In this document: piece by piece, positions 1 through 64,000 of the stretch
How the letters are laid out: each line of letters begins with the position of its first letter
How positions within the stretch are numbered: position 1 is the first letter of the stretch
Assembly (NCBI GenBank): GCA_963821395.1
Contig: CAWGDY010000042.1
Location: forward strand, 41,263 to 105,262
DNA from: Vicinamibacterales bacterium
GTDB taxonomy: Bacteria > Acidobacteriota > Vicinamibacteria > Vicinamibacterales > JAMQPK01
Direction of reading: 5' to 3'
DNA length: 64,000 bases
Translations under genes and position numbers: made by a program
The notes under the pieces: model-generated
The model's database searches: none
Told to the model about the DNA's origin: nothing
The model's input: only the letters and a program-made list of their open reading frames with translations

Positions 1-557
1 CCCGCCGCGGCAATCACGAAGTCATGATGCGCGGGACGTTTGCCAACACCCGGCTGCGCAATCAGCTCGCGCCGGGTACCGAAGGCGGATGGACGACCTA
101 TCAGCCGTCGGGCGAGCAGATGACGATCTACGACGCGTCGATGACATACCAGGCCTCGGCGGTGCCGCTCGTCGTGATTGCGGGGAAGGAGTACGGATCG
201 GGCTCGTCGCGCGACTGGGCCGCCAAGGGCACGCTGCTCCTGGGTGTGCGCGCGGTCATTGCCGAAAGCTTCGAGCGCATCCACCGCAGTAACCTCGTGA
301 ACATGGGCGTGCTGCCGCTGCAGTTCAAGCCGGGCGAAACCGCCTCGACCCTGGGTCTGACGGGCCGGGAGCAGTACGACATCGCGATAGCCGCGTTGAC
401 GCCGCGGGCCACGATCGCCGTCCGCGTGCGCCCGCCCGATGGGAAAGACCGCGAAATTCAGGCCGTCGTCCGCATCGACACGCCCGAAGAGCTGACGGCC
501 TTCCGCCACGGCGGCATCCTGCCTTATGTTTTCCGGCAACTCTTGGACAAACCGTGA
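1..557 (+). CDS. acnA: aconitate hydratase, C-terminal part (5' end outside window)
   Basis: ORF 24..557 is open to the window edge. The translation ...[45 protein letters not shown]... is the conserved aconitase C-terminal (swivel) region. TGA at 555-557. Confidence 0.85.
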
Positions 558-619
558 GTTGCCGGACCATGACTTGTGATAAAACTGCACCCATCGCCAA
601 CGCAAGCTAGGAGGGGCCG

Positions 620-1442
620 ATGACCCGGTTCAGCTCTGTACTCATATTAGGATTCGTGACGCTTGCCGGCAGCAGCTACCTGGCCGCCCAAGCCCCGGAA
701 CGCAAAGAGGAGCGTTCACAGCAATATCCCGGCAGCAATCCCCATCTGAACAGACAAGGAGTCCATCCGGGGCGGCATGTCCCTGTATCGCAGGATGTGC
801 GGCGAGTGCCACGGCCTCGATGCGCTGGGCTATCGCGGTCCCAACCTCGTCGCATTTATGGGGGGCGCGAGCGACGAAGCCCTGTTCCAGACGATTCGCC
901 GGGGTGTGCCGGGATCGGAGATGCCGGCCAGCACCCGGCCCGACCACGAAATCCTGCAAATCATGGCGTATCTGCGCAACATGAACGCGGCAGTGCCGGC
1001 CGACACGACCCCCGTCGGCAACGTCGCCAACGGCGAGCAGTTGTTCGCCAAGCAGTGCCAGAACTGCCATCGCGTTGCGGGGAAAGGCGGCCGCCTCGGC
1101 CCCGATCTCAGCCGCATCGGCTCGGCGCGCACGCGCGCGGCGCTCGTCCGTGAAATCAGGACGCCGGCCGAAGTGATTCCACCCGCGTACGAGACGGTCA
1201 CGGTCGTCACGAAGACCGGGCAGAAGGTACGCGGCGCGAAGAAGAACGAAGACGCGTTCTCGATCCAGGTGATGGACATGGGCGAGCGCATTCAGGGTTA
1301 CAAGAAGTCGGACGTGGAAGTGACCTACGACAAGAACTCGCTGATGCCGGCTTTCGACCCGAAGCGGCTGACCGATAGCGACCTGAGCGATCTGGTCGGC
1401 TATCTCACCACGCTGCGCGGGTACGACGTGGCGGTTCGTTAA
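620..1442 (+). CDS. dihaem c-type cytochrome with Sec signal peptide; one +1 frame break as assembled
   Basis: The signal peptide MTRFSSVLILGFVTLAGSSYLAAQAP lies in the frame of ORF 620..1153. Both haem-c motifs (CGECH, CQNCH) and the rest lie in ORF 777..1442, whose frame is open from 750. The two frames join at ~750-765. TAA at 1440-1442, 8 nt before the first PQQ dehydrogenase. Confidence 0.7.
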
Positions 1443-1450
1443 GGAGGCCT

Positions 1451-3061
1451 ATGCGTGCATTATTGATGGTCGTCGTTTGCTCGGTCACGCTCGCCGCACA
1501 GCAACCCTCTCCGGGCACCGTGACGAACCAGGACATCCTTGCCGGCCTTCCGAGCGACGGATCGAAGTGGCTCATCTATCACGGCAACTACGCGGGCCAT
1601 CGGTTCAGCCCGCTGACCCAGGTTACGCCCGCCAACGTCAGCCAGCTCAAGGCGCAGTGGACGTTCCAGACGGGCCTCACCCCGAATTTCCAGACCACGC
1701 CGCTCTTCGTGGACAACGTCCTTTACGTCAGCGGCTTCAACGGCAACGCCTGGGCCATCGATGCGCGAACGGGCCGGCAGGTCTGGCGGTACCGGCGGAA
1801 TATGCCAGACGACTTCCGCGGCTGCTGTGGTCCGAACAACCGCGGGATGGCCGTGCTCGGCGACAAGCTGTTCCTCGGAACGGGAGATGCCCATCTCGTC
1901 GCGCTGGACATCAAAACGGGCGACGTCGTCTGGGATCGCGAGCTGGCGGATTACACGAAGGGCTATTCGATTACCGTCGCACCGATCGTCGTCAAAGACA
2001 AAGTCATCATCGGGATGGCGGGCGCCGAGTTTGGTATCCGCGGATTCATCGAGGCGATGAACGTGGACACGGGCAAGTCGGCGTGGAAGTTCTACACGGT
2101 CGCCGGACCCGATCAGCCCGGTGGCCAGACCTGGCCGAAAGGCTCGGACGCCTATCTCCGCGGTGGCGGCTCGATCTGGGTGTCGGGCACCTACGATCCC
2201 GAACAGAATCTGGTGTTCTTTGGCACCGGCAACCCCGGACCGGATTACTTCAGCCCGGCGCGTGAGGGCGACAACCTGTATACCTGCTCGGCGGTTGCGC
2301 TCGACGCCGATACGGGCCAGCTCAAGTGGCATTACCAGTTCACGCCGCACGACCTGCACGACTGGGACTCCACGCAGGTGCCTGTGCTCGCCGATCTCAC
2401 GATCAACGGCCAACCGCGCAAGACGATGCTGTTTGCCAATCGCAACGGGTTCTTCTACGTGCTCGATCGGACCAATGGCCGCATCATTTCCGCGAAGCCG
2501 TTCGTGTCGCAGAACTGGGCCAAGGAGATCAGCCCCGAAGGGCGGCCGATTCTCAACCCCGGCATCAACCCCAGCGAGGAAGGCAGCATCAAGGTGTGCC
2601 CGGATCTGGGCGGAGGCACCAACTTCTTCTCGCCGGCCTACGATCCGACGCAGCGGCTCTTTTTCGTGAACGCGCGCGAGACGTGCGCCATCTACTACTC
2701 CTGGCACGAGCCGTTCAGACAGGGGGAGCAGTACGAGTCAGGCGGCACCACGCGGCCGCCCGAGCAGAAGAACTACGGAGCGTTGCGCGCGATCGATCCG
2801 GTGACTGGCGAGCGCAAGTGGGAGTTCCGTTATCAGACGACGTCGGCGTCAGGCATTCTGACAACGGCGGCGGGCCTGGTGTTCTCGGGCGACGGCGACG
2901 GCAACATCATCGCGCTGGACTCGAAGAGCGGCAAATACCTGTGGTATTACCAGCTCGGGAACGGTCTCAAATCGACGGGTGGGACGACCTACATGGTCGA
3001 CGGCAAACAGTACTTGCTGTTCCCGTCGGGCGCCGCGCTGACCGCGTTCGCGCTGCCGTAG
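1451..3061 (+). CDS. PQQ-dependent dehydrogenase, methanol/ethanol family (paralog 1)
   Basis: 536 aa. AAGGAGG at 1441-1447 precedes ATG 1451. Signal peptide MRALLMVVVCSVTLAAQQ. Family hallmarks: vicinal Cys pair RGCCGPNNRG (TGC TGT 1823-1828), GAEFGIRG, GTGNPGP, and TPHDLHDWDSTQ (GAC TGG GAC 2360-2368). Confidence 0.9.
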   Translation: MRALLMVVVCSVTLAAQQPSPGTVTNQDILAGLPSDGSKWLIYHGNYAGHRFSPLTQVTPANVSQLKAQWTFQTGLTPNFQTTPLFVDNVLYVSGFNGNAWAIDARTGRQVWRYRRNMPDDFRGCCGPNNRGMAVLGDKLFLGTGDAHLVALDIKTGDVVWDRELADYTKGYSITVAPIVVKDKVIIGMAGAEFGIRGFIEAMNVDTGKSAWKFYTVAGPDQPGGQTWPKGSDAYLRGGGSIWVSGTYDPEQNLVFFGTGNPGPDYFSPAREGDNLYTCSAVALDADTGQLKWHYQFTPHDLHDWDSTQVPVLADLTINGQPRKTMLFANRNGFFYVLDRTNGRIISAKPFVSQNWAKEISPEGRPILNPGINPSEEGSIKVCPDLGGGTNFFSPAYDPTQRLFFVNARETCAIYYSWHEPFRQGEQYESGGTTRPPEQKNYGALRAIDPVTGERKWEFRYQTTSASGILTTAAGLVFSGDGDGNIIALDSKSGKYLWYYQLGNGLKSTGGTTYMVDGKQYLLFPSGAALTAFALP

Positions 3062-3080
3062 CTCGGCCAGTAAGTGCTCT

Positions 3081-3165
3081 GTCATGGCAAATGGCAGAGG
3101 GCAGATGGATGATGGCAACAGATAGCTCTGCCATCTGCCATCTGCCATTTGCCATCTGCCATGAC
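3081..3165. repeat. REP-like palindromic element, family A (GCCATCTGCCAT units), copy 1
   Basis: The left arm gtcatggcaaatggcagagggcagatgg... is nearly the reverse complement of the right arm ...ccatctgccatttgccatctgccatgac. It fills the gap between PQQ paralogs 1 and 2. Related copies lie at 14075-14177 and 35302-35367. Confidence 0.85.
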
Positions 3166-3183
3166 ACGCGTCATGGAGGCCCT

Positions 3184-4794
3184 ATGCGTCCGTTGCTGCT
3201 GGTCGTCATCTGCTCGGTCACGCTCGCGGCGCAACAGCCCGCTCCGGGCACCGTGACAAGCCAGGACATCCTTGGCGGCCTTCCGAGCGACGGATCGAAG
3301 TGGCTCATCTATCACGGCAACTACGCGGGTCATCGGTTCAGCCCGTTGACGCAGATTACGCCCGCCAACGTCAGCCAACTCAAGGCGCAGTGGACGTTCC
3401 AGACGGGCCTCACACCGAATTTCCAGACGACCCCGCTATTGGTAGACAACGTCCTCTATGTCACGGGCTTCAACGGCAACGCCTGGGCCATCGACGCGCG
3501 AACCGGCCGCCAGATCTGGCGGTACCGTCGCAACATGCCCGACGACTTCCGCGGGTGCTGCGGTCCGAACAACCGAGGCATGGCGGTTCTTGGCGACAAG
3601 CTGTTTCTCGGCACTGGCGACGCGCACATCGTTGCGCTCGACATCAAGACGGGCGACGTGATTTGGGATGCCGAGATGGCTGAGTATTCACACGGATATT
3701 CGGTCACGGTGGCCCCGATCGTGGTGAAAGACAAAGTGATCGTCGGCGTGGCCGGCGCGGAGTTCGGCATTCGCGGGTTCATCGACGCGTACGACGTGAA
3801 CACAGGGAAGAGGATCTGGCGGTTCTATACCGTGCCCGGTCCCGATCAGCCGGGCGGGCAGACGTGGCCGAAAGGCTCGGACGCGTATTTGCGGGGTGGC
3901 GGGTCGATCTGGGTATCAGGCACATACGATCCCGAACAGAATCTGGTGTTCTTCGGCACCGGTAATCCGGGCCCCGATTACTACAGCCCGGCGCGCGAGG
4001 GAGACAACCTCTACACGTGTTCGGCAGTCGCCCTGGACGCCGACACCGGGCAGTTGAAGTGGCATTTTCAGTTCACGCCGCACGACCTGCACGACTGGGA
4101 TTCGACGCAGGTGCCGGTGCTCGCCGATCTCACGATCAACGGCACACCGCGCAAGACCATGTTGTTTGCCAATCGCAACGGGTTCTTCTACGTGCTCGAT
4201 CGGACGAACGGCCGGATGATTCTGGCCAGGCCGTTCATCTCGCAGAACTGGGCAAAGGAGATCAGCCCGGAGGGACGGCCAATTCTCAACCCTGGCACCA
4301 ATCCGAGCGAGGAAGGCAGCACCAAGGTGTGTCCCAATCTGGGCGGAGGCACCAACTTCTACTCGCCGTCGTACGACCCGACGCAACGGCTGTTTTTCGT
4401 GAACGCACAAGAGACGTGCGCCACCTACTACACCTTCAACGAGCCGTTCCGGAGGGGGGAACAGTACCAGTCCGGCGGGACGACACGGACACCTGACCAT
4501 ATAGCCTACGGGGCGCTGCGCGCGATCGATCCGATCACCGGCGAACGCAAGTGGGAGTTCCGCTATCAGGGCACCTCATCGTCGGGTGTCCTGACGACGG
4601 CGTCGGGCCTGGTGTTTTCGGGTGACGGCGACGGCAACCTCATCGCGCTCGATTCGAGGAACGGAAAGTACCTGTGGCACTACCAGATGGGCGTGGGCCT
4701 GCGGTCGACTGGCGGGACGACATACATGGTGGATGGCAAGCAGTATCTGCTGTTCCCGTCGGGCGCCGCGCTGACCGCGTTCGCGCTGCCGTAG
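3184..4794 (+). CDS. PQQ-dependent dehydrogenase, methanol/ethanol family (paralog 2)
   Basis: ATG 3184 (MRPLLLVVICSVTLAAQQ) lies inside the long ORF 2326..4794. It gives 536 aa, the same length as paralog 1 and collinear with it at high identity by eye. Same CC pair, and the DWD motif at 4093-4101. Confidence 0.9.
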   Translation: MRPLLLVVICSVTLAAQQPAPGTVTSQDILGGLPSDGSKWLIYHGNYAGHRFSPLTQITPANVSQLKAQWTFQTGLTPNFQTTPLLVDNVLYVTGFNGNAWAIDARTGRQIWRYRRNMPDDFRGCCGPNNRGMAVLGDKLFLGTGDAHIVALDIKTGDVIWDAEMAEYSHGYSVTVAPIVVKDKVIVGVAGAEFGIRGFIDAYDVNTGKRIWRFYTVPGPDQPGGQTWPKGSDAYLRGGGSIWVSGTYDPEQNLVFFGTGNPGPDYYSPAREGDNLYTCSAVALDADTGQLKWHFQFTPHDLHDWDSTQVPVLADLTINGTPRKTMLFANRNGFFYVLDRTNGRMILARPFISQNWAKEISPEGRPILNPGTNPSEEGSTKVCPNLGGGTNFYSPSYDPTQRLFFVNAQETCATYYTFNEPFRRGEQYQSGGTTRTPDHIAYGALRAIDPITGERKWEFRYQGTSSSGVLTTASGLVFSGDGDGNLIALDSRNGKYLWHYQMGVGLRSTGGTTYMVDGKQYLLFPSGAALTAFALP

Positions 4795-4827
4795 CTTCAT
4801 CAGTAGGTGATCTGTCAGGAGAGGTCT

Positions 4828-6436
4828 ATGCGTCCTTTGTTGCTGGCCGTCATCTGCTCGGTTTCACTCGCGGCGCAGCAAGCTGGCCCGCCCACCGTCA
4901 CCAACCAGGACATCCTCGCCGGACTGCAGGACGGCACGAAGTGGCTGACCTACTCGGGCAACTACTTCGGCCATCGGCACAGCCCGCTCACGCAGATCAC
5001 GCCCGAGAACGTGGGGCAGCTCAAATCGCAGTGGACGTTCCAGACGGGCGCGCTCGGAAACTTTCAATCGACGCCGCTCGTGATCGACGGCGTCCTGTAT
5101 GTCACGGGCTGGGGAGGCGACGCGTGGGCGCTCGACGCGCGCACGGGACGGCAGATCTGGCGCCATCGCCGAACGCTGCCTGACGATATCAGGGCGTGCT
5201 GCGGGCCGAACAATCGCGGATTCGGTGCGCTCGGCGACCGGCTGTTTCTGGGCACGGCCGACGCGCATCTCCTGTCGCTCGATATGAGGACCGGCGCGGT
5301 TCTCTGGGATGCCGAGCTCACCAACTACAAGTCTGGATATTCGGTGACCGTCGCACCGCTCGTCGTGAAGGACAAAGTCATCGTCGGCGTGGCCGGCGCC
5401 GAGTACGGCATACGCGGCTTCATCGATGCGTACGACGTGAGCTCCGGCAAGCGGCTGTGGCGGTTCTATACCGTGGCGGGACCCGACGAGCCCGGTGGCA
5501 ACACATGGCCGCGGGGAAGCGACGCGTACCTTCGCGGCGGGGGATCGATCTGGGTGACCGGCACCTACGATCCCGAACAGAATCTGGTGTTCTACGGGAC
5601 GGGTAATCCGGGTCCCGACTATTTCAGTGCCGTGCGCGAAGGCGACAACCTGTACACGGCGTCGGTGGTGGCGCTCGACGCCGACACCGGCAAGATCAAG
5701 TGGCATTTCCAGTTCACGCCGCACGACGTCCACGACTGGGATTCGACGCAGGTGCCGATCCTGGCCGACCTCACCATCAGCGGGCAGCCGCGAAAGACGC
5801 TGATGTTTGCCAATCGCAACGGCTTCTTCTACGTGCTCGATCGCACGAACGGACGCATGATTCTTGCGAAGCCGTTCGTCCAGCAGACGTGGGCGAAGGA
5901 AATCAGTCCCGAAGGCCGGCCGATCCTGGTGCCCGGGACGCTGCCGACGGAGGAAGGGGCGCGAACGTGTCCCGATGCCGGCGGTGGGACGAATTTCTAT
6001 TCTCCGTCCTACGATCCCACCAACCGGCTCTTCATCGTGACAGCGCGCGAGACGTGTGCGACGTACTACTCGTACAACGAGCCGTTCAAAGACGGTGAAC
6101 GTTACGCGGGCGGTGGCGGCGTGCGCCTGAGCACTCACGTGAACTACGGTGCCTTGCGCGCGCTCGATCCCGTCGACCGGCGATCGGAAGTGGGAGTTCC
6201 GCTACTCCGACGGTTTCGTCCTCCGGCGTCCTGACGACGGCCTCGGGCCTGGTGTTTGCCGGTGACGGCGACGGCAACGTCATGGCAGTCGAGATCGAAG
6301 ACCGGCCGGAATCTGTGGCACTACCAGCTCGGTACCTGCGTCCGCTCGACAGGCGGGACGACCTACATGGTGGACGGCACGCCAGTACTACCTCGTCCCG
6401 GCGGGCAGCACGCTGACGGCGTTCGCCCTGCCGTAA
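4828..6436 (+). pseudogene. PQQ-dependent dehydrogenase paralog 3, interrupted by four +1 frame breaks near its 3' end
   Basis: ATG 4828 (MRPLLLAVICSVSLAAQQ). The gene is collinear with paralogs 1 and 2 up to ...NYGALRALDPV. The expected continuation RKWEFRY / SSGVLTTASGLVFAGDGDGN / TGRNLWHYQLG / QYYLVPAGSTLTAFALP* is recovered only by shifting frame at ~6180, ~6216, ~6293 and ~6381. TAA at 6434-6436. Confidence 0.75.
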
Positions 6437-6448
6437 GAGAAGCATGCC

Positions 6449-6544
6449 TTGACGCAGAGACGCTGAGGCGCAGAGAATTTTTTCAGGAGCGTTCTGGACA
6501 CTGGTGCCTGAAGATTCTTTGCGGCTCGGCGACTCTGCGTCGAA
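6449..6544. repeat. REP-like palindromic element, family B (GACGCAGAG units), copy 1
   Basis: Left arm ttgacgcagagacgctgaggcgcagag and right arm ctttgcggctcggcgactctgcgtcgaa form an imperfect inverted repeat. The same architecture recurs at 15860, 26491 and 63867, with half copies at 35443 and 63222. Confidence 0.85.
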
Positions 6545-7595
6545 AGATCGCCTCACCAGCGTTGCGGTAAAGAGTCGCGCGCGCGAGCTCGGATTCGAGC
6601 TGTGCGGCGTCGCTCCCGCGGAAGCCTTTCCCGAGCTCGGGTTCTTCAAGCAGTGGATTGCGAAAGGCTACGCCGGCACGATGGGGTACCTCCCCCGATC
6701 GGCCGAGCGGCGCGCCGACGTGCGCAATGTCATACCGACGGCGCGCTCGGTGATCGTCGTCGGCGCGCTCTACAACACCGGCGAGCCGTATTCGATCGAG
6801 CGTCACGATCCCGAGCGCGGGGAAGTGGCGCGCTATGCCTGGAGCCGCGACTACCACGACGTGCTGGGTGAGCGCCTCGATGCGCTTCTTGCCTGGATGA
6901 GAGGGCAGCATCCGGAACCCTTCGATGCACGCGCCTATGTCGACACCGGACCGGTGCAGGAGCGTGTGTACGCGCAGTACGCGGGCGTCGGTTGGATTGG
7001 CAAGAACACGTGCGTGATCAATCCCGATCTCGGGTCGTGGCTGCTGCTGGGCACGATCGTCTGCAGCCTGCCGCTCGAGGCCGACTCGCCCTCGCTCGAT
7101 CAGTGCGGCACGTGCACGCTCTGTCTCGAGGCCTGTCCCACTGGTGCCTTTGCGGCGCCGCATGTGCTGGACGCGACCCGGTGCATCTCGTATCTCACCA
7201 TCGAGTACCGCGGCTCGATTCCCGAAGGGCAGCGCGAGGCGATTGGTAACCATCTCTTCGGCTGCGACGTCTGTCAGGAAGTCTGCCCGTTCAACGCAAC
7301 GCCTGTTGATGCTGTGAAGCCGTCGTGGTCTTCGCGCGACGATCTGAATGGTCAGCAGTTGGTCGATCTCTGGAGCAGAAGCGACGCCGAGCTTGCCGTG
7401 TTCATCGGGGACACGGCCATGACGCGCGCCGGAGTCCGTGGCCTGCGGCGGAATCTTGCCGTGGCATTGGGCAATTCCGGCGACCCGTCTGCGCTCGAAG
7501 TGCTTTCGGAAACCCAAACCACTGCCGACACACGAACGGATCCACTGGTCCTCCAGCATGTCGCCTGGGCGAAATCCAGATTGCGGCAGACATAG
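6504..7595 (+). CDS. queG: tRNA epoxyqueuosine(34) reductase
   Basis: 363 aa with ...RELGFELCGVAPAE..., the ferredoxin-type motifs CGTCTLCLEACPTGAF and LFGCDVCQEVCPFN, and CISYLTIE. The first ~14 codons overlap the right arm of REP B1, so the exact start is uncertain. Confidence 0.85.
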   Translation: MPEDSLRLGDSASKDRLTSVAVKSRARELGFELCGVAPAEAFPELGFFKQWIAKGYAGTMGYLPRSAERRADVRNVIPTARSVIVVGALYNTGEPYSIERHDPERGEVARYAWSRDYHDVLGERLDALLAWMRGQHPEPFDARAYVDTGPVQERVYAQYAGVGWIGKNTCVINPDLGSWLLLGTIVCSLPLEADSPSLDQCGTCTLCLEACPTGAFAAPHVLDATRCISYLTIEYRGSIPEGQREAIGNHLFGCDVCQEVCPFNATPVDAVKPSWSSRDDLNGQQLVDLWSRSDAELAVFIGDTAMTRAGVRGLRRNLAVALGNSGDPSALEVLSETQTTADTRTDPLVLQHVAWAKSRLRQT

Positions 7596-7767
7596 CAGAA
7601 TTCGCTATCGATTTGGCGGCCAATCTCGATCAGAAACTACACTCGCGCGCACCTACGCCACGTTTTCCAGAGGAATTCCGAAGGGCACCACTCTTGATTG
7701 TGCTTCCGGCAAGGGACGCTTGACCGACGACGGTATACTCCGGTCAGAGTCGCTGAAGGAGAGTCCG

Positions 7768-8376
7768 ATGGCTATCGATGAGGGGCGACTCGACTATCTG
7801 GAGCGCGCATTGGAGGATCGACGCCAGGACTTCACGGAATTGAAGGAGGCCGTTCGCCATCTTGAAGCAAAGATGGACGAGCGCTTCGCGAACGTCGATG
7901 TGCGGTTCCTCGGCATCGATAGCCGCTTTCTCGCCATTGAGCATCGATTGACGGCGCTCGATTCGAAGTTCGACGCGCTCGGGTCGAGGTTGGACGCGAG
8001 ATTCGACGCGTTCGGATCGAGATTCGACGGGCTGGAGTCGAAATTCGATGCGAAATTCACCGGGCTCGAGTCGAGATTTGACGCGAAATTCGACGCGCTC
8101 GAGTCAAAATTCGACGCGAAGTTCGATGGGGTCGAATCGAGATTCGCGACGAAATTCACCGGGCTCGGGTCGAAATTCGATGCGAAGTTCGCCGGGTTCG
8201 AGTCGAAATTCGATGGGAAGTCCGCCGGGCTCGAGTCGAAATTTGACGCGAAGTTCGAGGGGGTTCAGGGGCAGTTCCAGGCGATGCTGAAGAAGATGGA
8301 CAGCCAGTTTCGGTGGCTGGTCGGTATCCAGTTCGGTGTGTTGGTCACCGTGATCGGCGTGCTGCTGTCAAGCTGA
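7768..8376 (+). CDS. tail-anchored coiled-coil protein with tandem 11-residue (hendecad) FDAKFxGLESK repeats
   Basis: GAAGGAG lies a few nt upstream of ATG 7768 (MAIDEGRLDYLERALE...). The N-terminal part has heptad-spaced R/K-F, followed by about 8 hendecads (SKFDAKFTGLESRFDAKFDALESKFDAKFDGVESRF...). A single C-terminal TM segment (WLVGIQFGVLVTVIGVLLSS) follows. The ORF 7438..8376 upstream extension looks non-coding. Confidence 0.7.
   Translation: MAIDEGRLDYLERALEDRRQDFTELKEAVRHLEAKMDERFANVDVRFLGIDSRFLAIEHRLTALDSKFDALGSRLDARFDAFGSRFDGLESKFDAKFTGLESRFDAKFDALESKFDAKFDGVESRFATKFTGLGSKFDAKFAGFESKFDGKSAGLESKFDAKFEGVQGQFQAMLKKMDSQFRWLVGIQFGVLVTVIGVLLSS
7957..8280 (+). repeat. in-frame ~33-bp tandem repeat array encoding the hendecads
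   Basis: Units of the form tcgaaattcgatgcgaaattcaccgggctcgag recur with small variations across this interval. Confidence 0.75.
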
Positions 8377-8460
8377 CTTCACCGGGTATGTCCAGTAGGC
8401 AAAGCGGAGGCTGACAGTCCCGATCTAATCCGCACCGCCTGTTCGCCCAGCCCTCCCTGA

Positions 8461-8486
8461 GCGGGAAACCGGATCGAAGAGGGCCA
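8461..8486. repeat. orphan third copy of the 26-nt box GCGGGAARCCGGATCGAARAGGGCCA
   Basis: Near-identical to 9152-9177 and 9863-9888. Here no gene follows it on the minus strand. Confidence 0.7.
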
Positions 8487-8521
8487 GGGGGACGGAGGGC
8501 TTAAGGCTGAGGGCTTAAGGG

Positions 8522-9103
8522 CTAAGGGCTGTTCCCACCCTTCGGACGCGCACGAATCATCGCCGCTTGGCTGGGCTCGAATGTGAGGCTGCCAGTTGCG
8601 GCGAGCATCGCCTGATGGTTGTCCCAGCCCGCCTTCATGAGCCCGGCCGCAGTGTGCGAGCCGTACGGCAACAAGAGGTGTCCCATCTCGTGTGCCATGA
8701 CGTGACCCAGCACCTGCGACACCTCGGGGTGGAATAGCCGTGCGAGATCATCTATGCGATCGAAGAACAGCCTGGCGACTCGTCCGCGTGCATCCTTCGA
8801 CCCCGGCGCAGAGCCAAGGATGTTCGGATTGCCATTCCAGCCGTTCGGAGTCGTCACGATTTGGATGATCAGCGAACCTGCCGGCGGCTCCTGAGTCGAC
8901 AGCCACACCAAAGAGATGCCGGCAGCTGCGAAGATCCGCTGGGCTTCCTGTTGCGTCCGGCTTAGCGCGTCGGTCGGCAGATGCACTTCATCATGGAGAA
9001 GCACTGAGACGGCCGGCGAGTTGGATGTCTGGGCCCCCGCATTGGTCCAGGCCGTCAGCCCGACAAACAGCGCCACCGTGGCGATCCAGCTCGCCCGGCC
9101 CAT
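8522..9103 (-). CDS. small secreted HExxH protein (minimal metzincin-like), paralog 1
   Basis: 193 aa. Signal peptide MGRASWIATVALFVGLTAWTNAGAQ, then HVMAHEMGHLLLPYGSH followed by AAGLMKAGW (HExxH, a third His, and a possible Met-turn). Strong SD GGGAGGGGGA upstream. Confidence 0.7.
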   Translation of the reverse strand: MGRASWIATVALFVGLTAWTNAGAQTSNSPAVSVLLHDEVHLPTDALSRTQQEAQRIFAAAGISLVWLSTQEPPAGSLIIQIVTTPNGWNGNPNILGSAPGSKDARGRVARLFFDRIDDLARLFHPEVSQVLGHVMAHEMGHLLLPYGSHTAAGLMKAGWDNHQAMLAATGSLTFEPSQAAMIRARPKGGNSP

Positions 9104-9177
9104 CGCGTCCCCCTCCCGGGGGCCGGGTCAATCCCGGCCGTGAACAGGGAGGCGGGAAGCCGGATCGAAGAGGGCCA
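9104..9177 (-). promoter_or_regulatory. conserved structured 5' leader of HExxH paralog 1
   Basis: 26-nt box at 9152-9177, then a 7-bp stem GGCCGGG/CCCGGCC (9121-9127 / 9133-9139, 5-nt loop) next to the SD. The same layout occurs upstream of paralog 2. Confidence 0.45.
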
Positions 9178-9214
9178 GCAGGAATTGGGGCCTGGCGATG
9201 GTTCGTGTTTCTCG

Positions 9215-9814
9215 TCAGTTGCCCGACGACGTTTCCCGCAGCCGCGCACGGATCAACGCGGCCTGACTCGGCTCGAATGTCAGGCTGCCCGTCGAGGCGA
9301 GAAGGGCTTGCTTCGTGTCCCAGCCGGCCTTCATGAGTCCAGTGACGGCATGCCCGCCATACGGCAGCAGGAGATGACCCATTTCGTGCGCCATGACGTG
9401 GCCGAGCAACTGCGAGACTTCGAGATTCAACGTCTGACCCAAATCATCAATCCGCGGGTAGAAGAGCCACGCAACCTTGCCGCGCACTTCCTTCGATCCC
9501 GGCGCGATGCCGAGCACGTTGCGATTCTTGGCCTTATCACCGATCGAATTCGCGACGATCTTGACGACGAGCTTGATGACCATCGAATCAGGCGGTGGCG
9601 CCTGGGCTGGAAGCCACGACAACGTGATGCCCGCGCGCTCGAAGAGTCGGCTGGCTTCGTCTTGCGCGTAGTGCAGCGTGCTGGCTGGAATCCCGACCTC
9701 GTCGAGGACCAGGACGTGGATGGTGAGTTGCTCCGACGTCCCGGCCGCGACGTCGGCCGAACCCGTCAGCACCCCGAAGAGCAGCGCGCCTGCGATCCAA
9801 CCCGTCCGGCCCAT
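9215..9814 (-). CDS. small secreted HExxH protein (minimal metzincin-like), paralog 2
   Basis: Start ATG at 9814 (MGRTGWIAGALLFGVLTGSADVAAG), inside ORF 9215..9889. Same HVMAHEMGHLLLPYGGH...GLMKAGW core and same C-terminal LTFEPSQAA(L/M)IRAR motif as paralog 1. Confidence 0.7.
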   Translation of the reverse strand: MGRTGWIAGALLFGVLTGSADVAAGTSEQLTIHVLVLDEVGIPASTLHYAQDEASRLFERAGITLSWLPAQAPPPDSMVIKLVVKIVANSIGDKAKNRNVLGIAPGSKEVRGKVAWLFYPRIDDLGQTLNLEVSQLLGHVMAHEMGHLLLPYGGHAVTGLMKAGWDTKQALLASTGSLTFEPSQAALIRARLRETSSGN

Positions 9815-9888
9815 CTCGTCCTCCTCCGGGGGGCCGGGTGAATCCCGGCCGTGAACCGGGAGGCGGGAAACCGGATCGAAAAGGGCCA
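9815..9888 (-). promoter_or_regulatory. conserved structured 5' leader of HExxH paralog 2
   Basis: 26-nt box at 9863-9888 and stem GGCCGGG/CCCGGCC at 9831-9837 / 9843-9849. The stem is identical to paralog 1, and the loop differs by one base. Confidence 0.45.
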
Positions 9889-9902
9889 CGGACCCCGAAA
9901 CA

Positions 9903-9937
9903 GGGATTGGGGATTGGGGATTCGGGATTAGGGATTA
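9903..9937. repeat. heptanucleotide microsatellite (GGGATTR)5
   Basis: GGGATTG GGGATTG GGGATTC GGGATTA GGGATTA. Related tracts lie at 10302-10320 and, in reverse complement, at 16472-16513. Confidence 0.9.
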
Positions 9938-10002
9938 GGGGGAGGAAAGGACCACGCCTGACAGGGAACGACGGATAGAATGGGCGCCGGCTCGGATAAC
10001 CG

Positions 10003-10320
10003 GTGCCTGATCTTCCCAACCCCGAAGTAACGGCGCTCCTCCTGGCATGGGGACACGGCGACGATGCAGCCTTCGACCGCCTGGTGCCGATGGTCCATGC
10101 CGAGCTGCGCCGCATTGCCCGCCGGCACATGGGACACGAGCGGGTGGGGCACACCCTTCGGCCGACCGCGCTCGTCAATGAGGCTTACCTCAAGCTGGTC
10201 GACGCCCGGCAAGTCAAATGGCAGGACCGTGCGCACTTTTTTGCGATGTCGTCGCGCTTCATGCGACAAGTCCTGGTCGACTGGGCGCAACAAAAAGAAG
10301 TGATTAGGGATTGGGGATGA
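10003..10320 (+). CDS. ECF-type sigma factor, truncated after region 2 (no sigma4 domain)
   Basis: GTG start, 105 aa. The segment ...FDRLVPMVHAELRRIARRHMGHERVGHTLRPTALVNEAYLKLVD...WQDRAHFFAMSSRFMRQVLVDWA matches the N-terminal two-thirds of TIGR02999/PF07638-type ECF sigmas. The ORF then ends in the heptamer repeat (…EVIRDWG*). Its TGA overlaps the kinase ATG (ATGA at 10317-10320). Confidence 0.7.
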   Translation: MPDLPNPEVTALLLAWGHGDDAAFDRLVPMVHAELRRIARRHMGHERVGHTLRPTALVNEAYLKLVDARQVKWQDRAHFFAMSSRFMRQVLVDWAQQKEVIRDWG

Positions 10321-13157
10321 GGAATAGCGACTGGCGGCGCGTCGAAGAGATCGTGCGGGCCGCGCGCGAGCGTGCGCCGCATGAGAGGCAGGGCTTTGTC
10401 CGCCAGGCGGCAGCTGGTGATGAGTCCTTGCGGATGGAAGTGGAATCGCTGCTGGAGAACGCCAACAGCCCGACTCCCTCCCCCTCAGTCGTACCACGAT
10501 TGAATCTGACAGGCAGACGCATCGGCGTCTACGAAGTCGGCGTCATGATCGGCGCCGGGGGCATGGGTGAAGTCTATCGGGCACGCGACACGAAGCTCGC
10601 GCGCGACGTCGCGTTCAAGGTCCTGCCGGGCGACTTGGCTTCTGATCCAGAGCGCCTCGCGAGGTTCCAACGCGAAGCCCGTGTCCTCGCCGCATTGAAT
10701 CACCCGCACATCGGCGCGATACACGGTTTCGAGGAGTCTTCCGGCGTTGTGGCGCTCGTGCTGGAGCTCATAGAGGGCCCGACCCTGGCTGAACGCATTG
10801 CGAGAGGGGCTCTCACGGTGGGCGATGCGCTGAAGATCGCGCGGCAGATCGCGGAGGCGCTGGATGCGGCTCATGAGAGAGGCGTCATCCATCGCGATCT
10901 GAAGCCCGCCAACATCAAGCTCACCTCAGACGGCCAGGTGAAAGTGCTCGACTTCGGCCTGGCGAAGTTCGCACGAGCGCCGAATCTCTCGCACGCGCCG
11001 CCAACCGAGACCCTGGCCACGAGCGAGGGCGCGATTTTCGGCACACCTTCTTACATGAGCCCCGAACAGGCGCGCGGTCTGGCCGTGGACAAGCGCACCG
11101 ACATCTGGGCGTTCGGATGCGTGCTTTACGAAATGTTGTGTGGGCGCGAAGCCTTCCCGGGCCGCACGCTGTCCGATCGCCTCGCAGCGGTCATCGAGCG
11201 GGAACCCGACTGGTCTCGATTGCCGGCCTCCACGCCCGACGCTGTGAGTCGCCTCGTCCGACGCTGTCTGGACAAAGACGCGAGCCACCGGCTTCGCGAC
11301 ATTGGCGACGCGTCGGAAGAACTCGCTGACATCGTCCACGAGCGCGTGCCCATCGTCGCGAAGCCGCGAAATATGGCTATGGATGGCCGGCGCGACCGTC
11401 ATTCTGATTGGCATCGCTGCTGGCGTTGTTGTCTTCTGGAAAGCATCCCCGACAGGTCGAACCAATTCGTCCGGTGCGATTTCTGCTGACACCGCCCAAA
11501 GGGTCACACCTTCGCGAATTCCGCGATTCCAACGTTTCAAATGTCGCGATTCCATCGCCCGACGGCCGCAATATTGTGTTTCGAGCCGCGACCGCGAGCG
11601 GCCAGTTCTCATTGTGGATTCAGGCTCTCGATTCCAATTCTGCGCGGCAGTTACCCGGAACCGAAGACGCGCTGTTTCCGTTCTGGTCGCCCGACGGTCG
11701 CTATGTTGCGTTTGGCGCAGGAGACACGCTGAAGAGAGTGCCCGTTGCCGGTGGCGAGGCTGAGATCATCACCGCGATCTCGAACGGTCCTCTTGGCGCG
11801 ACATGGAACAGCGACGGTGTGATCGTGCTGACGCCAGGTAATCAGCGAGGGTTGTATCGTGTCCGCGCCTCTGGCGGCACGGCGGAACCGCTGACGCAGT
11901 TGGACAAGACCCGATCGGAAAACTCGCATCGCTGGCCTCAATTTCTTCCCGACGGCGATCACTTTCTGTACACGGCCAGGTCCGATTCGCCGGAGAACAC
12001 GGGAATTTACGTGGGCTCGCTCGCTACCGGAGAACGCAAATGGCTGATGCCGGCGCAATCGGGGGCCAACTACGTGGCGCCCGGCCATCTGTTGTGGGTG
12101 CGTGACGGGACGTTGCTGGCCCAGCCGTTCCGCCTCGACACGTTCGAGTTGACCGGCGACGCGACGGCGATCGCCGCAGACGTGACACATGTCAGGGCAG
12201 GCGCGTTCGGATCTTTCTCGGCTTCAGACGACGGCAGCGTTGTGTCTTACACCGTGAGCCAGTCCGATCGGAGACGCCTCCAGTGGTTCGATCGTTCGGG
12301 AAAAGCCGTTGGTCAGGCGATCGCAGAAGGAGACTTTGGCCAGTTGCGCCTCGATCCGTCAGGGAGTCGGGCGGTGGTTTACCGTCCGAGCAAAGAAGAC
12401 GGAAGCCGGGACATCTGGACGATCGACCTGGCGACTGGAGCGCAGACGCGGATCAGCTCGTCTCCTTCGAATGACTGGTATCCCACATGGTCGCCAGACG
12501 GTACGCACATTCTTTACCTGTCTGAAAGGAATGGCGCATCCGAGTTCTATTTGAGAGCGGCAGATGGCTCAGGGGAAGAGAAGCTCGTCTGGTCGGTTAC
12601 AGGAAGTGCGATTCCCGACTGACTGGTCGCGCGATGGCCAACGTATCGCGTTCTATGCGAATGCCGACTTCACAGACGAGCGGCGTTTCGATCTCTGGAT
12701 TCTTCCGTTGCCATGGGGAGCGAAGCCGACGCGCATATCATCACGGACGCCATTTGTCTGAATGGACGGGGCGTTTTTCGCCCGATGGTCGTTGGCTCGC
12801 GTACTCGTCGAACGACTCCGGCACTGAAGAGGTGTACGTGCGCGCTCTCGATGGAGAAAGCGCGCCAACGTATTTCGCTGAAAGGGCGGAATGCAGCCGA
12901 TCTGGACGCGCGACGGAAAGGAGTTGCTGTACCTGGCGCCGGGCAGTCAGTTGATGTCCGCAGCCATGACGCCGGTGGAGACTTCGACTCGATCCGCGAA
13001 ACGATTGTTCGTTGCCTGCGGCGAACCTTCGGAGTCGTATTACCAGCTATTCGACGTGTCGCCGGACGGGTTACGAACACTGTGGTTGTGTTCGCCGCCG
13101 CAGGAAGCCTCGACGAACATGATCGCCATCGGGTGGTTGCAGCAGCTGCCGCATTAG
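10317..13157 (+). pseudogene. Ser/Thr protein kinase - TM - TolB-like beta-propeller, about six +1 frame breaks as assembled
   Basis: The kinase domain (GAGGMGEVYRARD, HRDLKPANIKL, DFGLAK, SYMSPEQ) is in ORF 10311..11489. The TM segment WLWMAGATVILIGIAAGVVVFW is in the next frame. The propeller repeats (SPDGRNIVF, WSPDGRYVAFG, WSPDGTHILY, FSPDGRWLAYSS, WTRDGKELLY) are spread over ORFs 11408.., 12564.., 12634.., 12713.. and 12891..13157. Confidence 0.75.
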
Positions 13158-13160
13158 GCG

Positions 13161-14088
13161 CTACGTCACATTCGTGATGACGTACTCCTCGACGATTCCT
13201 CGCCGCTCGGCGTTCGAGTTGATCGCCCGCCGCGCTGGTACTCGGTGGCAGCACAGGCCCGCGGCGCTCACTTGCAGGTTCCTTTCGTAGAGCTCCGCAA
13301 TCTCGGGTGCGGTCGAGTTGCTCATCACAACATGGCAGCCTCGATTCGCAAGCTCAACGAGCACCGTTCGCAGCGTCTCCTGGTCGTCCAGGCTGAATCC
13401 TTCGGCGGTGTAGTTGGTGAACCGTGCCGTCTTGCTCAGCGGCGCATACGGCGGATCGAAGTACAGGAAATCGCCTGCCCGTGCCCGTTCCAGGACGGTG
13501 GTGAATCGCGCCCTGCTCGAGCGCGACACTACTCCGCGCGAGCGCGGCTGAGACGAGGCGGATGTTTTCATCGTCGCAGATGCGCGGCTTCGAATACCGG
13601 CCCGCGGGGACGTTGAACTCGCCGGCCGAATTGAGCCGGAACAGTCCGTTGTACCCCGTCCGGTTCAGGTAGATGAACATCGCGGCGAGCGCCGGGCTGT
13701 AGCCGAGCTCTCCACCGTTGGCCGATGCCCGCAGCCGGGCGCGCTCTTTGTTGAATCGATTGTTCCGAATCTCGTAGTAGTGGTCGGTGCCTTTTCGCTC
13801 GTGATCGCGCGCGAGCCGGGTCAGCTCTCGAACGATCTCGTCGGGGAAGTCTCTGACCGCGCGATAACAGGCAATCAAGTCCGGATTGTGATCGGTGAGC
13901 GTCGCGCCGCCGCCGACGAGACCACGCGCGTGAAGATCGAAAAACACGGCAGCGCTGCCCAGGAAGGGCTCACAGTACCGGTTGAACTGCCTGGGATAGA
14001 AGCGCCGAAGCACCGGAAGAAGCTGGCGCTTGCCCCCGGCCCACTTCAACAACGGACGGGCGTGTGTATGTGGCGTGCCATCTGCCAT
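13161..14088 (-). CDS. Dam-family (D12 class) N6-adenine DNA methyltransferase, one +1 frame break as assembled
   Basis: The N-terminal motif PLLKWAGGKRQLLP...EPFLGSAAVFF is in ORF 13354..14157. The catalytic DPPY (FLYFDPPYAPLSK) is in ORF 13161..13571. The frames join at ~13535. The ATG at 14088 lies inside REP A2, so a TTG start about 30 nt downstream is also possible. Confidence 0.75.
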
Positions 14089-14177
14089 CTGCCGTGTGCC
14101 ATGGCGCGCTTCAGTCATCCGCCCTGACAGCGAAGCCTCCTCTTTGCCATCTGCCATGTGCCATCTGCCATGTCAGG
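14075..14177. repeat. REP-like element, family A, copy 2 (two arms in direct orientation)
   Basis: gtgccatctgccatctgccgtgtgccatgg at 14075-14104 and ttgccatctgccatgtgccatctgccatgtcagg at 14144-14177. Confidence 0.8.
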
Positions 14178-14188
14178 CGAAGTATGCG

Positions 14189-14542
14189 TTAGTGCCTTCG
14201 TCCCTCGGCCAGCCTCAAGCCGACCGCCATGCCGAGATGAAACGCGGCTTCCTGATTGAGCCACAGCTGCCGCGCCAGATTGTCGACCAGCTCCTCTATC
14301 AGTTCGTGTCCGTCTTCCCCGGTCAGTTCCTTCAACCGCTGGACGATCTCTTCCTGGCGCTGGACATCCGCGGGCGCAAACAGCTCATCGTCGTGTAACG
14401 CGTCGAGCAGTTCGTCGTACTCGGCCGCGCAATGCTCTTCGACGTCGCCAAAACTGGGATAGCGCACCTGCTTGTCCGGCATCTCGATGCGCTCCGCTCC
14501 CGCGCGCGCGATGTCCATGAGGTCGTCCGACGTGGCGCCCAT
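14189..14542 (-). CDS. hypothetical small acidic protein
   Basis: 117 aa, rich in D/E (…DVEEHCAAEYDELLDALHDDELFAPADVQRQEE…). Same strand as the methyltransferase and immediately upstream of it. I recognise no family. Confidence 0.5.
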   Translation of the reverse strand: MGATSDDLMDIARAGAERIEMPDKQVRYPSFGDVEEHCAAEYDELLDALHDDELFAPADVQRQEEIVQRLKELTGEDGHELIEELVDNLARQLWLNQEAAFHLGMAVGLRLAEGRRH

Positions 14543-14604
14543 GATTGCCTCCGGGGGGCAGACTACTACATCTGAGGATCGATGGAGCTAAGATCTGATG
14601 TCAG

Positions 14605-15850
14605 ATGCGTCAGCTGTTCGCTGCCTTCGCGCTCGCCGCGGCGTGTGCTCTCTTCGGTCGGTCGGACAATCGGTCGGCGATGGCAGGCAGGCCGCGAGCC
14701 GCTCGATTTCGGCCGGACGCTGCGCGTCGATTATCTGCACTCCGGCGGAACGAGCGGGGAAGCGATCAAGCTGGATGCTCTCGTCAGCGAAGGCCCGTGG
14801 CCCGGCAGCCGCTCGCAACTCATCGACAAGACCGATCTCGGAAAGTACGTCTTCGAGGTGAACGATCGCGCATCCGGGCGTGTGCTGTACTCGCGGGGGT
14901 TTGCCTCGATTTACGGCGAGTGGGAGACCGTTCCCGAATCGCGCAAGACGAACCGCACGTTTCACGAATCGCTCAGGTTCCCGTGGCCCGTCAGACCCGT
15001 GCGCATCACGTTGAGAAAGCGGGATGCGCAAAACGTCTTCCAGCCGTTGTGGACGACCGAGGTCGACTCCGGGGCGGCCGTCCCGGCGTCGATACCAGCC
15101 ACGGTCGGGCCGTCGCTGCTGTTCGAGAATGGTCCGTCGAACCGCAAGGTCGATCTTCTTCTCATCAGCGAAGGGTATGCGCTGGAGCAAGCCTCGAAGT
15201 TCCGCCGAGACGCGGAGCGGCTGGTCGAGGCGCTCTTTGCCATCGAGCCTTTCAAGTCGCGCCGGGGCGATTTCAACGTCAGGGCGCTGGCGGTTCGTGG
15301 CGCGCCGCTTTCGGTCCAGTTCAACATCTTCGGTCTCGACCGATATGCGCTGACCTACGACAATCGCGCGCTTCGCAACTTCGCCGCCACCGCGCCGTAC
15401 GACATCGTCGAGGTGCTGGTGAACGAGACGAAATACGGCGGCGGCGGAATTTTCAACCAGCAATCAACCGTCGCCGCGGGGAACGACTCGGCCAGCTACG
15501 TCTTCATCCATGAGCTCGCGCACAACCTCGCAGGCCTCGGCGATGAATATGTGGGCACCGTCACGTACGAAACGGGAGCCGCCGTCAAAGTCGAGCCGTG
15601 GGAGCCGAACGTCACGGCTCTTCACGACCCTTCGGCGCTGAAATGGCGCGATCTCGTGGCGAAGGACACGCCCATCCCGACACCGATGAGCCATGCCGGC
15701 AAGGTCGGCGCCTTCGAAGGCGCGGGCTACGAAGCGCGAGGGCTGTACCGGCCGGAAGCGGAATGCATCATGGGCTCGCGCAAGGTCACCCGCTTTTGCC
15801 GGGTCTGTCAGCGCGCGATTAACCGGATCATCGATTTACACACCAGGTGA
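14605..15850 (+). CDS. M64-family (IgA-peptidase-like) zinc metallopeptidase, one +1 frame break near the N terminus
   Basis: The signal peptide MRQLFAAFALAAACALFGRS is in the frame of ORF 14605. The body (TLRVDYLHSGG..., LLISEGY, VLVNETKYGGGGIF, FIHELAHNLAGLGDEY) is in ORF 14582..15850. The frames join at ~14650-14690. Confidence 0.8.
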
Positions 15851-15859
15851 ACTGCCGCC

Positions 15860-15931
15860 TCGACGCAGAGGCGCAAAGACGCAGAGCATTCTCTTCTTCA
15901 AAGAACCTCTGCGGCTCGGCGTCTCTGCGTC
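15860..15931. repeat. REP-like palindromic element, family B, copy 2
   Basis: tcgacgcagaggcgcaaagacgcagag ... cctctgcggctcggcgtctctgcgtc, starting 10 nt after the M64 stop codon. Confidence 0.85.
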
Positions 15932-16036
15932 TGGACATGCGTCCAGTGGCGCAGTTCTTGCGAGACACCCTTCAACCCCTGACCAGGTGTCGGTGGGAAC
16001 GTCATTCGGGCTTGGAGGGATGACCAGAAACCGGGC

Positions 16037-16474
16037 ATGACCGATATCGCCGCTGCGGATTTGCTTCGCCTCCTTGTTCTGGCATTGCCGGTTGCGGCCA
16101 TATCGTGGACCGTTACGCACGAAGAGCTTTTCCGGGAGTTCCAGAGCTACTGTCTCGACAGGAGCCAATCCGCCCAGAGCCTCCCGCTTCGCAAGTTCTT
16201 CTACCTCTTTACCTGTGAGTACTGCTTCAGCCACTACGTCTCGGCGGCGGTGCTGTCGATGACGGGATTTCATCTTCTTTATACCGACTGGCGGGGTTCC
16301 CTCATCGCCTGGCTGGCGCTTGTCTGGGTCGCCAATCACCTGATCAGCATTTACGGGCGCCTTCGACTCGGCATCCGGAGCGAGCGACTCGAGATTGGTC
16401 TCAAGGAAGCCGTCAGCGAGCGCGCTGGAGTGAAGAAGGTGGACGAGCGCCCTCACAGCCGCAAGGTCGGCTAA
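16037..16474 (+). CDS. hypothetical small integral membrane protein
   Basis: 145 aa with 3-4 hydrophobic segments and a CEYCFSHY motif (possibly DUF1360-like, from memory). I prefer it to the overlapping antisense ORF 15836..16495, whose product is featureless. Confidence 0.45.
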   Translation: MTDIAAADLLRLLVLALPVAAISWTVTHEELFREFQSYCLDRSQSAQSLPLRKFFYLFTCEYCFSHYVSAAVLSMTGFHLLYTDWRGSLIAWLALVWVANHLISIYGRLRLGIRSERLEIGLKEAVSERAGVKKVDERPHSRKVG

Positions 16475-16513
16475 TCCCCAATCCCTAATCCCCAATCCCT
16501 AATCCCAATCCCT
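16472..16513. repeat. heptanucleotide microsatellite (TAATCCC/CAATCCC)6, reverse complement of GGGATTR
   Basis: taatccc caatccc taatccc caatccc taatcc caatccc, directly after the stop of 16037..16474. Confidence 0.9.
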
Positions 16514-16568
16514 GTGATACAGTTCCGCGCGTTCCACAACGCACCAACTGCGTCTATTGAGGGGAGAT

Positions 16569-18254
16569 ATGTGGCAACACAACTATGAGCCCATCGGGGG
16601 AAGTCTCGGTCTGTCGGCGTTTGCCGCAGCGATCCCCATCTTCGTGCTGTTCATCATGCTCGGCATGCTGCGCAAACCCGCATGGCAGGCGGCGCTGGCG
16701 GCGCTCGGGTCGGCGCTGGTCGTGGCGCTCGTGGTCTATCGCATGCCGTTTCAAATGGCGATCGTCTCGACGCTCTTTGGCGCGGCCTTCGGCATCTTCC
16801 CGATCGCGTGGATCGTGTTCAGCTCGATCATGCTGTACCGGCTGGCGGTCGATACCGGCAAGTTCGAGATCATCAAGGACTCGGTTGGCGGCCTGACCAA
16901 CGATCGGCGCTTGCAGGCGATGTTCATCGCGTTCTCGTTCGGTGCGTTCATCGAAGGCGCCGCCGGGTTCGGCGCGCCGGTTGCGGTGTCCGGTGCGATG
17001 CTCGCCGGTCTCGGGTTCTCGCCGTTCTACGCTGCCGGTATTTGTCTGCTGGCCAACACGGCGCCGGTCGCGTTCGGCTCGATCGGCATTCCGATCACGA
17101 CGCTCGCCAACGTGACGGGCATCCCGTCGATGCCGTTGAGCGCGATGACGGGCCGTCTTTGCGCGATGATCTCGGTCATCATTCCCGCCTATCTGACCGT
17201 CGTCATGGCGGGCCCGAAGCGCGCGCTCGAAGTCTGGCCCGCGATTTTGATTTGCGGTGTCTCCTTCGCCGCGACGCAGTTCTACGTCTCGAACTTCATC
17301 GGTCATGAGTTGACCGATATTCTCAGCTCGCTCGCCTGCATCATCGCGATGGTCCTGGTGCTGAAATTCTGGACGCCGCCCACGATTATGAGGCTCGAGG
17401 GTGACAAGGAAGCCACGCTCGCGCCGAAGCACCACTCGGGTCGTGAGGTGTTCGTGGCCTGGCTGCCGTATCTGCTGCTGGTCGTCTTCGTGCTGACGTG
17501 GGGCGAGGTCTCGATCAAGGCGGTTCTCGATCGGTTCTCCAACGGCCTCCTTCCGGGCTTTCTGCCGCTCAATCCGGCGGTGGTGAATGGCATCAACGTT
17601 CCGGGGCTGCACAACCTGATTGAGCGCATTCCACCGGTGACCCCGAAGCCTTCGCCGTACGCGGCTGTGTACACGCTCAATTGGCTGAGCGCATCGGGCA
17701 CCTCATGCTTCCTCGCCGCAATTGCAGCGGCGCTCCTGCTGCGCGTGAAGCCCTCGCAGTTCGCCGCGACCTATGTCGCCACCTTCAAGCAGTTGAAGAT
17801 GTCGATGGTCACGATCGCGACGATGCTCGGGCTTGCGTATCTGATGAACTATTCGGGCATGACCTCGACGCTGGGACTCGCGCTGGCCGCCACGGGCCCG
17901 ACGTTCCCGTTCTTCAGCGCGGTGCTCGGATGGCTGGGCGTGTTCCTGACCGGCAGCGACACGTCGGCGAACGCGCTGTTCGGCAACCTGCAGGTGGTCA
18001 CGGCCAATACGCTGGGTCTCAATCCCGTGTTGACGGCGTCCGTGAATTCCGCCGCCGGCGTCATGGGCAAGATGATCTCGCTGACGAGCATCGCCGTCGC
18101 GGTCGCCGCGACGGGCATGACCTCTGCCGACGAGAGCCGCTTGTTCCGTTTCACCATCAAGCACAGCATTCTGCTGATGATCGTCGTGGGCATCATCTCG
18201 ATGATGTACGCCTACGTGTTCCCGCAGTTTGTACCGGTGGTGCCGCCGAAATAG
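16569..18254 (+). CDS. lctP: L-lactate permease family transporter
   Basis: SD GAGGGGAG then ATG 16569. MWQHNYEPIGGSLGLSAFAAAIPIFVLF... with many TM segments, typical of the LctP/LldP family across its length. Confidence 0.9.
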   Translation: MWQHNYEPIGGSLGLSAFAAAIPIFVLFIMLGMLRKPAWQAALAALGSALVVALVVYRMPFQMAIVSTLFGAAFGIFPIAWIVFSSIMLYRLAVDTGKFEIIKDSVGGLTNDRRLQAMFIAFSFGAFIEGAAGFGAPVAVSGAMLAGLGFSPFYAAGICLLANTAPVAFGSIGIPITTLANVTGIPSMPLSAMTGRLCAMISVIIPAYLTVVMAGPKRALEVWPAILICGVSFAATQFYVSNFIGHELTDILSSLACIIAMVLVLKFWTPPTIMRLEGDKEATLAPKHHSGREVFVAWLPYLLLVVFVLTWGEVSIKAVLDRFSNGLLPGFLPLNPAVVNGINVPGLHNLIERIPPVTPKPSPYAAVYTLNWLSASGTSCFLAAIAAALLLRVKPSQFAATYVATFKQLKMSMVTIATMLGLAYLMNYSGMTSTLGLALAATGPTFPFFSAVLGWLGVFLTGSDTSANALFGNLQVVTANTLGLNPVLTASVNSAAGVMGKMISLTSIAVAVAATGMTSADESRLFRFTIKHSILLMIVVGIISMMYAYVFPQFVPVVPPK

Positions 18255-18296
18255 TCGAGAGGCGCAAGTCGACAGTCGGAAGGCGCAAGTCGAGAG

Positions 18297-18328
18297 AGTA
18301 GGGCGGGTCCTGAACTTTGGACCCGCCT
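18297..18328. repeat. GC-rich hairpin, family C (GTAGGGCGGGTCC...GGACCCGCC)
   Basis: gtagggcgggtcc tgaactt tggacccgcc. A related palindrome lies at 51138-51207. Confidence 0.7.
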
Positions 18329-18331
18329 GAA

Positions 18332-18421
18332 CCTCACGAACCTCACGAACTTACGAACTCACGAACTCTCACGAACTCTACGAACTCTACGAACTCTACG
18401 AACTCTACGAACTCTACGAAC
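18332..18421. repeat. 8-10 nt tandem repeat (CTCTACGAA and variants, ~10 units)
   Basis: cctcacgaa cctcacgaa cttacgaa ctcacgaa ctctcacgaa, then five perfect ctctacgaa units. It abuts the rhomboid stop codon at 18422. Confidence 0.9.
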
Positions 18422-19291
18422 CTACTGCGCTAACAACATCGGCAGCGCCGTGATAAACGACGCCGCGATGGCGGCCAGCGTGGCGCCGAGACAGACGAGC
18501 GCCATGATGATGTGATCGATGCGCTCCGGCTTCAGCGGATCGAGATAGCGTGCCGCCAGGTAGCCGCCAAAGAACCCACCCGCGTGCGCGAAGTTGTCCA
18601 CGCCGCGCATGACGAAACCGAAGAACCCGAGGATGAGCGCGTAGCGGATCGCTTCCGATCGCGTCAGCGAGCTCCCTGTTCGCCGGCCGTAGTACACGAG
18701 CGCACCGAGGAAGCCAAACACCGAAGCGGACGCTCCGACGGTAAAACCCGCGCCGCTCAGAAAGGGCAGGTGCGGTAGAAACGCATAGGCGAACGAGCTG
18801 AGGAGAAATCCGGAGACGCCCGCGATGGTGTAGATGATGACCATCCGGCCGGGACCGAACATGTCGGCGACCGCCGGGCCCAGGTCGCGCACCCACATCA
18901 TGTTGAAGACGATGTGAAGCAGGCTGCCGTGCAGCCAGCCCGCGCTCAGCACGGTCCACCACCGGTGGTACCCGAAGACCGGGATGCCGCCGCTCGCGCC
19001 GAGCAGAAACAGCATGCCCGAATCGGGCGCGAGGAACCCGAAGAGCCCGCCTCCCAGGCGCATCGCCGTGCCCGAGAGCAGCATCGAGATGATGTAGAGC
19101 GCGCTGCTGCCCCAGATGACGAGCGGCACGAACCCGAGATCGTTCCCGAGGCTCCGCAGGAGCGGCGCGAATCCCCACATCCCGGGGTTCCGCCGTCCGC
19201 AGTTGAAACATTTCTCGTCGCGCACGCCGACAAGGGATCCACAGGATGTGCAGACGACGGAGCCGGTGGTCTGCCGGCGGAAGAGGGACAT
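18422..19291 (-). CDS. rhomboid-family intramembrane serine protease with N-terminal zinc-ribbon
   Basis: 289 aa. CTSCGS...CFNCG at the N terminus. WWTVLSAGWLHGSLLHIVFNM, GASASVFG (GxSxxxF) and HAGGFFGGY motifs. Confidence 0.85.
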   Translation of the reverse strand: MSLFRRQTTGSVVCTSCGSLVGVRDEKCFNCGRRNPGMWGFAPLLRSLGNDLGFVPLVIWGSSALYIISMLLSGTAMRLGGGLFGFLAPDSGMLFLLGASGGIPVFGYHRWWTVLSAGWLHGSLLHIVFNMMWVRDLGPAVADMFGPGRMVIIYTIAGVSGFLLSSFAYAFLPHLPFLSGAGFTVGASASVFGFLGALVYYGRRTGSSLTRSEAIRYALILGFFGFVMRGVDNFAHAGGFFGGYLAARYLDPLKPERIDHIIMALVCLGATLAAIAASFITALPMLLAQ

Positions 19292-19306
19292 GGTGTGGGA
19301 AATGAG

Positions 19307-19382
19307 ATCTAAAAACTAGAATCTAGAATCTAAAAACTGGAATCTAGAAACTAAAATCTGAAAAAACTGAGAACTGAGAACC
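19307..19382. repeat. AT-rich degenerate tandem repeat (AATCTARAAACTRR units)
   Basis: atctaaaaactaga atctaga atctaaaaactgga atctagaaactaa aatctgaaaaaactga... in the divergent rhomboid/typA intergenic region. The same unit family occurs at 56436-56489. Confidence 0.85.
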
Positions 19383-19410
19383 GTAAACTGATAACTACTA
19401 TACTGTTGGG

Positions 19411-21252
19411 ATGCCTTCGTCGCGAAATTCGTCCACGATCGCCAACCCGAACCGAAGAAACGTCGCCATCATCGCCCACGTCGATCACGGCAAGACGACC
19501 CTGGTCGACGCGATGCTGCACCAGAGCGGCGCGTTTCGCGCGAACGAACGCGTGGCCGAGCGGGTCATGGACAGCAACGAGCTCGAGCGCGAGCGGGGTA
19601 TCACGATCCTGGCCAAGAACACCGCCGTCCACTACCACGACCTCCTGATCAACATCGTCGACACGCCGGGCCACGCCGATTTCGGCGGCGAGGTCGAGCG
19701 CACCCTGTCGATGGTGGACGGCGTCGTGCTGCTGGTCGACGCGTCCGAAGGGCCGCTGCCGCAGACCCGGTTCGTGCTCGGCAAGGCCTTCGCCCGCGGG
19801 CTGCCGCCGATTGTGGTCATCAACAAGATCGATCGGCCCGACGCGCGCGCGGCCGAAGTGCTCAACGAAATCTTCGATCTCTTCATCGATCTCGACGCGT
19901 CCGAGGCGCAGCTCGACTTCCCGGTCGTCTACACGGATGGCCGGAAGGGCACCGCGACGCTCGACCTCGCGCGCGCGGGCGAGGACCTGCGGCCGTTGTT
20001 CGATGCGATCGTCACGCACGTGCCCCCGCCAATGGGATCGCTCGACGCGCCGTTGCAGATTCTCGTGGCCAACCTGGATTCGAGCGACTACCTGGGCCGC
20101 ATCGCCATCGGACGCATCTTCAACGGCAAGGTGAAGATCGGCGACGAGGTCGCCATCTGCACGCCCCACGTCGAGGCGCGCAAGGCGAAGATCACGAAGC
20201 TGTTTTCCTTCGACGGGCTGAAACGCATAGAGATCGACAACGCGGCCGCCGGCGACATCGTCTGTCTGGCGGGCATGCCCGACATCACCATCGGTGAAAC
20301 CGTCACCGAAATCGAGCGTCAGGCGCCCGTCCCGATTGTGGCCATCGACGAGCCCACGGTGTCGATGATTTTCGGCGTCAACACCTCGCCGGTGGCTGGA
20401 CGCGACGGCACCTACGTCACGTCGCGCCAGGTGCGCGATCGGCTCGAACGCGAGCTCATCGGCAACGTGTCGATCCGCCTCGAGAACACAGAGACTCCCG
20501 AGACCGTGAAGGTGATCGGCCGCGGCGAGCTGCAGCTCTCGATCCTGATCGAGATGATGCGGCGCGAGGGGTTCGAGCTGCAGGTCTCGCGCCCCGAGAT
20601 CGTCACGAAAGAGCAGAACGGGCAGCGCGTCGAGCCGGTCGAAGATCTCGTGATTGACGTGCCGGAGGACTTTCAGGGCGTGGTCATCGCGCAGGTCGGC
20701 GGCCGCAAGGGCACGATGACCAAGATGGTGAACCACGGCAGCGGCCGCGTGCGGATGGAGTTCCGCATTCCGGCCCGCGGGCTCATCGGATTCCGCTCGC
20801 AGTTTCTGACCGACACGCGGGGCACCGGCATCATGAATCACCTCTTCGCGGGGTGGGAACCCTGGCATGGCGCCATCCCGTCGCGCGCGGCGGGTGCCCT
20901 GGTGGCCGATCGCACGGGGCCGGCTACGGCCTATGCCATCTCCAACTTGCAGGAACGGGGAGAGATCTTCATCGAGCCCGCGGTCGTCGTGTATGAGGGG
21001 ATGATCATCGGGGAGAACGCCCGGCCCAGCGACATGGACGTGAACGTGACCAAGGAAAAGAAACAAACGAACATGCGCGCCTCTTCGGCCGACGAAGCGA
21101 TCCGCCTGATACCGCCCCGCGTGCTGGGGCTCGAACAGGCCATCGAGTTCATCAACGACGACGAACTGGTCGAAATCACCCCCAAAAGCATCAGGTTGCG
21201 GAAGCGGATTCTGGCCGCCAACCAGCGTCCCAAGCGCTCCGACGACGCCTGA
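19411..21252 (+). CDS. typA: translational GTPase TypA/BipA
   Basis: 613 aa. [39 protein letters not shown] and full-length collinearity with BipA. Confidence 0.95.
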
Positions 21253-21318
21253 TTTCCGGTATTGGCCGGAGCCCTAACTCCGACCAAAAGAATCGGCTTT
21301 CCGGCGACATTTCGGTCC

Positions 21319-21391
21319 AAAGTAAAAAGGGGTCGGGAGGGGTTTTTGAGCAGTTGCAATAAAAAAACCGCTCCCGACCCCTTTTTACTTT
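21319..21391. terminator. long AT-rich hairpin downstream of typA (possible bidirectional terminator)
   Basis: aaagtaaaaaggggtcgggag (21319-21339) is the perfect reverse complement of ctcccgacccctttttacttt (21371-21391). The pairing extends inward (ggttttt/aaaaacc) to about 28 bp with one mismatch. Confidence 0.45.
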
Positions 21392-21481
21392 GATAGGATA
21401 TGGGCGCTCAAGCCGCCAAGTCTGAAAGGTTTTCGGGTGTGCTGCGACCCCTTGCGGGTTTCATGACGAGGTGATCGCTCC

Positions 21482-22114
21482 ATGACTGCTCCAATGCAAA
21501 TTCAAGAACAGCCCATCGGTACAACGCGTCGCCAGTTCATCAAAGGTGTGATCGCCGCAGGCGCTGCGGTCTCCGCGAGCAGTTATCTGTTCCGCGGACC
21601 GGAACGGGTCTTCGGTCAGGGCTCACTGCCCGGCGCCGTCGAGCGGCTGATGACGTTGAACGTCAACGGCCAGCAGCGTCGCGTCGACGTGATGAAGCAG
21701 GAAACGCTCGCCACGACGCTGCGCTACAAGCTCGGTCTCACGGGGACCAAGCTGGGCTGCGATCGTTCCGAGTGCGGAGCCTGCACGGTACTCATCGACG
21801 ACGTGCCGCACTATTCGTGCTCGATCCTCACGCACACCGTTCGCAACAAGCGAGTGCAGACGATCGAGGGCCTCGAGTCGGCGGACGGCAAGCTGCACCC
21901 GGTGCAGCAGGCCGTGGTCGACGAGCAGGGCTTCCAGTGCGCGTTCTGCATGTCGGGCTTCGTGATGGCCGCGGTCGGCTATCTCAAGACGCACCCGAAC
22001 CCGACGCGCGAAGAGCTTGCGCATGGCATCTCGGGGAATCTCTGCCGCTGCGCCGACTACAACAAGATTCTGAACGCGTTCATGCGCGGTGCGGAATATT
22101 TGCGGAAGGCGTAG
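21482..22114 (+). CDS. (2Fe-2S)-binding small subunit of a xanthine-dehydrogenase-family molybdo-hydroxylase, Tat signal
   Basis: Twin-arginine motif TRRQFIKGVIAAGAAVSAS. Cluster motifs CDRSECGACTV and CAFCMSG...CRCADY. Confidence 0.9.
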   Translation: MTAPMQIQEQPIGTTRRQFIKGVIAAGAAVSASSYLFRGPERVFGQGSLPGAVERLMTLNVNGQQRRVDVMKQETLATTLRYKLGLTGTKLGCDRSECGACTVLIDDVPHYSCSILTHTVRNKRVQTIEGLESADGKLHPVQQAVVDEQGFQCAFCMSGFVMAAVGYLKTHPNPTREELAHGISGNLCRCADYNKILNAFMRGAEYLRKA

Positions 22115-22117
22115 ATC

Positions 22118-24619
22118 GTGGCAGAGGAGAAGAAATACAAATACATCGGGCAGCCCTACCAGCTGAACGATCTCGTCGCGAAGGTCACCGGGCGCGCGAA
22201 GTACGCCGAGGATTTCCGCGCCGAGGGCATGCTGTTCGCGAAGCTGCTGCTGAGCCCGATGCCGCATGCGCGCATTCGCCGCATCGACACGAGCGCGGCG
22301 ATGGCGCTTCCCGGCGTCGTCGCGATCATCACCGGCGAGGACATGCCGAAGCCGGATGCCCCGCAGGCGCTCGGTGAAGGTCCTGCGCAGCGCGCAAACA
22401 CCGCTCCCGAAGTGGCGATTGCCAGCGAGCCCCTGTACCAGGGCGAGCCCATCGCCGCGGTGGCCGCGATCGACGAGTTGACGGCCGCCGAAGCGGTTCA
22501 GCTGCTCAAGGTCGAGTACGAGCCGCTGCCGTGGGTCGTCGATGCCATCGCGTCGCTGCGGCCCGGCGGAGCGAACGCGCGCGCCGAAGGCAACGTGTGG
22601 AAGGTGCCGCAGGTCGCCGAGCTCAAGTTCAACGCGGAGCAGGTGGCCGAGCTCGATGCGGGCCGTATCCCGATGATCGACGATGCGCCGACCACGTGGT
22701 CCATCGGCGACGTCGACGCGGCGCTCAAGCAGGCCGATTTGATCGTCGACGAGACGGTGGTTCATCAGTCGACCGGCCATCAGGCGATGGAGCCGCGCAC
22801 GGCGATGGCCTACTGGCAGAACGGCAAGCTCTATCTGCACGGGTCCACGCAGTCGGTGGCGCGCACGCGCTCGACGGTGGCGCAGTGGGTCGGGTTCAAG
22901 CCCGAAGAAGAAGATCAGGTCATTGTTATCAGCGAGTACACCGGCGGCGGATTCGGGGGAAAGATTCCCGGCGCGCAGTCGATGGCGATTCCCGCCGTGC
23001 TGTCGAAGAAGGCGGGCGGACGGCCGGTGCAGATGCGCATTTCGCGCGAAGAAGAGAACTACATCGGCCGCGCGCGGCCGGGCATTCATCTCCGCGCCCG
23101 CATCGGGTTCCGCAAAGACGGCCGCATCATCGCGATGGATATGTGTGCCATCTCCGATTGCGGGCCGTATGCGAACCAGGGCGACGCCGGCACGCTCGGG
23201 TCGACCGCCACGGCGCTGTACAACCCTGAAACGATGCGGTTCCGCGCCATCAGCGTGCTCACCAATACGCCACCGCGCGTCGCGCAACGCGCGCCGGGCG
23301 GCGAGCAGGCGTCGGCCATGCTCGAGCCGCTGATCAGCAAGGCGGGTCGCCAGCTCGGCGTCGATCAAGTCGAGATTCGAAAGATCAACGCACCGCGCAC
23401 CGGTTCGGAGTTCGGCGCACCGCCGCCAGGGGCTGCGGTCGCGGCCGCGAAGGCGGCAGGACGTCCTGCACCGGGCCGGACGTTCTTCACGAGCTGCCAC
23501 CTGAGTGAAGCGCTCGACCTCGGCGCGAAGACCTTCAACTGGGAAGAGCGGAAGAAGCGTAATGGCCAGCGCGTCGGCACGAAGGTGACGGGCGTCGGCG
23601 TGGGGCTTGGCACCTACACCGCCGGGTCGATCAACATGGACGGGCTGCTTCTCGTCCGGCCGGACGGGAAGGTGTACGTGCAGACCGGCGTCGGCAACCT
23701 CGGCACCGGCTCCGTGCACGATACGGCTCGCGTGGTGGCCGAAGAGCTCGATACGCCGTGGGAGCACTTCGAGATCGTCTGGGGCAGCACCGGCAAGCAC
23801 GTGGCGTGGAGCTCGCCGCAGGCGGGCAGCCAGACGATTCACGCGCACACGCGTGCCCATCTGGCAGCGGCCCAGGATCTGAAGCAGAAGCTGCAGGAGA
23901 TTGCGGCGCTCGAGATGGGTGGCCGTCCGGAGAGCTACACCGTCTCGAACGGCCGGGTCGGACGGATGACCTTCGCGCAGGCGGCCGAAGCGGCGATCAA
24001 GCGCGGCGGCAAGTTCGACGGTCACGAGATGCCGAAAGACATCAACGGGATGACGAAGGCGTCGGTGACGGCGTTGGCAGGTCAGGGGCTCATCGGCGTG
24101 GCGCGCGACAATTTCCCGCGCAAGGGAAACACCCAGTCGTGGGTCGCCTCGTTCGCCGAGGTCGAAGTCGACGTGGAAACCGGCGAGTACCATCTGGTGG
24201 ATTACTGTGCGGCGACCGATTGCGGCACCGTCATCAATCCTCGCGGGCTTGCCGCGCAGCTCCATGGCGGCGGCGTGCAGGGGCTGGGTCACGTCCGCAG
24301 TCAGAAGTGGGTGTACGACCAGCGCTACGGCGTGTCGCTCGCCAATCGGTTCCACTACAACAAACCGCCGACGATTCTCGACGTTCCGCTCACCGAGATG
24401 AAGTGGGCCGCCGTCGGGATTCCGGACCCGCAGACGCCGATTGGCGCCAAGGGTATCGGCGAGCCCGCCATCTGTGCGGGCGCCGCTGCGGCGATCTGCG
24501 CGCTGACCGCGGCAATCGGCGACGACTACCTGCGCCGGACTCCGGCAACACCAAGCATGATCGTGGCTTGTCTCGATGCAAAAAAACGCATCGACGAAGG
24601 CCTCGTGTCCCACGTTTAG
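22118..24619 (+). CDS. molybdopterin-binding large subunit (aldehyde oxidase/xanthine dehydrogenase family)
   Basis: GTG start 4 nt after the small-subunit stop. 833 aa with a/b-hammerhead and MoCo-binding regions (…GGGFGGK…, …GIGEPAI…). Confidence 0.9.
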   Translation: MAEEKKYKYIGQPYQLNDLVAKVTGRAKYAEDFRAEGMLFAKLLLSPMPHARIRRIDTSAAMALPGVVAIITGEDMPKPDAPQALGEGPAQRANTAPEVAIASEPLYQGEPIAAVAAIDELTAAEAVQLLKVEYEPLPWVVDAIASLRPGGANARAEGNVWKVPQVAELKFNAEQVAELDAGRIPMIDDAPTTWSIGDVDAALKQADLIVDETVVHQSTGHQAMEPRTAMAYWQNGKLYLHGSTQSVARTRSTVAQWVGFKPEEEDQVIVISEYTGGGFGGKIPGAQSMAIPAVLSKKAGGRPVQMRISREEENYIGRARPGIHLRARIGFRKDGRIIAMDMCAISDCGPYANQGDAGTLGSTATALYNPETMRFRAISVLTNTPPRVAQRAPGGEQASAMLEPLISKAGRQLGVDQVEIRKINAPRTGSEFGAPPPGAAVAAAKAAGRPAPGRTFFTSCHLSEALDLGAKTFNWEERKKRNGQRVGTKVTGVGVGLGTYTAGSINMDGLLLVRPDGKVYVQTGVGNLGTGSVHDTARVVAEELDTPWEHFEIVWGSTGKHVAWSSPQAGSQTIHAHTRAHLAAAQDLKQKLQEIAALEMGGRPESYTVSNGRVGRMTFAQAAEAAIKRGGKFDGHEMPKDINGMTKASVTALAGQGLIGVARDNFPRKGNTQSWVASFAEVEVDVETGEYHLVDYCAATDCGTVINPRGLAAQLHGGGVQGLGHVRSQKWVYDQRYGVSLANRFHYNKPPTILDVPLTEMKWAAVGIPDPQTPIGAKGIGEPAICAGAAAAICALTAAIGDDYLRRTPATPSMIVACLDAKKRIDEGLVSHV

Positions 24620-24632
24620 AGGAGGCTGAGAG

Positions 24633-25640
24633 ATGGCAACGATTCATGACGTAATGCCCGCCTTCGAGCTGTTTCAGCCTACGAGCATCGACGATGCCGT
24701 GTCGCTGCTGCAGCGACATCGCCGCAGTGTCTGGGCGCTGGCCGGCGGTCTCGATTCGTTCGACTGGCTGAAGGATCGCAACAAGCGGCCGTCGGTCGTC
24801 ATCGACCTCAGCGGCATCGAGCCGCTGCGCGGCATCAAGGCGCTGCCCGATGGCGGCGTGGAGATCGGCGCGACCACGACGCTGACCGAGATCGCGAACA
24901 ACGCGGTCATCAAGGAAAAATTCAAGGTGCTGGCCGACGCGGCCGGGCTGGTCGCCTCGCCCCAGATTCGCAATCAGGGGACGCTCGGCGGCAACGTGTC
25001 GCAGGACACGCGCTGCTGGTACTACCGCAGCGGCTGGACCTGCTATCGCGCGGGCGGCAACATCTGCTACGCCGACACGCCCACGTCGATCAACCGCGAG
25101 CACGCGCTGTTCGACGCCAATCGCTGCGTCGCGGTGAACCCGTCCGACACGGCCCCGGCGCTCGTCGCGCTCGACGCGCAGATGGTGATTCGCAACACGG
25201 ACGGCGAACGCGTCGTGTCGGCCGAGGAGTTCTTCATCGGGCCGGCGATCGACATCACCCGCATGACCGTGATGCACCCCGGCGATCTCCTCACCTCGAT
25301 CCGTATCCCGGCGACCTGGGCCGGCGCGAAGTTCTACTTCGAGAAGGTGCGCGATCGTCAGGTGTGGGACTTCCCGCTGGTCAACGTCGCGACGGCCCTG
25401 AAGGTGTCGGGCGGCAACATTCAGGAATCGCGCGTCGTCGTGAACGCCGTGGCGGCGCACCCGATGCGGCTGCATGCCGTCGAAGCGGCGATCAAGGGCA
25501 AGGCCCAGAACGAAGAGACGGCATCCATGGCCGGGGAACTGGCGATCCAGGGCAACCAGCCGCTGGCGCACAACGCCTACAAAATCCCCTTGATGCGTAA
25601 CCTGGTGAAGCGGGCCCTCCGGGCGGAGGCGACATCATGA
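24633..25640 (+). CDS. FAD-binding medium subunit (CO-dehydrogenase flavoprotein-like)
   Basis: 335 aa. …ALAGGLDSFDWLK…, GTLGGNVSQD… typical of the FAD-binding subunit of this enzyme family. Confidence 0.85.
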   Translation: MATIHDVMPAFELFQPTSIDDAVSLLQRHRRSVWALAGGLDSFDWLKDRNKRPSVVIDLSGIEPLRGIKALPDGGVEIGATTTLTEIANNAVIKEKFKVLADAAGLVASPQIRNQGTLGGNVSQDTRCWYYRSGWTCYRAGGNICYADTPTSINREHALFDANRCVAVNPSDTAPALVALDAQMVIRNTDGERVVSAEEFFIGPAIDITRMTVMHPGDLLTSIRIPATWAGAKFYFEKVRDRQVWDFPLVNVATALKVSGGNIQESRVVVNAVAAHPMRLHAVEAAIKGKAQNEETASMAGELAIQGNQPLAHNAYKIPLMRNLVKRALRAEATS

Positions 25641-26477
25641 GCTGGTTGGTTCAAACGGGGTTGAACCCCTGGAACGAACAAATCCTGACCCACGCGCAGT
25701 GGAATCTCGTCTACGCGGCGCTCGCGTTCGGCGCGCTGTTCATGGTTGGCCACACGCTGTATGTGGCGTTCTGGCCGAAACCGGCCGGTGGCCACACCGC
25801 CCCGGTCGATCCGGCCGCGGCGGCTCGCGTGCCGGCCAAGGTGCCGCGTCACTCGTTCGCGGCGCGTGCCTTCCACTGGATCATGGCCGCGTCGATGCTG
25901 ACGCTGCTCTTCACCTCGTTCGCGCCCATCCTGGGATTCAAGTTCGACTGGGTGCGAGATTCACTATCTGGCGGGCATCGCGCTGACGATCTCGATCATC
26001 TATCACATCATCCACGCCAGCTTCTGGCTCGACTTCTGGTCGATCTGGCTGAACAAGGACGATGTGAACGAGGCGATTACGCGGTTCAAGCGCTCGATCG
26101 GCGGCAACGAACCGGCGCCACGGAAGGCCGGGAAGTATCCGTGGGACAACAAGATGTATCACACGGCCATCGTCCTGTCGGCGCTGGCGGTGGTGCCCAC
26201 GGGTCTCTTCATGATGGTGCGCGTGCGCAATCCGTTCTTCGCGCGCAACCCGTACATGTTTACCGACAGCACGTGGGGCGTCATGTACGTGCTCCATGGG
26301 CTCGCCGGCATCGGGCTCGTCGGGTTGACGATCGCGCACATCTACTTCGCGATTCGACCCGAGAAGCTCTGGATTACCAAGGGCATGGTCTTCGGGGACA
26401 TCACCCGAGAGGATTTCCTCAAGCATCACGACCCGCAGCGCTGGGTCGTGGGGGGCGCCACACCGCCGAAGGCGTAG
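25637..26477 (+). CDS. membrane b-type cytochrome (cytochrome b561 / FdnI-like), one +1 frame break as assembled
   Basis: Its ATG overlaps the FAD-subunit TGA (ATGA at 25637-25640). TM helices carry conserved His residues (FHWIMAAS, IHYLAGIALTISIIYHIIHAS, VLHGLAGIG, IAHIYFAIRP). The N-terminal part is in ORF 25637.., the rest in the frame of ORF 26064..26477. The join is at ~25958. Confidence 0.7.
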
Positions 26478-26490
26478 TACTTTCCATGTT

Positions 26491-26563
26491 TTGACGCAGA
26501 GCCGCAGAGGCGCAGAGCTTTTCTTCGACAGGAAATCCTCTGCGTCTTTGCGTCTCTGCGTCA
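26491..26563. repeat. REP-like palindromic element, family B, copy 3
   Basis: ttgacgcagagccgcagaggcgcagag ... cctctgcgtctttgcgtctctgcgtca, starting 14 nt after the cytochrome b stop. Confidence 0.85.
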
Positions 26564-26585
26564 GGCAACAGAAGACATCATCCAG

Positions 26586-27017
26586 ATGAAAACAGAACTG
26601 AAGGATCGATGCTCGCGCATCGAAGAGGCGTACGAGTTCATGCTCGCGTATGCGGCCCAGGGGCTGCGACTCGAGCCGGGAAGCGGCATGGGCTCGCAGA
26701 TCCGCAGCATGCTGATCACGTGCGAGAAGTCGCTGAACGGGCTGGCCGACGTGTTCACCCAGATCGTTCGCGCCGACAACCTGCAGCCCACGTCCGCCTA
26801 CGAGAACTTCATCACCGTGCTCGCGCGCGATGCCGAAGACGCCGGCGCCTCGGTGCAGCTCGTCCTGGCGCAGCCGTCGATCAGCTCGCAGATGGTCGAC
26901 AATCTCAATGCGTCGATCCACCTGCGCGCGCTGCTCACCGACTTGTTCCTGATTGACGAGATTGTGCGGCCCGAAGCAGAAGCTGGCGTGCCCTCCGCTA
27001 ACGCACCCGCTGAATAA
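26586..27017 (+). CDS. hypothetical protein
   Basis: 143-aa ORF with plausible composition. I recognise no family. Confidence 0.5.
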   Translation: MKTELKDRCSRIEEAYEFMLAYAAQGLRLEPGSGMGSQIRSMLITCEKSLNGLADVFTQIVRADNLQPTSAYENFITVLARDAEDAGASVQLVLAQPSISSQMVDNLNASIHLRALLTDLFLIDEIVRPEAEAGVPSANAPAE

Positions 27018-27020
27018 GAC

Positions 27021-27093
27021 AAACAGGAAATCAGAAGGTCAGGAGGAATTTTTCAGAAGAAAAACGACCTCTTGATCTTCTGATCTTCTGTTT
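27021..27093. terminator. imperfect AT-rich hairpin between convergent genes
   Basis: aaacaggaaatcagaaggtcagg (27021-27043) pairs with cttgatcttctgatcttctgttt (27071-27093) at about 19 of 23 positions. Confidence 0.35.
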
Positions 27094-27100
27094 ATCGTTG

Positions 27101-27754
27101 TTACTGAATCGTCCCTAAATCGGTCCCGCCTGACTTCACTTCAACCGGCCGCGCAATCGGTTCGCCGCCGGTAAACACCTTCAACGTGTATGCACCTGGC
27201 CGCACGTCGGCGATGGCAAAGCTGCCGTTTTCGCTCGTCGTTGCGGTGTACGGCGTGGCCGTGACCAGGATGTCGGCCCGCATGGTCGGGTGAATGTCGC
27301 ATCCGAGCGTGTAGGTGCCGGGCCGGTCGAACGTGTATTCGTATTTCCCGTACGGTGGTGTCGCGACGTTGAAAATCGGCCTCTGCTCGGACGATTCCGT
27401 CACGCGGATGTTGTGCAGCACGTCGTCGCTGTTGCGGAACTCCACGCGCTGCCCGGCTTGTGCGACCAGAAAGGCCGGGAGAAAGGTCTGGCTCACCTGA
27501 TCCATGACCGCCGGCGAGGATTTGACCGGCATCTCCCCGTCTCCTCGCAGCTCCAGGGTAAGGAACGTCGACCCCGGCGCGAGGCTCGGTGAGAGCTTGC
27601 CGCTCACCTCGACTCCACCGCCAGGCGTTGCCGTCGCGGCGGGCGTCGTCCCGGCGCTGCCATCGGCCGGGGTAGCCGAACTGCTCTGGTTTTGACTGCT
27701 GCAGCCGATGGCTGCGAGGAAGAGAGCCGCGCTTGCGGCAACACGCCACGTCAT
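27101..27754 (-). CDS. lipoprotein with cupredoxin (type-1 copper) domain and C-terminal Ig-like/CarboxypepD_reg-like domain
   Basis: Lipobox LAAIGC. Candidate copper ligands H (LHNIRV) and C-x2-H-x2-M (GCDIHPTM). The C-terminal segment GSFAIADVRPGAYTLKV is typical of carboxypeptidase-regulatory-like folds. Confidence 0.7.
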   Translation of the reverse strand: MTWRVAASAALFLAAIGCSSQNQSSSATPADGSAGTTPAATATPGGGVEVSGKLSPSLAPGSTFLTLELRGDGEMPVKSSPAVMDQVSQTFLPAFLVAQAGQRVEFRNSDDVLHNIRVTESSEQRPIFNVATPPYGKYEYTFDRPGTYTLGCDIHPTMRADILVTATPYTATTSENGSFAIADVRPGAYTLKVFTGGEPIARPVEVKSGGTDLGTIQ

Positions 27755-27784
27755 CCGTCTTGAAGTCTATAATACCCGCGTCTG

Positions 27785-28948
27785 ATGAGAGTATTCCGTC
27801 ACGCGGCCACGGCGGCTCTCGTGTTCTGCGCGATGCAGGCGGGCATGCAGGCCGATCAGCGTGGTGCAAAGCCCGCCCCACCGAAGCCAACGGGTCCGCA
27901 ATTCTTCACGACACCCCTTTCGCTCGACGAGATGCGAAACAAGCAGGCGGTGGTCGAGACCGATCTGGGCACCATCGTCATCGATCTGCTCGCCGAGGCC
28001 GCGCCGAATCATGTCGGCTATTTCATCAAGAACGCGCAGGAAGGCGCGTACGCCGGAACGGCGTTCCACCGGGTCGTGAGGCAGGGCATCGTCCAGGGCG
28101 GCGATCCGCTGACGAAGGATCCTTCGAAAGCCGATGCCTACGGCACGGGCGGATTCGGCGTGCTGCGCGCCGAGCGCAACGCCGAGAAGAACACGCGCGG
28201 TGCCGTGTCGGCGGTCGTGGGTGCCGGCAATCCGGACAGCGGCGGCTCGCAGTTCTTCATCTGCGTCGCCGACCAGCCTGGCCTCGACGGCCAGTACGAC
28301 GTGTTCGGGCGGGTCAGCGAGGGCATCCTCATCGCTCAGAAGATTTCGGAAGTGGCGGCCGATGAAAAGGGCAGGCCGAAAGAGCGGGTCGCGATCAAGT
28401 CGGTGACGATTCGCGACAAGCCGGCGGCCGCACCCGAGAGTTTTTCGACAGAGAGCGTCGCCGAATTGAGCGCGTATCGTGCCGTGCTCGAGACGAGCCT
28501 GGGCAACATTACGCTGGAATTCACGCCAGATAAGGCGCCGGAACACGTGCGGAACTTTCTGCGTCTCGCGCAGGCCGGCGTCTACAACGGGATGGGTTTC
28601 CATCGCGTGGCGAAGGGGTTCGTCATCCAGACGGGCTATCTGCCGTCGAGGAGCGAGCCGCTCTCTGAGTCTCAACAGCGGCTGGTGAGAAATCTCCAGC
28701 CAGAATTCAACGACACGCGGCACGTCAAGGGCACGATCTCGATGGCTCGCGGCGAGAACCCCGCAAGCGCCGACATGTCGTTCTTCATCGTGCTCGCGCC
28801 GAGCCCTGTACTCGATGGCAAGTACTCGGCGTTCGGCCGCGTCGTCGATGGCCTGCAGGTCGTCGAGGCGATCGAACAGGTGCCCGTTAACGGTGAAGCC
28901 CCGGTGACGCGCATCGACGTGCGCCGGGTGACCGTCGAAAAAAAATAG
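27785..28948 (+). CDS. peptidyl-prolyl cis-trans isomerase, two tandem cyclophilin domains, secreted
   Basis: Signal peptide. Two copies of the cyclophilin core (FHRVVRQGIVQGGDP...GGSQFFI and FHRVAKGFVIQTG...SFFIVL). Confidence 0.9.
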   Translation: MRVFRHAATAALVFCAMQAGMQADQRGAKPAPPKPTGPQFFTTPLSLDEMRNKQAVVETDLGTIVIDLLAEAAPNHVGYFIKNAQEGAYAGTAFHRVVRQGIVQGGDPLTKDPSKADAYGTGGFGVLRAERNAEKNTRGAVSAVVGAGNPDSGGSQFFICVADQPGLDGQYDVFGRVSEGILIAQKISEVAADEKGRPKERVAIKSVTIRDKPAAAPESFSTESVAELSAYRAVLETSLGNITLEFTPDKAPEHVRNFLRLAQAGVYNGMGFHRVAKGFVIQTGYLPSRSEPLSESQQRLVRNLQPEFNDTRHVKGTISMARGENPASADMSFFIVLAPSPVLDGKYSAFGRVVDGLQVVEAIEQVPVNGEAPVTRIDVRRVTVEKK

Positions 28949-28961
28949 TACCGGAGGCTGT

Positions 28962-29771
28962 ATGCGATTGCGATGTGCACTGACGCTGTTGGCGGTTCTC
29001 TCTGCGGCGCCGGCCGTGGCGCAGCCGAATCCCAATACGGTCTTTCTCGAGAATCTCACCTGGGTCGAGGTCCGCGACGCCATCAAGGCCGGCAAGACGA
29101 CGGCGATTATCCCGACTGGTGGAACCGAGCAGAACGGTCCACACATGGTGCTGGGCAAGCACAACATCCTGGTGAAGTACAAGGCGGGAGAGATCGCGAA
29201 GGCGCTCGGCAATGCGATCGTGGCGCCGGTGCTGGCCTATGTGCCTGAGGGCGAGATCCCGGGACCGAAGCCGGCCGCGGGCCATATGCGGTTCCCCGGC
29301 ACGATCACGATTCCGGAGCAGGTCTACGAGGGGATTCTGGAATACGCCGCCCGAAGCCTGCGGACCGCGGGTTTCATCGACATTGCGTTCATCGGCGACA
29401 GCGGCGGAAATCAGGCAGGGCAGAAGGCGGTGTCGGAGAAACTCAACAAGGAGTGGGCCGGCACGAACGTCCGCGTGCATCACATCACCGACTACTATCC
29501 AGGTCGCGGCGATGCCATTGCCATGGCCAATGGCCTGACGATGGAAGAAGTGGGCGGGCACGCGGGGAGTCAGGACACGACCAGCTTTCTCTATCTCGAT
29601 CCGTCGCAGCTTCGTGTCGACAAGTTCTTCGTCGGGAAGACGAACGATGGGCAGGGTCATACCGGCAATCCGAGCAAAGCGACCGCTTACATCGGCAAAC
29701 TGATCCTCGAAGCGCAGATCGAGGACGCGACGAAGCAGATCCAGAAAGTGAGAGTGGAGAGCCGGCGGTAA
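28962..29771 (+). CDS. creatininase-family amidohydrolase with signal peptide
   Basis: LENLTWVEV...AIIPTGGTEQNGPHMVLGKH and IAFIGDSGGN motifs of the creatininase family. Confidence 0.8.
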   Translation: MRLRCALTLLAVLSAAPAVAQPNPNTVFLENLTWVEVRDAIKAGKTTAIIPTGGTEQNGPHMVLGKHNILVKYKAGEIAKALGNAIVAPVLAYVPEGEIPGPKPAAGHMRFPGTITIPEQVYEGILEYAARSLRTAGFIDIAFIGDSGGNQAGQKAVSEKLNKEWAGTNVRVHHITDYYPGRGDAIAMANGLTMEEVGGHAGSQDTTSFLYLDPSQLRVDKFFVGKTNDGQGHTGNPSKATAYIGKLILEAQIEDATKQIQKVRVESRR

Positions 29772-29796
29772 AATGAATTGATAGATTGGTAATGGG

Positions 29797-30285
29797 TCAG
29801 TCCATCCGCCTCTTCCCCCGGCAGCGGCAGAACTGACCGACTATCGGTTTCGCCAGTTCCGCGAAATCTCCGTAGTGCATCCTGATGGCGTCGGTGTGCG
29901 TGCCGGCGTTGAAGACCATCTCGGGTTCGCCGACCAGGCAGCGCTCGACGAACACGCGATGTCCGAACACCGCGCCGAAGGGCGGCATCGCTCCGACTTC
30001 GTACTCCGGATACAGGATCGCCAGCTCGTCTTCGCGCGCCAGTCGAAATGTCTTGGCACCCGCCAGCATCCGCAGCTGTTCGAGATCGACGACGTAGTGG
30101 GCCGGCAGGACTGCCTGAACGGGCTGTTCGTCGAGCATGCAGATGACGACTTTGGCCCAACAGTGTCCGCGGATGTGAGAGGCGGCCGCCTCTTCCTGCG
30201 CTGTGTACGACACCTTGTGTCGAAACCAGGTGTAGGGAAGACGCTCCCGTTTGAGCAGCTCGACGATCGACAGCGCGACTGACAT
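29797..30285 (-). CDS. YbaK/EbsC-like aminoacyl-tRNA editing domain protein
   Basis: Start ATG at 30285, preceded by GGGAGGG. 163 aa with …AKVVICMLDEQPVQAVLPA…VGAMPPFG…. The upstream 112 codons of ORF 29797..30621 look non-coding. Confidence 0.7.
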   Translation of the reverse strand: MSVALSIVELLKRERLPYTWFRHKVSYTAQEEAAASHIRGHCWAKVVICMLDEQPVQAVLPAHYVVDLEQLRMLAGAKTFRLAREDELAILYPEYEVGAMPPFGAVFGHRVFVERCLVGEPEMVFNAGTHTDAIRMHYGDFAELAKPIVGQFCRCRGKRRMD

Positions 30286-30523
30286 CGCAGACCCTCCCTG
30301 GAAGCGCGCGGCGGCGCGACCGTGACTACCGAGGGGTGTCGGATACGCTCGTTTGTGTTCCATTGAATAGCACGACGGCGGCCCGGCGTCCAGAAATCTT
30401 TCGCCGGAGAGCTGACCGGGGGTAGAATGCGGATTAGCTGACCTAATAGCCGAGCCACTACAACTGCAAGCCGAGTGACACCTCAACGCGCGGGAGGTGC
30501 CCACGGTCTGGAGGGATGCGTCC

Positions 30524-33500
30524 ATGTCGAGCAGACCCCGGTATCCTGGGATACGTGTTACCGCCAATGGCAACCAGCTGGTTTCATACCACACTGAAAC
30601 CAGGATTGCCGACGCCGGCATTTTCTACCCCATCACACCCTCAACCGAAGGCGGCGAGCTTTACCAGCAGGCCTTTGCCGAAGGCAAGCTGAACGTCTTC
30701 GGCGGCAACACGATTGCCGTCGAGGCCGAAGGCGAGCACGCAGCGCAGGGCGGTGCGATAGCGCACTCGGTGTGCGGCAAGCGCGTCGTCAACTACACAT
30801 CGGGGCAGGGCGTTGTGTACGGTGTCGAGCAGTATTACCACGCACCGGGCAAATGCTCGACCATGGTCCTCGAGGTGGCGGCGCGCGCGCTCACCAAGCA
30901 CGCCCTCAACGTGCACTGCGGACATGACGACGTCTACGGTGCGCTCGATACGGGCTGGATCATCCTGTTCGGAAAGGACGCCCAGCAGGCCGCCGACCAG
31001 GCACTGGTGCTGCGGCGGGTCACCGAGCTGAGCCTGACGCCCGGCATGAACGTCATGGACGGGTTTCTGACGTCGCATCTCGAGCGGACCTTCTACAAGC
31101 ACGAATCGGCGCTCATCCGCGAGTATCTGGGCGCCCCTGACGACATCATCGACTGCCCGACCGAGAGCCAGCGCGTCCTGTTCGGTCCCAGGCGGCGCCG
31201 TGTGCCGAAGATGATCGATCTCGCCAACCCCGTGCTTCTGGGCCCCGTGCAGAACCAGGAGCACTACATGCAGGGTGTCGTGGCCCGGCGCGACAACTTC
31301 GTCGAGCCGATTCTCGACTTCCTTGAAGCCGCGTGGGAGGACTTCGGGGAGCTGACAGGCCGCTACTACGGTCTGGTCAGCCAGTACAAGACCGAGGATG
31401 CCGACACCGTGTTCGTGTCGCTTGGCTCAGCCGCCGAGAACATCGAAGCCGCCGTCGATTACATGCGCGAGACGAGGGGCGTGAAGGTCGGGTCGATTCA
31501 CCCGAACGTGTTCCGGCCGTTTCCCGAGGCGGCGATCGTCAACGCGCTGGCCGGGAAGAAGAACGTCATCATCCTGGAGCGAACAGACGAGCCGCTGGCC
31601 GGCGATAACCCGATGGGTCGAGACATCCGCACGGCGCTGAACAAGGCGCTGATGGGAGAGGCAGGGATTCCGAAGATATCCATAGATCAGATGCCGCGGC
31701 TGTTCGCGGGCGTCTACGGTCTGGGATCGCGCGACTTCCGGCCCGAGCACACGATTGGCGCGTACGAGTTCGCCACGGGTCAGCGAACCCGCAAGGACGG
31801 CAAGAGCGTCGATGACGGCGTCCGGTTCATGGCGCTCGGCATCGACCATCCGTACGAAGTGAAGTCGGACGATGCGCCTTCGCTGCTTGCCCGAGGGCAA
31901 CATCGCCGTGCGCTTCCATTCGGTCGGCGGATGGGGCGCGATCACGACCGGCAAGAACCTCGGCGCGATCATCGGCGACCTGAACGATCTGCTTGTACGA
32001 GCGCGACAAGGTCGTGGACGAGTTCGGCAATCCGAAGGAGATCATCCACGTCAGCGCGAATCCGAAGTACGGTTCCGAGAAGAAGGGTGCACCCACGGCG
32101 TACTTCATGGTGGCCGCGCCCGAGCGCATTCGGGTCAATTGCGACCTGCGTCACGCCAACGTCGTGCTGTGCTGCGACCCGAAGGCGTTCACGCACTGCA
32201 ATCCGCTCGACGGCATGCAGGAAGGCGGCCGTCTCGTCTGGGAATCCGAGGAGGAAGGCGAGCAGGCGTGGGAACGCCTGCCCATGTGGGCGCGGCAGCA
32301 GATCATCGAGAAGAAGATCCGCGTCTTCACGCTGCCGGGCTTCGAGATCGCGCGCAAAGCCACCGACCGCGGCGACCTTCAGCTGCGCATGCAGGGCAAC
32401 GCGTTTCTCGGAGCCTTTTTCTCGGTGTCGCCGCTTCTGGACGAGTTCCGCATCACGCAGGAGCAGTTCCACGAGGTCGTCCACAAGCAATACGTGAAGA
32501 AGTTCGGCCGGCTCGGCGAAGGTGTCGTCAAGTCCAACATGGAGGTCATGACGCAGGGCTTCAGCCGCGTGCGGGAGATCCCGGTCGGCGAGCTCAACGC
32601 CGCCGATCGATCGACCATGCGCGGAAAGGCGCTGCTGCCGGTCGTGGATGAAGAGCACAACGGCAACGGTTGCGGTTCTGGCTGCCGATCGCATCCGGTA
32701 CCAGAGGGCCAGGACGAGCGGACACCCCTCACGCGAATCGCCGAGTTCGACAACCTGTTCAGAGGGAAGTTTGGATACAACCAGCCGGCGAATGCATATT
32801 CGTCGCTGGGTATCATGGCCGCGGGCAGCGGCGATACGGCGTCGAAGTACGTCGCCCGTCGCGAGACGCCGCTCTACATTCCGGAGAACTGCACGCAGTG
32901 CATGGAGTGCATCGCGGTATGCCCTGATACGGCGCTGCCGAATTGCTCGCAGGACCTGGAAACCGTTCTGCGCACCGCGGTGAGCAATTACGTGACCGAT
33001 GCCGGCGAGCGTCAGAAGATGTTCCGATCGCTGCCGGAGATCGAAAGACGCACGCGAGAATTGATGCGTGACGCGGTGGCCAAGAACGCCAAGACCCCGC
33101 TCCAGGACATCATTCGGGATGTGACCAATGTCGTCGACGGGTTTTCACCCCAGGCGAAGAGCGAGTTCTTTGCCGTTCTCGACAAGGTGCCCCTGGCATT
33201 CCAGAAGACCAACGCGATTTTCGCGACGCCGGAAAAGAAGGCTCCTGGTGCGGGAGGCGTCTTCTCCATCTTCGTCTCCGACTTGTGCAAAGGGTGTGCG
33301 GCGTGCGTCACGGCATGCGGCGAGCACCAGGCGCTCCGGATGGTGCAGGAGACCGAACAGGTCAATGCGGAGCACGAAACGGGCACGGCGTTCCTGGACC
33401 TGCTGCCGGATACGTCGCAGAAGTACCTGGGCCTTTACAGCGACACGCGCCCGCAGGATTCCAAGACCGCCACGCTGCGAAACATGCTGATGGTCCGCCG

Positions 33501-35319
33501 GAACTACGACGCGCTCGTGTCGGGCGATGGCGCGTGCGCGGGTTGCGGAGAGAAGAGCATCCTCAAGGCCATCACCTCGGTCACGGAAGCGTACATGCGG
33601 CCGATTTTCCACGCGAAAGCCGATCGCTTCCGAGCCAAAGCCGACGAGCTCGACCGCGAGGGAGTGGCGAGGCTGGTGGCCCTCAAAGAGCGGAACCCCG
33701 AGGAATATGCCATGTTCCGCCAGGCGATCGCGCACCTGCTCATGGGCCTGGGCGGCGAGGACGACAAGGACACGCAGGTTCGGATGGCGGAGCACGGTCC
33801 GATCTCGGACAAGGATCTGGTCGGCGCGATGACGGCCGTCCTGCGGCAGGAGGCGTTCAATCACAAGAACCTGCAGGCCATCGATGGCCGGCTCGCCAAC
33901 GGGATGTCGGTGATGGCCATGGCGGCGCACACGGGCTGCAACACCGTGTATGGCTCGACGCCGTCGAACAACCCGCACCCGTATCCGTGGATGAACTCGC
34001 TCTTCCAGGACGGCGTGACCGTCGGCTGGCTGCTGGGCGAGAGCTTCATCGTCGATCACGGACGCCGGTCGGTCATTCCCGAACGGCTGGCCGACGCATT
34101 GATGCATCGCGACGAGAACGTCATCAACGCGCGCGAGTTCTACGAGTACGTGCACTTCAGCGATGCCGTCATGACCGACCAGGAAATCCTCGAGCTGCCG
34201 AAGGCGTGGGTCGTCGGCGGCGACGGCGGCATGGGCGACATCGGCTATCAGAACACGTCGAAGGTCATCCTCCAGAACCGGCCGAACGTCAAGGCGCTCA
34301 TGCTCGACACGCAGGTGTATTCGAACACCGGCGGCCAGAATTCTGACTCGACGCCGATGCTCGGCGGCAACGACATGAACGTCTTCGGGAGCGCGACCCA
34401 GGGCAAAAACACCGAGAAGAAGACCGTGGCAGAGACCTTCCTGGCCGGTCACGGCTCGCCGTTCATCGCCCAGGTGTCAATCGCCAACGCGCCGAAGCTC
34501 TACAAGGCGATTCTCGATGGGCTCGAGTACCGGGGCACGGCGTTCTATCAGTGCTTCACGACCTGCCAGCCCGAGCATGGCGTGGCCGACGATATGGCAT
34601 TGACCCAGGCGCAGCGCGTCCGCGACTCGCGGGGGGCGCCGGAATTCGTGTTCAATCCGAGGATGGGCGAGACCTATCAGGAGGCGCTCGACGTGAAGGG
34701 CAACCCGTCGATGGAGTCGGACTGGTACGAGGCGAAGTTCAAAGCGACAAACGAGGTCTATCGCTACACCGTGGCGCACTGGTGCGCCACCGAAGCGCGA
34801 TTCCGCAACCACCTGAAGAAGATCAAGAAAGAGGATGCGGAGAAGTTGATTCCGCTCGAGAACATGCTCGTGCGGATAACGCAGCAGGACGTCGTGTACC
34901 GCCGGTATCTCGTGCACGACCACCGATCCTTCGTGCCGGACTTCGGCGTCTACATCAAGGTCCAGGGGCCGAAGGGAGACGTCGAGTACCGCTCGCTCTC
35001 ACGTCAGCTCGTGCTCTTCTGCGTGGAGCGCCGCAAGGCGTGGCGCATGCTCCAGAGCAAGGCGGGGGTGGAGAACCGCGAGTACAAGGCACAGCGGTCG
35101 ATTCTGGCCGACGTGGATGCCGGCCGAATCTCCAAGGAAGACCTGTTCGCGCGAGCCGAGGAACTGATGCGAGAGCGGTTGAAGGTGCCGGCCCGGTGCA
35201 GGCGCCAGGCGCTCACAGACCGGCGATTCAGACGCCGACCACACCAATCGTTCCGCCCGTGCGCCCCGGCACCCCGCCTCCGGGCGTTCGGGCTTGATAG
35301 GGTCATGGCAGAGGGCTGA
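30524..35319 (+). CDS. pyruvate:ferredoxin(flavodoxin) oxidoreductase-type single-chain 2-oxoacid oxidoreductase, ~1600 aa, two +1 frame breaks as assembled
   Basis: SD GGAGGGA then ATG 30524. Domain I is in ORF 30497... The gamma-like domain (VGGWGAITTGKNLG) is in ORF 31872... The remainder is in ORF 31993..35319 and contains CTQCMECIAVCP, CKGCAACVTAC, GDGACAGCGEKS and GGDGGMGDIGYQN. Frame joins at ~31880 and ~31990. The last codons overlap REP A3, so the exact 3' end is uncertain. Confidence 0.85.
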
Positions 35320-35367
35320 TGGCAGATGGCAGAGAGTTCTTCTGCCATTCGCCATCTGCCATCTGCC
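35302..35367. repeat. REP-like palindromic element, family A, copy 3
   Basis: gtcatggcagagggctgatggcagatggcagag ... tctgccattcgccatctgccatctgcc. Confidence 0.85.
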
Positions 35368-35442
35368 TTCAGCACTCCGACTCGTCAGGTAACCCCGCAT
35401 CGAGCCCATCCCTGCTACAATAGGGGCTGACTTCGATCAATT

Positions 35443-35467
35443 CTTTGCCCTTGCGTCTCTGCGTCGG
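35443..35467. repeat. family B half element (right arm only)
   Basis: ctttgcccttgcgtctctgcgtcgg matches the right arms of the other B copies. Confidence 0.6.
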
Positions 35468-35477
35468 ATAGTAAACT

Positions 35478-37199
<1,722 letters not shown>

Positions 37200-37205
37200 A
37201 TACGC

Positions 37206-39057
37206 GTGCCTGAATCCAGCAAGCGCAAAGTCAACTTCTCCAGTGCCTGGGCCGAGGCACGTGAACTGGTCTGGGAGCATCGCGCACGCCTGGCGCTCGG
37301 GCTCGCCCTGATGCTCGTCAACAGGCTCGCCGGCCTGGTCCTTCCCACCACCTCCAAATTTCTCATCGATGACGTGATCGGCCGGGGCCGCGCCGACCTC
37401 CTGATCCCTCTCGCGTCCGCGGCCGCGCGCCGCCACGCTCGTCGATGCGGCAACGGGGTTTGCGCTCTCGCAGGTGCTCGGCGTCGCCGCCCAGAAGGCC
37501 ATTGCGGACATGCGCATGAGCATGCAGCGGCACATCACGCGGCTTCCCACGAGCTATTTCGATTCCACGCAGACCGGCGTGCTGATTTCGCGCGTGATGA
37601 ACGACGCGGATGGCATCCGGAACCTGGTGGGCTCGGGTCTCGTGCAGATGGTGGGAGGGCTGGTGACGGCGGTCATCGCGCTGGCCGTCCTTTTCTATTT
37701 GAACTGGCGGCTCACGCTCATGAGCCTCGTGGTGCTCGTCCTGTTCGCCGCCGGGATGATTGTCGCGTTCGGCAGGCTGCGTCCGCTCTTCCGCGAGCGC
37801 GGCAAGATCACCGCCCAGATTTCGGGCCGACTCGCCGAATCGTTCGGCGGCATCAGGGTCGTCAAGGCCTACATTGCCGAAGAGCGCGAGGACAAGGTGT
37901 TTGCGACCGGCGTCCTCAGCCTGTTTGCCAACGTTCGCCAGACCCTCACTGGTATTTCCGCCGTCACGTCGTTCGGCGGCGTCGTCATCGGCACGATTGG
38001 GGTCGTCATGATGGTCGTCGGTGGCCGGGCCATTCTTGCCGGTACCATGACGCTCGGCGATTTCATCATGTACATCTTCTTCGTCGGCATGCTGGCGGCG
38101 CCGCTCATCCAGATGTCGTCGATCGGCACGCAGTTGTCGGAGGCGCTGGCAGGGCTCGATCGCATCCGCGAGATCAAGGCGATGGCGACCGAAGACGACG
38201 AAGATGCCTCACGCGAGCCTCTTGGTGTTCTCAACGGCGACGTCGTGTTCGAAGATGTGTCGTTCGAATACGACCCGGGCGTGCCCGTGCTGAAGCACGT
38301 GTCGTTTGTCGCCGCCGCCGGGACGACAACGGCGCTCGTGGGATCGAGCGGATCGGGAAAGAGCACGCTCATCAGCCTCGTCATGGCCTTCAACCGGCCC
38401 CGTTCGGGCCGGGTGCTCGTCGATGGCCGCAATCTGGCGGGCGTCCGGCTGCGCGACTATCGGTCGCAGCTCGGCGTGGTGTTGCAGGACAACTTCATGT
38501 TCGACGGCACGGTCGCCGAGAACATCAGGTTCGCCAGACCCAACGCGACGCCGGAAGAGGTCAAAGGGGTGAGCCTCATCGCGCACTGCGACGAGTTCGT
38601 GGAGAAGTTTCCGAACAAGTACGAAACGATCGTGGGGGAGCGCGGCGTGAAGCTCTCCGGCGGCCAGCGCCAGCGCGTGGCGATCGCGCGTGCGATTCTG
38701 GCCGACCCGCGTATCCTGATTCTCGATGAAGCCACGTCGAGCCTCGACAGCGAGAGCGAGGCGCTCATCCAGGACGGCCTCCACGCGCTGCGGCGCGGCA
38801 GGACGACCTTCGTCATCGCCCACAGGCTGTCGACCATCCGGAGCGCCGATCAGATTCTGGTGCTCGAGGGGGGCGAGATCGTCGAGCGCGGCACGCACGA
38901 TGAGCTTCTGGCCGCCAACGGCCGATATAGGCAGTTACACGACAAGCAATATAAGATCGAGAGAGATCGGTTTGTGAACCCGGGCGAGGATTTCACGCCG
39001 GAGCTGCCGAAAGCGGTGCCGGAGACAACGGGTGCCGGGCGCCAGTCGGCTCTGTGA
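37206..39057 (+). CDS. ABC exporter, fused permease/ATPase (MsbA/MdlB-like), one +1 frame break as assembled
   Basis: The first ~75 codons are in ORF 37206... The TMD and NBD ([33 protein letters not shown]) are in ORF 37474..39057. The join is at ~37430. Confidence 0.85.
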
Positions 39058-39064
39058 GTGACCT

Positions 39065-39904
39065 ATGAACATGAAGACGTTCTTCGGTGCGGTCATCGTG
39101 CTCGCCCTGGGAATTGGCGGCTTCCTGGCCGTCCAGTACACCAATAAGGTGGGCCAGAACCTGACGACCGCCACCGATACGAATGCCGCCACCGGAAAGC
39201 CCCGCGTGCGGTTCGTCAAGGATCCCAAGGAAATTCCCTCGCTCACCATGACGACGCTCGACGGGAAGACGATCACGAACAAGGACCTGGCGGGCAAGGT
39301 CACGATCGTCAATTTCTGGGCAACCTGGTGCGCGCCCTGCCGCGCCGAGATTCCCGACCTCGTGAAGCTCCAGGAACAGTACAAGGATCACCTGCTGATT
39401 ATCGGCGTGCTGTCCGAGGACGATCCCGGCGACCACGTGTTGAAGTTCGCGGCCGACTACAAGATGAACTATCCGATCGTGGTCGAGACGAAGGAGCTGA
39501 CCGACGCGTTCCCGGGGATTTTCGCGCTGCCCACCACGTTCATGGTCGGCCCCGACCTGAAGATGATGCAGAAGCACGTGGGGCAGATTCGCGCCTCCCA
39601 GATCGAGCTCGAGACGCGCGTGCTCGCCAAGCTGCCGGTCGATGCCGACGTGGAATACGACGCGGCTGAAGGTCAGGCCGTGCTGGCCACGAACGCCAAG
39701 GCGACCGACATTCCCGGTCTCGACCTGTCGATGCTGACCACCGAGCAGAAAACGGCGGCGTTGAAGCGGCTGAACGAAGAGGCCTGTGGCTGCGGCTGTG
39801 GCCTCACCATCGCGGCCTGCCGAATCAACGATTCAACGTGCGGCGTCAGCCCGAAGCTTGCGGAAAAGATCGTCGCTGACGTGCGAGCCGGCGGCAAGCC
39901 GTAG
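39065..39904 (+). CDS. TlpA-like thiol:disulfide oxidoreductase, membrane-anchored, with Cys-rich C-terminal extension
   Basis: N-terminal TM segment. FWATWCAPCRAEIPDL (CxxC thioredoxin fold). C-terminal EEACGCGCGLTIAACRINDSTCGVS. Confidence 0.8.
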   Translation: MNMKTFFGAVIVLALGIGGFLAVQYTNKVGQNLTTATDTNAATGKPRVRFVKDPKEIPSLTMTTLDGKTITNKDLAGKVTIVNFWATWCAPCRAEIPDLVKLQEQYKDHLLIIGVLSEDDPGDHVLKFAADYKMNYPIVVETKELTDAFPGIFALPTTFMVGPDLKMMQKHVGQIRASQIELETRVLAKLPVDADVEYDAAEGQAVLATNAKATDIPGLDLSMLTTEQKTAALKRLNEEACGCGCGLTIAACRINDSTCGVSPKLAEKIVADVRAGGKP

Positions 39905-39932
39905 GTCGACGCGATGGCCCATCGCCCCACGA

Positions 39933-41429
39933 CTATCGCCCGTCGACCACCAGCGGCAGATAGATCGTAAACGTCGAGCCTTCCCCGATTTCGCTCTGAA
40001 CCTCGATTCCCCCGCCAAGGCCCTTCACGATGCCGTACACAATCGAGAGACCCAGGCCCGTGCCCTTGTCGGGGGACTTGGTCGTGAAGAAGGGTTCGAA
40101 CAGATGCCGTTGGACGTCGGCCGGGATGCCCTGGCCCGTGTCGCGCACGCTGATGCCGGCATATCGCCCCGGACCGACGCCGAGCGTCGGCGCAAGCGGA
40201 TCACCGAGGTTGAGGACGCCCATGTCGATGGACGCGGTACCGCCGTCCGGCATGGCGTCGCGCGCGTTGATGATGAGGTTCAGCACAATCTGATTCAACG
40301 ACGCCTCGTCGGCACGAACGGGAATCGGCAACTGGCTGGCGGTCACGCGAATCGTGACCTTGTCGAGCACGAGCCGCTTCAGCATCGGCTCCATGCCGCT
40401 GACGACGGTTACCACGTCCACGACCGTGGCGGCCGCTCGTTGTGGCCGGCTGAACGTGAGCAGCTGCTTGGTGAGCGCGGCGCCCCTGTCGGCGGCGCGC
40501 CTGATCGCGTCGGCCTCGGTCCATCCGGGAGCGTCCGGCTCGAGCATCATCGAGAGTAGATCGGCCGATCCGAGAATCGCCGTCAGCACGTTGTTGAAGT
40601 CGTGGGCCACGCCTCCGGCGAGACGCCCGATGGCATCCATCTTCTGCGCCTGTCTCAACTGATCTTCCAGCGCCAGGCGCTGGGTGATGTCGCGCGCGAT
40701 TGCCTGAACGCCAATCGGGCGTCCCCCCTCTTCGACAATCTGGACGTTCTGGCCGAGCCAGATCTCCGTGCCGTCTTTGGCGACGGCGGGAAACTCGAGA
40801 TACGTCGATCGAAGGTACTCGCGCCGCTGGCGCTCGTAGAACTCCGACGCGCGCTGCTTGTAGTCGTCGCGAATGAGCGTCAGATAGTGCCGTCCGATCA
40901 GCTCTTTCTCGCTGTACTTCATCAGCGCCACCGCCGTCGGGTTGACGTAGGTGAATCGCCCATCGAGATCGCAGTTGTAGATGATGTCGGTCGTCTGCTC
41001 GGTCAGCCGGCGGTAGCGGATTTCACCCTCGCGCAGGGCCTCCAGCGCCCGCTTGCTTTCGGTGACGTCGCGGCAGTTGAGGATGACGCCGCGAATGCCC
41101 GAATCGTCGAGGCGATTCACGCCGACGCTTTCGATGTGCCGCCACGTTCCGTCCTTGTGCTGGAGCCGGTATGCGTTCTTGACCGGGATGCCCGGTCTCG
41201 TGAGGCTCTTCGCGAAGTTCGAGCGCAACAGCAGCATGTCGTCGTCGTGCACCGAGCGGAACATGCTCGATCCCACGATTTCGGAGAGCGGGACACCCAG
41301 CATGCGCCCGGTGGCGGGATTGGCGTACAGCACCGTGCCCGCTTCGTCCACGAGCACGATGGCATCGGAGCTGTGCTCGATGAGAGCGGTGGCCAGTTGA
41401 GAGGCCTTTTTCGGACGACGGGGGCTCAT
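39933..41429 (-). CDS. cytoplasmic PAS-PAS sensor histidine kinase
   Basis: 498 aa. Two PAS-like segments, H-box GGVAHDFNNVLTAI, and an HATPase region (DTGQGIP, GTGLGLS). I saw no TM segment. Confidence 0.85.
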   Translation of the reverse strand: MSPRRPKKASQLATALIEHSSDAIVLVDEAGTVLYANPATGRMLGVPLSEIVGSSMFRSVHDDDMLLLRSNFAKSLTRPGIPVKNAYRLQHKDGTWRHIESVGVNRLDDSGIRGVILNCRDVTESKRALEALREGEIRYRRLTEQTTDIIYNCDLDGRFTYVNPTAVALMKYSEKELIGRHYLTLIRDDYKQRASEFYERQRREYLRSTYLEFPAVAKDGTEIWLGQNVQIVEEGGRPIGVQAIARDITQRLALEDQLRQAQKMDAIGRLAGGVAHDFNNVLTAILGSADLLSMMLEPDAPGWTEADAIRRAADRGAALTKQLLTFSRPQRAAATVVDVVTVVSGMEPMLKRLVLDKVTIRVTASQLPIPVRADEASLNQIVLNLIINARDAMPDGGTASIDMGVLNLGDPLAPTLGVGPGRYAGISVRDTGQGIPADVQRHLFEPFFTTKSPDKGTGLGLSIVYGIVKGLGGGIEVQSEIGEGSTFTIYLPLVVDGR

Positions 41430-41728
41430 TTCCCGGTGACGCGGACCATTTCGCTCACCGTCGTCGTGCCGTTGAGCACTTTCTCGATGGCGGCTTCACG
41501 CAGAGTGCGCATCCCGGCCAGCCGGCCGGCGTCGAAGAGCCGGGCGCTGTCGGCCTGCTCGGAAATGAGCCGTCGGATCATCGCGTCCACTATAGCCGGT
41601 TTGGCGGCAATGCAGCGTAGCTCAGGATATGATCCACCGCCGTGATGACCGGCGAGCCCTGCAGACGCGGTGCTGTCCGAAGGGCGGCTTTCGTAGACCA
41701 GACGTCCGTGCTTCCGTGGAGAGTTCAA
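41426..41728 (-). pseudogene. remnant of a GspE/PilB-type secretion ATPase (C-terminal ~55 residues only)
   Basis: ...DAMIRRLISEQADSARLFDAGRLAGMRTLREAAIEKVLNGTTTVSEMVRVTGK* resembles the extreme C terminus of type II/IV secretion ATPases. No Walker motifs appear in any upstream frame. Its TGA overlaps the kinase ATG (ATGA). Confidence 0.45.
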
Positions 41729-41751
41729 GCGGTCTTCTTATCGGAGCTTCC

Positions 41752-41997
41752 GTGACCTACCGTTACAAGCCCGAGATTCTCGAGCAGCTCGCCACGCACG
41801 GCGTGATCCCGAAACCCACGACGCCGCCGACGACGGCCCGGTCGGTCGTGAACGACATCTACCGGTACGAGCTGCGGCTGTTACGGAATCGTTATCTGGT
41901 GGGGGAGTTCTCGAAGCAGGCGTATTACGACAAGGTCGTGGAGATCAGGAACAGATACCCGGTTATGGGAGTACTGACGAGGCACTGGATAGAGTGA
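41752..41997 (+). CDS. hypothetical small protein
   Basis: GTG 41752 inside ORF 41629..41997. The product ...YRYELRLLRNRYLVGEFSKQAYYDKVVEIRNRY... matches no family I recognise. Confidence 0.35.
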   Translation: MTYRYKPEILEQLATHGVIPKPTTPPTTARSVVNDIYRYELRLLRNRYLVGEFSKQAYYDKVVEIRNRYPVMGVLTRHWIE

Positions 41998-42009
41998 ATC
42001 GAGCGATCA

Positions 42010-42689
42010 ATGACACTACATGCCGCAACCGTTGCGCGCCGACTCGGCGCGATCGTCGTCCTGCTCGTCGTCGCCAGCACGGCCGTGCATGTGATCACGG
42101 CCATAACCGGTCACGACACATTCTACGGTCTCGCCGCGTTGTTCGAGCTCGACAACGAGAACAACATCCCGACGTGGTACTCGTCGTTGCTGCTGTTGCT
42201 CTCGGCCGTTCTCCTGGCGCTGACAGCCCACTCTCAGCCGGCCGGCTGGCCGTGGACACGATACTGGTGGGGACTGAGTGTGATCTTTCTGCTTCTTTCG
42301 GTTGATGAAGCCGCCAGCCTGCACGAGAAGTTCAACCGACCCGTACGGGAGTTGCTCCACCTGGGAGCGTCCGTCCATTTCGCCTGGGTGGTTCCGGCGA
42401 TTCTGATGCTGCTGGTACTGGCGATCGGATATGCGCGCTGGTTGTTCAGTCTTCCGCCGCGCACACGAAACCTGGCGTTGATTTCTGCGAGTCTGTACGT
42501 CGGCGGTGCCGTCGGCTTCGAGCTCGTTGGCGGACTGCTGACGGACCGGATAGCGGGAGGTTTCGGGTACTTCTGGTGTCTACGGTGGAGGAAACCCTGG
42601 AAATGTGCGGCGCCGTGGTCTGGATCTACACGCTCATCGACCTGGCCGCCGCGCGAGGCGTTGACCTGCACGTGCGGTTTGCACCGTGA
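42010..42689 (+). CDS. hypothetical integral membrane protein, frame break near the 3' end
   Basis: About 6 hydrophobic segments in ORF 42010... The plausible C terminus VLLVSTVEETLEMCGAVVWIYTLIDLAAARGVDLHVRFAP* is in another frame (TGA at 42687-42689). The join is at ~42565. Confidence 0.55.
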
Positions 42690-42710
42690 CGCCCAGGACG
42701 TCTCTTGCGC

Positions 42711-43136
42711 TCAGTACATCCCCAAGGTCAGCTTGGCCGCGTCCGACATCTTCTCGCGGGTCCACGGCGGATCCCACACGACAGACACCTTCACATCGTT
42801 CACGCCGGGCACTTCGCGCACGCGACGCTCGACATCGACCGGAATGGTCTGTGCGGCCGGGCACGCCGGCGCGGTCAGCGTCATGCGCACGTGCACGTTG
42901 CATGCGCTGTCGACGTCGAGGTCGTACACCAGCCCCAGTTCGTAGATGTTCACCGGGATTTCCGGATCGAACACCTTCGAGACAGCTTCGACGAGCTGCG
43001 GCTGGAACTTGAGCGTGTTGAGCGGTTCGGCGATGAAGGGCGCGTCCTGCGGGGGCTGGTTGCCGGGATCGTCGGAAAGAGGCGCGTCGGCCTTTGGCGC
43101 CGGTGCGTCGGCGAGCGGGATGATGCGATCGCTCAT
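42711..43136 (-). CDS. sufT: DUF59/MIP18-family Fe-S assembly protein
   Basis: 141 aa. ...VFDPEIPVNIYELGLVYDLDVD...VRMTLTAPACPAAQ...VVWDPPWT... Last gene of the suf cluster. Confidence 0.8.
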   Translation of the reverse strand: MSDRIIPLADAPAPKADAPLSDDPGNQPPQDAPFIAEPLNTLKFQPQLVEAVSKVFDPEIPVNIYELGLVYDLDVDSACNVHVRMTLTAPACPAAQTIPVDVERRVREVPGVNDVKVSVVWDPPWTREKMSDAAKLTLGMY

Positions 43137-43142
43137 GACGGG

Positions 43143-43592
43143 CTACTCCGTGGACACGACCGCCTGCTCCGATTGCATGGCGGCCTTCATCGTATGCCAT
43201 GCCAGGCTCGCGCACTTCACGCGCATCGGATATTCACGGACTCCCGACAGCACGGCCAGCTTGCCGAGCGCGTCGGTCTTGACTTCCGACGTTGCGGGCG
43301 CGGTGACCATCGCATGAAACTGCTCGAAGAACGCGTTCGCCTCGGCGAGCGTCTTGCCCTTGAGCGCATCGGTCATCATCGACGCCGAGGCTTTTGAAAT
43401 CGCGCACCCGGTTCCCTGGAAGCCGAGATCCTTGATCGTGTCGCCGTCGATATACAGGAATACGGTGATCTTGTCTCCGCAGAGCGGGTTGTAGCCCTCC
43501 GCCTTGCGGTTCACCGGGTCGGGCACGCGGAAATTCCGCGGCCGCTTGTTGTGATCGAGGATGACCTCTTGATACAGCTCTCGTAAGTCCAT
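43143..43592 (-). CDS. sufU: SufU/IscU-like sulfur-transfer/scaffold protein
   Basis: MDLRELYQEVILDHNKRPRNF...NPLCGDKITV...GTGCAISKASASMM. The start overlaps the sufS stop by 1 nt. Confidence 0.85.
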   Translation of the reverse strand: MDLRELYQEVILDHNKRPRNFRVPDPVNRKAEGYNPLCGDKITVFLYIDGDTIKDLGFQGTGCAISKASASMMTDALKGKTLAEANAFFEQFHAMVTAPATSEVKTDALGKLAVLSGVREYPMRVKCASLAWHTMKAAMQSEQAVVSTE

Positions 43593-44830
43593 TAAGCAAA
43601 AATCTCACGCACCCGGGCGAGAGCGCCGACGAGCGCGTCGATTTCCTCTTTCGTATTGTACAGCGCCAGGGATGCCCGGGCGGTGGCCGGCACCCCCATG
43701 CGCTCCATCAGCGGCTGAGTGCAATGATGGCCGGTGCGAATCGCCACGCCTTCCTGGTCGAGAATCGTGCCGATGTCGTGCGGGTGCACGTCGTCCATCA
43801 CGAACGACAGGATGCTCGCCTTTTTTGACGCTGTGCCGACCATCCGGATCCCGGGCACCGACGTGAGCGCCCTTGTGCCGTAGGCGAGCAGTTCGGCCTC
43901 GTAGGCCTGCATGGCGGTGATGTCGATGCCTTTGAGATAGTCGATCGCCGCGCCAAGGCCAACCGACCCGGCAATGTTTGGCGTGCCCGCCTCGAACTTG
44001 TTGGGCACGACGTTGTAGGTCGTCTTCTTGAACGTGACCGAGCTGATCATGTCGCCGCCGCCCTGGTAAGGGGGCATCTTCTCGAGCAGCGGCAACCGTC
44101 CCCACAACACGCCGATACCGGTCGGGCCGAACAGTTTGTGCCCGGACAGCGCGTAGAAGTCGCAGCCGAGCGACTGCACGTCGACGGGCATGTGCGCGAC
44201 GGCTTGCGCGCCGTCCACGAGCACCGGAATGCCACGGGCGTGCGCCTTCTCGACGATGGTCGCAACCGGGTTGACGGTGCCCAGCGAGTTCGACACATGG
44301 ACGACGGCGACGATCTTCGTGCGATCGGTCAGGAGCGCGTCCACCCGATCCATCCGAAGCTCGCCTTCGTCGGTAATCGGGATGACGTTGAGCACCGCAC
44401 CCTTCTCCTCGCAGAGGAGCTGCCAGGGCACGATGTTCGAGTGGTGCTCCATCTCGGAGACGAGCACCTCGTCGCCCTTGCCGACATTGGCGCGGCCGAA
44501 CGTCTGGGCGACCAGGTTGATGGCCTCGGTGGTGCCGCGCACGAAGAGCACTTCGCGCCGATCGGGCGCGTTCAGGAACTTCTGGACCTTTTCGCGGGAC
44601 TCCTCGTACGCGCGGGTGGCGCGCTCGCTCAGCAGGTGCACGCCGCGATGGATGTTGGCGTTCTCCTCGGCGTAGCTGCGCACCATGGCGTCGATGACGG
44701 CCTGGGGCTTCTGCGTGGTGGCCGCGTTGTCGAGGTAGACGAGCGGCTTGCCGTGAACGCGCTGGTTCAGGATAGGAAAGTCCCGTCGGACCTTCTCGAC
44801 ATCGAACGCGGTCGCCACCTTACTCGACAT
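43592..44830 (-). CDS. sufS: cysteine desulfurase, SufS type
   Basis: 412 aa. ...YLDNAATTQKP..., SGHKLFGPTGIGVLWG, RTGHHCTQP. Confidence 0.95.
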   Translation of the reverse strand: MSSKVATAFDVEKVRRDFPILNQRVHGKPLVYLDNAATTQKPQAVIDAMVRSYAEENANIHRGVHLLSERATRAYEESREKVQKFLNAPDRREVLFVRGTTEAINLVAQTFGRANVGKGDEVLVSEMEHHSNIVPWQLLCEEKGAVLNVIPITDEGELRMDRVDALLTDRTKIVAVVHVSNSLGTVNPVATIVEKAHARGIPVLVDGAQAVAHMPVDVQSLGCDFYALSGHKLFGPTGIGVLWGRLPLLEKMPPYQGGGDMISSVTFKKTTYNVVPNKFEAGTPNIAGSVGLGAAIDYLKGIDITAMQAYEAELLAYGTRALTSVPGIRMVGTASKKASILSFVMDDVHPHDIGTILDQEGVAIRTGHHCTQPLMERMGVPATARASLALYNTKEEIDALVGALARVREIFA

Positions 44831-46148
44831 GGGGAAGACGCGCCGTCAGTTTCTGTTCGAGATAGTGGCGCACCGGCTCGATCTTCACGCGGTTCAGGAT
44901 GTCGCCGGCGAAGGCACGGACGAGCATGGCGCGCGATTCGGCGACGCCGAGACCCCTCGAGCGCAGGTAGAACATGGCGGCGTCGTCGAGCTGGCCGATG
45001 GCCGCGCCGTGCGTGCACTTGACGTCGTTGGCGAAAATCTCGAGCTCGGGTTTCGTGTCGATGACCGCGTCGTCCGACAGAATCAGCGCCTTGTTGGTCT
45101 GTTTGGCGTCGGTCTTCTGCGCATCGGGCCGCACGATGATCTTGCCGTTGAACACCGCGCGCGACTGGTCGGCGAGGATGCCTTTGTAGACCTCGTGGCT
45201 GCCGCAGTGCGGCATCGCGTGATCGATCGTCGTGTGGTTGTCGACGAGCTGCTTGCCGCGGGTGACATACAGGCCGTTCAGCGTGCAGTCGATGCCCTCG
45301 CCGTCGAGCCTGGCCACGACGTCGTTGCGCACCAGCCCGCCCCCGAACGTCAGCGAGTGCGAGGAGAAATTGCCGCTCCTCGCGCTGTGCAGGAACATGC
45401 CGGCGATGTGGAAGGAGTCCTCGGCTTCTTCCTGCAGCTTGTAATGATCGATGACCGCGTTCGGCGCCAGCCAGATTTCGCCCACCGCGTTGGTAAACGC
45501 GGCACGCGTGCCGACGTACCGCTCGAGCACGGTGGCCTGCGACCCTTCGCCCGCGACGATGAGCAGCCGCGGATGGGACACGCTCGATGCGGTGTGCCCC
45601 GTCGACGCGAACGTCACTTCGATCGGACGCTCCAGCACGACACCCCGATCGATGAAGATGACGATGCCGTCGCAAAGGAACGCGGTGTTGAGCGACGTAA
45701 ACGCGTTCGTCTGGGTCAGCGAGAGCTTGCCCAGGTAGGGCTCGACCAGCCCGGGATTGGAGGCCAGCGTGGCTTCAAGGCCGGCAATGCGAACACCCTT
45801 CGGGAGGCTGCCGAGCCGCGAGAGGCCCGCCGCGAAACGGCCGTTCACCGAGACCGCATGTCCGATGGGATCGCTGAGCGGCGCAATCGACTGGCCGTCG
45901 AGCGTCGCCACGCCGTCGGTGGCGAGCGAGAACGTGCGCTCGGCGATCGCCGCGACGCTCGTGAAACGCCACTGTTCGAGCTTCGTGGTCGGGAACCCGA
46001 GCCGTTCGAACTCCGCGATCGCGCTCTCGCGTACCTGGGTCAGCCAGGCCGGCTGCGCCGGTCCCTGCGAGACCGAGCGGCGGTACTCCGCGCCGTAGTG
46101 TGCGAGCTGCGGGCTCGCGGCTTTTTCCTGTTCGACGAGTTGTGCCAT
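44820..46148 (-). CDS. sufD: Fe-S cluster assembly protein SufD
   Basis: 442 aa. Characteristic C-terminal beta-helix region (...NKALILSDDAVIDTKPELEIFANDVKCTHGAAIGQLD...). Confidence 0.9.
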   Translation of the reverse strand: MAQLVEQEKAASPQLAHYGAEYRRSVSQGPAQPAWLTQVRESAIAEFERLGFPTTKLEQWRFTSVAAIAERTFSLATDGVATLDGQSIAPLSDPIGHAVSVNGRFAAGLSRLGSLPKGVRIAGLEATLASNPGLVEPYLGKLSLTQTNAFTSLNTAFLCDGIVIFIDRGVVLERPIEVTFASTGHTASSVSHPRLLIVAGEGSQATVLERYVGTRAAFTNAVGEIWLAPNAVIDHYKLQEEAEDSFHIAGMFLHSARSGNFSSHSLTFGGGLVRNDVVARLDGEGIDCTLNGLYVTRGKQLVDNHTTIDHAMPHCGSHEVYKGILADQSRAVFNGKIIVRPDAQKTDAKQTNKALILSDDAVIDTKPELEIFANDVKCTHGAAIGQLDDAAMFYLRSRGLGVAESRAMLVRAFAGDILNRVKIEPVRHYLEQKLTARLPHVE

Positions 46149-46153
46149 GTCCG

Positions 46154-46909
<756 letters not shown>

Positions 46910-46923
46910 TTGTATGAAAGCCC

Positions 46924-47014
46924 TTGCGCAACTGAAGTTGCGCCCTACCGAGTGTCTACCGACGAACGAGCCGACGATGGCCCATGCTGCGGTAGGGCGC
47001 AACTCGTTGCGCCG
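46924..47014. repeat. structured intergenic element between sufB and sufC
   Basis: Two copies of the hairpin gcgcaac-N-gttgcgc (46926-46943 and 46997-47012). In addition, gcgccctaccg (46941-46950) is complementary to cggtagggcgc (46990-47000). Confidence 0.75.
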
Positions 47015-47020
47015 TTTACG

Positions 47021-48467
<1,447 letters not shown>

Positions 48468-48517
48468 ATGCGATCTTTGGGGTCTGACCCCGGCGACCAG
48501 GTAACGGGGCAGACCCG

Positions 48518-48845
48518 TTACGCGTTAAATGAGAGCCCGCACCCGCACGTGCTCTTCGCGTTCGGGTTGTTGAACATGAACCCGCGGCTCATCAGGCTCG
48601 TGTCGTAGTCGAGCTCGGTCCCCTCGAGCAGCGAGTAGCTCTTCGGATCGACGAAAATGCGCGCGCTCGTCTGGGCCGACGAAGATCTGGTCGGTGGCCC
48701 GCGCCTCCCGTTCCCAGGCGAAGGTGTACTCGTACCCGGAACAGCCCCCGGCTTTGAGCCCGATGCGCAGGCCTCCACCCTGTAAGCCGTTCTTGGCTAA
48801 CATCTTGTGGATTTGGTTCGCCGCGTTCTGACTGATGGCAATCAT
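48518..48845 (-). CDS. IscA/SufA/HesB-family Fe-S carrier, one +1 frame break as assembled
   Basis: The N terminus [16 protein letters not shown]...[12 protein letters not shown] is in ORF 48525..48845. The C terminus [18 protein letters not shown]...[11 protein letters not shown] is in ORF 48518..48778. The join is at ~48665. Confidence 0.75.
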
Positions 48846-48864
48846 GAGGTCCCTGACGGAGCCT

Positions 48865-48890
48865 AAACTCCGACCTATTTAGTCCTAGAT
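48865..48890. promoter_or_regulatory. possible Rrf2-family (IscR-like) operator upstream of the suf operon
   Basis: aaactccGACctatttaGTCctagat contains GAC-N7-GTC with an AT-rich centre, like the IscR type-1 core as I remember it. It lies 20-45 nt upstream of the sufA-like start. Confidence 0.25.
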
Positions 48891-48984
48891 TACCACCGGG
48901 TGTCCTTAAAGGTCAAACCAGCTAAGGGAATGTGCCCAAACGGAACTGGGCAGCGGAGCAGTATGGGGAAAAATCCGCACGTCG

Positions 48985-49014
48985 TTGACGAATTGCGAAT
49001 CGCGCTCGTATACT
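48985..49014 (+). promoter_or_regulatory. near-consensus sigma70-type promoter (TTGACG-18-TATACT)
   Basis: TTGACG at 48985-48990, an 18-nt spacer, TATACT at 49009-49014. The predicted start is ~49021. Confidence 0.5.
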
Positions 49015-49023
49015 GCTTTCACG

Positions 49024-49161
49024 ATGTTCGCGCGCACCACCAAACCGATCACTCGCCCCTCGACGACGCTCGGGACGACCCTGAGCCTGTCGAAGGGTCG
49101 AAAGCGGGTTCCGACGAAGGGAACCAGCCGGGTCGGTGGGGTGTGTGCGCTCGACGCGTAA
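49024..49161 (+). CDS. candidate Thr-rich leader peptide (45 aa), essentially leaderless
   Basis: MFARTTKPITRPSTTLGTTLSLSKGRKRVPTKGTSRVGGVCALDA*. It has 9 Thr including three TT pairs. The ATG is about 3 nt after the predicted transcription start. The stop is 25 nt before the terminator stem. Confidence 0.35.
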   Translation: MFARTTKPITRPSTTLGTTLSLSKGRKRVPTKGTSRVGGVCALDA

Positions 49162-49185
49162 CCAGTAACGCAAACGAGATTCAGC

Positions 49186-49222
49186 AACCCGCCGACGCTT
49201 AACAGCCGGCGGGTTTTTTTTT
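49186..49222 (+). terminator. intrinsic terminator upstream of asd
   Basis: Stem aacccgccg / cggcgggtt (49186-49194 / 49207-49215), a 12-nt loop, then a run of 9 T. Confidence 0.75.
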
Positions 49223-49225
49223 GGT

Positions 49226-49257
49226 CCGCCTTCGCGCCTTCGGCGCTTCGGCGCGAC
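49226..49257. repeat. GC-rich repeat, family D (CCGCCTTCGCGCC...CTTCGGCG.GAC)
   Basis: ccgccttcgcgccttcggcgcttcggcgcgac here, versus ccgccttcgcgccgaaggcacttcggcgagac at 54034-54065. Confidence 0.6.
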
Positions 49258-49329
49258 AGGTTGGCAGTAGCGCGGGCTGATTTCGAAACAAGTAGCGCAG
49301 GGCTTTAGCCTGCTCGGAAGGAGTCAGTC

Positions 49330-50388
49330 GTGGTTTCCCGGAGAGTAGACGTCGGCATTCTCGGCGCGACAGGCATGGTGGGACAGCAGTTCATCATGCA
49401 GCTCGCCAATCACCCCTGGTTTCGCATCGCCTGGCTCGGCGCGAGCGAACGGTCCGAAGGCAAGAAGTATCGCGACCTGCCGTGGCGCCTGTCGGTGCCG
49501 CGTCCGCAGGAGGTCGACGACATGGTCGTCGAGGCCGCCGGCAACGGACCCGCCGGCCGCGCGCCACGCCTCATGTTCTCGGGGCTCGACTCGAAAGTGG
49601 CGGGCGATATCGAGCGCGACTTCGCCTCGGCCGGGCATTTCGTCGTCAGCAACGCGCGAAACTTCAGGATGGAGCAGTTCGTGCCGCTGCTCGTCCCTGA
49701 GATAAATCCCGACCATCTCGCGCTCATCCCCCTCCAGCAGCAATCCAAGGGCTGGAAGGGCGCCATCGTCACCAATCCCAACTGCGCCACGGTTCCGCTC
49801 GTCATGGCGCTCGCCGCGGTCCGGGAGTTCGGGCCGGCGCGGGTGACCGTCTCGACGATGCAGGCCGTGTCGGGCGCGGGATATCCCGGTGTTCCGTCGC
49901 TCGACATCCTCGGCAATCTGATCCCCTTCATCGACGGCGAGGAAGAGAAGATCCAGACAGAATCGCTGAAGATCATGGGGACGCTTCAGAGCGATCGCGT
50001 GGTGCCGCACCCGATGGTTGTGAGCGCGCACACCACACGCGTGCCGGTCATCAACGGGCATACCGAAACCATCAGCGTCGCGTTCGAGCGCAAGCCGTCG
50101 CTCGACGAGTTGAAGTCCGCGTTTCGTGCGTTCACAGGCAGGCCTCAGAAACACGGCTGCCCGTCCGCACCCAGACAACCGCTGCAGTTGATGGACGAAT
50201 TGAACCGGCCGCAGCCGCGGCTCGACGTCGAGCGCGAAGGAGGGATGGCGGTGTTCCTCGGGCGCGTGCGGCCGTGCGCCGTTTTCGACTACAAGTTCGT
50301 CGCGCTGGGGCACAATACGGTGCGCGGGGCGGCCGGTGCGGCCGTCCTGAATGCCGAGTTGATGCTGGCGGAGAAGCTGATCGACTGA
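49330..50388 (+). CDS. asd: aspartate-semialdehyde dehydrogenase
   Basis: GTG start after GGAAGGAG. VDVGILGATGMVGQQF..., NPNCATVPLV (active-site Cys), full-length collinearity with Asd. Confidence 0.9.
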   Translation: MVSRRVDVGILGATGMVGQQFIMQLANHPWFRIAWLGASERSEGKKYRDLPWRLSVPRPQEVDDMVVEAAGNGPAGRAPRLMFSGLDSKVAGDIERDFASAGHFVVSNARNFRMEQFVPLLVPEINPDHLALIPLQQQSKGWKGAIVTNPNCATVPLVMALAAVREFGPARVTVSTMQAVSGAGYPGVPSLDILGNLIPFIDGEEEKIQTESLKIMGTLQSDRVVPHPMVVSAHTTRVPVINGHTETISVAFERKPSLDELKSAFRAFTGRPQKHGCPSAPRQPLQLMDELNRPQPRLDVEREGGMAVFLGRVRPCAVFDYKFVALGHNTVRGAAGAAVLNAELMLAEKLID

Positions 50389-50403
50389 TGACTGCCGGCT
50401 TTC

Positions 50404-50447
50404 GGACTTCGGGCTTCTGGCCTGAAGCCCGGGGCCTGAAGCCTGGA
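50404..50447. repeat. hairpin/repeat (GGGCTTC...GAAGCCC, GGCCTGAAGCC x2) between asd and dapB
   Basis: Stem gggcttc (50411-50417) / gaagccc (50424-50430), followed by a second ggcctgaagcc. Confidence 0.5.
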
Positions 50448-50453
50448 GCCCGA

Positions 50454-51137
50454 ATGCGTCTCTTACTCGTGGGTTACGGCCGTATGGGCAAGATCGTCGA
50501 ACGGCTCGCGCCGGAGTACGGCTTCGACGTCGTCGGGTATCTCGACGACACGAACAACATCGGTGGCGCGGGCATCGCGTCCGCGCCGGCCGCCGATGTC
50601 GCCGTGGAGTTCTCGATTCCCGCCGCCGTGGCCGACAACCTGCCCCGGCTGGCGGCCCGCGGGATGAACATCGTGATCGGCACGACCGGCTGGAACGAGC
50701 ACGAGGAGAACATGAAGAAGGTCGCGGCCGATGCCGGGATCGGCGTCGTCGCCGCGCCGAATTTCTCGCTTGGCGTTGCGCTGTTTCAGAGCCTGGCGGA
50801 ACAGGCGGCCAGAATGTTCGCGCCGTATCCGCAGTACGGCGCCTGGATCCACGAAATCCACCACTCGGCCAAGAAAGACGCGCCGTCGGGGACCGCGATC
50901 GCGTTGCAGCAGGGCATGCGGAAGGCTGGATACGTTCACCACATCGACATGGCGGCGAGCCGCGCGGGCTCGGTGCCCGGGACGCATACGATCGGCTTCG
51001 ACGGACCCTTCGAAACGGTTACGATGACGCACACCAACCGCGATCGCGCGGCGTTCGCGCAAGGCGCCCTGCAGGCGGCGAAGTGGGTACACGGGAAGCG
51101 CGGTTGGTTTACGATTCGAGATGTACTGGGGATTTAG
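50454..51137 (+). CDS. dapB: 4-hydroxy-tetrahydrodipicolinate reductase
   Basis: ATG 50454 (MRLLLVGYGRMGKIV...) inside ORF 50274..51137. ...EIHHSAKKDAPSGTA... is the DapB signature. Confidence 0.85.
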   Translation: MRLLLVGYGRMGKIVERLAPEYGFDVVGYLDDTNNIGGAGIASAPAADVAVEFSIPAAVADNLPRLAARGMNIVIGTTGWNEHEENMKKVAADAGIGVVAAPNFSLGVALFQSLAEQAARMFAPYPQYGAWIHEIHHSAKKDAPSGTAIALQQGMRKAGYVHHIDMAASRAGSVPGTHTIGFDGPFETVTMTHTNRDRAAFAQGALQAAKWVHGKRGWFTIRDVLGI

Positions 51138-51207
51138 CCGGGTCTGAAGAGCAAGACCCGGCCTACGTACCGGATGTAGGGCGGGTCCTTGCTCTTCGGA
51201 CCCGCCG
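51138..51207. repeat. palindromic element, family C, between dapB and dapA
   Basis: ccgggtctgaagagcaagacccggcc ... gggcgggtccttgctcttcggacccgcc. The arms are near reverse complements and share GTAGGGCGGGTCC with 18297-18328. Confidence 0.7.
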
Positions 51208-51214
51208 GAGCATT

Positions 51215-52123
51215 ATGAGAACACCATTTACCGGCGTCGGCACCGCACTGGTAACCCCCTTCACCACGACGGCCATCCTCGACGAGGACGGCGTTCGCCG
51301 GCTGGCGCGGCGTCAGATCGACGAAGGCACCCATTTTCTCGTTCCATGCGGCACGACGGGGGAAAGCCCGACACTGTCCGAGGACGAGCGAACCCGCATC
51401 GTCGAGATCTGCGTCGAGGAAGCAGCCGGCAAAGTGCCGGTGCTGGCCGGCGCGGGGGGATATGACACTCGCGAGGTCATTCACGCGGCGCGCGAAATGG
51501 AGCGTGCCGGCGCGAATGGCCTGCTGTCGGTCACACCCTATTACAACAAGCCCACGCCCGACGGTCTCTACCAGCACTACAAAGCCATTGCCGAAAGCAC
51601 CTCGCTGCCGATCGTCGTGTACAACGTTCCCGGCCGAACCGGCTGCAACGTCGATCCCGCGACGCTCGTGAAGCTCGCCTCGATCCCCAACATCATCGGC
51701 GTCAAGGAGGCCTCGGGGAACATCCAGCAGATGTGCGAAGTGTGCCGGGCCGTACCGCCCGACTTCATCGTGCTGTCCGGCGACGACGCCGTCACGCTTC
51801 CGTTGATGGCGGTCGGTGGCCGCGGCGTGATCTCCGTCGTCTCGAACGAAGTCCCGCGCGAGATGTCCCGTATGGTCGAGGCCGCCGAGCGTGGCGACTT
51901 CGAGGCCGCACGAAAGATTCATACGGCGCTGCTGCCGCTGATGCTCGTCAACTTCGTCGAATCCAATCCCGTTCCCGTCAAGACGGCGATGGCGGCCATG
52001 GGGCTTCTCGAGGAGGCCTACCGGCTGCCGATGGTGCCGCCGCGTCCGGAATCGCGCGCGAAAATCCTGACCGTGCTCAAGGAGATGGGTCTGCTGAACG
52101 TGTCGGCCAAGGTGAGCGCGTGA
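51215..52123 (+). CDS. dapA: 4-hydroxy-tetrahydrodipicolinate synthase
   Basis: ATG 51215 (MRTPFTGVGTALVTPF...). GTTGESPTLS, YNVPGRTG, IIGVKEASG. Confidence 0.9.
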   Translation: MRTPFTGVGTALVTPFTTTAILDEDGVRRLARRQIDEGTHFLVPCGTTGESPTLSEDERTRIVEICVEEAAGKVPVLAGAGGYDTREVIHAAREMERAGANGLLSVTPYYNKPTPDGLYQHYKAIAESTSLPIVVYNVPGRTGCNVDPATLVKLASIPNIIGVKEASGNIQQMCEVCRAVPPDFIVLSGDDAVTLPLMAVGGRGVISVVSNEVPREMSRMVEAAERGDFEAARKIHTALLPLMLVNFVESNPVPVKTAMAAMGLLEEAYRLPMVPPRPESRAKILTVLKEMGLLNVSAKVSA

Positions 52124-52980
52124 GCGAGACCGCGACGCGGCAGTTAGCGAACGACATCGAACGGCTGTATCAGCAGGGCGTTTCCGCGGACAAGAGCGAG
52201 AGCCGATCCGTGTTCGCGCAGCTTCGCGAAGAGCTGTCGGCCGGGCGCGTACGTGCGGCCGAGCCCGATGCATCGGCGCCCACCGGGTGGCGCGTCAACA
52301 CCTGGGTGAAGCAGGGCATCCTCGTCGGCTTCCGCTGCGGCGATCTCGTGGATGTGTCGGTGGACGGCGGGCGCTGGTTTTTCGGCGACAAGGACACGCT
52401 GCCGCTCAAGAAGATGACGACTGGAATGGGCGTGCGGGTCGTCCCTGGCGGCTCGTCTATTCGAGACGGCGCGTACGTCGCGAAAGGCGTGATTTGCGTG
52501 CCGCCGATGTACATCAACATCGGTGCGTACGTCGACGAATCGAGCCTCGTGGATTCCCACGCCCTCGTGGGATCGTGCGCGCAGGTCGGCAAGCGCGTAC
52601 ACATCAGCGCCGGTGCCCAGATCGGTGGCGTGATCGAACCGGTGGGCGCTATTCCGGTCATCATCGAAGACGATGTGCTGGTCGGCGGCAACACGGGCAT
52701 TTACGAAGGCGCCGTCATCAAGCGCCGCGCCGTCATCGGCGCCGGTACGATTTTGACGGGTTCCACTCCGATCTACGATTTGCCCCAGGGACGCGTCATC
52801 AAGCCCGAAAGCGACGCCCCGCTGGTCGTGCCCGAAGGTGCCGTCGTCGTGCCGGGTTCGAGAGCCGTCACGCAAGGCATGGGACCGCAGTGGGGTCTCA
52901 GTCTGTCCACACCCGTCATCGTGAAATATCGCGACGAGAAAACCGACGCGCGAACGAATCTCGAGCAATGGGTCCGTTGA
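52120..52980 (+). CDS. dapD: tetrahydrodipicolinate N-succinyltransferase
   Basis: GTG 52120 overlaps the dapA TGA (GTGA). Hexapeptide-repeat region ...SHALVGSCAQVGKRVHISAGAQIGGVIEPVGAIPVIIEDDVLVGGNTGIYEG... Confidence 0.85.
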   Translation: MSETATRQLANDIERLYQQGVSADKSESRSVFAQLREELSAGRVRAAEPDASAPTGWRVNTWVKQGILVGFRCGDLVDVSVDGGRWFFGDKDTLPLKKMTTGMGVRVVPGGSSIRDGAYVAKGVICVPPMYINIGAYVDESSLVDSHALVGSCAQVGKRVHISAGAQIGGVIEPVGAIPVIIEDDVLVGGNTGIYEGAVIKRRAVIGAGTILTGSTPIYDLPQGRVIKPESDAPLVVPEGAVVVPGSRAVTQGMGPQWGLSLSTPVIVKYRDEKTDARTNLEQWVR

Positions 52981-53993
52981 CCGACCTGACAGATGTCGTA
53001 TCGGTGACTCGCGGGCTGGTGGACATCGATTCCACCACCGGCCGCGAGGGCGAGTGCATGCAGTGGATGGCGGCGCTGCTGAGCGACGCGGGCTACGGCG
53101 TCGTCGAGCAGGTGGTGGACGGTCCACGCCGCAACATCTATGCGGGCTTCGGCAAAGCCGACGTGGTGCTGTCGACCCACCTCGACTGCGTCCCTCCGTT
53201 CTTTCCCAGTCATCTCGACGGTGGCGCGCTCTTCGGCCGCGGCTCGTGCGACGCCAAAGGGATTGCCGCCTGCCAGATTGCGGCCGCCGAAATGCTGCGG
53301 CGTGAGGGGATCACGAACGTCGGGCTGTTGTTCGTCGTCGGCGAAGAGCGGGGCAGCGACGGCGCCAAAAGCGCCCAGGTGATCGCGCCGGGCTCGAAGT
53401 TCCTCGTCAACGGCGAGCCCACCGACAACCGGCTCGGCATCGGCACGCGCGGGGCGCTTCGCTACAACCTGCGCGCGAAGGGCCGCGCCGCGCATTCGTC
53501 GTTTCCGGAACTGGGCGAGTCGGCCATCGACAAGCTCATCGACGCGCTGATCGCGCTGCGCACGATCGAGATGCCCGAGCATCCCGTACTCGGCCGCACC
53601 CACTACACGATCGGCCTCATCAAAGGTGGTGTGGCGCCGAACGTCGTGCCGTTCGAGGCGGAAGCCGAAGTGATGTTTCGAACCGTCGCCGACGTCGATG
53701 GGCTGCGTGCGTCGCTGACGAAGCTGACGTCGCTGGTGACGCTCGAGGAGATTCTCGATGTGCCGCCGGTGATGATGCCGACGGTGCCTGGCTTCGACAC
53801 CGCCACATTTCCGTACACCACCGACATTCCCTTTCTCACCAACTGGGGCACGCCGCTTCTCTACGGTCCTGGCTCCATTCACGTCGCGCACACCGACAAC
53901 GAGCACGTGAAGATCGCGGACCTGAAGCGTGCGGTCGAGGATTACGCGAAGATCGCCAGGCACCTGCTGTCGCAAGGCCAGACAGGCGACTAG
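52968..53993 (+). CDS. M20-family peptidase, probable succinyl-diaminopimelate desuccinylase
   Basis: ATG 52968 overlaps the dapD end by 13 nt. ...VLSTHLDCVP..., GRGSCDAKG, VVGEERGSDG. The DapE assignment rests on operon context. Confidence 0.7.
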   Translation: MGPLTDLTDVVSVTRGLVDIDSTTGREGECMQWMAALLSDAGYGVVEQVVDGPRRNIYAGFGKADVVLSTHLDCVPPFFPSHLDGGALFGRGSCDAKGIAACQIAAAEMLRREGITNVGLLFVVGEERGSDGAKSAQVIAPGSKFLVNGEPTDNRLGIGTRGALRYNLRAKGRAAHSSFPELGESAIDKLIDALIALRTIEMPEHPVLGRTHYTIGLIKGGVAPNVVPFEAEAEVMFRTVADVDGLRASLTKLTSLVTLEEILDVPPVMMPTVPGFDTATFPYTTDIPFLTNWGTPLLYGPGSIHVAHTDNEHVKIADLKRAVEDYAKIARHLLSQGQTGD

Positions 53994-54033
53994 CGGCGGT
54001 TTCCACTGCGGTGTAGTACGTAGTGTCCGGTTT

Positions 54034-54065
54034 CCGCCTTCGCGCCGAAGGCACTTCGGCGAGAC
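54034..54065. repeat. GC-rich repeat, family D, copy 2
   Basis: See 49226-49257. Confidence 0.6.
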
Positions 54066-54193
54066 ACGCCGTAGCCTGGGCGGAGGCGGTTAGCCGGACG
54101 CTCACGCGGTTCGCCAGACCACGTCCGCCTCGCAGTTGCAACCTGGACGCGAGACATGACGTATGGCCTTCAGATGATATTCGGGAGGTCCGC

Positions 54194-54898
54194 ATGATGC
54201 CGAATCTGGTTGGGCTGACCGCCGCGGCGTTGCTTGTGTCCGGTTGCGGGTTCGGGATGGTCGCGACCGGCGAAACCCGGCGCGAAACAGTGACGATCGC
54301 GCTCGACAAGGCGGCGCGCGTGCGTGCAGAAATTCGCATGGACGCCGGAGAGCTGCGGGTGAAGAGCGGGAGCGCGAAGCTCGTCGACGCGACGTTCTCG
54401 TACAACGTCGACGAATGGAAGCCGGTCGTGGATTATCGCGTCACCGGATCGGATGGCGAGCTGAACATCCTGCAGCCGCGAGGCTCGCGGGCCGGTTTCG
54501 GCAACACCGTCTACGAGTGGGAGCTCGATCTGAACGCCGATGTGCCGCTCGATCTCGTGGCAAATCTCGGCGCCGGCGAGGTGAATCTCGAGCTGGGCCG
54601 GATGAATCTCGGTCGCGTCGAGGTCAATATCGGAGCGGGTGAGGTCGACATGGACCTGCGAGGCGAGCCCAGGCGCGACTATTCAGTCCACATCCGCGGC
54701 GGCGTGGGAGAGACGAAGGTGCGTCTGCCGAGAGGCGCGCGCATCGAGGCGACGGCTGCCAAGGGCCTCGGCGCGATCAACGTCGAAGGTCTTGAACGGC
54801 GCGGCAACGTCTGGACAAACCCCGACCCTGCCGACACCTCCGTCACGGTCCGCGTCGACGTGAAAGGCGGAATCGGCGAGATCAATCTGATTCGCTGA
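54194..54898 (+). CDS. lipoprotein with repetitive beta-rich domain (toastrack/DUF4097-like, tentative)
   Basis: GGGAGG then ATG 54194. Lipobox LLVSGC. Repeating ...GAGEV(N/D)(L/M)(E/D)L... strands. Confidence 0.55.
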   Translation: MMPNLVGLTAAALLVSGCGFGMVATGETRRETVTIALDKAARVRAEIRMDAGELRVKSGSAKLVDATFSYNVDEWKPVVDYRVTGSDGELNILQPRGSRAGFGNTVYEWELDLNADVPLDLVANLGAGEVNLELGRMNLGRVEVNIGAGEVDMDLRGEPRRDYSVHIRGGVGETKVRLPRGARIEATAAKGLGAINVEGLERRGNVWTNPDPADTSVTVRVDVKGGIGEINLIR

Positions 54899-55403
54899 TT
54901 CGCCCCGCCGGGTTCGATGCTTTTGACGTTCGGCTGGCATGGCGCAGGACCTCGGCCAGCCAGGTGCGCGCAAGGTACTGCTGCGACTCGTACGCGATCC
55001 ACACTGACGAGGCCCACTGCCGGACGGCCGTCCGGTAGGTGTCGTTCGACAGGTTGACGATCGTCGAAATGGTTTGCCGGCCGCGCGCGTCGAGCACAGC
55101 CGGCTTTTCGATCGTTGCCGGCCCATCGAGCCAGCGCGCGATCTGCCAGTAGAGCTTCTGATCGCCCGGATGCTCGACCTCGCAACACAGCCCGGTCAAA
55201 TGGGCGGCGTAGGATTTGGCCGACTCGCAGTACTCGTCGGGATGCTGCAGTGCGTAGGCATCGACCACGAGGTTGTGCATGGCCCCCCGCACGGGGTTGC
55301 CCCAGGCTTGAGCGCTCAGCTCGTCGAAGTGCGACTGGCAGCCGTCGCGGCCGCCGAGCGGCGCACCGCACGACGGGCAGAGAACCCCGATACGTCTCGT
55401 CAT
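54882..55403 (-). CDS. hypothetical protein with N-terminal CxxC...C motif (DUF5946-like, from memory)
   Basis: 173 aa: MTRRIGVLCPSCGAPLGGRDGCQSHFDEL...NLVVDAYALQHPDEY... Confidence 0.5.
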   Translation of the reverse strand: MTRRIGVLCPSCGAPLGGRDGCQSHFDELSAQAWGNPVRGAMHNLVVDAYALQHPDEYCESAKSYAAHLTGLCCEVEHPGDQKLYWQIARWLDGPATIEKPAVLDARGRQTISTIVNLSNDTYRTAVRQWASSVWIAYESQQYLARTWLAEVLRHASRTSKASNPAGRISESD

Positions 55404-55507
55404 CGGGCCACAGCATACCGTGGCTCAGCCCGCCCGCCCGTTGATGTATGTCGCGATTAGATGGTGTTCTCTTCGATCCATCTTGAATTGAGATATGATC
55501 GCGGGGC

Positions 55508-56449
55508 ATGGATCTCCGCCAGCTCGAGATCGTCCAGGCGGTGGCCGAGACCGGGTCGTTCACCGGGGCCGGCCGGAAACTGCACGTGTCGCAATCGGCG
55601 ATCAGCCGTCAGATTCTGCTGCTCGAAGACGAGCTGAACGAGAGCATCTTTCTGAGGGTCGGCCGCCGCATCCGCATCACGCCCGCGGGCGAGTCGCTGG
55701 TGCAGTTGAGCAACCGTGTGTTCGGCGACATCAAGGAAACCATCACGGTGATCGGCGAGAGCCAGCAGGTGCTCAGCGGCACGCTGCGGCTGGCCGGCGG
55801 CATGACCGTGTGCATGTACGTGTTTCCCCAACTGCTGCAGGAATACAGACGCCAGCACTCCCACGTCGAGGTGAAGCTCATCACGGGCACCTCGCAGCGG
55901 CTGCTCCAGGAGATTCGCAGCGGTGCGGCCGACCTGGGGTTCATTACCCTGCCCGTGAACGAGTCGGAACTGGTCACGCTGCCGGCGATGGAAGAGGAGA
56001 TGCTGCTGGTGGCGCATCCCTCGCATCCGCTGGCGAAGAAGAAGCGCATTTTGCCGCAGGACCTCGCGCAGCAGCCGTTCGTGCTCTTCGAGGCGGCCTC
56101 CAACTCGAGGCGGATCGTCGATGCCTTCTTCATCAAGGAGCGCATCGAGCCGCGTATCGTCATGGAGACCGAGAACGTCGAGATTCTGAAGGCGCTCGTG
56201 CGGTCCGAGATGGGCATCACCATCATTCCGTATCAAGCCGTCGCGCGCGAGGTCCGAAGCCGGCAGCTGTTCTGCGCCAGAATCTCGGGGGTGCACCTGG
56301 TGCGGCACACCGGCTGGGTGTACCTGCGCTCGAACAAGGTTCCGCGTATGCTGGAGGAGATGTTCAAGGCATCGCAACGCATTCTGCCGAAGCTGAACCT
56401 GAGCCCGGGTGGGAAGAGTCTAAGTACTGACGCTGAATCTAAAAACTAA
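55508..56449 (+). CDS. LysR-family transcriptional regulator
   Basis: MDLRQLEIVQAVAETGSFTGAGRKLHVSQSAISRQILLLEDEL (wHTH) plus a LysR substrate-binding domain. Confidence 0.9.
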   Translation: MDLRQLEIVQAVAETGSFTGAGRKLHVSQSAISRQILLLEDELNESIFLRVGRRIRITPAGESLVQLSNRVFGDIKETITVIGESQQVLSGTLRLAGGMTVCMYVFPQLLQEYRRQHSHVEVKLITGTSQRLLQEIRSGAADLGFITLPVNESELVTLPAMEEEMLLVAHPSHPLAKKKRILPQDLAQQPFVLFEAASNSRRIVDAFFIKERIEPRIVMETENVEILKALVRSEMGITIIPYQAVAREVRSRQLFCARISGVHLVRHTGWVYLRSNKVPRMLEEMFKASQRILPKLNLSPGGKSLSTDAESKN

Positions 56450-56489
56450 AATCTAAAAACTAAAATCTAGAAACTAGAATCTAGCAACT
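56436..56489. repeat. AT-rich 14-nt tandem repeat (AATCTAAAAACTAA x ~4)
   Basis: aatctaaaaactaa aatctaaaaactaa aatctagaaactag aatctagcaacta. It begins in the last codons of the LysR gene and fills the whole 40-nt spacer up to the cysH start. Confidence 0.9.
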
Positions 56490-58599
56490 ATGAGTCGCGA
56501 CCATTACTCCCAACGATGTGGCCACGCTGGCGTTGCGGGCGGAGCCGCTTTCGGCCAGGACGTGTTGCGCCTCGCGCTGGACCGGTTCGGCCGGGGCGCC
56601 GCGGTGTCGTCGAGCTTTGGCGCCGAAGACATGGTGCTCATCGACATGCTCATGAAGATCGACGCGAAGGCGCGCATCTTCACGCTCGATACCGGCCGCC
56701 TGCCGCAGGAAACCTACAACGTCATCGACGCCACCCGGGAGAAGTACGGCGCCTCGATTGAAGTATTTTTTCCGCAGCCGGATGCCGTCCAGAACATGGT
56801 GGCCGCGCACGGGATGAACCTGTTCTATCACTCGGTCGAGAATCGCAAGTTGTGCTGCGGCGTCCGCAAGATGGAGCCGCTGCGCCGCGCGCTGTCGGGC
56901 CTCGATGCGTGGATTACCGGCCTGCGCCGCGAGCAGTCGGTGACGCGCACCGACGTGCACAAGGTCGAGTGGGACGAAGGGAATCGGCTGGTGAAAGTGA
57001 ATCCGCTGGTGGAATGGACGCACGACCAGGTGTGGGCGTACATCCGCGAGCACAACGTGCCCTACAACGCCCTGCACGACCGCGGATATCCCAGCATCGG
57101 TTGTGCACCGTGCACCAGGGCCGTCCAGCCTGGCGAGCACGAGCGGGCGGGGCGCTGGTGGTGGGAACATCCCGAGACGAAAGAGTGCGGACTGCACGTG
57201 GTCCAGTCGACGGTCATTGAACCCGAATCGCTAAGCCGGAACCGAACGGGGAACAGGAACCAGAACTGGAACCGGAACTGGAACTCGGAACCACAGCAGA
57301 TGCCCTTGTTCCCGATCTTCGTCAAGCTGGACGGACGTCCGGTCCTTCTGGTGGGCGCAGGCCCCGTCGGCGAGGCCAAGATCGGAGGACTCCTGTCCGC
57401 GGGCGCGTCGGTGACGGTTGTGGCGCCGGCGGCCACGCCGGGGATCCAGAAGCTTGCCGAAGCAGGCACGATCGCCTGGCAGCGACGCGAGTTCGCTCCG
57501 CAGGATCTGGATGGCGTCTCGCTCGTCGTCGCCGCCGTTCCCAAAGACATCGCGCGCGTGGTCTACGAAGCCGCGCGCACCCGTTCGGTGCTCGTCAATT
57601 CCGTCGACGATCCTGACAACTGCGATTTCTACTACCCGGCGGTCGTCAATCGCGGCGATTTGCAGATCGCGATCTCGACCGGCGGGCACAGTCCTGCTCT
57701 GGCCCAGCGCCTTCGCATCGAGCTCGAGCAGCAGTTCGGCCCCGAGTACGAGTCCTGGATTCGCCAGTTGGGCGAAGCGCGGCAGGGGCTGTTCGCCCGC
57801 GACATGGATCCCGACGAGCGCAAGAAGAAGCTGCATGAGATGGCCGCCGCTGCGGAGGGTCCAACGAGTACGCCGGGTCCCGGTTTGCATGGCGCTGGGA
57901 TGGTGTATCTGGTCGGCGGCGGACCGGGAGATCCGGAACTGCTCACTGTGAAGGCACTCCGCATTCTGGGACAGGCCGATGTCGTGCTTCACGACGACCT
58001 CCTCACCGACGAAATCCTCGAGCTGATTCCGCCGACCGCGCGCATCGAGTGCGTGGGCAAGCGGCACGGCGAGCGCCAGATGACCCAGGACGAAATCAAC
58101 CGCCGCCTGTGCCAGTACGGAGCGGCCGGCCAGACCGTGGTCCGGCTGAAAGGCGGCGACGGCGCCATCTTCGGCCGTGCCAGCGAGGAAATGGATGCCC
58201 TGCGAGCCGCGGACGTGCCCTTCACGATCGTGCCGGGCGTGACCGCGGCGAGCGGCGCGGCCGCGGCCGCGCGCGTGTCGCTCACCGATCGGCGGCTCGG
58301 TTCGGCGCTGGTGTTCCTGACCGCACAGCGATGCAAAGGCAATCCTCCCCCGAACTGGAAGGCTGTCGCGGCACTCGGCGGCGCCACGGCGATCTACATG
58401 CCCGGCGGTCACGAGGGGGAGTTGGCGCTTCAGCTCATCGATGCCGGGCTTGCCATCCTCGACGCCGTGTTTCGTGGTGGCGGGCGCCTCGCGGCCCGAC
58501 GAACAGGTGGTCGAAACGACGCTTGGCGAGCTGCCCGGCATTCAGCACCTGCCGCGGCCCGCGCTCCTCCTCATAGGCGTGCTGTCCGCAAAACATTAA
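56490..58599 (+). CDS. cysH/cysG: APS/PAPS reductase (CysH, Fe-S type) read through in frame into sirohaem synthase (CysG); one +1 frame break near the 3' end
   Basis: CysH part: KLCCGVRK, GCAPCTRAV, KECGLH. Linker NRTGNRNQNWNRNWNSE is encoded by a hexanucleotide repeat. CysG part starts at MPLFPIFVKLDGRPVLLVGAG (ATG 57300) and carries GGGPGDPELLT. The C terminus PCFVVAGASRPDEQVV...LLLIGVLSAKH* is in the next frame (join ~58447; TAA at 58597-58599). Confidence 0.8.
57236..57292. repeat. hexanucleotide repeat (GGAACC/GGAACT and variants)
   Basis: ccggaaccgaacggggaacaggaaccagaactggaaccggaactggaactcggaacc. Confidence 0.9.
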
Positions 58600-58630
58600 T
58601 ATTTGTTATGAATCTGTAATCAAAATTCAT

Positions 58631-58660
58631 TTGACATTATGACGGCCGGGACGCCAGAAT
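58631..58660 (+). promoter_or_regulatory. candidate promoter of the pheA-ilv leader (TTGACA-18-CAGAAT)
   Basis: Consensus -35 TTGACA at 58631-58636. Weak -10 CAGAAT at 58655-58660. An unusually AT-rich 30-nt patch lies immediately upstream. Confidence 0.35.
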
Positions 58661-58671
58661 ACCTCTCGATC

Positions 58672-58752
58672 ATGTCGCTTGGGCCCGTCCTCAGCTTCGT
58701 TGTCACCGTCGTCGTTACGGTGACCGGCACCTTCCGGATGCCGGTCGACTAG
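58672..58752 (+). CDS. candidate Val/Thr-rich leader peptide (26 aa)
   Basis: MSLGPVLSFVVTVVVTVTGTFRMPVD*. It has 8 Val and 4 Thr, including the run FVVTVVVTVT. I saw no SD, and the ATG is about 5 nt after the predicted start (near-leaderless). Confidence 0.55.
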   Translation: MSLGPVLSFVVTVVVTVTGTFRMPVD

Positions 58753-58795
58753 CTGCGGATGTATTAGCCTGAGTTTGGAAAGCGCACGAATCAAG

Positions 58796-58831
58796 GGCCA
58801 TCATCCGCAGCCAGCGGGTGATGGCCTTTTT
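58796..58831 (+). terminator. intrinsic terminator (attenuator) upstream of pheA
   Basis: 13-bp stem ggccatcatccgc / gcgggtgatggcc (58796-58808 / 58814-58826, one G-U pair), a 5-nt loop, then TTTTT at 58827-58831. Confidence 0.8.
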
Positions 58832-58872
58832 AGTTGGTGGTTGGTGTTCGTGGTAGTGGCTGAGAAAAGCTG

Positions 58873-59694
58873 ATGCGAATTGCGTATCAAGGTGAACCGG
58901 GAGCGTATAGCGAGGCCGCGGCACTGCGGTTCAGTCCGAGTGCGACGACTCTGCCTTGCACCAGCTTCGATGACGTGTTCGCCGCCGTGGACACCGGCAA
59001 GACGACCCACGGCATTCTGCCGATCGAAAACTCAATCGGCGGAAGCATCCACCGCAACTACGACCTGCTGCTCGAGCACGAGCTGCCGGTCGTGGCCGAG
59101 GTACTGCTGCAGGTGTCGCACAACCTGCTCGCGTTTCCGGGCACGAAGCTGCAGGACATCAGGAAGGTGTACTCGCATCCCCAGGGCCTGGCCCAGTGCG
59201 AGGGGTTTCTGTCGAGCCTGAAGGGCGTCGAGATCGTGGCGACCTACGACACGGCCGGCAGCGCCAAGATGATTCGCGACCAGGAGCTGAAGGACGCCGC
59301 GGCGATCGCGTCGGCGCGCGCCGCCGAGGTCTTCGGTCTCGAGTCGCTCGCCGCGGGCATCCAGGATTTCAAAGAGAACATCACGCGCTTCATCCTCATC
59401 AGCAAGGCGGCCGCCGATCCGGAGAAGGCCGACAAGACGATGATCGTGTTCACGCTGCCGAACTCGCCGGGCGCGCTGTTCAAGGCGCTGAGCGTGTTCG
59501 CGCTGCGCGACATCGACCTCACCAAGCTCGAGTCGCGTCCCGTGCGCGGCCGGGCGTTCGAGTATCTGTTCTACGCCGACATCGCGGTGCCGCGCCAGGA
59601 TCTGCAGTGCACGCGCGCGCTGGTTCACCTGGCCGAGTTTGCGAAATCGATGCGCACGCTCGGCTCGTACACCTCGTGGAAAGAGAAGAACTGA
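58873..59694 (+). CDS. pheA: prephenate dehydratase
   Basis: MRIAYQGEPGAYSEAAA...PIENSIGGSI... plus a C-terminal ACT domain (TMIVFTLPNSPGALFKAL..., ESRP). Confidence 0.9.
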   Translation: MRIAYQGEPGAYSEAAALRFSPSATTLPCTSFDDVFAAVDTGKTTHGILPIENSIGGSIHRNYDLLLEHELPVVAEVLLQVSHNLLAFPGTKLQDIRKVYSHPQGLAQCEGFLSSLKGVEIVATYDTAGSAKMIRDQELKDAAAIASARAAEVFGLESLAAGIQDFKENITRFILISKAAADPEKADKTMIVFTLPNSPGALFKALSVFALRDIDLTKLESRPVRGRAFEYLFYADIAVPRQDLQCTRALVHLAEFAKSMRTLGSYTSWKEKN

Positions 59695-61372
59695 TGTCAG
59701 ACAACCCGTTGAAACCTCGCAGCGGTGCAATTACGGATGGCCCGAGCCGAGCGCCCGCGCGCGCGATGCTGAAGGCCGTCGGCTTTACCGACGCCGATCT
59801 TGCGCAAGCCGATTATCGGCGTCGCGAATACCTGGATCGAGATCGGCCCCTGCAACTACCACCTGCGCACGCTGGCCGAGCACGTGAAGGAAGGCATGCG
59901 CCAGGCGGGCGGCACGCCGATGGAGTTCAACACGGTGTCGATCTCCGACGGCATCACGATGGGCAGCCAGGGCATGAAGGCGTCGCTCATCAGCCGCGAT
60001 CTCATCGCCGATTCGATCGAGCTCGTCGCGCGCGGCAACATGTTCGACGGCATCATCGCGCTCTCGGGCTGCGACAAGACGATTCCCGGCACGATCATGG
60101 CGCTGGCGCGCCTCGATATTCCCGGCGTGATGCTCTACGGCGGATCGATCGCGCCGGGCGAGTTTCACGGCCGGAACGATCACGATCCAGGACGTGTTCG
60201 AGGCGGTGGGTGCCCACGCGGCCGGGCGCATGTCGGACGCCGACCTGCTGATGGTCGAGAACCAGGCGTGTCCCGGCGCCGGCGCCTGCGGCGGACAGTT
60301 CACCGCGAACACGATGTCCACAGTCGGCGAGTTTCTCGGGATTTCCCCGATGGGCTTCAACGACGTGCCCGCGCTCGATCCCGACAAGGCGCGCATCGGC
60401 CGCGAAGCGGGGGCGCTCGTGATGGATCTGCTGAAGCGCAACGTGCGGCCGCGTCAGGTCATCACGCGCGACTCGATCGACAACGCGATCGCGTCGGTGG
60501 CCGCGACGGGTGGATCGACCAACGCCGTCCTGCATCTTCTCGCGATCGCCCGCGAGGCGGGCGTGGCGCTCGACATCGACGATTTCGACCGTATCAGCCG
60601 GAAGGTGCCGCTGCTCGCCGACCTGAAGCCGAGCGGCCGATTCGTGGCGACCGACATGTACAAAGCCGGGGGCGCGCGGCTGATCGCGAAGCGGCTGAAG
60701 GAGGCGGGCATTCTGAAAGGCGCCGCGCCGACCGTGACCGGGAAGACGATCGGCGAAGAAGCCGACGCGGGGTCGGAGCCGCCGGGACAGGAAGTCGTGC
60801 GTCCGCTCTCGAATCCGATGAGCCCGAACGGCGGCCTCGCCATTCTTCGCGGCAACCTCGCGCCCGAGGGGGCCGTCGTGAAGATCGCCGGCAAGAAGGT
60901 GCTGACCTTCACGGGCACGGCGCGCGTGTTCGACAACGAAGAGGCGGCGTTCGAAGCCGTTGACAAGAACCGGATCAAGCCCGGGGACGTGCTCGTCATT
61001 CGCTACGAAGGGCCGAAGGGCGGTCCCGGCATGCGCGAGATGCTGGCGGTGACCGGTGCGCTGCAGGGGCAGGGGCTCGGCGAGCAGGTCGCGCTCTTGA
61101 CCGATGGCCGGTTCTCCGGCGCGACGCACGGATTGATGGCCGGCCACGTGGCGCCCGAAGCGGCAGCCGGCGGCCCGATTGCGGCGGTGCGCGATGGCGA
61201 CACGATCGTGTTCGACATCCCGAACCGTCAGTTGCGTGTCGAGTTGACGGACGCGGAAATCTCGAAACGGATGTCAGGCTGGACGGCGCCGAAGCCGCAA
61301 TTCGAAACAGGCGTGATGGCGAAATACGCGAAGCTGGTGTCGTCGGCGTCGTCTGGGTGCGTAACGAATTAG
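59694..61372 (+). CDS. ilvD: dihydroxy-acid dehydratase, two +1 frame breaks as assembled
   Basis: The ATG overlaps the pheA TGA by 1 nt. [36 protein letters not shown] / [20 protein letters not shown]...CDKTIPG / ...QDVFEAVG...[16 protein letters not shown]...[11 protein letters not shown]. Frame joins at ~59805 and ~60180. Confidence 0.9.
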
Positions 61373-61493
61373 ATAGCTAGTAGCTGGTCAGCTAAGTAGC
61401 GGAAGAGATCACTTCAAGATCCGGAGTGTAAGCGACGGCAGACGCGTGGACGGTGAACGGCCCCACGCGGACTAAACCGGAGCAGGACATGCG

Positions 61494-63214
61494 ATGAAAC
61501 GCACAGGTGCACAGATCGTTTGGGAATGTCTCGTCCGCCAGGGAGTGACCGACGTCTTCGGCTATCCCGGCGGCGCGATTCTGCCCGACGTACGACGCGA
61601 TGCTGGACTATCCAATCCGCCACGTCCTCGTGCGCCACGAGCAGGGCGCGACGCACATGGCCGACGGCTACGCGCGTGCCAGCGGCAAGGTCGGCGTCGC
61701 CATCGCGACGTCCGGCCCCGGCGCGACGAACATGGTGACGGGCATCGCGACGGCGATGATGGACAGCTCGCCCATCGTCTGCATCACCGGTCAGGTGGGC
61801 AGCAAGCTGGTCGGCTCTGATGCGTTCCAGGAATCCGACGTCACGGGCGTCACGCTGCCGATTACCAAGCACAACTATCTGGTGACGCGCGCCGACGAGA
61901 TCGCGCCGACCTTCCGCGAGGCCTTCGAGATCGCCGCGTCGGGACGGCCGGGCCCGGTGCACATCGACATCACCAAGGACGCACAGCAGTCGTCGTGCGA
62001 GTTCGACTGGGACGCCGCGGTGCCGAAGAAGCCGGAGTTCCGTCCCGACTGGAGCGCGCGGCCCGAAGAGTTCCAGCGCGCGCTCGAGCTCATCAACGCC
62101 GCCGAGCGGCCGTTGATTCTCGCCGGGCACGGCATCATGCTGTCGGGCGCGATGGACGTCGTGCGGGCGTTCGCCGAGAAGGCCAATATCCCGGTGTCGC
62201 AGACGCTGCTCGGCATCGGCGGCTTCCCGGCGTCGCATCCCGCTGAGCCTCGGCATGATGGGCATGCACGGCGAAGCGTGGGTGAACTCGGCGATTCAGC
62301 AGGCCGACCTGCTGCTCGCCTTCGGCATGCGCTTCGACGATCGCGTCACCGGCAACCTGAAGACCTACGCGCTGAACGCGAAGAAGATTCACTTCGACAT
62401 CGACGCCGCGGAGATCAACAAGAACGTTCGTGTCGAGGTCGGCATCGTCGGCGATCTGAAGGAATCGCTCGAAGTGCTGATGCCCGGCCTCAAGGCCGGC
62501 GATCGCGCCAAGTGGATCGCGCATATCGGCGAGCTCAAGGGCGATTCGGCGGTCCGCGACATCCAGAATCTGCCGGACAGCGGGCATCTGTACGCCGCGC
62601 ACGTCATCAACGATCTGTGGCGCGCCACCCACGGCGACGCCATCATCGTGACCGACGTCGGCCAGCACCAGATGTGGGAGGCGCAGTACTACCATCACGA
62701 CAAGCCGCGCTCGCTCATCACCTCGGGCGGTCTCGGCACGATGGGCTTCGCGCTGCCGGCGGCGATCGGCGCCAAGCTCGCCTGCCCGGACAAGGAAGTG
62801 TGGGTCGTGGTCGGCGACGGCGGCTTCCAGATGACGATGTGCGAGCTCGCGACGATCGTGCAGGAGCAGATCGACATCAACGTGGCGATCATCAACAACG
62901 GCTACCTGGGCATGGTGCGCCAGTGGCAGGAGTTCTTCTACGAGCGCCGGTACGCGGCGACGCCGCTCCTGAATCCGAACTTTCAGAAGCTGGCGGAAGC
63001 GTTCGGATTGCCGGCGCAGACGGTCACCAAACGCGCCGACGTCGCTCCGGCAGTCGAGGCCGCTCGCAAGAATCGCCAGACGGTGGTCATCGACTTCCAG
63101 GTGGAGCAGGAAGACACCGTGTATCCGATGGTGCCGGCGGGCGCGGATCTCGACGCGATGATTCGCCGGCCGAGCCCGTCGCCGATTATCGAGACCGGAG
63201 CGGACGTGCTCTAA
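61494..63214 (+). CDS. ilvB: acetolactate synthase large subunit, two +1 frame breaks as assembled
   Basis: [31 protein letters not shown] / [29 protein letters not shown]... / [14 protein letters not shown]...[16 protein letters not shown]...GDGGFQM. Frame joins at ~61590 and ~62240. Confidence 0.9.
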
Positions 63215-63221
63215 GAAATTC

Positions 63222-63259
63222 CGACGCTAGAGGCGCAGAAGACGCAGAGCAATTCTTTT
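63222..63259. repeat. family B half element (left arm only)
   Basis: ccgacgctagaggcgcagaagacgcagagcaattctttt, starting 8 nt after the ilvB stop. Confidence 0.6.
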
Positions 63260-63316
63260 CAAGAGACTAACTGCTGCGACTACTGCGGCTACTCGGCTAC
63301 AAACGGAGGAAGCATC

Positions 63317-63862
63317 ATGATTACGACATTTGCCATCCACGTAGAGAACAAACCCGGCGTGCTGACGCGCGTGTCGTCGCTGTTCCGGCGGCGCGCGTTC
63401 AACATCGAGTCGCTGACCGTCGGCCACACCGATCGGCCGGGCGTGTCGCGCATGACGATCGTCGTCGATACCGACGAGATCGGCGCGCGGCGTCTCGAGG
63501 CGCATCTCTACAAGCTCGTCAACGTGCTGCGCGTCGAGAACATCACGGCCGCCCCGGCGGTGTTCCGCGATCTCGCCATGATCAAGGTGGCGGCGACCGC
63601 CGAGTCGCGCACGCACATCATGCAGCTGGTCGATGTCTTCCGCGCGCGCGTGGTGGACGTCGCGCCGGACTCGCTCATCATCGAAATCACGGGCACCGAG
63701 GATAAGATCGACGGCTTGCTCGAGGTGCTGCGGCCGTACGGCGTGCTCGAAATGGTCCGCACCGGCCGGGTGGCGATGTCGCGCGGGCTGCGCACGGCGA
63801 CCAGCACCGGCGAAGGTCTTCGGATCGCGGAAGACGATCACAACGTGTTTCACTCCGTTTAG
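63317..63862 (+). CDS. ilvN: acetolactate synthase small (regulatory) subunit
   Basis: MITTFAIHVENKPGVLTRVSSLFRRRAFNIESLTVGHTD... (ACT domain) plus the C-terminal ALS_ss_C-like domain. Confidence 0.9.
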   Translation: MITTFAIHVENKPGVLTRVSSLFRRRAFNIESLTVGHTDRPGVSRMTIVVDTDEIGARRLEAHLYKLVNVLRVENITAAPAVFRDLAMIKVAATAESRTHIMQLVDVFRARVVDVAPDSLIIEITGTEDKIDGLLEVLRPYGVLEMVRTGRVAMSRGLRTATSTGEGLRIAEDDHNVFHSV

Positions 63863-63866
63863 TACT

Positions 63867-63944
63867 TTGACGCAGAGCCGCAGAGCCGCAGAGAAATGTC
63901 TGTTTCGAAGACCGATCCTCTGCGCCTTTGCGCCTCTGCGTCGA
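63867..63944. repeat. REP-like palindromic element, family B, copy 5
   Basis: ttgacgcagagccgcagagccgcagag ... cctctgcgcctttgcgcctctgcgtcga, between ilvN and ilvC. Confidence 0.85.
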
Positions 63945-63964
63945 GGTAACGTAAAGGACATTCA

Positions 63965-64000
63965 ATGGCAGCAAAGATGTATTACGACAACGATGCAGAT
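63965..64000 (+). CDS. ilvC: ketol-acid reductoisomerase, first 12 codons (3' end outside window)
   Basis: MAAKMYYDNDAD is a typical IlvC N terminus, and the operon context fits (ilvB-ilvN-ilvC). Confidence 0.65.
   Translation, partial: MAAKMYYDNDAD

Follow-up and report, generated by a model that had tools for sequence, protein, structure and literature searches.

In a soil genome of the Vicinamibacterales (Acidobacteriota), positions 620-6436 of the window, which is the whole 64,000-nucleotide stretch of DNA analysed here, lie between the genes for aconitase and epoxyqueuosine reductase (queG). By sequence, the products are a two-haem cytochrome c and, from tandem duplication, three PQQ alcohol-type dehydrogenases (P1, P2 and P3), all four Sec-exported. 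We consider it probable that this is a single conserved operon, a reading that takes in the mechanism, the clade and the artefactual frame breaks described below. The features are as follows.

3..557, + strand: aconitase, C-terminal part; upstream flank and conserved locus boundary, outside the operon (Pfam Aconitase_C, 141 bits), with the same neighbour in 11 of 11 related loci
620..751, + strand: cytochrome c gene, first piece, carrying the start codon ATG with its ribosome-binding site and a Sec signal peptide (MTRFSSVLILGFVTLAGSSYLAAQA...); aligns collinearly with residues 1-44 of the L002 orthologue, which is intact at 273 aa
749..753, + strand: frameshift within the cytochrome gene, caused by a single base absent from both L002 and L006 (pairwise DNA alignments, one each)
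750..1442, + strand: cytochrome c gene, second piece, with two haem domains (CGECH at 798-812, CQNCH at 1056-1070)
1451..3061, + strand: P1, intact, 536 aa, predicted exported PQQ dehydrogenase, with C125-C126, E193, N261, D304, D306 and R331
2360..2368, + strand: D304-W-D306 (D-x-D) of P1, from motif position and residue mapping onto 4MAE
3062..3183, + strand: intergenic REP-like hairpin with YTGCCAT heptamers between P1 and P2, from predicted folding energy
3184..4794, + strand: P2, intact, 536 aa, predicted exported PQQ dehydrogenase (TIGR03075, 550 bits)
4093..4101, + strand: D-x-D of P2, from motif position
4828..6436, + strand: P3, homologous over its full length; the open frame stops at 6234 in the assembly
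5734..5742, + strand: D-x-D of P3, from motif position
6168..6382, + strand: four single extra bases in P3, at about 6168-6175, 6205-6212, 6293-6297 and 6379-6382, from alignments to P1, P2, L002 and L006
6504..7595, + strand: epoxyqueuosine reductase QueG (Pfam QueG_DUF1730 and Fer4_16); downstream flank and conserved locus boundary, with the same neighbour in related loci

All 11 related MAG loci share this gene order, with aconitase followed by the cytochrome c gene, between one and three dehydrogenase genes, and queG. The hairpin between P1 and P2 has a predicted folding energy of -68.9 kcal/mol (z = -7.5), and a 13-mer from it, TGCCATCTGCCAT, is present in 116 copies genome-wide.

A preliminary description of this DNA had treated the cytochrome c as a single gene, which the assembly contradicts: the haem domains (750-1442) are read one frame on from the signal peptide (620-751), with an extra base at about 751. 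Its account of P3 (4828-6436) was correct as to full-length homology and motifs but not as to a single open frame, which ends at 6234, beyond which four +1 frame changes are needed to reach the stop codon at 6434-6436. That description of the operon did not mention these five frame breaks, in two of the four genes, though the four in P3 had been recorded separately. Locus L006 is fully intact. Against it, the cytochrome gene of the window carries a single surplus base and P3 carries four, whereas P1 and P2 carry no such insertion. The locus of a 97% identical MAG (L002) is without the extra bases at about 753, 6175, 6207 and 6297, with none shown against the window near 6382, and carries private single-base insertions of its own. 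Genome-wide there are 316 homology-supported frameshift sites, in both directions, and the essential gene rpoB is split in the assembly. Because of the intact orthologous locus, the private L002 indels, the number of frameshift sites and the split rpoB, we judge the breaks in the cytochrome gene and P3 to be errors of an indel-rich MAG assembly and not pseudogenisation.

P1 and P2 are intact open reading frames of 536 aa and very similar, as had been proposed, with 88% identity in protein and 84% in DNA. Both pass the cut-off (480.05) of TIGR03075, the PQQ-dependent dehydrogenase, methanol/ethanol family, with 544.2 and 550 bits respectively, while P3 reaches only 457 bits, owing solely to the truncation of its frame at 6234. 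The P3 orthologue in L006 is an intact protein of 533 aa, 84.5% identical. Values of dN/dS are 0.05-0.11 across the three paralogs, and 0.056 for the N-terminal 449 codons of P3 against L006. The best sequence matches in PDB are ADH-IIB (362 bits) and then PedH (360 bits), and an AF2 model of P2 (pTM 0.80) finds PedH as its top structural match (TM 0.87, 36% identity). In alignment, P1-P3 end directly after blade 8, with no fused C-terminal cytochrome domain, and the aligned XoxF/MxaF chains are longer by about 40-65 aa, comprising one loop of ~23 aa and one of ~43 aa; this agrees with the earlier figure of about 60 aa relative to classical XoxF. The initial assignment of all three paralogs as PQQ dehydrogenases is supported; they are exported and of the eight-bladed, alcohol-dehydrogenase type.

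A phylogeny, in which the XoxF/MxaF side was represented by XoxF1, XoxF2, XoxF5 and MxaF only, places P1-P3 in a clade of 99/99 support, within a 100/99 clade that excludes XoxF/MxaF (100/100), PedH and ADH-IIB. They belong to an abundant Vicinamibacterales clade next to TIGR04528, separate from these other families. TIGR04528 ('acido-empty-quinoprotein group A') is the second-best NCBIfam match, although P1 (542.6 bits) and P2 (558.8 bits) fall below its cut-off of 650; in the one true member in the genome (C11:50269-51711, 724.5 bits), neither the Cys-Cys pair nor the metal-binding Glu survives. The label 'XoxF-type', previously attached to P1-P3, is apt for the motif but not for the family, which the tree places elsewhere. 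Similarly, the suggestion of a distinct and poorly studied clade is correct in that the clade is distinct, but it is neither rare nor unnoticed, since there are more than 8000 database relatives and published surveys have predicted many Ln-type PQQ dehydrogenase families, with large expansions in Acidobacteria (PMC11996626; bioRxiv 10.64898/2026.07.10.737718). The operon is real, but of a kind already widely predicted.

A motif search of the window found the first-reported motifs and coordinates to be exact: in P1, P2 and P3 respectively, CCGPNNRG begins at 1823, 3556 and 5197, AE[FY]G at 2024, 3757 and 5398, and GTGNPG at 2222, 3955 and 5596, while DWD occupies 2360-2368, 4093-4101 and 5734-5742. 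The XoxF motif that had been used for comparison, TPWDSWDYDG, is the exact sequence of PDB 4MAE. Residues were mapped with HMMER and MAFFT alignments to solved structures (four Ln enzymes and three Ca enzymes). Cysteines C125-C126 of P1 correspond to C103-C104 of MxaF, and E193, N261, D304, D306 and R331 to E172, N256, D299, D301 and R326 of 4MAE (Ce-XoxF), standing opposite E177, N261, D303, A305 and R331 in MxaF. D304 and D306 fall without gaps on D299 and D301 of Ce-XoxF (XoxF2) and on the D-x-D of PedH, whereas the second position is Thr285 in ADH-IIB (1KV9) and Ala305 in MxaF, both Ca enzymes; the reading of D-x-D rather than the Ca-type D-x-A is thus confirmed by alignment. Across 41 clade members, none of the five residues E193, N261, D304, D306 and R331 varies. 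Immediately before the metal-binding Glu, P1 has Ala192, where the three aligned Ca enzymes also have Ala and the four aligned Ln enzymes Gly; this position is not decisive for the metal, because Nd-XoxF1 of M. thermophilum carries Asp there (PMC8546591). At the position of W467 in XoxF2 and W476 in MxaF, P1-P3 have Ala or Ser, and the C-terminal 'VGGW...' loop is missing. The AF2 model contains no ligand and has pLDDT below 50 at the active-site loops 262-276, 299-307 and 385-392, so that it cannot show the direction of D306. From the alignments we infer that the additional aspartate predicts a lanthanide rather than calcium as the metal of P1-P3; among the non-XoxF Ln-type families, only type 2b has been confirmed experimentally (bioRxiv 10.64898/2026.07.10.737718).

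The cytochrome comprises a class I domain and a TIGR02603 haem domain, carrying CGECH and CQNCH, with matches to Pfam Cytochrome_CBB3 (80.6 bits) and Cytochrom_C (65.1 bits) and to the NCBIfam haem-binding domain TIGR02603 (104.5 bits; cut-off 68.15). Its signal peptide is in frame in the L002 and L006 orthologues, and displaced by one base in the window. As previously noted, both haem motifs are present and the gene ends 8 nt before the start of P1, which has a GGAGG ribosome-binding site. The protein is not XoxG-like (TIGR03872, 47 bits against a cut-off of 147.8), nor is it PedF-like (TIGR04494, 32.7 bits against 122). In a relative, P0112, the cytochrome is naturally fused to the N-terminus of the enzyme, with an Ala/Pro/Thr-rich linker in place of the enzyme signal peptide, and for 10 of 12 homologues of the cytochrome in the genome a PQQ dehydrogenase gene is found no more than 3 kb away. 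Conserved synteny, this fusion and the repeated pairing lend good support to the proposal, already made in the preliminary description, that the cytochrome would serve as the dedicated electron acceptor of P1-P3.

PQQ dehydrogenase genes number about 40 in the genome, and almost every one encodes D-x-D. The genome is 94% complete. A PqqC search found no match in it, while the same search, as a positive control on 201 genomes of the phylum, detected the gene in 12; PqqE did not exceed 77 bits (cut-off 381). Nor does the genome contain an orthologue of PqqU, the best tblastn match being 56 bits. The missing PQQ synthesis had not been remarked upon in the preliminary description. Because pqqC and pqqE are absent, PQQ is probably scavenged from outside, and such scavenging by non-producers has been described, among others in the class Vicinamibacteria (PMC12124388).

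A mechanism can be proposed on this basis. In the periplasm, PQQ would be bound under the Cys125-Cys126 ring of each enzyme and the metal held by E193, N261, D304 and the extra D306. D304 would act as the base that takes the proton of the substrate hydroxyl, with hydride passing to PQQ. The co-encoded dihaem cytochrome would then take the electrons from reduced PQQ one at a time, in two steps, and pass them to the respiratory chain.

Other explanations touch on the integrity of the genes, the family and the cofactors. Were the cytochrome gene and P3 true pseudogenes in this strain, only P1 and P2 would work, and without their partner; the five breaks are present in the given sequence and four of them fall within 215 nt, denser than the genome average, yet each is a single extra base that is missing from the intact orthologue, protein sequence conservation continues between the breaks, and the insertions in L002 are private and different. 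With rpoB broken as well, a further 316 frameshift sites in the genome, and the names and sizes of contigs in the related-locus MAGs suggesting long-read assembly, we regard pseudogenisation as highly improbable. It is scarcely credible that P1-P3 represent a new, short clade of the XoxF methanol dehydrogenase family. The D-x-D, Cys-Cys pair, Glu, Asn and Arg are held in common, but P1-P3 fall outside the XoxF/MxaF clade of 100/100 support, lack two XoxF/MxaF loops, and score 291-309 bits against XoxF, less than the 360-362 bits against PedH and ADH-IIB. Furthermore, tblastn with S. meliloti XoxJ found no match genome-wide, the locus included, which bears out for xoxJ the earlier remark that no xoxJ/mxaJ-like gene is present, and the xoxG query reached just 49 bits, elsewhere in the genome.

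The metal is the point on which an alternative carries most weight. P1-P3 might be Ca-dependent or unselective in spite of the D-x-D, the extra Asp then marking the lineage without determining which metal is bound: Ala192 agrees with the Ca enzymes MxaF and ADH-IIB and not with the Gly of PedH and XoxF1/2/5, and D-x-D may be partly phylogenetic because nearly all of the ~40 paralogs carry it, including very divergent glucose-dehydrogenase-like ones. We nonetheless think this unlikely, given that Asp occupies the second position in four of four aligned Ln enzymes and in none of three aligned Ca enzymes, that D306 is invariant in the clade, and that one Ln enzyme is known to carry a bulkier residue than Ala ahead of the Glu (PMC8546591). 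A more radical view, that P1-P3 are 'empty' quinoproteins using another cofactor or acting only as binding proteins, draws on the lack of pqqC, pqqE and a PqqU orthologue and on TIGR04528 as second-best NCBIfam match. It is very unlikely, since P1-P3 miss the TIGR04528 cut-off at 543-559 bits and, under strong purifying selection, retain all the PQQ and metal residues, of which the Cys-Cys pair and Glu are gone from the true member, and since PQQ scavenging is on record for non-producers, Vicinamibacteria among them (PMC12124388).

Our preferred reading of P1-P3 as lanthanide enzymes can be extended, though only tentatively, to the possibility that their clade is a distinct family of Ln-dependent alcohol dehydrogenases, defined by a short form, Ala before the Glu, a dedicated dihaem cytochrome, and a host without PQQ synthesis or a PqqU-type importer. 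If so, the missing C-terminal lid loop and W476-type Trp would perhaps leave the active site more open and admit other substrates, and enzymes of this type would need both PQQ and a rare earth to be scavenged.

Among characterised systems, the Ln-dependent PedH of Pseudomonas putida KT2440 (PDB 6ZCV/6ZCW) resembles P1-P3 in the eight-bladed propeller, the Cys-Cys pair, Glu, Asn and Arg, in the D-x-D (DFD in PedH, DWD in P1-P3), and in having Gln at the MxaF E55 position. PedH belongs to another clade, however, with chains of 562-601 aa against 536 aa in P1 and P2, and Gly instead of Ala before the metal-binding Glu; P1-P3 lack a Trp at the W464 position, their partner is the dihaem cytochrome and not PedF, and their host makes no PQQ. 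In XoxF (4MAE, 6OC5, 6DAM), E172, N256, D299, D301 and R326 of 4MAE are all matched in P1-P3, but the clade is different, the ~23-aa loop and the C-terminal ~43-aa loop are present, and the P1-P3 genome is without xoxG and xoxJ. ADH-IIB, the type II quinohaemoprotein (1KV9), is the best sequence match at 362 bits and has the same logic of transfer from PQQ to c-type haem, but with a Ca-type D-x-T and a single haem domain fused at the C-terminus, where P1-P3 have a separate dihaem cytochrome encoded upstream and P0112 an N-terminal fusion. TIGR04528 is the nearest named subfamily, its true member in this genome being their second-nearest relative in the tree, and both groups occur in Acidobacteria without PQQ synthesis; P1-P3 keep the Cys-Cys pair and Glu that this member has lost, and score below the cut-off of 650. 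Close counterparts are the predicted cassettes of Acidobacteria (PMC11996626; bioRxiv 10.64898/2026.07.10.737718), which share the two-gene module, D-x-D, phylum and many copies per genome, and from which the present operon differs in having the enzyme gene tandem-triplicated at one conserved aconitase-queG site.

The locus comprises a dihaem cytochrome c gene followed by three tandem genes for PQQ dehydrogenases (P1, P2 and P3), which lie between genes for aconitase and queG:

620–1442, cytochrome c gene: signal peptide at 620–751, haem domains at 750–1442, haem motifs CGECH at 798–812 and CQNCH at 1056–1070
1451–3061, P1, intact, 536 amino acids, DWD motif at 2360–2368
3062–3183, REP-like hairpin between P1 and P2
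3184–4794, P2, intact, 536 amino acids, DWD motif at 4093–4101
4828–6436, P3, DWD motif at 5734–5742, first frame closing at 6234

The ORF map and direct translation agree that P1 and P2 are intact, and these similar paralogs, as they had been described, share 88% protein and 84% DNA identity; the same two methods place the start of P3, a third homologous gene, at 4828, and it is approximately 70–75% identical to either. CCGPNNRG, AE[FY]G and GTGNPG motifs are found in all three enzymes alike, and these, with the DWD and haem motifs, occur exactly where the preliminary description had put them. Its set of four genes stands only in part: P1 and P2 are intact, but the cytochrome gene and P3 are frame-broken in the given sequence. 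The cytochrome's signal peptide is encoded one frame ahead of its haem domains, and approximately 90 conserved residues of P3 are scattered across other frames beyond 6234, such that four +1 shifts are required to arrive at the stop at 6434–6436. A scan for sigma-70 promoters and terminators returned nothing exceeding chance. The hairpin contains YTGCCAT heptamers (−68.9 kcal/mol, z = −7.5), and its 13-mer core is present in 116 copies in the window's own genome, with 48 arrays of at least three units. L002, the locus of a close relative from another MAG, has a further copy of 76 nt between P2 and P3 (L002:11360–11435); the window has none there, which indicates an element that is mobile or unstable.

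The comparison drew on eleven related loci. One of these (L006, from a Vicinamibacterales MAG) encodes the cytochrome and three dehydrogenases, all intact. Against this locus, the extra bases in the window number exactly one in the cytochrome gene (~751) and four in P3 (~6168, 6212, 6294 and 6379), with none in P1 or P2. L002/L005, a 97%-identical relative, is without the window's extra bases at ~753, 6175, 6207 and 6297, while near 6382 it aligns with the window without a gap; a different set of single-base insertions, private to it, breaks its own P1 and P3. Across the window's genome, a paralog-based tblastn screen detected 316 homology-supported frameshift sites (211 of +1 and 105 of −1), and the essential gene rpoB (C18:4398–8613) is itself split at ~C18:5930. 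Over its N-terminal 449 codons, P3 has a dN/dS of 0.056 relative to the intact orthologue. From these sequence comparisons, the five breaks in the cytochrome gene and P3 are judged to be assembly errors. Programmed +1 frameshifting, or quadruplet decoding, was considered because every one of the five local breaks is +1, and is rejected, given that breaks run in both directions genome-wide, that no motif is common to the break sites, that each of two 97%-identical MAGs has breaks of its own and that rpoB is broken too.

Approximately 10 of the ~45 PQQ dehydrogenase genes in the genome are also split. At 10003–12622 of the window there is an ECF sigma factor ORF of only 105 amino acids and a Ser/Thr kinase-TolB gene in two pieces (392 and 404 amino acids); since L002 has longer versions (L002:16440–17551; a sigma factor of 210 amino acids including region 4, and the kinase as one gene of 955 amino acids), these probably represent assembly damage too, or a recent deletion. 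Pairs of PQQ dehydrogenase genes with identical proteins or identical alignment statistics are found on different contigs (C24:40276–41739 with C55:8651–10114, and C16:32686–34050 with C40:18023–19387), which suggests that redundant contigs (strain duplicates) are present. In practice, this is a MAG full of single-base errors, whose 'pseudogenes' and odd gene ends are not trustworthy as they stand.

To map the active site, sequences of seven solved enzymes drawn from HMMER alignments were aligned with P1–P3, and the mapping is reliable because the numbering of 4MAE (Ce-XoxF, XoxF2) and 1LRW (MxaF) in this alignment agrees with the published active-site numbers. E193, N261, D304, D306 and R331 of P1 fall on E172, N256, D299, D301 and R326 of XoxF2 (4MAE), and on E177, N261, D303, A305 and R331 of MxaF, respectively; all five are invariant across 41 clade members. 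The position of D306 is taken by Thr285 in ADH-IIB, a Ca enzyme, and by the second Asp of the D-x-D in PedH, a lanthanide enzyme. Since D306 maps to 4MAE D301 and to this second Asp of PedH, the gap-free alignment to XoxF proposed earlier is correct, and the XoxF motif cited for it is literally that of 4MAE. At the level of sequence, the finding is real and its residue-level reading correct. P1 has Ala192 before the Glu, as the solved Ca enzymes have Ala (3/3), whereas the aligned lanthanide enzymes have Gly (4/4); the residue is not diagnostic, since Nd-XoxF1 has Asp before the metal-binding Glu (PMC8546591). P1–P3 also differ from MxaF in having no Trp at the position of W476, and from XoxF and MxaF in the absence of two loops of ~23 and ~43 residues, which explains the shorter length remarked upon previously. 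The AF2 model of P2 (pTM 0.80) matches PedH best (TM 0.87); its fold is clear, but pLDDT falls below 50 in the active-site loops, including 299–307 around D306.

Pfam identifies the PQQ propeller domain in the dehydrogenases, and P1 and P2 exceed the cut-off of NCBIfam TIGR03075 (methanol/ethanol family); TIGR04528 ('acido-empty-quinoprotein group A') scores nearly equally, yet below its own cut-off (543–559 versus 650). Among solved structures, bit scores are highest for ADH-IIB (362) and PedH (360), followed by XoxF2 (309), ExaA (297), XoxF5 (291) and MxaF (~265). In a tree estimated with IQ-TREE under the LG+C20 model, for which solved structures and the xoxFGJ locus of S. meliloti served as references, XoxF and MxaF form a separate clade (100/100 support), and P1–P3 group with metagenomic Vicinamibacterales homologues (99/99). 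Their next relatives are a paralog on contig C49 of the same genome and then its single true TIGR04528 member (C11:50269–51711, 724 bits), which no longer has the Cys-Cys pair or the Glu; PedH and ADH-IIB lie outside the clade enclosing all of these (100/99). Placed outside XoxF/MxaF by this tree, P1–P3 share the XoxF active-site signature but, by phylogenetic position, are not XoxF. Hence, the label 'XoxF-type' suits the signature and not the enzymes, and the suspicion of a distinct clade is borne out. As had been noted for a xoxJ-like gene, no match to XoxJ of S. meliloti is found in the genome; XoxG has a single 49-bit match, and no paralog is more than 37% identical to XoxF5.

The intact cytochrome orthologue, of 273 amino acids, combines a signal peptide with a class I domain and with a haem-binding domain of TIGR02603 (104.5 bits, cut-off 68); it is below the profile cut-offs for cytochrome cL (MoxG/XoxG) and PedF. 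In 11/11 related loci the genes run aconitase, cytochrome, one to three dehydrogenases, queG, with a dehydrogenase copy number that differs among loci. P0112, a JGI metagenome protein of 794 amino acids, is a natural fusion with the same dihaem cytochrome as its N-terminus, an Ala/Pro/Thr-rich linker in place of the enzyme's signal peptide, and a dehydrogenase part 70% identical to P2; it is thus a quinohaemoprotein whose haem domains stand in front, the reverse of the order in type II alcohol dehydrogenases. Within the window's genome, 10 of 12 cytochrome homologues have another PQQ dehydrogenase paralog no more than 3 kb away, mostly as the immediate neighbour. Synteny, fusion and genomic pairing are three independent lines that link the predicted partner to the dehydrogenases, and so uphold a role that had been thought plausible.

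Nine more cassettes of dihaem cytochrome c and PQQ dehydrogenase occur in this genome (C14:74385–76859, C30:257185–259585, C34:144038–146469, C29:2947–5258, C23:4019–6325, C11:49328–51714, C50:15073–17384, C43:36296–38368 and C57:210096–211976); many of their dehydrogenases are without the Cys-Cys pair (e.g. VGNAAGGINRG) or the Glu, and D-x-D is kept. In a related MAG, L013:7001–13725 reads cytochrome, dehydrogenase, cytochrome, dehydrogenase, dehydrogenase; here the whole two-gene module was duplicated and not the enzyme gene alone. Another locus (CAYHHH010000045.1; 77% identity for the cytochrome and 86% for the dehydrogenase) is on a contig titled 'uncultured Bifidobacteriaceae bacterium', which is probably mis-binned or mislabelled.

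The genome (5.69 Mb in 57 contigs, 94% complete) contains ~40 PQQ dehydrogenase paralogs, nearly all with D-x-D, the lanthanide-type motif, at the aligned position. A search of this 94%-complete assembly found PqqC absent and nothing above noise for PqqE; the same PqqC search was positive in 12/201 genomes of the phylum, including 2/16 sampled in the same order. Scavenging of PQQ is documented for non-producing bacteria, Vicinamibacteria included (PMC12124388). With E. coli PqqU as a tblastn query, the genome returned 56 bits only, a generic TonB-receptor similarity.

Members of the Vicinamibacterales abound in soil. Should the lanthanide prediction be right, much of the oxidation of alcohols or sugars in the periplasm of soil bacteria would rely on rare earths, and also on PQQ supplied by other organisms. 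For the family's first biochemical test, P1 and P2 are a convenient pair: both are intact and canonical, and their cytochrome partner is clearly assigned. Fifteen clades of lanthanide-type eight-bladed PQQ enzymes have been described, of which, outside XoxF, type 2b alone is confirmed (bioRxiv 10.64898/2026.07.10.737718). Acidobacteria genomes have been reported with up to 70 predicted lanthanide-dependent PQQ dehydrogenases (PMC11996626), and descriptions of XoxF3 systems from Acidobacteria also exist (PMC10875860). P2 has over 8000 similar proteins in the databases, some annotated as Vicinamibacterales dehydrogenases of the methanol/ethanol family. P1–P3 and their cytochrome are an ordinary example of a type of system that had already been predicted.

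Follow-up and report, generated by a model that had tools for sequence, protein, structure and literature searches.

Within the window, i.e. the whole 64,000-nucleotide stretch that was analysed, the open reading frame at 7768–8376 begins with an ATG and encodes a 202-residue protein, referred to here as P0001. It is preceded by queG and followed by the genes of two secreted HExxH proteins, and its orthologs have the same neighbors. The features discussed below, with their basis in brackets, are as follows.

7684..7698, + strand: candidate sigma-54-like -24/-12 element GGCAC-N5-TTGAT (pattern; putative function)
7720..7739, + strand: invariant 20-nt motif TTGACCGACGACGGTATACT, its end 28 nt ahead of the ATG (genome and genus searches)
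7756..7763, + strand: Shine-Dalgarno-like AAGGAGAG (read off the sequence, ahead of the ATG)
7768..8376, + strand: P0001 coding sequence including the stop codon; 202-aa tail-anchored coiled-coil protein (open reading frame and translation; orthologs; dN/dS)
7768..7956, + strand: N-terminal module, residues 1–63 (MAIDEGRLDYLERALEDRRQDF..RF..RF..RF), heptad-like (constant length in all orthologs examined)
7957..8295, + strand: variable repeat region, residues 64–176, comprising two heptads, eight hendecads and the junction to the C-terminal module (unit parse, Tandem Repeats Finder)
8029..8259, + strand: seven in-register hendecads, residues 88–164, consensus GLESKFDAKFx (positional analysis)
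8200..8232, + strand: defective hendecad GFESKFDGKSA, residues 145–155, with Ser in place of a core Phe (AF2 model)
8296..8373, + strand: C-terminal module, residues 177–202 (MDSQFRWLVGIQFGVLVTVIGVLLSS), with the TM helix at about 183–200, nt 8314–8367 (alignment, weak XhlA match)

The frame at 7768–8376 is a genuine conserved gene. Its orthologs in G006 and G018 share 84% and 72% identity with P0001, and the gene stands after queG in both of these and in two metagenome contigs (Vicinamibacterales MAGs). In the non-repetitive end modules, dN/dS is 0.08–0.18 among the four orthologs compared, and the length differences between orthologs, which come in units of 7 and 11 residues, are all divisible by three and preserve the register. 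The repeats are not a product of chance, because the same modules and the same type of repeat recur in orthologs that are under purifying selection. The opposite reading, namely that a GC-rich tandem DNA repeat has merely opened a frame, could point to two other frames that are also open in the repeat, one on the other strand (7794–8159, 121 aa) and one on the + strand (8048–8290, 80 aa). It is, however, at odds with the substitution and indel patterns just described, with the presence of both a Shine-Dalgarno sequence (the paralogs have GGAG or GGGAG at the equivalent site) and a family-specific upstream motif, and with an architecture common to thousands of homologs; we regard it as extremely improbable and effectively already refuted.

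P0001 begins with the heptad-like module, where Phe residues at positions 40, 47 and 54 reproduce the RF every seven residues noticed in the sequence-only reading, and where the hydrophobic periodicity is about 3.55 (residues 1–65). The pattern of this module, M..[ED]ER..YLEG..EL[RK]E.V..L..KMD.RF, is also found in the distant members P0147, P0225, P0249 and P0022. The units that follow parse as LDSKFD / ALGSRLDARFD / AFGSRFD, and then come the in-register hendecads, of which the first four are GLESKFDAKFT, GLESRFDAKFD, ALESKFDAKFD and GVESRFATKFT and the last three GLGSKFDAKFA, GFESKFDGKSA and GLESKFDAKFE. That reading had counted about eight hendecads with F at positions 1 and 5 and L/V/F at position 8. 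Eight are indeed parsed, and in the seven in-register units F is found at position a in 7/7 and at e in 6/7, with L, V or F at h. Between residues 82 and 148, the Phe spacing alternates between 4 and 7, except for a 3-4 step at F141-F144-F148.

The proposed switch from heptads to hendecads, as well as the idea of one stripe on an 11/3 helix, agree with the periodicity analysis. Over residues 63–170, the hydrophobic periodicity peaks at 3.65 (11/3 = 3.67), and the hydrophobic resultant vector is 0.87 on an 11/3 wheel versus 0.21 on a 7/2 wheel. The L/F/F stripe is 65 degrees wide on the 11/3 wheel. One of its flanks has K (d) and K/R (k), the other E (i) and D (b), and the rear face consists of G, A and S. 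Overall, hydrophobic residues make up 26%, the hydrophobic moment is 0.205 and the mean hydrophobicity is -0.06. The hendecad Gly, which had been described as conserved at position 7 and unusual for a coiled coil, is present in 6/7 in-register units and conserved in relatives from other phyla; it does not belong to the core, though, but lies on the outer face.

The AF2 model, computed for a single chain, is helical at residues 5–144 and 156–201 with a mean pLDDT of 87, as anticipated for an all-helical rod. Judged by 11/3 hydrophobic periodicity, the 3.65 peak together with the AF2 helix at 5–144 assign the repeat to the hendecad coiled coils. The sole non-helical, low-confidence stretch (pLDDT ~50) is the defective hendecad at 145–155, and this defect has no counterpart in the G006 ortholog. 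At the DNA level, Tandem Repeats Finder assigns a 33-bp period to 8023–8257 (7.1 copies, 78% matches), and the seven hendecad units are on average 79% identical to each other. The suspicion that the number of these 33-bp repeats could vary was well founded. The repeat region is 113 aa long in P0001 versus 91, 91, 51, 44 and 29 aa in orthologs, while the end modules are conserved.

At the other end, WLVGIQFGVLVTVIGVLL (residues 183–200) has no charged residue and is followed by two residues only, in line with the single C-terminal TM anchor claimed from the sequence. The protein starts with MAIDEGRLDYLERALEDRRQ, a charged and helical stretch, and there is no N-terminal signal sequence; with its single TM helix at 183–200 of 202 residues, P0001 falls by its architecture into the tail-anchored class as defined in PMC6389858. 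Alignment A1 shows W183 to be invariant and G186 to be conserved in at least 90%, and a Gln or Glu stands three residues past the Gly-186 column in 16 of the 23 family members. Positive charges (K175, K176, R182) precede the TM helix and no charge follows it, a distribution that on its own suggests a cytoplasmic N terminus.

The region ahead of the gene has a second conserved feature. When up to two mismatches are allowed, the 20-nt motif occurs at four sites in the 5.69-Mb genome, each of them upstream of one of the four family paralogs, to which the P0001 gene belongs. In the genus, it was found at 17 sites in 11 of the 25 genomes, and upstream of family members only; the reversed pattern, used as a control, had no match, and a search of 16 other genera did not find the motif. 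Some gene callers include it in the coding sequence (as LTDDGIL in P0002, P0003 and P0006), which we rejected since at paralog C16b the motif and the gene are in different frames. Of the 17 instances of the motif, 11 have a GGCAY-N5-nTG[CA]T pattern, whose genome-wide frequency is 7e-5 per position, 31–36 nt upstream of them. With TGGCAC-N5-TTGCW taken as the sigma-54 consensus, several paralog lineages have GGCAY-N5-nTGCT at a fixed distance, and the window's own lineage has GGCAC-N5-TTGAT, in which the -12 part reads GA where the consensus has GC. The genome contains rpoN, and a sigma-54-type promoter probably precedes the paralogs. The shared motif likely marks them as a co-regulated set, and from the motif and the probable promoter it follows that the four are likely induced together by a specific signal. 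What is new here is this motif common to all four paralogs and their relatives in the genus, most of which also have the sigma-54-like element.

A simple scan of this region for sigma-70 promoters and terminators gave nothing, and neither did Rfam give anything credible over 7300–8700. The TATACT inside the motif could be an alternative -10 box, which, like the GA at -12, speaks against the sigma-54 reading. A candidate RNA stem (GCGGCUU/GAGCCGC) that closes the motif pairs in 90% of the cells, with covariation that is not significant (66/500 shuffles reach it).

P0001 belongs to a large, uncurated family, spread over many phyla, of small coiled-coil proteins with a tail anchor; a search with P0001 matched about 3,400 cluster representatives. 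PHROG 6701, to which no function is assigned, matches all eight members scanned with E-values down to 1e-16. Pfam and NCBIfam scans of P0001 gave no model at its cut-off, and these searches, like that of PDB sequences, returned compositional coiled-coil matches only, none above a curated cut-off. Among them, DUF7310 (PF23991) scores 26.1 bits over residues 6–72, below its 40-bit cut-off, and matches 14 of the 23 family members by an E-value of up to 0.01 rather than by that cut-off (best 2.9e-8); PF27276 and PF27742 are listed for relatives. The best PDB profile matches are trimeric fibres, i.e. SadA (2yo3, the top match), HA2, sigma-1 and gp26, although coiled-coil composition alone may account for them. 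The Foldseek search suggested earlier was run with the AF2 model against the PDB; it gave 0 matches and identified no characterised family, a null that is uninformative because the model is a single long helix. A conserved neighbor gene was sought by all-against-all BLAST of the open reading frames at 34 and then 18 loci, which revealed lineage-specific synteny only; the contigs of distant relatives were too short to reveal gene context. Phage tblastn matches, mostly to tape-measure proteins, were rejected as generic coiled-coil similarity, and literature searches on hendecads with tail-anchored proteins, and on CCDC90B with trimers, found nothing.

The sequence-only reading had treated the aromatic hendecad array as something it did not recognise. 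Disagreeing with this, 'GLE.KFD.KF.' arrays are frequent in homologs, and an 11-residue lag is dominant in 96 of the 219 retrieved, including the DUF1640-headed P0009 and P0037. That reading's other comparison, to XhlA-like and DUF1640-like proteins, is borne out, as these are the nearest recognisable relatives, if only below threshold.

Proteins of the DUF1640/CCDC90-like type (PF07798; mitochondrial MCUR1 and CCDC90B, and many bacterial homologs) have a coiled-coil stalk and a C-terminal TM anchor, as P0001 does. The bacterial members P0009, P0010 and P0037 even have the same 'GLE.KFD.KF.' hendecads together with heptads, again in variable number, and DUF1640-headed relatives were retrieved with P0001 at E-values of 1e-25 to 1e-11. 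However, PF07798 is not among the Pfam matches of P0001 up to an E-value of 10, and P0001 is without the DUF1640 head domain (IDTLRFADRLKEAGF...) that P0007, P0009 and P0010 have, its 63-aa N-terminal module being of another type. A beta-layer motif has been described where the DUF1640 stalk begins (PMC4786415). P0001 does not have this motif, [aliphatic]-[AT]-T-K-x-[DE], whereas the DUF1640-headed matches have LTK.DL or LTR.D, with LT[KR].DL at the head-to-stalk junction of P0009, P0037 and P0010. Beta-layers are known from trimers only.

Two further systems are instructive. ElaB, YqjD and YgaM (DUF883), the best-studied bacterial tail-anchored proteins, likewise combine a cytoplasmic helical part with a C-terminal TM helix, have no signal peptide, occur as several paralogs per genome and are expressed under stress control. 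They are, however, non-repetitive and much shorter than P0001, are regulated via RpoS and OxyR rather than via its 20-nt motif, and DUF883 models are absent from its Pfam matches (E <= 10). The hendecad stalks of trimeric autotransporter adhesins (SadA; PMC4786415) share with P0001 the 3.67 periodicity, the heptad-hendecad transitions and the arrays of variable length; unlike P0001, they are extracellular and anchored by a beta-barrel, and their cores are mostly aliphatic, as opposed to two-thirds Phe core positions in P0001.

The 11-residue period would also suit a protein whose Phe stripe faces lipid. In such a picture, the rod lies flat on the cytoplasmic membrane face or on a lipid/PHA body with the stripe inserted, protecting or remodeling it in the manner of the amphipathic 11-mers of apolipoprotein, perilipin, synuclein or LEA proteins. 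The 11/3 periodicity fits, aromatics favor the membrane interface and desiccation stress is plausible for a soil bacterium. Moreover, apolipoproteins A-I, A-IV and E (PF01442) are built of tandem 11/22-mer helical repeats, as P0001 is of tandem helical 11-mers; Apolipoprotein is its best-scoring Pfam match (27.6 bits, E 2.8e-6), sub-threshold matches to this model are found in 12 of the 23 family members, and there are weak phasin and PspA matches. Yet the score is far under the 90-bit cut-off, and P0001 differs from the apolipoproteins in its narrow apolar stripe, three positions wide, in its asymmetric charge flanks, and in being bacterial and membrane-anchored. Class A lipid-binding helices have Lys on both flanks and acids on the far face, whereas P0001 has Lys on one flank alone and acids opposite; its moment and mean hydrophobicity are low for such a helix, and the identical repeat type builds the stalk of DUF1640-headed proteins. 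The 65-degree stripe, the opposite K,K versus E,D flanks and the moment of 0.205 lead us to prefer a coiled coil over a surface helix, and the lipid-bound rod appears unlikely. Of the two geometries that had been offered for the stripe, that of the hendecad coiled coil is favored and that of the lipid-binding 11-mer does not fit.

XhlA (PF10779), the lysis-associated protein of the Bacillus subtilis PBSX prophage, is small and, like P0001, has an N-terminal coiled coil and a C-terminal TM helix, which raises the possibility of a membrane-disturbing effector (lysis helper, toxin or abortive-infection effector) whose coiled coil oligomerises the TM helices into a lesion. XhlA does match the TM part of P0001 (residues 173–199 against profile positions 40–66 of 67; 17.9 bits, E 0.0035) and 4 of the 23 family members at E <= 0.01; the matches of all eight members scanned to PHROG families of unknown function (phrog_6701) point in the same direction, and the phage 'hemolysin' phrog_1193 matches the relative P0147. 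The PADLOC 'CorA-like' model matches the heptad-type relatives P0147 (E 8e-7) and P0225 (6e-5), which is a weak lead. Of two distant relatives, one has its gene directly after cI in Mannheimia prophages, and the gene of the other is flanked by toxin-antitoxin genes on a Zymomonas plasmid. P0001 itself, however, has no CorA-like match, its XhlA score is half of the 34.7-bit cut-off and its stalk is much longer and repetitive. Unlike XhlA, it is not part of a lysis cassette (holin and endolysin) or prophage, with no phage, integrase or defence gene nearby either, its neighbors being queG and the HExxH proteins. It also speaks against an effector that there are four chromosomal paralogs, that they share a regulatory motif and that purifying selection is strong, and we find this role improbable.

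The account that we consider fairly probable is that of a tail-anchored inner-membrane protein with an oligomeric, parallel coiled-coil stalk, whose paralogs are co-induced; the oligomeric state, the N-in topology and the promoter type are what we infer within it. The cytoplasmic part of ~180 residues would form a single uninterrupted alpha-helix, several copies of which would join in parallel and in register to give the stalk, held in the membrane by the conserved W-x-x-G-I-Q helix. A parallel and anchored arrangement is suggested by the single C-terminal TM helix, by the conservation of W183 and G186, and by the positive charges on its N-terminal side only. A trimer would be most likely, with anything from dimer to tetramer possible, and the hint at a trimer comes from the DUF1640 stalks, in which the same hendecads go with the beta-layer motif, and from the PDB matches to trimeric fibres. 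Phe at a and e and Leu at h would form the core, and the Lys flank (d, k) might bridge to the Glu/Asp flank (i, b) of the neighboring helix; the opposite charge of the flanks lends such an assembly indirect support. The switch from heptads to hendecads would leave most of the rod nearly straight, with a length of ~25 nm in P0001 if a helical rise of 1.5 Å per residue is assumed; this length would depend on how many 7- and 11-residue units there are, a number that changes fast between relatives. Against a continuous rod stands the one defective hendecad, at which the AF2 helix is broken. As for what the protein does in the cell, our guess is a scaffold, tether or spacer close to the membrane that serves under some stress; no partner gene is conserved beside family members, so gene context provides no clue to it.

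A bolder version of the stalk would make the four paralogs a small sigma-54 regulon, controlled via the leader motif, of straight Phe-zipper stalks that rise from the cytoplasmic membrane face and are packed through their G/A/S faces into a submembrane palisade or lattice whose height is tuned by gaining and losing 7- and 11-residue units. We deem this a long shot; if true, stress would induce a layer or spacer beneath the membrane whose thickness can be adjusted, and no such structure has been described in bacteria.

P0001 overturns no current ideas; it is less a surprise than an unknown with clear outlines. Bacterial genomes very commonly encode small tail-anchored coiled-coil proteins, but almost none has a known role, and the branch of P0001 belongs to no curated family. 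It offers a clean case for study, with its conserved ends, 7- and 11-residue length steps among close relatives, two-thirds Phe core and paralog-marking motif. The 20-nt motif is an experimental handle, as its binding factor or the inducing signal could reveal the role of the family. The regular F-F-L hendecad, for its part, offers coiled-coil structural biology a natural model for aromatic-core bundles with almost no twist, and P0001 is the longest and most Phe-rich among the family copies retrieved.

The product of window 7768-8376 (+), the 202-aa protein studied here, would best be described as a parallel hendecad coiled-coil stalk, tail-anchored and variable in length, that is co-regulated with three paralogs. 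The underlying ORF is a genuine gene. Orthologs of 180 aa are encoded in two genomes of the same genus, G006 (84% identity) and G018 (72%), and further ones lie on metagenome contigs (P0002-P0006, P0125), all directly downstream of queG and in its orientation. In the end modules (63 N-terminal and 26 C-terminal codons), dN/dS is 0.08-0.18 at a dS of 0.2-0.67, and all length changes among orthologs are in frame. Two other open frames, 7794-8159 (-) (121 aa) and 8048-8290 (+) (80 aa), both with Ser/Asn/Arg-rich products, are very probably not genes but by-products of the 33-bp repeat read in other frames. In the ortholog P0004 (fetched locus L007, 6001-6525), the frame continues past the TM helix, and the tail ..DPLVIEHVHWAMRKLADARE.. 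resembles the C terminus of QueG, owing either to a sequencing frameshift in a long-read assembly or to the 3' end of queG having been duplicated locally. The gene and its product are laid out as follows.

7756-7763: AAGGAGAG ahead of the start codon, seen in the sequence
7768-8376, plus strand: coding sequence, ATG-started ORF of 202 codons
Residues 1-63: N-terminal module, charged and heptad-like, with RF at 39-40, 46-47 and 53-54
Residues 64-176: repeat region, LDSKFD / ALGSRLDARFD / AFGSRFD, then the hendecad array, then a junction
Residues 88-164: seven in-register hendecads, consensus GLESKFDAKFx
Residues 177-202: C-terminal module MDSQFRWLVGIQFGVLVTVIGVLLSS, an uncharged 18-residue helix with two residues after it

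Every descriptive element of the sequence-only reading thus holds, namely the N-terminal heptad spacing of RF, the switch to Phe hendecads, the single TM helix at the end and the 33-bp DNA repeats. Hydrophobic periodicity peaks at about 3.55 residues in residues 1-65 and at 3.65 in residues 63-170, where the hydrophobic positions have a resultant of 0.87 on an 11/3 wheel versus 0.21 on a 7/2 wheel. On the DNA, the repeat has a period of 33 bp by TRF (7.1 copies, 78% matches).

The same reading had suggested that the repeat number could vary, which is borne out between the genomes of relatives. The repeat region measures 113 aa in the window, 91 in both G006 and G018, 51 in P0002, 44 in P0003 and 29 in P0005, with N- and C-terminal modules of constant length. 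Lengths differ by combinations of 7, 11 and 4 residues; P0002 and P0003, for instance, have identical N-terminal modules and repeat regions seven residues apart. At 1.5 Å per residue, an assumed helical rise, this would give a rod of roughly 25 nm in the studied protein and of about 13 nm in P0005. In the G006 array, two neighbouring 33-nt units are 100% identical and the mean over five units is 91%; together with the length series, this indicates that the array is still being remodelled by unit duplication. The window array, with a mean identity of 79% between units, is the longest and a rather old version. The length series among orthologs is a new observation.

An AF2 model computed with the family alignment has helices at residues 5-144 and 156-201 (mean pLDDT 87), and its sole helix break (pLDDT about 50) lies at the one defective hendecad, GFESKFDGKSA. 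When the seven hendecads are placed on an 11/3 wheel, Leu (position h), Phe (a) and Phe (e) fall at -33, 0 and +33 degrees, flanked by Lys at -65 and Lys/Arg at -98 degrees on one side and by Glu and Asp at +65 and +98 degrees on the other; Gly, Ala, Ser and a variable residue form the back face. The lipid-surface-binding geometry, one of two first proposed for these 11-mers, is not borne out, nor is the pattern that of a class A lipid-binding helix, since the stripe is narrow, the flanks are asymmetric with opposite charges and the hydrophobic moment is only 0.205 (mean hydrophobicity -0.06). A narrow apolar stripe between a basic and an acidic flank is, as far as the residue pattern goes, what would be expected of parallel helices bridged flank to flank. 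The rod helices would then pack in parallel, the basic flank of one bridging the acidic flank of the next, and in register because every chain has its anchor at the same end; the TM helix, through its conserved Gly and Gln, could carry the oligomer into the membrane. Positive charges (K175, K176, R182) occur only ahead of the TM helix and a signal peptide is absent, so the rod should be cytoplasmic. Beta-layers are not known outside trimers. As a first guess, the oligomer may be a trimer, because DUF1640-headed proteins, which have a beta-layer motif, build their stalk from the same repeat type and because the best PDB profile matches are trimeric fibres, which may be compositional. That motif lies at the start of the DUF1640 stalk (PMC4786415).

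Pfam and NCBIfam scans of the protein gave no model at or above its cut-off; Apolipoprotein scored 27.6 bits (cut-off 90), Gp58 24.9 (34.5), DUF7310 26.1 (40) and XhlA, through the TM part only, 17.9 (34.7). An exhaustive HMMER search returned 3,369 cluster representatives at E <= 0.001, many of them through the repeat. One match, P0122 (1344 aa, from the representative library), carries well over 100 ILDSRFS heptads, with unrelated low-complexity sequence on either side; it has the look of a translated 21-bp DNA satellite, not of a relative, and inflates the match list. Within the matches is a coherent family having both end modules in common (e.g. P0147, P0225, P0249, P0022, P0198, P0239, P0163), with the N-terminal pattern M-x-[ST]-[VLI]-[ED]-E-R-[VL]-x-Y-L-E-G...E-[LI]-R-[ED]-x-[VI]...L-[ED]-x-[KR]-[MV]-D-x-R-F and the C-terminal pattern [QH]-F-x-W-[LV]-[VL]-G-[IV]-Q...L[VL]..[IV]G.LL. 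In an alignment of 23 members, W183 is invariant, G186 is at least 90% conserved and Gln/Glu stands three residues past the Gly-186 column in 16 sequences. The middle part consists of heptads (IDRRFEA), hendecads (LDAKFSTKIEE, LESKLDNKIDA, LEHKFDTKIDS) or mixtures. PHROG 6701 (function unknown) matches all eight members scanned, from stalk to C terminus, and related loci come from Solirubrobacterales, Pseudomonadales, cyanobacteria, Aeromonas, Terriglobia, Eremiobacterota, Hyphomicrobiales and Rhodobacterales, among others.

The array, initially taken to be unlike anything recognised, is instead a common theme. Among 219 matches of 90-350 aa, a sample biased by its choice for similarity to a hendecad query, the dominant lag is 11 residues in 96, 7 in 58 and 18 in 32. 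Another large group (P0007, P0009, P0010, P0037) has a DUF1640 head and LTK.DL motif, then GLE.KFD.KF. repeats and a TM anchor. The studied protein is the sample's extreme in number of F-F hendecads and in Phe content (13.2%, versus 10.4% at the 95th percentile). Hendecad stalks are well understood, and DUF1640, XhlA and ElaB-type tail-anchored proteins already show this architecture; the studied branch tests as a member of none of the three and is uncurated.

As to function, no conserved neighbour gene was found beside family members across lineages, and nothing about a role can be read from the local neighbours, which are queG and two secreted HExxH proteins. Our guess is that a specific signal induces the protein to serve as a scaffold, tether or spacer close to the membrane. 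A role like that of XhlA or of an effector has a low probability; pointing towards it are distant relatives downstream of cI in Mannheimia prophages and amid toxin-antitoxin genes on a Zymomonas plasmid, and a weak match of heptad-type relatives to the PADLOC 'CorA-like' model. In Mannheimia phage vB_MhS_535AP2 (L048, 2743-3228), a 161-aa hypothetical protein weakly similar to the query's N-terminal part is encoded two genes downstream of the cI repressor, a place often taken by exclusion or conversion genes in prophages.

Gene calls gave a recurrent 'LTDDGIL' in the upstream translations of orthologs and one paralog, which arises from a 20-nt DNA motif beneath, TTGACnGACGACG[GC]TATACT (window 7720-7739). 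A coding role for the motif was rejected, as at one paralog on contig C16 (C16b) it does not share the frame of the gene. At two mismatches or fewer, the motif occurs four times in the 5.69-Mb source genome, 24-29 nt before start codons, and all four sites precede the family members found by HMM search: the studied gene on C42, one on C3 and two on C16. A search of 41 related genomes located 17 sites, in 11 of the 25 genomes of the genus, and none in the 16 other genera covered; a reversed control pattern had no match. A family member is present in 16 of the 18 loci fetched around motif sites (L050-L067, some overlapping), in some cases frameshifted (long-read MAGs). That the four paralogs have a dedicated control element in common is solid, and the shared motif is a new observation.

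How this element acts may be read in two ways. A GGCAY-N5-nTG[CA]T element (genome-wide frequency 7e-5 per position) lies 31-36 nt upstream of the motif in 11 of the 17 instances; its spacing matches sigma-54 -24/-12 promoters and the source genome encodes RpoN, while the -12 element in the window's lineage is TTGAT, not TTGC. We consider the sigma-54 reading about evenly balanced. A sigma-54 start would lie immediately ahead of an inverted repeat, GCGGCTT...GAGCCGC, whose arms stand on either side of the motif. The putative stem is formed in 90% of cells and has a single compensatory change (GCGAC/GUCGC); the covariation falls short of significance, and pairing is poor in the window's copy. 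Alternatively, TATACT could be a -10 box and TTGACnGACGAC an operator. Across five aligned orthologous intergenic regions (window 7540-7767), GGGCAyCrCTCTTGAT (7683-7698) is almost invariant and the sequence between it and the motif varies.

Some surroundings of orthologs and paralogs also deserve mention. In G006 (L009, 2072-3494), an ankyrin-repeat ORF comes after the gene, with a Dam-type methyltransferase immediately behind it; in the window that methyltransferase lies about 4.8 kb further on (compared region 8400-14500), and the block of HExxH pair, ECF sigma gene and Ser/Thr kinase is therefore missing or replaced in G006. G018 retains the HExxH pair. At the C16 locus (L002, 16-1839, minus strand), the two paralogs, both preceded by the 20-nt motif, are 100 and 108 aa long from ATG (the ORF calls start the first at an upstream TTG, giving 115 aa). 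They lie on either side of a two-gene unit whose products resemble YeeE/YedE-type sulfur-transport membrane proteins (GGCTSGHG motif).

Follow-up and report, generated by a model that had tools for sequence, protein, structure and literature searches.

The asd leader region and its distribution

Is the region ahead of the asd-dap operon of this Vicinamibacterales bacterium an attenuator worked by a translating ribosome, or an RNA that senses a ligand directly? The question was raised by a first-pass annotation of the window (here the whole 64-kb stretch of DNA analysed), in which a promoter, a Thr-rich mini-ORF and a strong terminator had been placed upstream of asd and a riboswitch had been held to be an equally valid reading. 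The comparative evidence picks the attenuator. In our judgement, which draws on sequence comparison and predicted folding, asd-dapBADE is likely to be controlled by this element as a ribosome-mediated (leader-peptide) transcription attenuator.

Asd is the branch-point enzyme of the aspartate family and serves both the Thr and the Lys branches. The Asd encoded in the window is 96-98% identical to Asd of several Vicinamibacterales MAGs (Acidobacteriota), and almost nothing is known of gene regulation in this dominant, rarely cultured soil phylum. If our reading is true, an unannotated cis-regulatory family lies over Asd and the DAP/lysine genes. The leader lies within the divergent intergenic region 48846-49329, which has a minus-strand IscA-like gene on one side and plus-strand asd on the other, and its features are collected in Table 1. 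For comparison we used a set of about 65 related loci from Vicinamibacterales, other Vicinamibacteria, Holophagales and metagenomes.

Table 1. Features of the asd leader region and its neighbours, by position in the window
Feature	Position	Strand	Remarks
IscA-like gene	48525-48845	-	Upstream neighbour, divergent from asd (Pfam)
-35 box TTGACG	48985-48990	+	TTGAC kept at the same spacing in relatives
-10 box TATACT	49009-49014	+	18-nt spacer from the -35 box; predicted transcription start ~49021-49024
Leader ORF, predicted leaderless, 45 codons, MFARTTKPITRPSTTLGTTLSLSKGRKRVPTKGTSRVGGVCALDA	49024-49161	+	ATG 49024, TAA 49159-49161; kept in 23/23 close loci
Segment 1, 5' strand of the predicted long-range helix (anti-antiterminator)	49028-49050	+	MFE fold
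Candidate regulatory codons T5 T6 K7 P8 I9 T10 (ACC ACC AAA CCG ATC ACT)	49036-49053	+	Thr/Lys cluster at codons 5-12 conserved in the clade
Hairpin 1, 45-nt in-frame insertion	~49054-49100	+	Absent from L001, L002, L004 and others
CGAAAGCGG, codons R26 K27 R28	49099-49107	+	Nucleotide-invariant motif, out to Holophagales
Hairpin 2, GCGGGUUCC...GGAACCAGC	49104-49128	+	98.9% of cells paired
Segment 2	49131-49154	+	Core GUCGGUGG (49132-49139) predicted to pair with segment 1 or the terminator 5' arm
Predicted small hairpin around the stop TAA (49159-49161)	49156-49171	+	In MFE and masked folds
Intrinsic terminator	49186-49222	+	5' arm 49186-49199 (segment 3), 3' arm 49204-49215 (segment 4), T9 49214-49222
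Terminator-asd spacer	49223-49329	+	Not conserved; asd Shine-Dalgarno GGAAGGAG at 49316-49323, read from the sequence
asd	49330-50388	+	GTG start at 49330
Controlled operon asd-dapB-dapA-dapD-dapE	49330-53993	+	Pfam domains; gene order same in relatives

Each of the 22 species-level relatives with an Asd 81-98% identical to that of the window carries the leader ahead of asd, and homologous leaders are recognisable in distant Vicinamibacteria (Asd 57-65% identical) and in two Holophagales. When a profile of the leader was searched against 1.13 Mb, exactly one match per locus was returned, always just upstream of asd, with one match in the window. A pattern scan of metagenomes, which used the leader only and ignored asd, produced 93 matches. 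A T-run followed in 26 of these; 25 had enough DNA downstream to judge, and asd followed in all 25. Of the 67 matches lacking a T-run, asd followed in one only.

Promoter geometry and the predicted leaderless start

The promoter TTGACG-18-TATACT, proposed in the first-pass annotation, was located where that annotation had placed it and is conserved in its spacing in relatives. It is the sole sigma-70-like match in 48000-50000, an interval for which shuffles give 0.2. In the window, the ATG at 49024 lies 9 nt past the -10 box. The corresponding distance is 7-10 nt in 23/23 sequences of the close clade, and TATACT or a close variant precedes the start codon by 7-11 nt in every leader found; a few distant leaders start with GTG, after TATAGT and 10 nt. 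Because the -10 box ends only 7-11 nt upstream, there is no possible Shine-Dalgarno sequence before the leader ORF, and the constant proximity of start codon and -10 box suggests that the ORF is leaderless. The promoter geometry thus points to a transcription start at or within 3 nt of AUG 49024, from which the leader ORF would be translated as a leaderless mRNA. If this is true, classical terminator-based attenuation is here run from a leaderless transcript.

Constraint on translation of the leader ORF

The ORF has the composition first claimed for it, with 9 Thr codons (T5, T6, T10, T14, T15, T18, T19, T31 and T34, including three TT pairs) and 4 Lys codons (K7, K24, K27 and K32). The emphasis on Thr richness holds in part: the nine codons are present, but four of them lie in the ~45-nt insertion of hairpin 1, which is absent from many close relatives, and these four are not conserved.

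Comparison of asd upstream regions, a check that the first-pass annotation had proposed for separating an attenuator from a riboswitch, found the frame, the stop and the start spacing to be conserved, which favours the attenuator. The ORF ends at one aligned position in 23/23 close sequences, with TAA, TAG and TGA interchanging at that position. Ten ORF lengths occur in the close clade (87, 90, 93, 96, 99, 114, 135, 138, 141 and 150 nt), all of them multiples of 3, and the RNA interior between conserved segments accepts indels of 3-57 nt that are always in frame, insertions of 21-57 nt among them. Past the stop codon, the spacer varies by single bases, every length between 21 and 26 nt being represented in the close clade; the distance from stop to terminator hairpin is 23-34 nt across the compared loci. 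One relative (L020) carries a -2/-1 frameshift pair with the reading frame restored, and in another (L055) the conserved GUCGG core falls in a different frame, indicating that the constraint falls on being translated and not on the peptide. Peptide sequences are free to diverge between clades, except where the nucleotides themselves are conserved. Conservation of the start, the stop position and the frame through many indels suggests that the leader ORF is translated. It is almost never annotated: 5 unnamed proteins match among 5.8 billion.

A gene on the antisense strand was also considered. Frame -1 is open in 35/35 sequences, but it runs for anything between 32 and 279 codons and, in many relatives, ends exactly at the leader's ends. 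The open antisense frame is therefore a by-product of composition, and the antisense gene was rejected.

Predicted folding and alternative pairings

The RNA of 49015-49225 (211 nt) has an MFE of -99.5 kcal/mol (z = -4.8), and 0/200 shuffles fold as well. In the MFE fold, a long-range helix joins the start of the ORF (segment 1) to its end (segment 2) and encloses two hairpins, with the terminator next. The terminator had been described as a 9-bp GC stem followed by T9; the position stands, while the wording was loose, as AACCCGCCG (49186-49194) pairs with CGGCGGGUU (49207-49215) through 7 G-C and 2 A-U pairs, beyond which the stem continues with a 2-nt bulge and 3 apical pairs. This stem is invariant across 35 sequences, and a scan of both strands of the 64-kb window found no other strong hairpin followed by at least 6 T.

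An antiterminator pairing between GTCGGTGGG (49132-49140) and CCCGCCGAC (49188-49196) had also been proposed. The two strands are complementary and their core is conserved in relatives; the ninth pair, G49140-C49188, is confined to the window, and in relatives the helix has 8 bp. This core pairing, GUCGGUGG:CCGCCGAC, is kept in nearly all sequences and is invariant in the close clade, so helix 2:3 shows no covariation. Across the family the pairing keeps a fixed distance from the stop codon, the best duplex with the terminator arm ending 18-24 nt ahead of the ORF end in 29/40 leaders. Duplex energies show a modest excess only over mononucleotide shuffles (mean z = -1.5), and a cross-clade swap of the 2:3 arms did not discriminate, all arms being similar G+C-rich sequences. 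The location of the antiterminator strand inside the ORF had seemed a departure from textbook geometry. The concern falls away on inspection of the 5' end, where the conserved Thr/Lys codons 5-10 sit in segment 1, the pairing partner of the antiterminator strand, so that a ribosome stalled there would free that strand.

Covariation was assessed on 35 sequences. Helices 1 and 2 have 82-89% of their cells paired and include 8 pairs that are changed on both sides. For the full terminated-state structure (1:2, hairpin 2 and terminator) the paired fraction of cells is 90.9%, and two-sided changes occur at 9 pairs and in 21 cells; the observed cell count and covariation score were reached by 0/500 shuffles, and slid controls gave at most 7 cells. 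These comparisons lend moderate covariation support to helix 1:2. RNAalifold, applied to the close clade, recovered three elements, namely hairpin 2, the terminator and a local hairpin within segment 2; the long-range helix 1:2 was missed because of the variable insertion. The local hairpin within segment 2 could compete with the proposed pairing.

The refolding of alternative structures, likewise proposed at the outset, gave two states: the free RNA adopts 1:2 with the terminator, and the masked RNA adopts the antiterminator. These free and masked folds are equilibrium and not kinetic predictions. When the RNA was cut before segment 4, 27/35 free RNAs kept 1:2 and 8/35 already preferred the antiterminator; in the cut RNA of the window, forcing the antiterminator costs +7.1 kcal/mol. 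Masking nt 1-34, which mimics a ribosome stalled on codons 5-7, caused 35/35 to fold to the 8-bp antiterminator. In 5 simulated sequences, a ribosome footprint with the A site at codons 5-10 gave the antiterminator and at codon 12 gave mixed results. With the ribosome at the stop codon, the full-length RNA returned to 1:2 and terminator. In distant leaders, ribosome positions simulated at a stage when the 3' arm has yet to be transcribed could not be told apart, since a free 5' arm finds a partner almost anywhere. Within these predictions, folding supports a switch between 1:2, 2:3 and 3:4.

The switch would operate on the leaderless transcript as follows. With no ribosome, or with a ribosome running to the stop codon, segment 1 would pair with segment 2, the terminator would form and transcription would halt 107 nt before asd. 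Were charged tRNA-Thr and/or tRNA-Lys scarce, the ribosome would stall on codons 5-10 (T T K P I T), inside segment 1. The core of segment 2 would then be freed to pair with its complement in the terminator 5' arm as that arm emerges, the terminator would be blocked, and RNA polymerase would continue into asd-dapBADE. We infer both the stalling and the amino acid(s) sensed. Thr and Lys are both plausible, given that Asd feeds either branch and that DAP and lysine are the products of the operon.

Hairpin 1 and the invariant R-K-R motif

Two parts of the leader interior differ sharply in their conservation. A copy of hairpin 1, 89% identical, was found by BLAST in an unrelated intergenic site (L021:1453-1499). 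Hairpin 1 is probably a dispersed palindromic repeat outside the core element, and the four Thr codons within it are probably incidental.

The motif CGAAAGCGG and hairpin 2, in turn, show no synonymous variation, and the motif is kept in L020 despite the difference in frame. AAGCGG is present in nearly all dap-type leaders, by which we mean those preceding asd-dapBADE or asd-ask-dapB-dapA, as distant as Holophagales. Met-type leaders are without CGAAAGCGG, but retain the layout of ORF, terminator and antiterminator. A rare-codon explanation of CGA-AAG-CGG was rejected, CGA and CGG making up 22% and 20% of Arg codons here. Changes in hairpin 2 are mostly G-C to G-U, with one pair altered on both sides. 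The sequence GCGGGUU (49104-49110) repeats the end of the terminator 3' arm and could pair with AACCCGC (49186-49192).

The nucleotide conservation of CGAAAGCGG and hairpin 2 lies outside what the attenuator model explains. It is possible, at a low probability, that the element is a composite sensor which takes a second input through CGAAAGCGG and hairpin 2, or that the terminated ~200-nt RNA or its peptide acts in trans in the manner of rnTrpL and peTrpL, an attenuator-derived RNA and a leader peptide of Sinorhizobium (PMC6614838, PMC7298713). Candidate second inputs are a bound factor or ligand, a programmed pause of the ribosome or of RNA polymerase, and competition of GCGGGUU for the terminator arm. 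Under either reading, the family would represent one RNA scaffold re-coded (Thr/Lys, Met, or Lys+Thr+Met) as operon content changes.

Leader composition follows operon type

For the attenuator as we read it, the composition of the leader peptides can be compared with the genes downstream. Across 61 distinct peptides, dap-type leaders contain 15.7% Thr and 8.0% Lys, against 4.6% and 3.5% in the proteins of the window; these 3.4-fold and 2.3-fold enrichments are entangled with base pairing (ACCACC:GGUGGU) and come from phylogenetically related sequences. Leaders ahead of asd-ask-hom (aspartokinase and homoserine dehydrogenase) carry AAMRMMAMRMTSIGGG, with the Met run AAMRMMAMRM, and contain 16% Met (initiator excluded) and 0% Lys. 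The two Holophagales leaders contain RKRTKTTMKRT, which combines Lys, Thr and Met, all three pathway end products. The enriched residues thus track the genes controlled, Thr/Lys before dap operons and Met before asd-ask-hom. This amounts to a natural experiment in which one scaffold is re-coded for Thr/Lys, Met, or Lys+Thr+Met according to the downstream genes.

These patterns bear on a reading in which the attenuator is coupled to translation and indifferent to the amino acid, reporting ribosome availability or transcription-translation coupling, with Thr/Lys as a by-product of pairing. The Thr/Lys codons of segment 1 are indeed also constrained by pairing with GGUGGU, and several mid-clade leaders (e.g. 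L025, L030 and L035) have few Thr codons and Lys only in RKR motifs. Such a by-product is difficult to reconcile with the run of 5-6 Met codons found exactly in asd-ask-hom operons, with the three-residue combination in Holophagales, with the Thr and Lys enrichments over background, or with the insertion of a further Thr codon (ACT or ACG) in the Thr run of five close relatives, even though it leaves helix 1:2 with a bulge. We therefore regard an unspecific attenuator as improbable.

Comparison with known leaders and riboswitches

An Rfam scan of the leader region, another of the checks initially suggested, matched no family. At gathering score neither the window nor any of 20 related loci was matched, and relaxing the threshold to E <= 10 for 48840-49340 brought up nothing meaningful, on which grounds the known leader and riboswitch families were rejected. 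The lysine riboswitch (RF00168), whose model is built on a five-helix junction, gave no match even at E <= 10 in 48840-49340, in agreement with the initial remark that no L-box hallmarks were visible by eye. Thr_leader (RF00506) was likewise unmatched at E <= 10, with no similarity in sequence or structure, and the best match to Trp_leader (RF00513) reached 19.7 bits against the 41 needed and was terminator-driven. The asd RNA motif, which we take to be RF01732 in Rfam, was absent from the matches at gathering and at E <= 10.

In other Acidobacteriota (L026 and L029), a SAM riboswitch (RF00162; 74-77 bits) heads an operon ending in asd. The SAM and lysine riboswitches are functional analogues of the asd leader which bind their metabolite directly and need no ORF, and neither is matched in the window. 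Their existence over asd-containing operons in the phylum, the strong fold of the leader and the conservation of CGAAAGCGG and hairpin 2 at the nucleotide level, even where the frame differs, would fit a riboswitch or protein-binding leader RNA, in which a ligand (e.g. lysine or another aspartate-family metabolite) or a protein selects the structure and the ORF is incidental. An incidental ORF does not fit the conserved start codon, stop position and -10-to-ATG spacing, nor the change of enriched residues with operon type. Taken with the failure of any lysine, SAM or other riboswitch to match at E <= 10 and of any Rfam family at gathering score, the in-frame interior indels and the Met-type members that keep the layout without the most conserved motif make this explanation very unlikely.

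The leader-peptide attenuator that we favour is of a known mechanism type, with trp/thr logic, and appears to represent an undescribed family that no Rfam model matches. In Escherichia coli, thrL is a short Thr-rich leader ORF with an intrinsic terminator and alternative pairings, in which tRNA charging is sensed by ribosome stalling. The asd leader is similar in placing a Thr-codon-rich leader ORF and a terminator before aspartate-family biosynthetic genes. It differs in that thrL is Shine-Dalgarno-led, senses Thr and Ile and controls thrABC, whereas the asd leader is predicted to be leaderless, carries Thr and Lys codons, precedes asd-dap and belongs to another phylum. Its predicted four-segment logic (1:2, 2:3, 3:4) is that of the trp attenuator, and its stop codon likewise lies close to segment 2, while the codons and the controlled genes differ. 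Tsubouchi et al. are said to have reported, in J Biol Chem in 2005, a Lys-codon leader peptide of the lysine biosynthetic cluster of Thermus thermophilus. As a lead only, that system resembles the present one in its leader-peptide attenuation with Lys codons for lysine genes; it belongs to the alpha-aminoadipate pathway and is unrelated in sequence to the leader of asd-dap.

Leaderless leader peptides have precedents. In Deinococcus deserti, leaderless leader peptides are predicted, 14 of them predicted to act in transcription attenuation, and transcripts beginning with 5'-AUG specify short peptides in which the relevant amino acid is abundant, ahead of amino-acid biosynthesis or tRNA synthetase genes (PMC4007540). 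The D. deserti leaders have mapped transcription starts, whereas the start of the asd leader is deduced from promoter geometry; the phylum and the target genes also differ. In mycobacteria, polycysteine leaderless short ORFs have been demonstrated in which stalling on Cys codons remodels the downstream RNA (bioRxiv 10.1101/834739). Those elements act on translation, uncovering a ribosome-binding site that is otherwise sequestered, and respond to Cys, whereas the asd leader, with Thr/Lys codons and a canonical intrinsic terminator, implies control of transcription. The literature searched contained no description of a leader peptide for asd or in Acidobacteria, and scanning the window for other leaderless attenuators, and for the ilv case to which the first-pass annotation had compared this locus, found nothing. 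For annotators, the asd leader provides a signature to model.

Dependence of asd on read-through

The terminator stands 107 nt before the GTG of asd in the window, one less than the 108 nt given initially, and 15-196 nt before asd in relatives. It can terminate only the leader transcript and no other gene, the upstream gene being divergent. In seven relatives (L015, L020, L025, L030, L033, L035 and L051), it ends 15-27 nt before asd, and in short-spacer genomes the asd Shine-Dalgarno follows directly after the T-run. A separate asd promoter cannot fit into a spacer of this size, so asd in these genomes must be transcribed by read-through alone. In the spacer of the window (49223-49329), no promoter-like site was found. 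Expression of asd-dap in this lineage can accordingly be flagged for annotators as dependent on terminator read-through.

This dependence weighs against the reading in which the leader is a small gene in its own right, for a micro-protein or a trans-acting RNA, and merely lies beside an asd with a promoter of its own in the 107-nt spacer. In favour of that reading, promoter and terminator make the leader a self-contained unit of ~200 nt, the spacer of the window has room for a promoter, and RNAs and leader peptides from attenuators can act in trans elsewhere in bacteria (rnTrpL and peTrpL). The short spacers of several genomes, the lack of a promoter-like site in that of the window, a peptide sequence that is unconserved across clades and an antisense open frame without conserved boundaries leave such a gene with very little probability. 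Linkage of the leader to asd, moreover, is strict, whereas the upstream neighbour gene varies.

Terminators and attenuators in the window

Scanning both strands of the window recovered only one canonical intrinsic terminator, defined as a strong hairpin followed by a run of at least six T residues, in 64 kb. This class of terminator may be uncommon in the genome and kept for regulatory roles. The first-pass annotation had also alluded to an "ilv case" attenuator. This element was not located in the window, either by a combined scan for promoter, leaderless ORF and terminator or by a scan for Ile/Leu/Val-rich ORFs followed by a terminator.

Sequence elements within the asd leader

The nucleotides of CGAAAGCGG, which encode R-K-R, are invariant throughout the leader family. 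CGA and CGG are common codons in this genome, yet no synonymous variation was observed. The GCGGGUU segment recurs exactly at the end of the terminator 3' arm, and it could pair with AACCCGC. Hairpin 1 is an in-frame 45-nt insertion found in only some close relatives. A copy with 89% identity occupies an unrelated intergenic site in a distant genome (L021), and no second copy was found within the window. Hairpin 1 has the appearance of a small dispersed palindromic repeat inserted into the leader with the reading frame kept.

Features of the asd leader and of compared loci
Feature	Locus	Coordinates
Hairpin 1	window	49054-49100
CGAAAGCGG	window	49099-49112 (R-K-R codons at 49099-49107)
GCGGGUU	window	49104-49110
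AACCCGC	window	49186-49192
Hairpin 1 copy	L021	1453-1499
SAM riboswitch	L026	538-637
SAM riboswitch	L029	1430-1529

Arrangements upstream of asd in other genomes

At five compared loci (L052, L053, L054, L056 and L057), asd is preceded at ~60-230 nt by Met-rich leaderless leader ORFs (AAMRMMAMRMTSIGGGAVSGP), whose terminator and antiterminator are laid out as in the window's leader; the operons behind them are asd-aspartokinase-homoserine dehydrogenase. Holophagales leaders (L066 and L080; ~100-250 nt upstream of asd) encode RKRTKTTMKRT, which combines Lys, Thr and Met codons in a single run and may mediate multivalent attenuation of asd.

At two other Acidobacteriota loci (L026 and L029), a SAM riboswitch (RF00162, 74-77 bits) shares the strand of asd and precedes that gene by 1.5-2.5 kb; asd itself directly follows a coding region with no leader. 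The presence of the riboswitch and absence of the leaderless-ORF leader suggest that the regulator of this one gene has been swapped from lineage to lineage. At another compared locus, L047, ~100-nt tandem repeats directly upstream of asd take the leader's place (site 330 nt upstream).

Follow-up and report, generated by a model that had tools for sequence, protein, structure and literature searches.

The window is the whole 64-kb stretch of DNA analysed, and its source is a Vicinamibacterales MAG (Acidobacteriota, subdivision 6); the features that concern us are collected in Table 1. Vicinamibacteria (Acidobacteria subdivision 6) are common in soil and seldom cultured, and to our knowledge almost nothing is known of their gene regulation. 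The biosynthetic genes proposed downstream of the leader in the original prediction are borne out by Pfam for pheA, ilvD, ilvB and ilvN, and the frame that opens at 63966 and runs into the window end is one which we take to be ilvC from its N-terminal motif MAAKMYYDNDAD. A protein identical to that of pheA is present in a public collection. The start of ilvD has been corrected to 59694, and in the window the frames of ilvD (single-base insertions at 59802 and 60177) and of ilvB (at 61587 and 62242) are broken relative to a 96%-identical contig, against which the leader itself has zero indels.

Table 1. Leader and operon features, in window coordinates
Feature	Position	Strand	Basis and remarks
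AT-rich palindrome ATGAAT-N11-ATTCAT	58608..58630	+	Read from sequence; abuts the -35 hexamer
Sigma-70-type promoter: -35 TTGACA (58631-58636), 18-nt spacer, -10 CAGAAT (58655-58660)	58631..58660	+	Promoter scan
Leader mini-ORF, 26 codons plus TAG, MSLGPVLSFVVTVVVTVTGTFRMPVD	58672..58752	+	ATG 58672, TAG 58750-58752
Region 1 (CGTCC-T-CAGCT), anti-antiterminator, pairs with 58751-58761	58686..58696	+	MFE fold, RNAalifold consensus
Presumed regulatory codons 10-18, reading V V T V V V T V T	58699..58725	+	Sequence; follows Phe codon 9 (58696-58698)
Hairpin hp1 in the Val/Thr run: GTCACCGT, loop CGTCGTT, ACGGTGAC	58702..58724	+	-10.8 kcal/mol; folding and clade consensus
Hairpin hp2 (ACCGGCA...TGCCGGT)	58723..58745	+	About -18 kcal/mol; folding and clade consensus
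Region 2, antiterminator 5' strand: GCTGCGGATG (58752-58761) plus GCC (58767-58769)	58752..58769	+	Complementarity, covariation
Intrinsic terminator formed by regions 3 and 4; stem of 13 bp that can lengthen to 16 bp from 58793	58796..58831	+	Folding, covariation
pheA, prephenate dehydratase with ACT domain	58873..59694	+	Pfam PF00800, PF01842
ilvD, dihydroxy-acid dehydratase; ATG overlaps the pheA stop (TGATG)	59694..61372	+	Pfam
ilvB, acetolactate synthase large subunit	61494..63214	+	Pfam
ilvN, acetolactate synthase small subunit	63317..63862	+	Pfam PF22629, PF10369
Presumed ilvC start (MAAKMYYDNDAD...)	63966..64000	+	Window end after 12 codons

Upstream of these genes all five elements on which the original prediction rested were found when checked against the sequence. 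The consensus -35 hexamer is present, and a promoter scan pairs it with the -10 hexamer CAGAAT. This is the single promoter-like site reported between 56000 and 64000, a result that is not significant alone as shuffled sequences average 1.1 sites. In the window's clade (16 distinct leaders) TTGACATTATG is kept and the -10 hexamer is invariant at four of its six positions. The palindrome that abuts the promoter is possibly a transcription factor site or an UP-like element, and an AT-rich counterpart lies 5' of TTGAC in other clades, including at loci that have no attenuator.

The mini-ORF carries the eight Val and four Thr codons claimed for it and is preceded by no Shine-Dalgarno site. Its ATG lies 11 nt past the -10 hexamer, from which a 5' UTR of about 3-5 nt is predicted, and so the RNA from the window is probably not strictly leaderless but has a very short 5' UTR. 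Across nearly all loci the ATG is 6-11 nt 3' of a -10-like hexamer, leaving no space for a Shine-Dalgarno site, and in the 18 clade members it stands 40-41 nt from the start of TTGACA. A 37-codon ORF from the in-frame ATG at 58639 was considered and rejected, since that ATG sits between the -35 and -10 hexamers and is missing from relatives, which places the start at 58672. Within the same 18 clade members every indel in the ORF is a multiple of three, and the distances from the ATG to hp1 (39, 42 or 45 nt) and from hp1 to region 2 (38 or 47 nt) always keep frame. In L006 and L007 the arms of hp1 are swapped (ACGGT...ACCGT) and the peptide core TVVVTVT is retained with different codons, although the Val/Thr pattern can be partly forced by hp1 because ACCGU and ACGGU both encode Thr-Val and are mutually complementary. 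The conserved ATG at the promoter, the frame-keeping indels and the synonymously kept core are indirect signs, at the sequence level, that the ORF may be translated.

Leader ORFs across the family range from 13 to 50 codons and their composition is distinctive. Val makes up 19% of the family leaders, against 8.4% in the proteins of the window and 2.7-5.5% in the other two frames of the leaders, and enrichment occurs in the ORF frame only (Val 2.3-fold, Phe 1.8-fold, Thr 1.7-fold). In most leaders a Phe codon stands beside the Val run, and so the switch may sense Phe too. Such a leader, with both Val and Phe codons, would explain why pheA is fused to an ilv operon.

The terminator with its 13-bp stem and T5 was confirmed, with 41 nt between the T run and pheA. 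Its arms, GGCCATCATCCGC (58796-58808) and GCGGGTGATGGCC (58814-58826), enclose the loop AGCCA and are followed by the T run at 58827-58831, and the hairpin has an energy of -25.5 kcal/mol. The hairpin at 58796-58831 came out of folding but escaped a simple terminator scan, probably because two to three A-U or G-U pairs lengthen the stem into the T run. Over 27 aligned loci 92.5% of cells in the terminator are paired and seven pairs show double changes. With the covariance model R1 the terminator reaches 71.8 bits as the sole credible match in the 64-kb window, which has no second copy of the module.

The antiterminator is also marked by covariation, with eight pairs showing double changes between region 2 and the 5' arm of the terminator in the 27 loci, and with its register 70% paired against 21-50% for slid registers. 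The 10-nt segment at 58752-58761 does read GCTGCGGATG, its first base being the last base of the stop codon, and its perfect complement does lie at 58802-58811 inside the terminator 5' arm. The segment has three matches in the window over both strands, where 0.37 would be expected by chance, and no other part of the leader complements the terminator arm as well as region 2 does. Judged from the sequences, terminator and antiterminator are mutually exclusive. At 26 of 28 loci the part of the leader that best complements the terminator arm overlaps the ORF stop or lies within 13 nt of it, a closeness partly built in because the conserved GGATGATGTAG has stops in two frames. The Val run of the window ends 30 nt 5' of region 2, and this geometry fits a ribosome which at the stop codon would mask region 2 and on the Val run would leave it free.

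With the predicted region 1 added to these elements the classical four-region scheme would be complete. The region 1:2 pairing is 85% paired over cells in the window's clade, without compensatory changes. Family-wide, region 2 is sequestered by upstream sequence to 0.70, only slightly more than the 0.63 in shuffles, with 20 of 26 loci above their shuffles (sign test p = 0.005), and none of the 26 loci reaches significance singly. For the clade RNAalifold recovers the 1:2 pairing, hp1, hp2 and the terminator; these helices barely vary there, so that covariation is uninformative within the clade and the signal comes from the wider family. For hp2 there is one compensatory change (C-G to G-C, in L095 and L118) and, read from the sequence of L006, a structurally equivalent counterpart of other sequence. 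It is possible that hp2, which lies inside the ORF, acts as a pause hairpin for the RNA polymerase.

The leader as a whole folds with z = -5.7 against shuffles. Folding of the two conformations, a check put forward with the original prediction, came out divided: nascent RNA up to 58813 folds as the antiterminator, at -27.4 kcal/mol, but the full RNA folds into the 1:2 pairing and the terminator, the terminator being always preferred at equilibrium. A purely thermodynamic switch was rejected, as the full RNA goes to the terminator even when a ribosome footprint is masked over the Val run. Since the full RNA does not favour the antiterminator in equilibrium folds, a switch would have to be kinetic and co-transcriptional. 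As the minimum free energy fold of ribosome-free nascent RNA is already the antiterminator, the role of region 1 is uncertain.

Overall the pheA-ilvD-ilvB-ilvN-ilvC operon is, on this sequence evidence, very probably under the control of a ribosome-mediated (leader-peptide) transcription attenuator. We infer where transcription starts, that the ORF is translated and can stall the ribosome, that structures are chosen kinetically and which amino acids are sensed. Transcription would begin a few bases 5' of the ATG at 58672, and a ribosome would load on the leaderless or near-leaderless RNA and translate the 26 codons before the RNA polymerase has left the leader. Given an ample supply of charged tRNA-Val, and probably of charged tRNA-Phe, tRNA-Thr and tRNA-Ile too, the ribosome would reach the TAG at 58750 and cover region 2, whereupon the terminator (58796-58826 and U5) would form and transcription would end some 41 nt short of pheA. 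Under a shortage of charged tRNA-Val the ribosome would stall in codons 10-17 (58699-58722), covering or disrupting region 1 and hp1, and region 2, left free, would pair with the terminator 5' arm as this emerges, so letting the polymerase read into pheA-ilv. If the leader is not translated at all, region 1 would pair with region 2, and the terminator would form.

The conserved terminator and antiterminator, a leader that has evolved as an ORF would and the agreement of its codons with the operon all favour the enterobacterial-style attenuator first proposed, and conservation across loci puts the arrangement far above chance. Alternative structures alone are silent on what selects between them, and covariation backs the structures, not the sensor; so the switch might be real but set by an RNA-binding protein, a small ligand or a tRNA, with the mini-ORF incidental. 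The strong conservation of hp1 and hp2 in the clade, either of which could in principle bind a protein, speaks for such a sensor. It is nonetheless improbable, because the stretch from the promoter to region 2 has no sequence or structure conserved across clades, and what the loci share there is only a start codon (ATG) at the promoter and a frame, open for 13-50 codons, that is rich in Val, Phe, Ile or Thr. Indels are restricted to those that keep frame. The shift of codon content with the regulated operon would not be explained by a ligand or protein sensor. Against Rfam 15 at gathering thresholds the whole window matches no family, whether leader, riboswitch or T-box, and at E <= 10 the stretch 58550-58900 gives three matches, all on the minus strand and at chance level, none of them a riboswitch or T-box.

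That 58631-58831 is instead an independent unit, a gene for a small hydrophobic peptide or an sRNA, with pheA-ilv read from a separate promoter, is very unlikely. The unit does start with a promoter-like site of its own and end in a strong terminator, and a short transcript would be expected under either model. But the 41 nt that separate the pheA ATG from the T run shrink to 0-19 nt in L001-L005, leaving no space for a promoter, the promoter scan gives no second promoter-like site before pheA, and in L021 and L027 the same promoter stands directly 5' of pheA. Moreover the peptide varies in length and sequence across clades, unlike a functional small protein, and the conserved antiterminator pairing would be unaccounted for. 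That the hairpin is a plain terminator of the upstream cysH-cysG gene, which does lie on the same strand, is hardly credible, given that it sits about 200 nt past the cysG coding end and 3' of a conserved promoter, that the upstream gene differs in other clades while the module stays with pheA, and that presence of the module tracks the downstream ilv genes.

For the ribosome-read attenuator the distribution over operons is a further argument. Among relatives the module was found 5' of pheA in 28 genome loci and 32 metagenome loci. Among genome loci it is found in 28 of the 39 with pheA followed by ilv, and in one of the 41 without ilv (Fisher p = 1.5e-11). It is missing from the locus of an uncultured Luteitalea sp. 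MAG, L053, and from the similar loci L056, L058 and L062. The sole exception, L015, has pheA alone, and its leader, MFGRFGFFSGWSSRLTG, holds four Phe codons and no Val. The two oddities claimed in the original prediction, an apparently leaderless peptide and pheA at the head of a branched-chain operon, turn out to be ordinary in context, there being a Corynebacterium ilvBNC precedent for the one and the order pheA-ilvD-ilvB in 39 of 80 related genome loci for the other.

The same terminator and antiterminator sequence (...GGATGATGT(A/G)... with GGCCATCATCCGCAG-loop-GGGTGATGGCC) also occurs 5' of genes for aspartokinase-homoserine dehydrogenase and threonine dehydratase (thrA-ilvA), where the leaders are Thr/Ile-rich, for example VSISTITTITTTSITSITGEGRCG. 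A His-rich alternative frame of these leaders in L085, L126 and L127 was rejected, as L082 lacks such a frame and thrA-ilvA are the genes downstream of these leaders. It is about an even call whether one conserved cassette serves as a portable platform, joined to leaderless mini-ORFs of varied codon content, at several amino acid operons of Vicinamibacteria. If so, an attenuation regulon would have been made by duplicating and re-targeting one module, in a phylum for which leader-peptide control is not known to have been described. Targets on the cassette reading, each given with the amino acids of its leader codons, would be pheA-ilvDBNC (Val, with Phe and Thr), pheA alone (Phe), thrA-ilvA (Thr and Ile), possibly hom (Met) and a gene for an AMP-binding enzyme (Leu).

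Most likely, as far as sequence can tell, a Vicinamibacterales soil acidobacterium thus governs a phenylalanine and branched-chain operon through a terminator switch that senses the ribosome. The openly accessible literature yielded no description of a leader peptide or attenuator from Acidobacteria, and an earlier mention is possible. The element would give Vicinamibacteria a concrete and widely conserved regulatory mechanism, and would show classical attenuation running from leaderless mini-ORFs beyond Actinobacteria. The mechanism is a textbook one and offers no new principle; what is of value is that it extends to a new phylum and that a cassette is reused. A new RNA family could be built from the alignment and covariance model, which could also help to annotate Acidobacteria MAGs better.

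In enterobacterial attenuators (ilvGMEDA, ilvBN, thr, pheA, trp, his and leu) the 1:2 and 3:4 pairings give termination and the 2:3 pairing gives read-through, and the leaders have a Shine-Dalgarno site and a 5' UTR. The family described here is predicted to have the four-region logic, the use of codons for end-product amino acids and the multivalent leaders in common with these systems, and its Thr/Ile-rich leader before thrA-ilvA is similar in composition to E. coli thrL. In contrast the leaders here are predicted to start no more than a few bases from the 5' end of the transcript, no Rfam leader family is matched, pheA is fused to ilv, and one near-identical terminator and antiterminator sequence is common to different operons. 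There also appears to be a likeness to the leaderless short-ORF attenuators of mycobacteria and streptomycetes, in which sensor mini-ORFs likewise stand 5' of biosynthetic operons, although phylum, amino acids and operons are all different.

Of the known systems the nearest to this one is the IlvL attenuator of Corynebacterium ilvBNC, itself near-leaderless. In PMC11857589 the leader peptide IlvL of the C. glutamicum operon is given as MTIIRLVVVTARRLP (citing Morbach et al. 2000 and Narunsky et al. 2023), with transcription starting one nt before the leader ATG and no ribosome-binding site, and so provides a tested precedent (citing Morbach 2000). The same account describes functional anti-antiterminator, antiterminator and terminator hairpins, the terminator being the most conserved, and reports a short terminated transcript and tests of the element by mutation (PMC11857589). 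The likeness is one of mechanism and architecture: a Val-rich mini-ORF without a ribosome-binding site 5' of acetolactate synthase genes, a three-hairpin scheme and a conserved terminator, all of this being predicted here. Similarity of sequence is not expected between Actinomycetota and Acidobacteriota. In C. glutamicum ilvB comes first, whereas here pheA does and ilvD follows, the leader is longer than IlvL (26 codons, in a family of 13-50) and also holds Thr and Phe codons, and the stop codon, unlike that of the C. glutamicum leader, touches or sits inside the antiterminator strand.

Upstream of pheA-ilvD-ilvB-ilvN-ilvC the original prediction had placed a Val-rich leader-peptide attenuator, and all of its elements, from the −35 hexamer through the leader ORF and the paired segments to the terminator, are present as claimed (table). 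A promoter scan adds a −10 hexamer, and the folding z of the leader against shuffles is −5.7. The attenuator interpretation is supported by a conserved covarying switch, an ORF-like evolution of the leader and a codon content that tracks the operon.

Features of the attenuator and its surroundings, in window coordinates
Feature	Position	Detail
LysR-family regulator gene	55508-56449	
CysH-CysG fusion ORF	56490-58619	
AT-rich palindrome	58608-58630	ATGAAT-N11-ATTCAT
−35 hexamer	58631-58636	TTGACA
−10 hexamer	58655-58660	CAGAAT
Leader ORF	58672-58752	26 codons, 8 Val and 4 Thr; ATG 58672, TAG 58750-58752
Region 1 (anti-antiterminator strand)	58686-58696	
hp1 (hairpin in Val/Thr run)	58702-58724	
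hp2 (hairpin inside leader ORF)	58723-58745	
Covariance model match	58746-58831	
Region 2 (antiterminator 5' strand)	58752-58769	GCTGCGGATG at 58752-58761
Exact complement of GCTGCGGATG	58802-58811	
Terminator stem	58796-58826	13 bp, then T5
pheA	58873-59694	
pheA/ilvD overlap	59692-59696	TGATG
ilvD true start	59694	an ORF list had given TTG 59800
ilvN-ilvC spacer	63863-63948	
ilvC start	63966	truncated by window end
Single-base insertions versus metagenome contig L089	58455, 59802, 60177, 61587, 62242	frames of cysG (3' part), ilvD and ilvB broken

The genes pheA, ilvD, ilvB and ilvN were identified by Pfam in a window of 61-67% G+C, and PheA has an identical protein in a public collection, with closest relatives labelled Acidobacteria. 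The stop TGA of pheA shares bases with the ilvD ATG, and this overlap indicates that the two genes are translationally coupled. The insertions relative to the 96%-identical contig L089 most probably reflect errors of assembly or sequencing and not pseudogenes; the stretch 58455-58833 is free of them, which rules out an assembly artefact as the origin of the leader ORF. In the ilvN-ilvC spacer three tandem CGCAGAGC and three CCTCTGCG units make up an inverted repeat whose arms are 31 nt long, and in the related loci L018, L035 and L046 pheA has short tandem repeats of different sequence nearby. The ORF upstream of the leader fuses PAPS-reductase (CysH) and siroheme-synthase (CysG) domains via an Asn/Arg/Trp-rich linker, and the LysR-family regulator gene lies ahead of it.

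Scanning genomes with a PheA alignment gave 80 loci, the nearest (99% identity) a Vicinamibacterales MAG and the first 64 mostly Vicinamibacterales, Vicinamibacteria or Acidobacteriota 'gp6', and a near-identical terminator sequence precedes pheA in many related loci. An alignment of 27 instances, spanning region 2 through the T run, shows 92.5% pairing in the terminator helix and double-sided changes at 7 of its pairs. The antiterminator helix of region 2 with the terminator 5' arm has 8 such pairs and 70% of its cells paired, against 21-50% in slid registers. Three-way covariation is exemplified by GCGGATG / CATCCGC, GCGAATG / CATTCGC, GGATAACGGCC / GGCCGTTATCC and CGAGTGACGGC / GCCGTCACTCG. 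A covariance model made from this alignment places the motif immediately before pheA in 31 of those 80 loci and matches the window only once, at 71.8 bits.

The mini-ORF evolves as a coding sequence would. Each of 28 loci has an ORF of 13-50 codons starting 6-11 nt past a −10-like hexamer, leaving therefore no room for a Shine-Dalgarno site, and ending on or adjoining region 2; in 26 of them the leader segment with the best complementarity to the terminator arm includes part of the stop codon or is no more than 13 nt from it. The peptides diverge between clades and have Val-rich runs in common, Val making up 19% of the leader ORFs. Its share is 8.4% in window proteins and 2.7-5.5% when the same DNA is read in its two alternative frames; Phe is enriched 1.8-fold and Thr 1.7-fold. 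Within the window's clade (18 sequences) ORF-internal length differences are all multiples of three (39, 42 or 45 nt; 38 or 47 nt) and the distance from the first base of TTGACA to the ATG stays at 40-41 nt throughout. In the relatives L006 and L007 the peptide core TVVVTVT is retained while the hp1 arms are swapped (ACGGU...ACCGU), a change both synonymous and compensatory. Codons ending in U are commoner in the leader ORFs of 26 loci than in window genes (GTT 18% vs 8%, TTT 56% vs 18%, ATT 44% vs 22%), which could be rare-codon sensitisation or just the lower G+C of non-coding DNA.

For the mechanism, the minimum-energy fold of the full RNA (58668-58831) pairs region 1 with region 2 (here 58751-58761), encloses hp1 and hp2 and forms the terminator, and the RNAalifold consensus of the window's clade is the same structure. 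Nascent RNA to 58813, its 3' arm unmade, folds as the antiterminator, with 58750-58813 at −27.4 kcal/mol compared with −25.5 kcal/mol for the terminator hairpin. A ribosome with TAG in the A site would cover roughly 58735-58764 and so the whole of region 2, and one halted at Val codons 10-15 would occupy about 58684-58730, hiding region 1 and hp1 and leaving region 2 free. At equilibrium the full RNA prefers the terminator even with the stalled-ribosome footprint masked, and therefore the choice has to be a kinetic one, in line with the classical model. The least secure element is region 1, its pairing in the window's clade having 85% of cells paired and zero compensatory changes, and family-wide it is supported only marginally. 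Start site, translation, stalling and amino-acid response are all functional steps that we infer.

The attenuator module occurs in 28 of 39 loci with ilvD or ilvB after pheA versus 1 of 41 without (Fisher p = 1.5e-11), and since the gene upstream of it varies among clades it travels with pheA-ilv. Some relatives keeping the same promoter (L021 and L027) have lost the module, pheA coming directly after the promoter. There the pheA ATG lies 11 nt past TGTAAT, the position of the leader ATG elsewhere, so in these species pheA may itself have an almost leaderless transcript. The pheA-ilvD-ilvB loci L008, L014, L030 and L061 are without the terminator and have about 100 nt of conserved GC-rich 5' region between a similar promoter and pheA, which may be a different kind of leader.

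The terminator/antiterminator cassette seems to serve several amino-acid operons, each with its own set of leader codons. In L015, with pheA alone and no ilv genes downstream, the leader MFGRFGFFSGWSSRLTG is Phe-rich with zero Val. Searching metagenomes with the terminator sequence yielded 49 loci, 32 with pheA downstream and leaders Val-rich where upstream sequence suffices. Thr/Ile-rich leaders, such as VSISTITTITTTSITSITGEGRCG with its stop codon inside the GGA-TGA of region 2, stand on the same or a closely similar cassette in L082, L085, L105, L115, L126 and L127. Downstream sequence covers all six but L082 and places an aspartokinase-homoserine dehydrogenase gene next, with threonine dehydratase after it in L115, L126 and L127; the nearest named relatives of this aspartokinase are from Acidobacteriota and Vicinamibacterales. 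A MAG contig (L131, cassette at 2546-2630) has the same layout with leader MFTTSRATLITITCTCITTPHGASSG. The same cassette also lies before a homoserine dehydrogenase gene, where the ORF is Met-rich (MRTEMAMGMRG), and before an AMP-binding enzyme gene, where it is Leu-rich (LALLLGILLLGLGLLLG). This set of instances (L111; L084, L097, L106; L086, L108, L124; L104; L107) also includes cassettes that follow Ile/Val/Leu-rich ORFs, and in L107 the cassette directly precedes ilvD. That leader codon content tracks the operon is predicted by a translating-ribosome sensor and not by a ligand or protein sensor.

The AT-rich palindrome adjoins the −35 hexamer, and other clades (L008, L021, L027, L030, L049) have a homologue of it, TTATAATC..GTAAAGATTATCAATTTGAC, upstream of TTGAC; the half-sites covary, and the element is retained even without the attenuator. 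It could be bound by a transcription factor, as a T-N11-A (LysR-type) site, or act as an UP element, which would give the operon two layers of control.

No Rfam family matched the whole window at gathering thresholds, the leader region at E <= 10 gave three minus-strand matches at chance level, and no description of leader-peptide attenuation in Acidobacteria was found in the literature searched, the coverage of which is incomplete so that an earlier mention is possible. The attenuator is a new lineage-specific representative of a known regulator class, of interest because the cassette is common across a little-studied soil lineage and is apparently reused with different leader codons across amino-acid operons. 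Leaderless genes make up 10-19% of genes in three Acidobacteria genomes in a computational survey (PMC3160421), and leaderless initiation is therefore plausible in the phylum. The logic is the same as in classical attenuation, and among tested systems the Corynebacterium glutamicum ilvBNC leader comes closest: it has a Val-rich 15-codon ORF that lacks a ribosome-binding site and whose ATG lies a single nucleotide away from the transcription start, together with three hairpins (PMC11857589).
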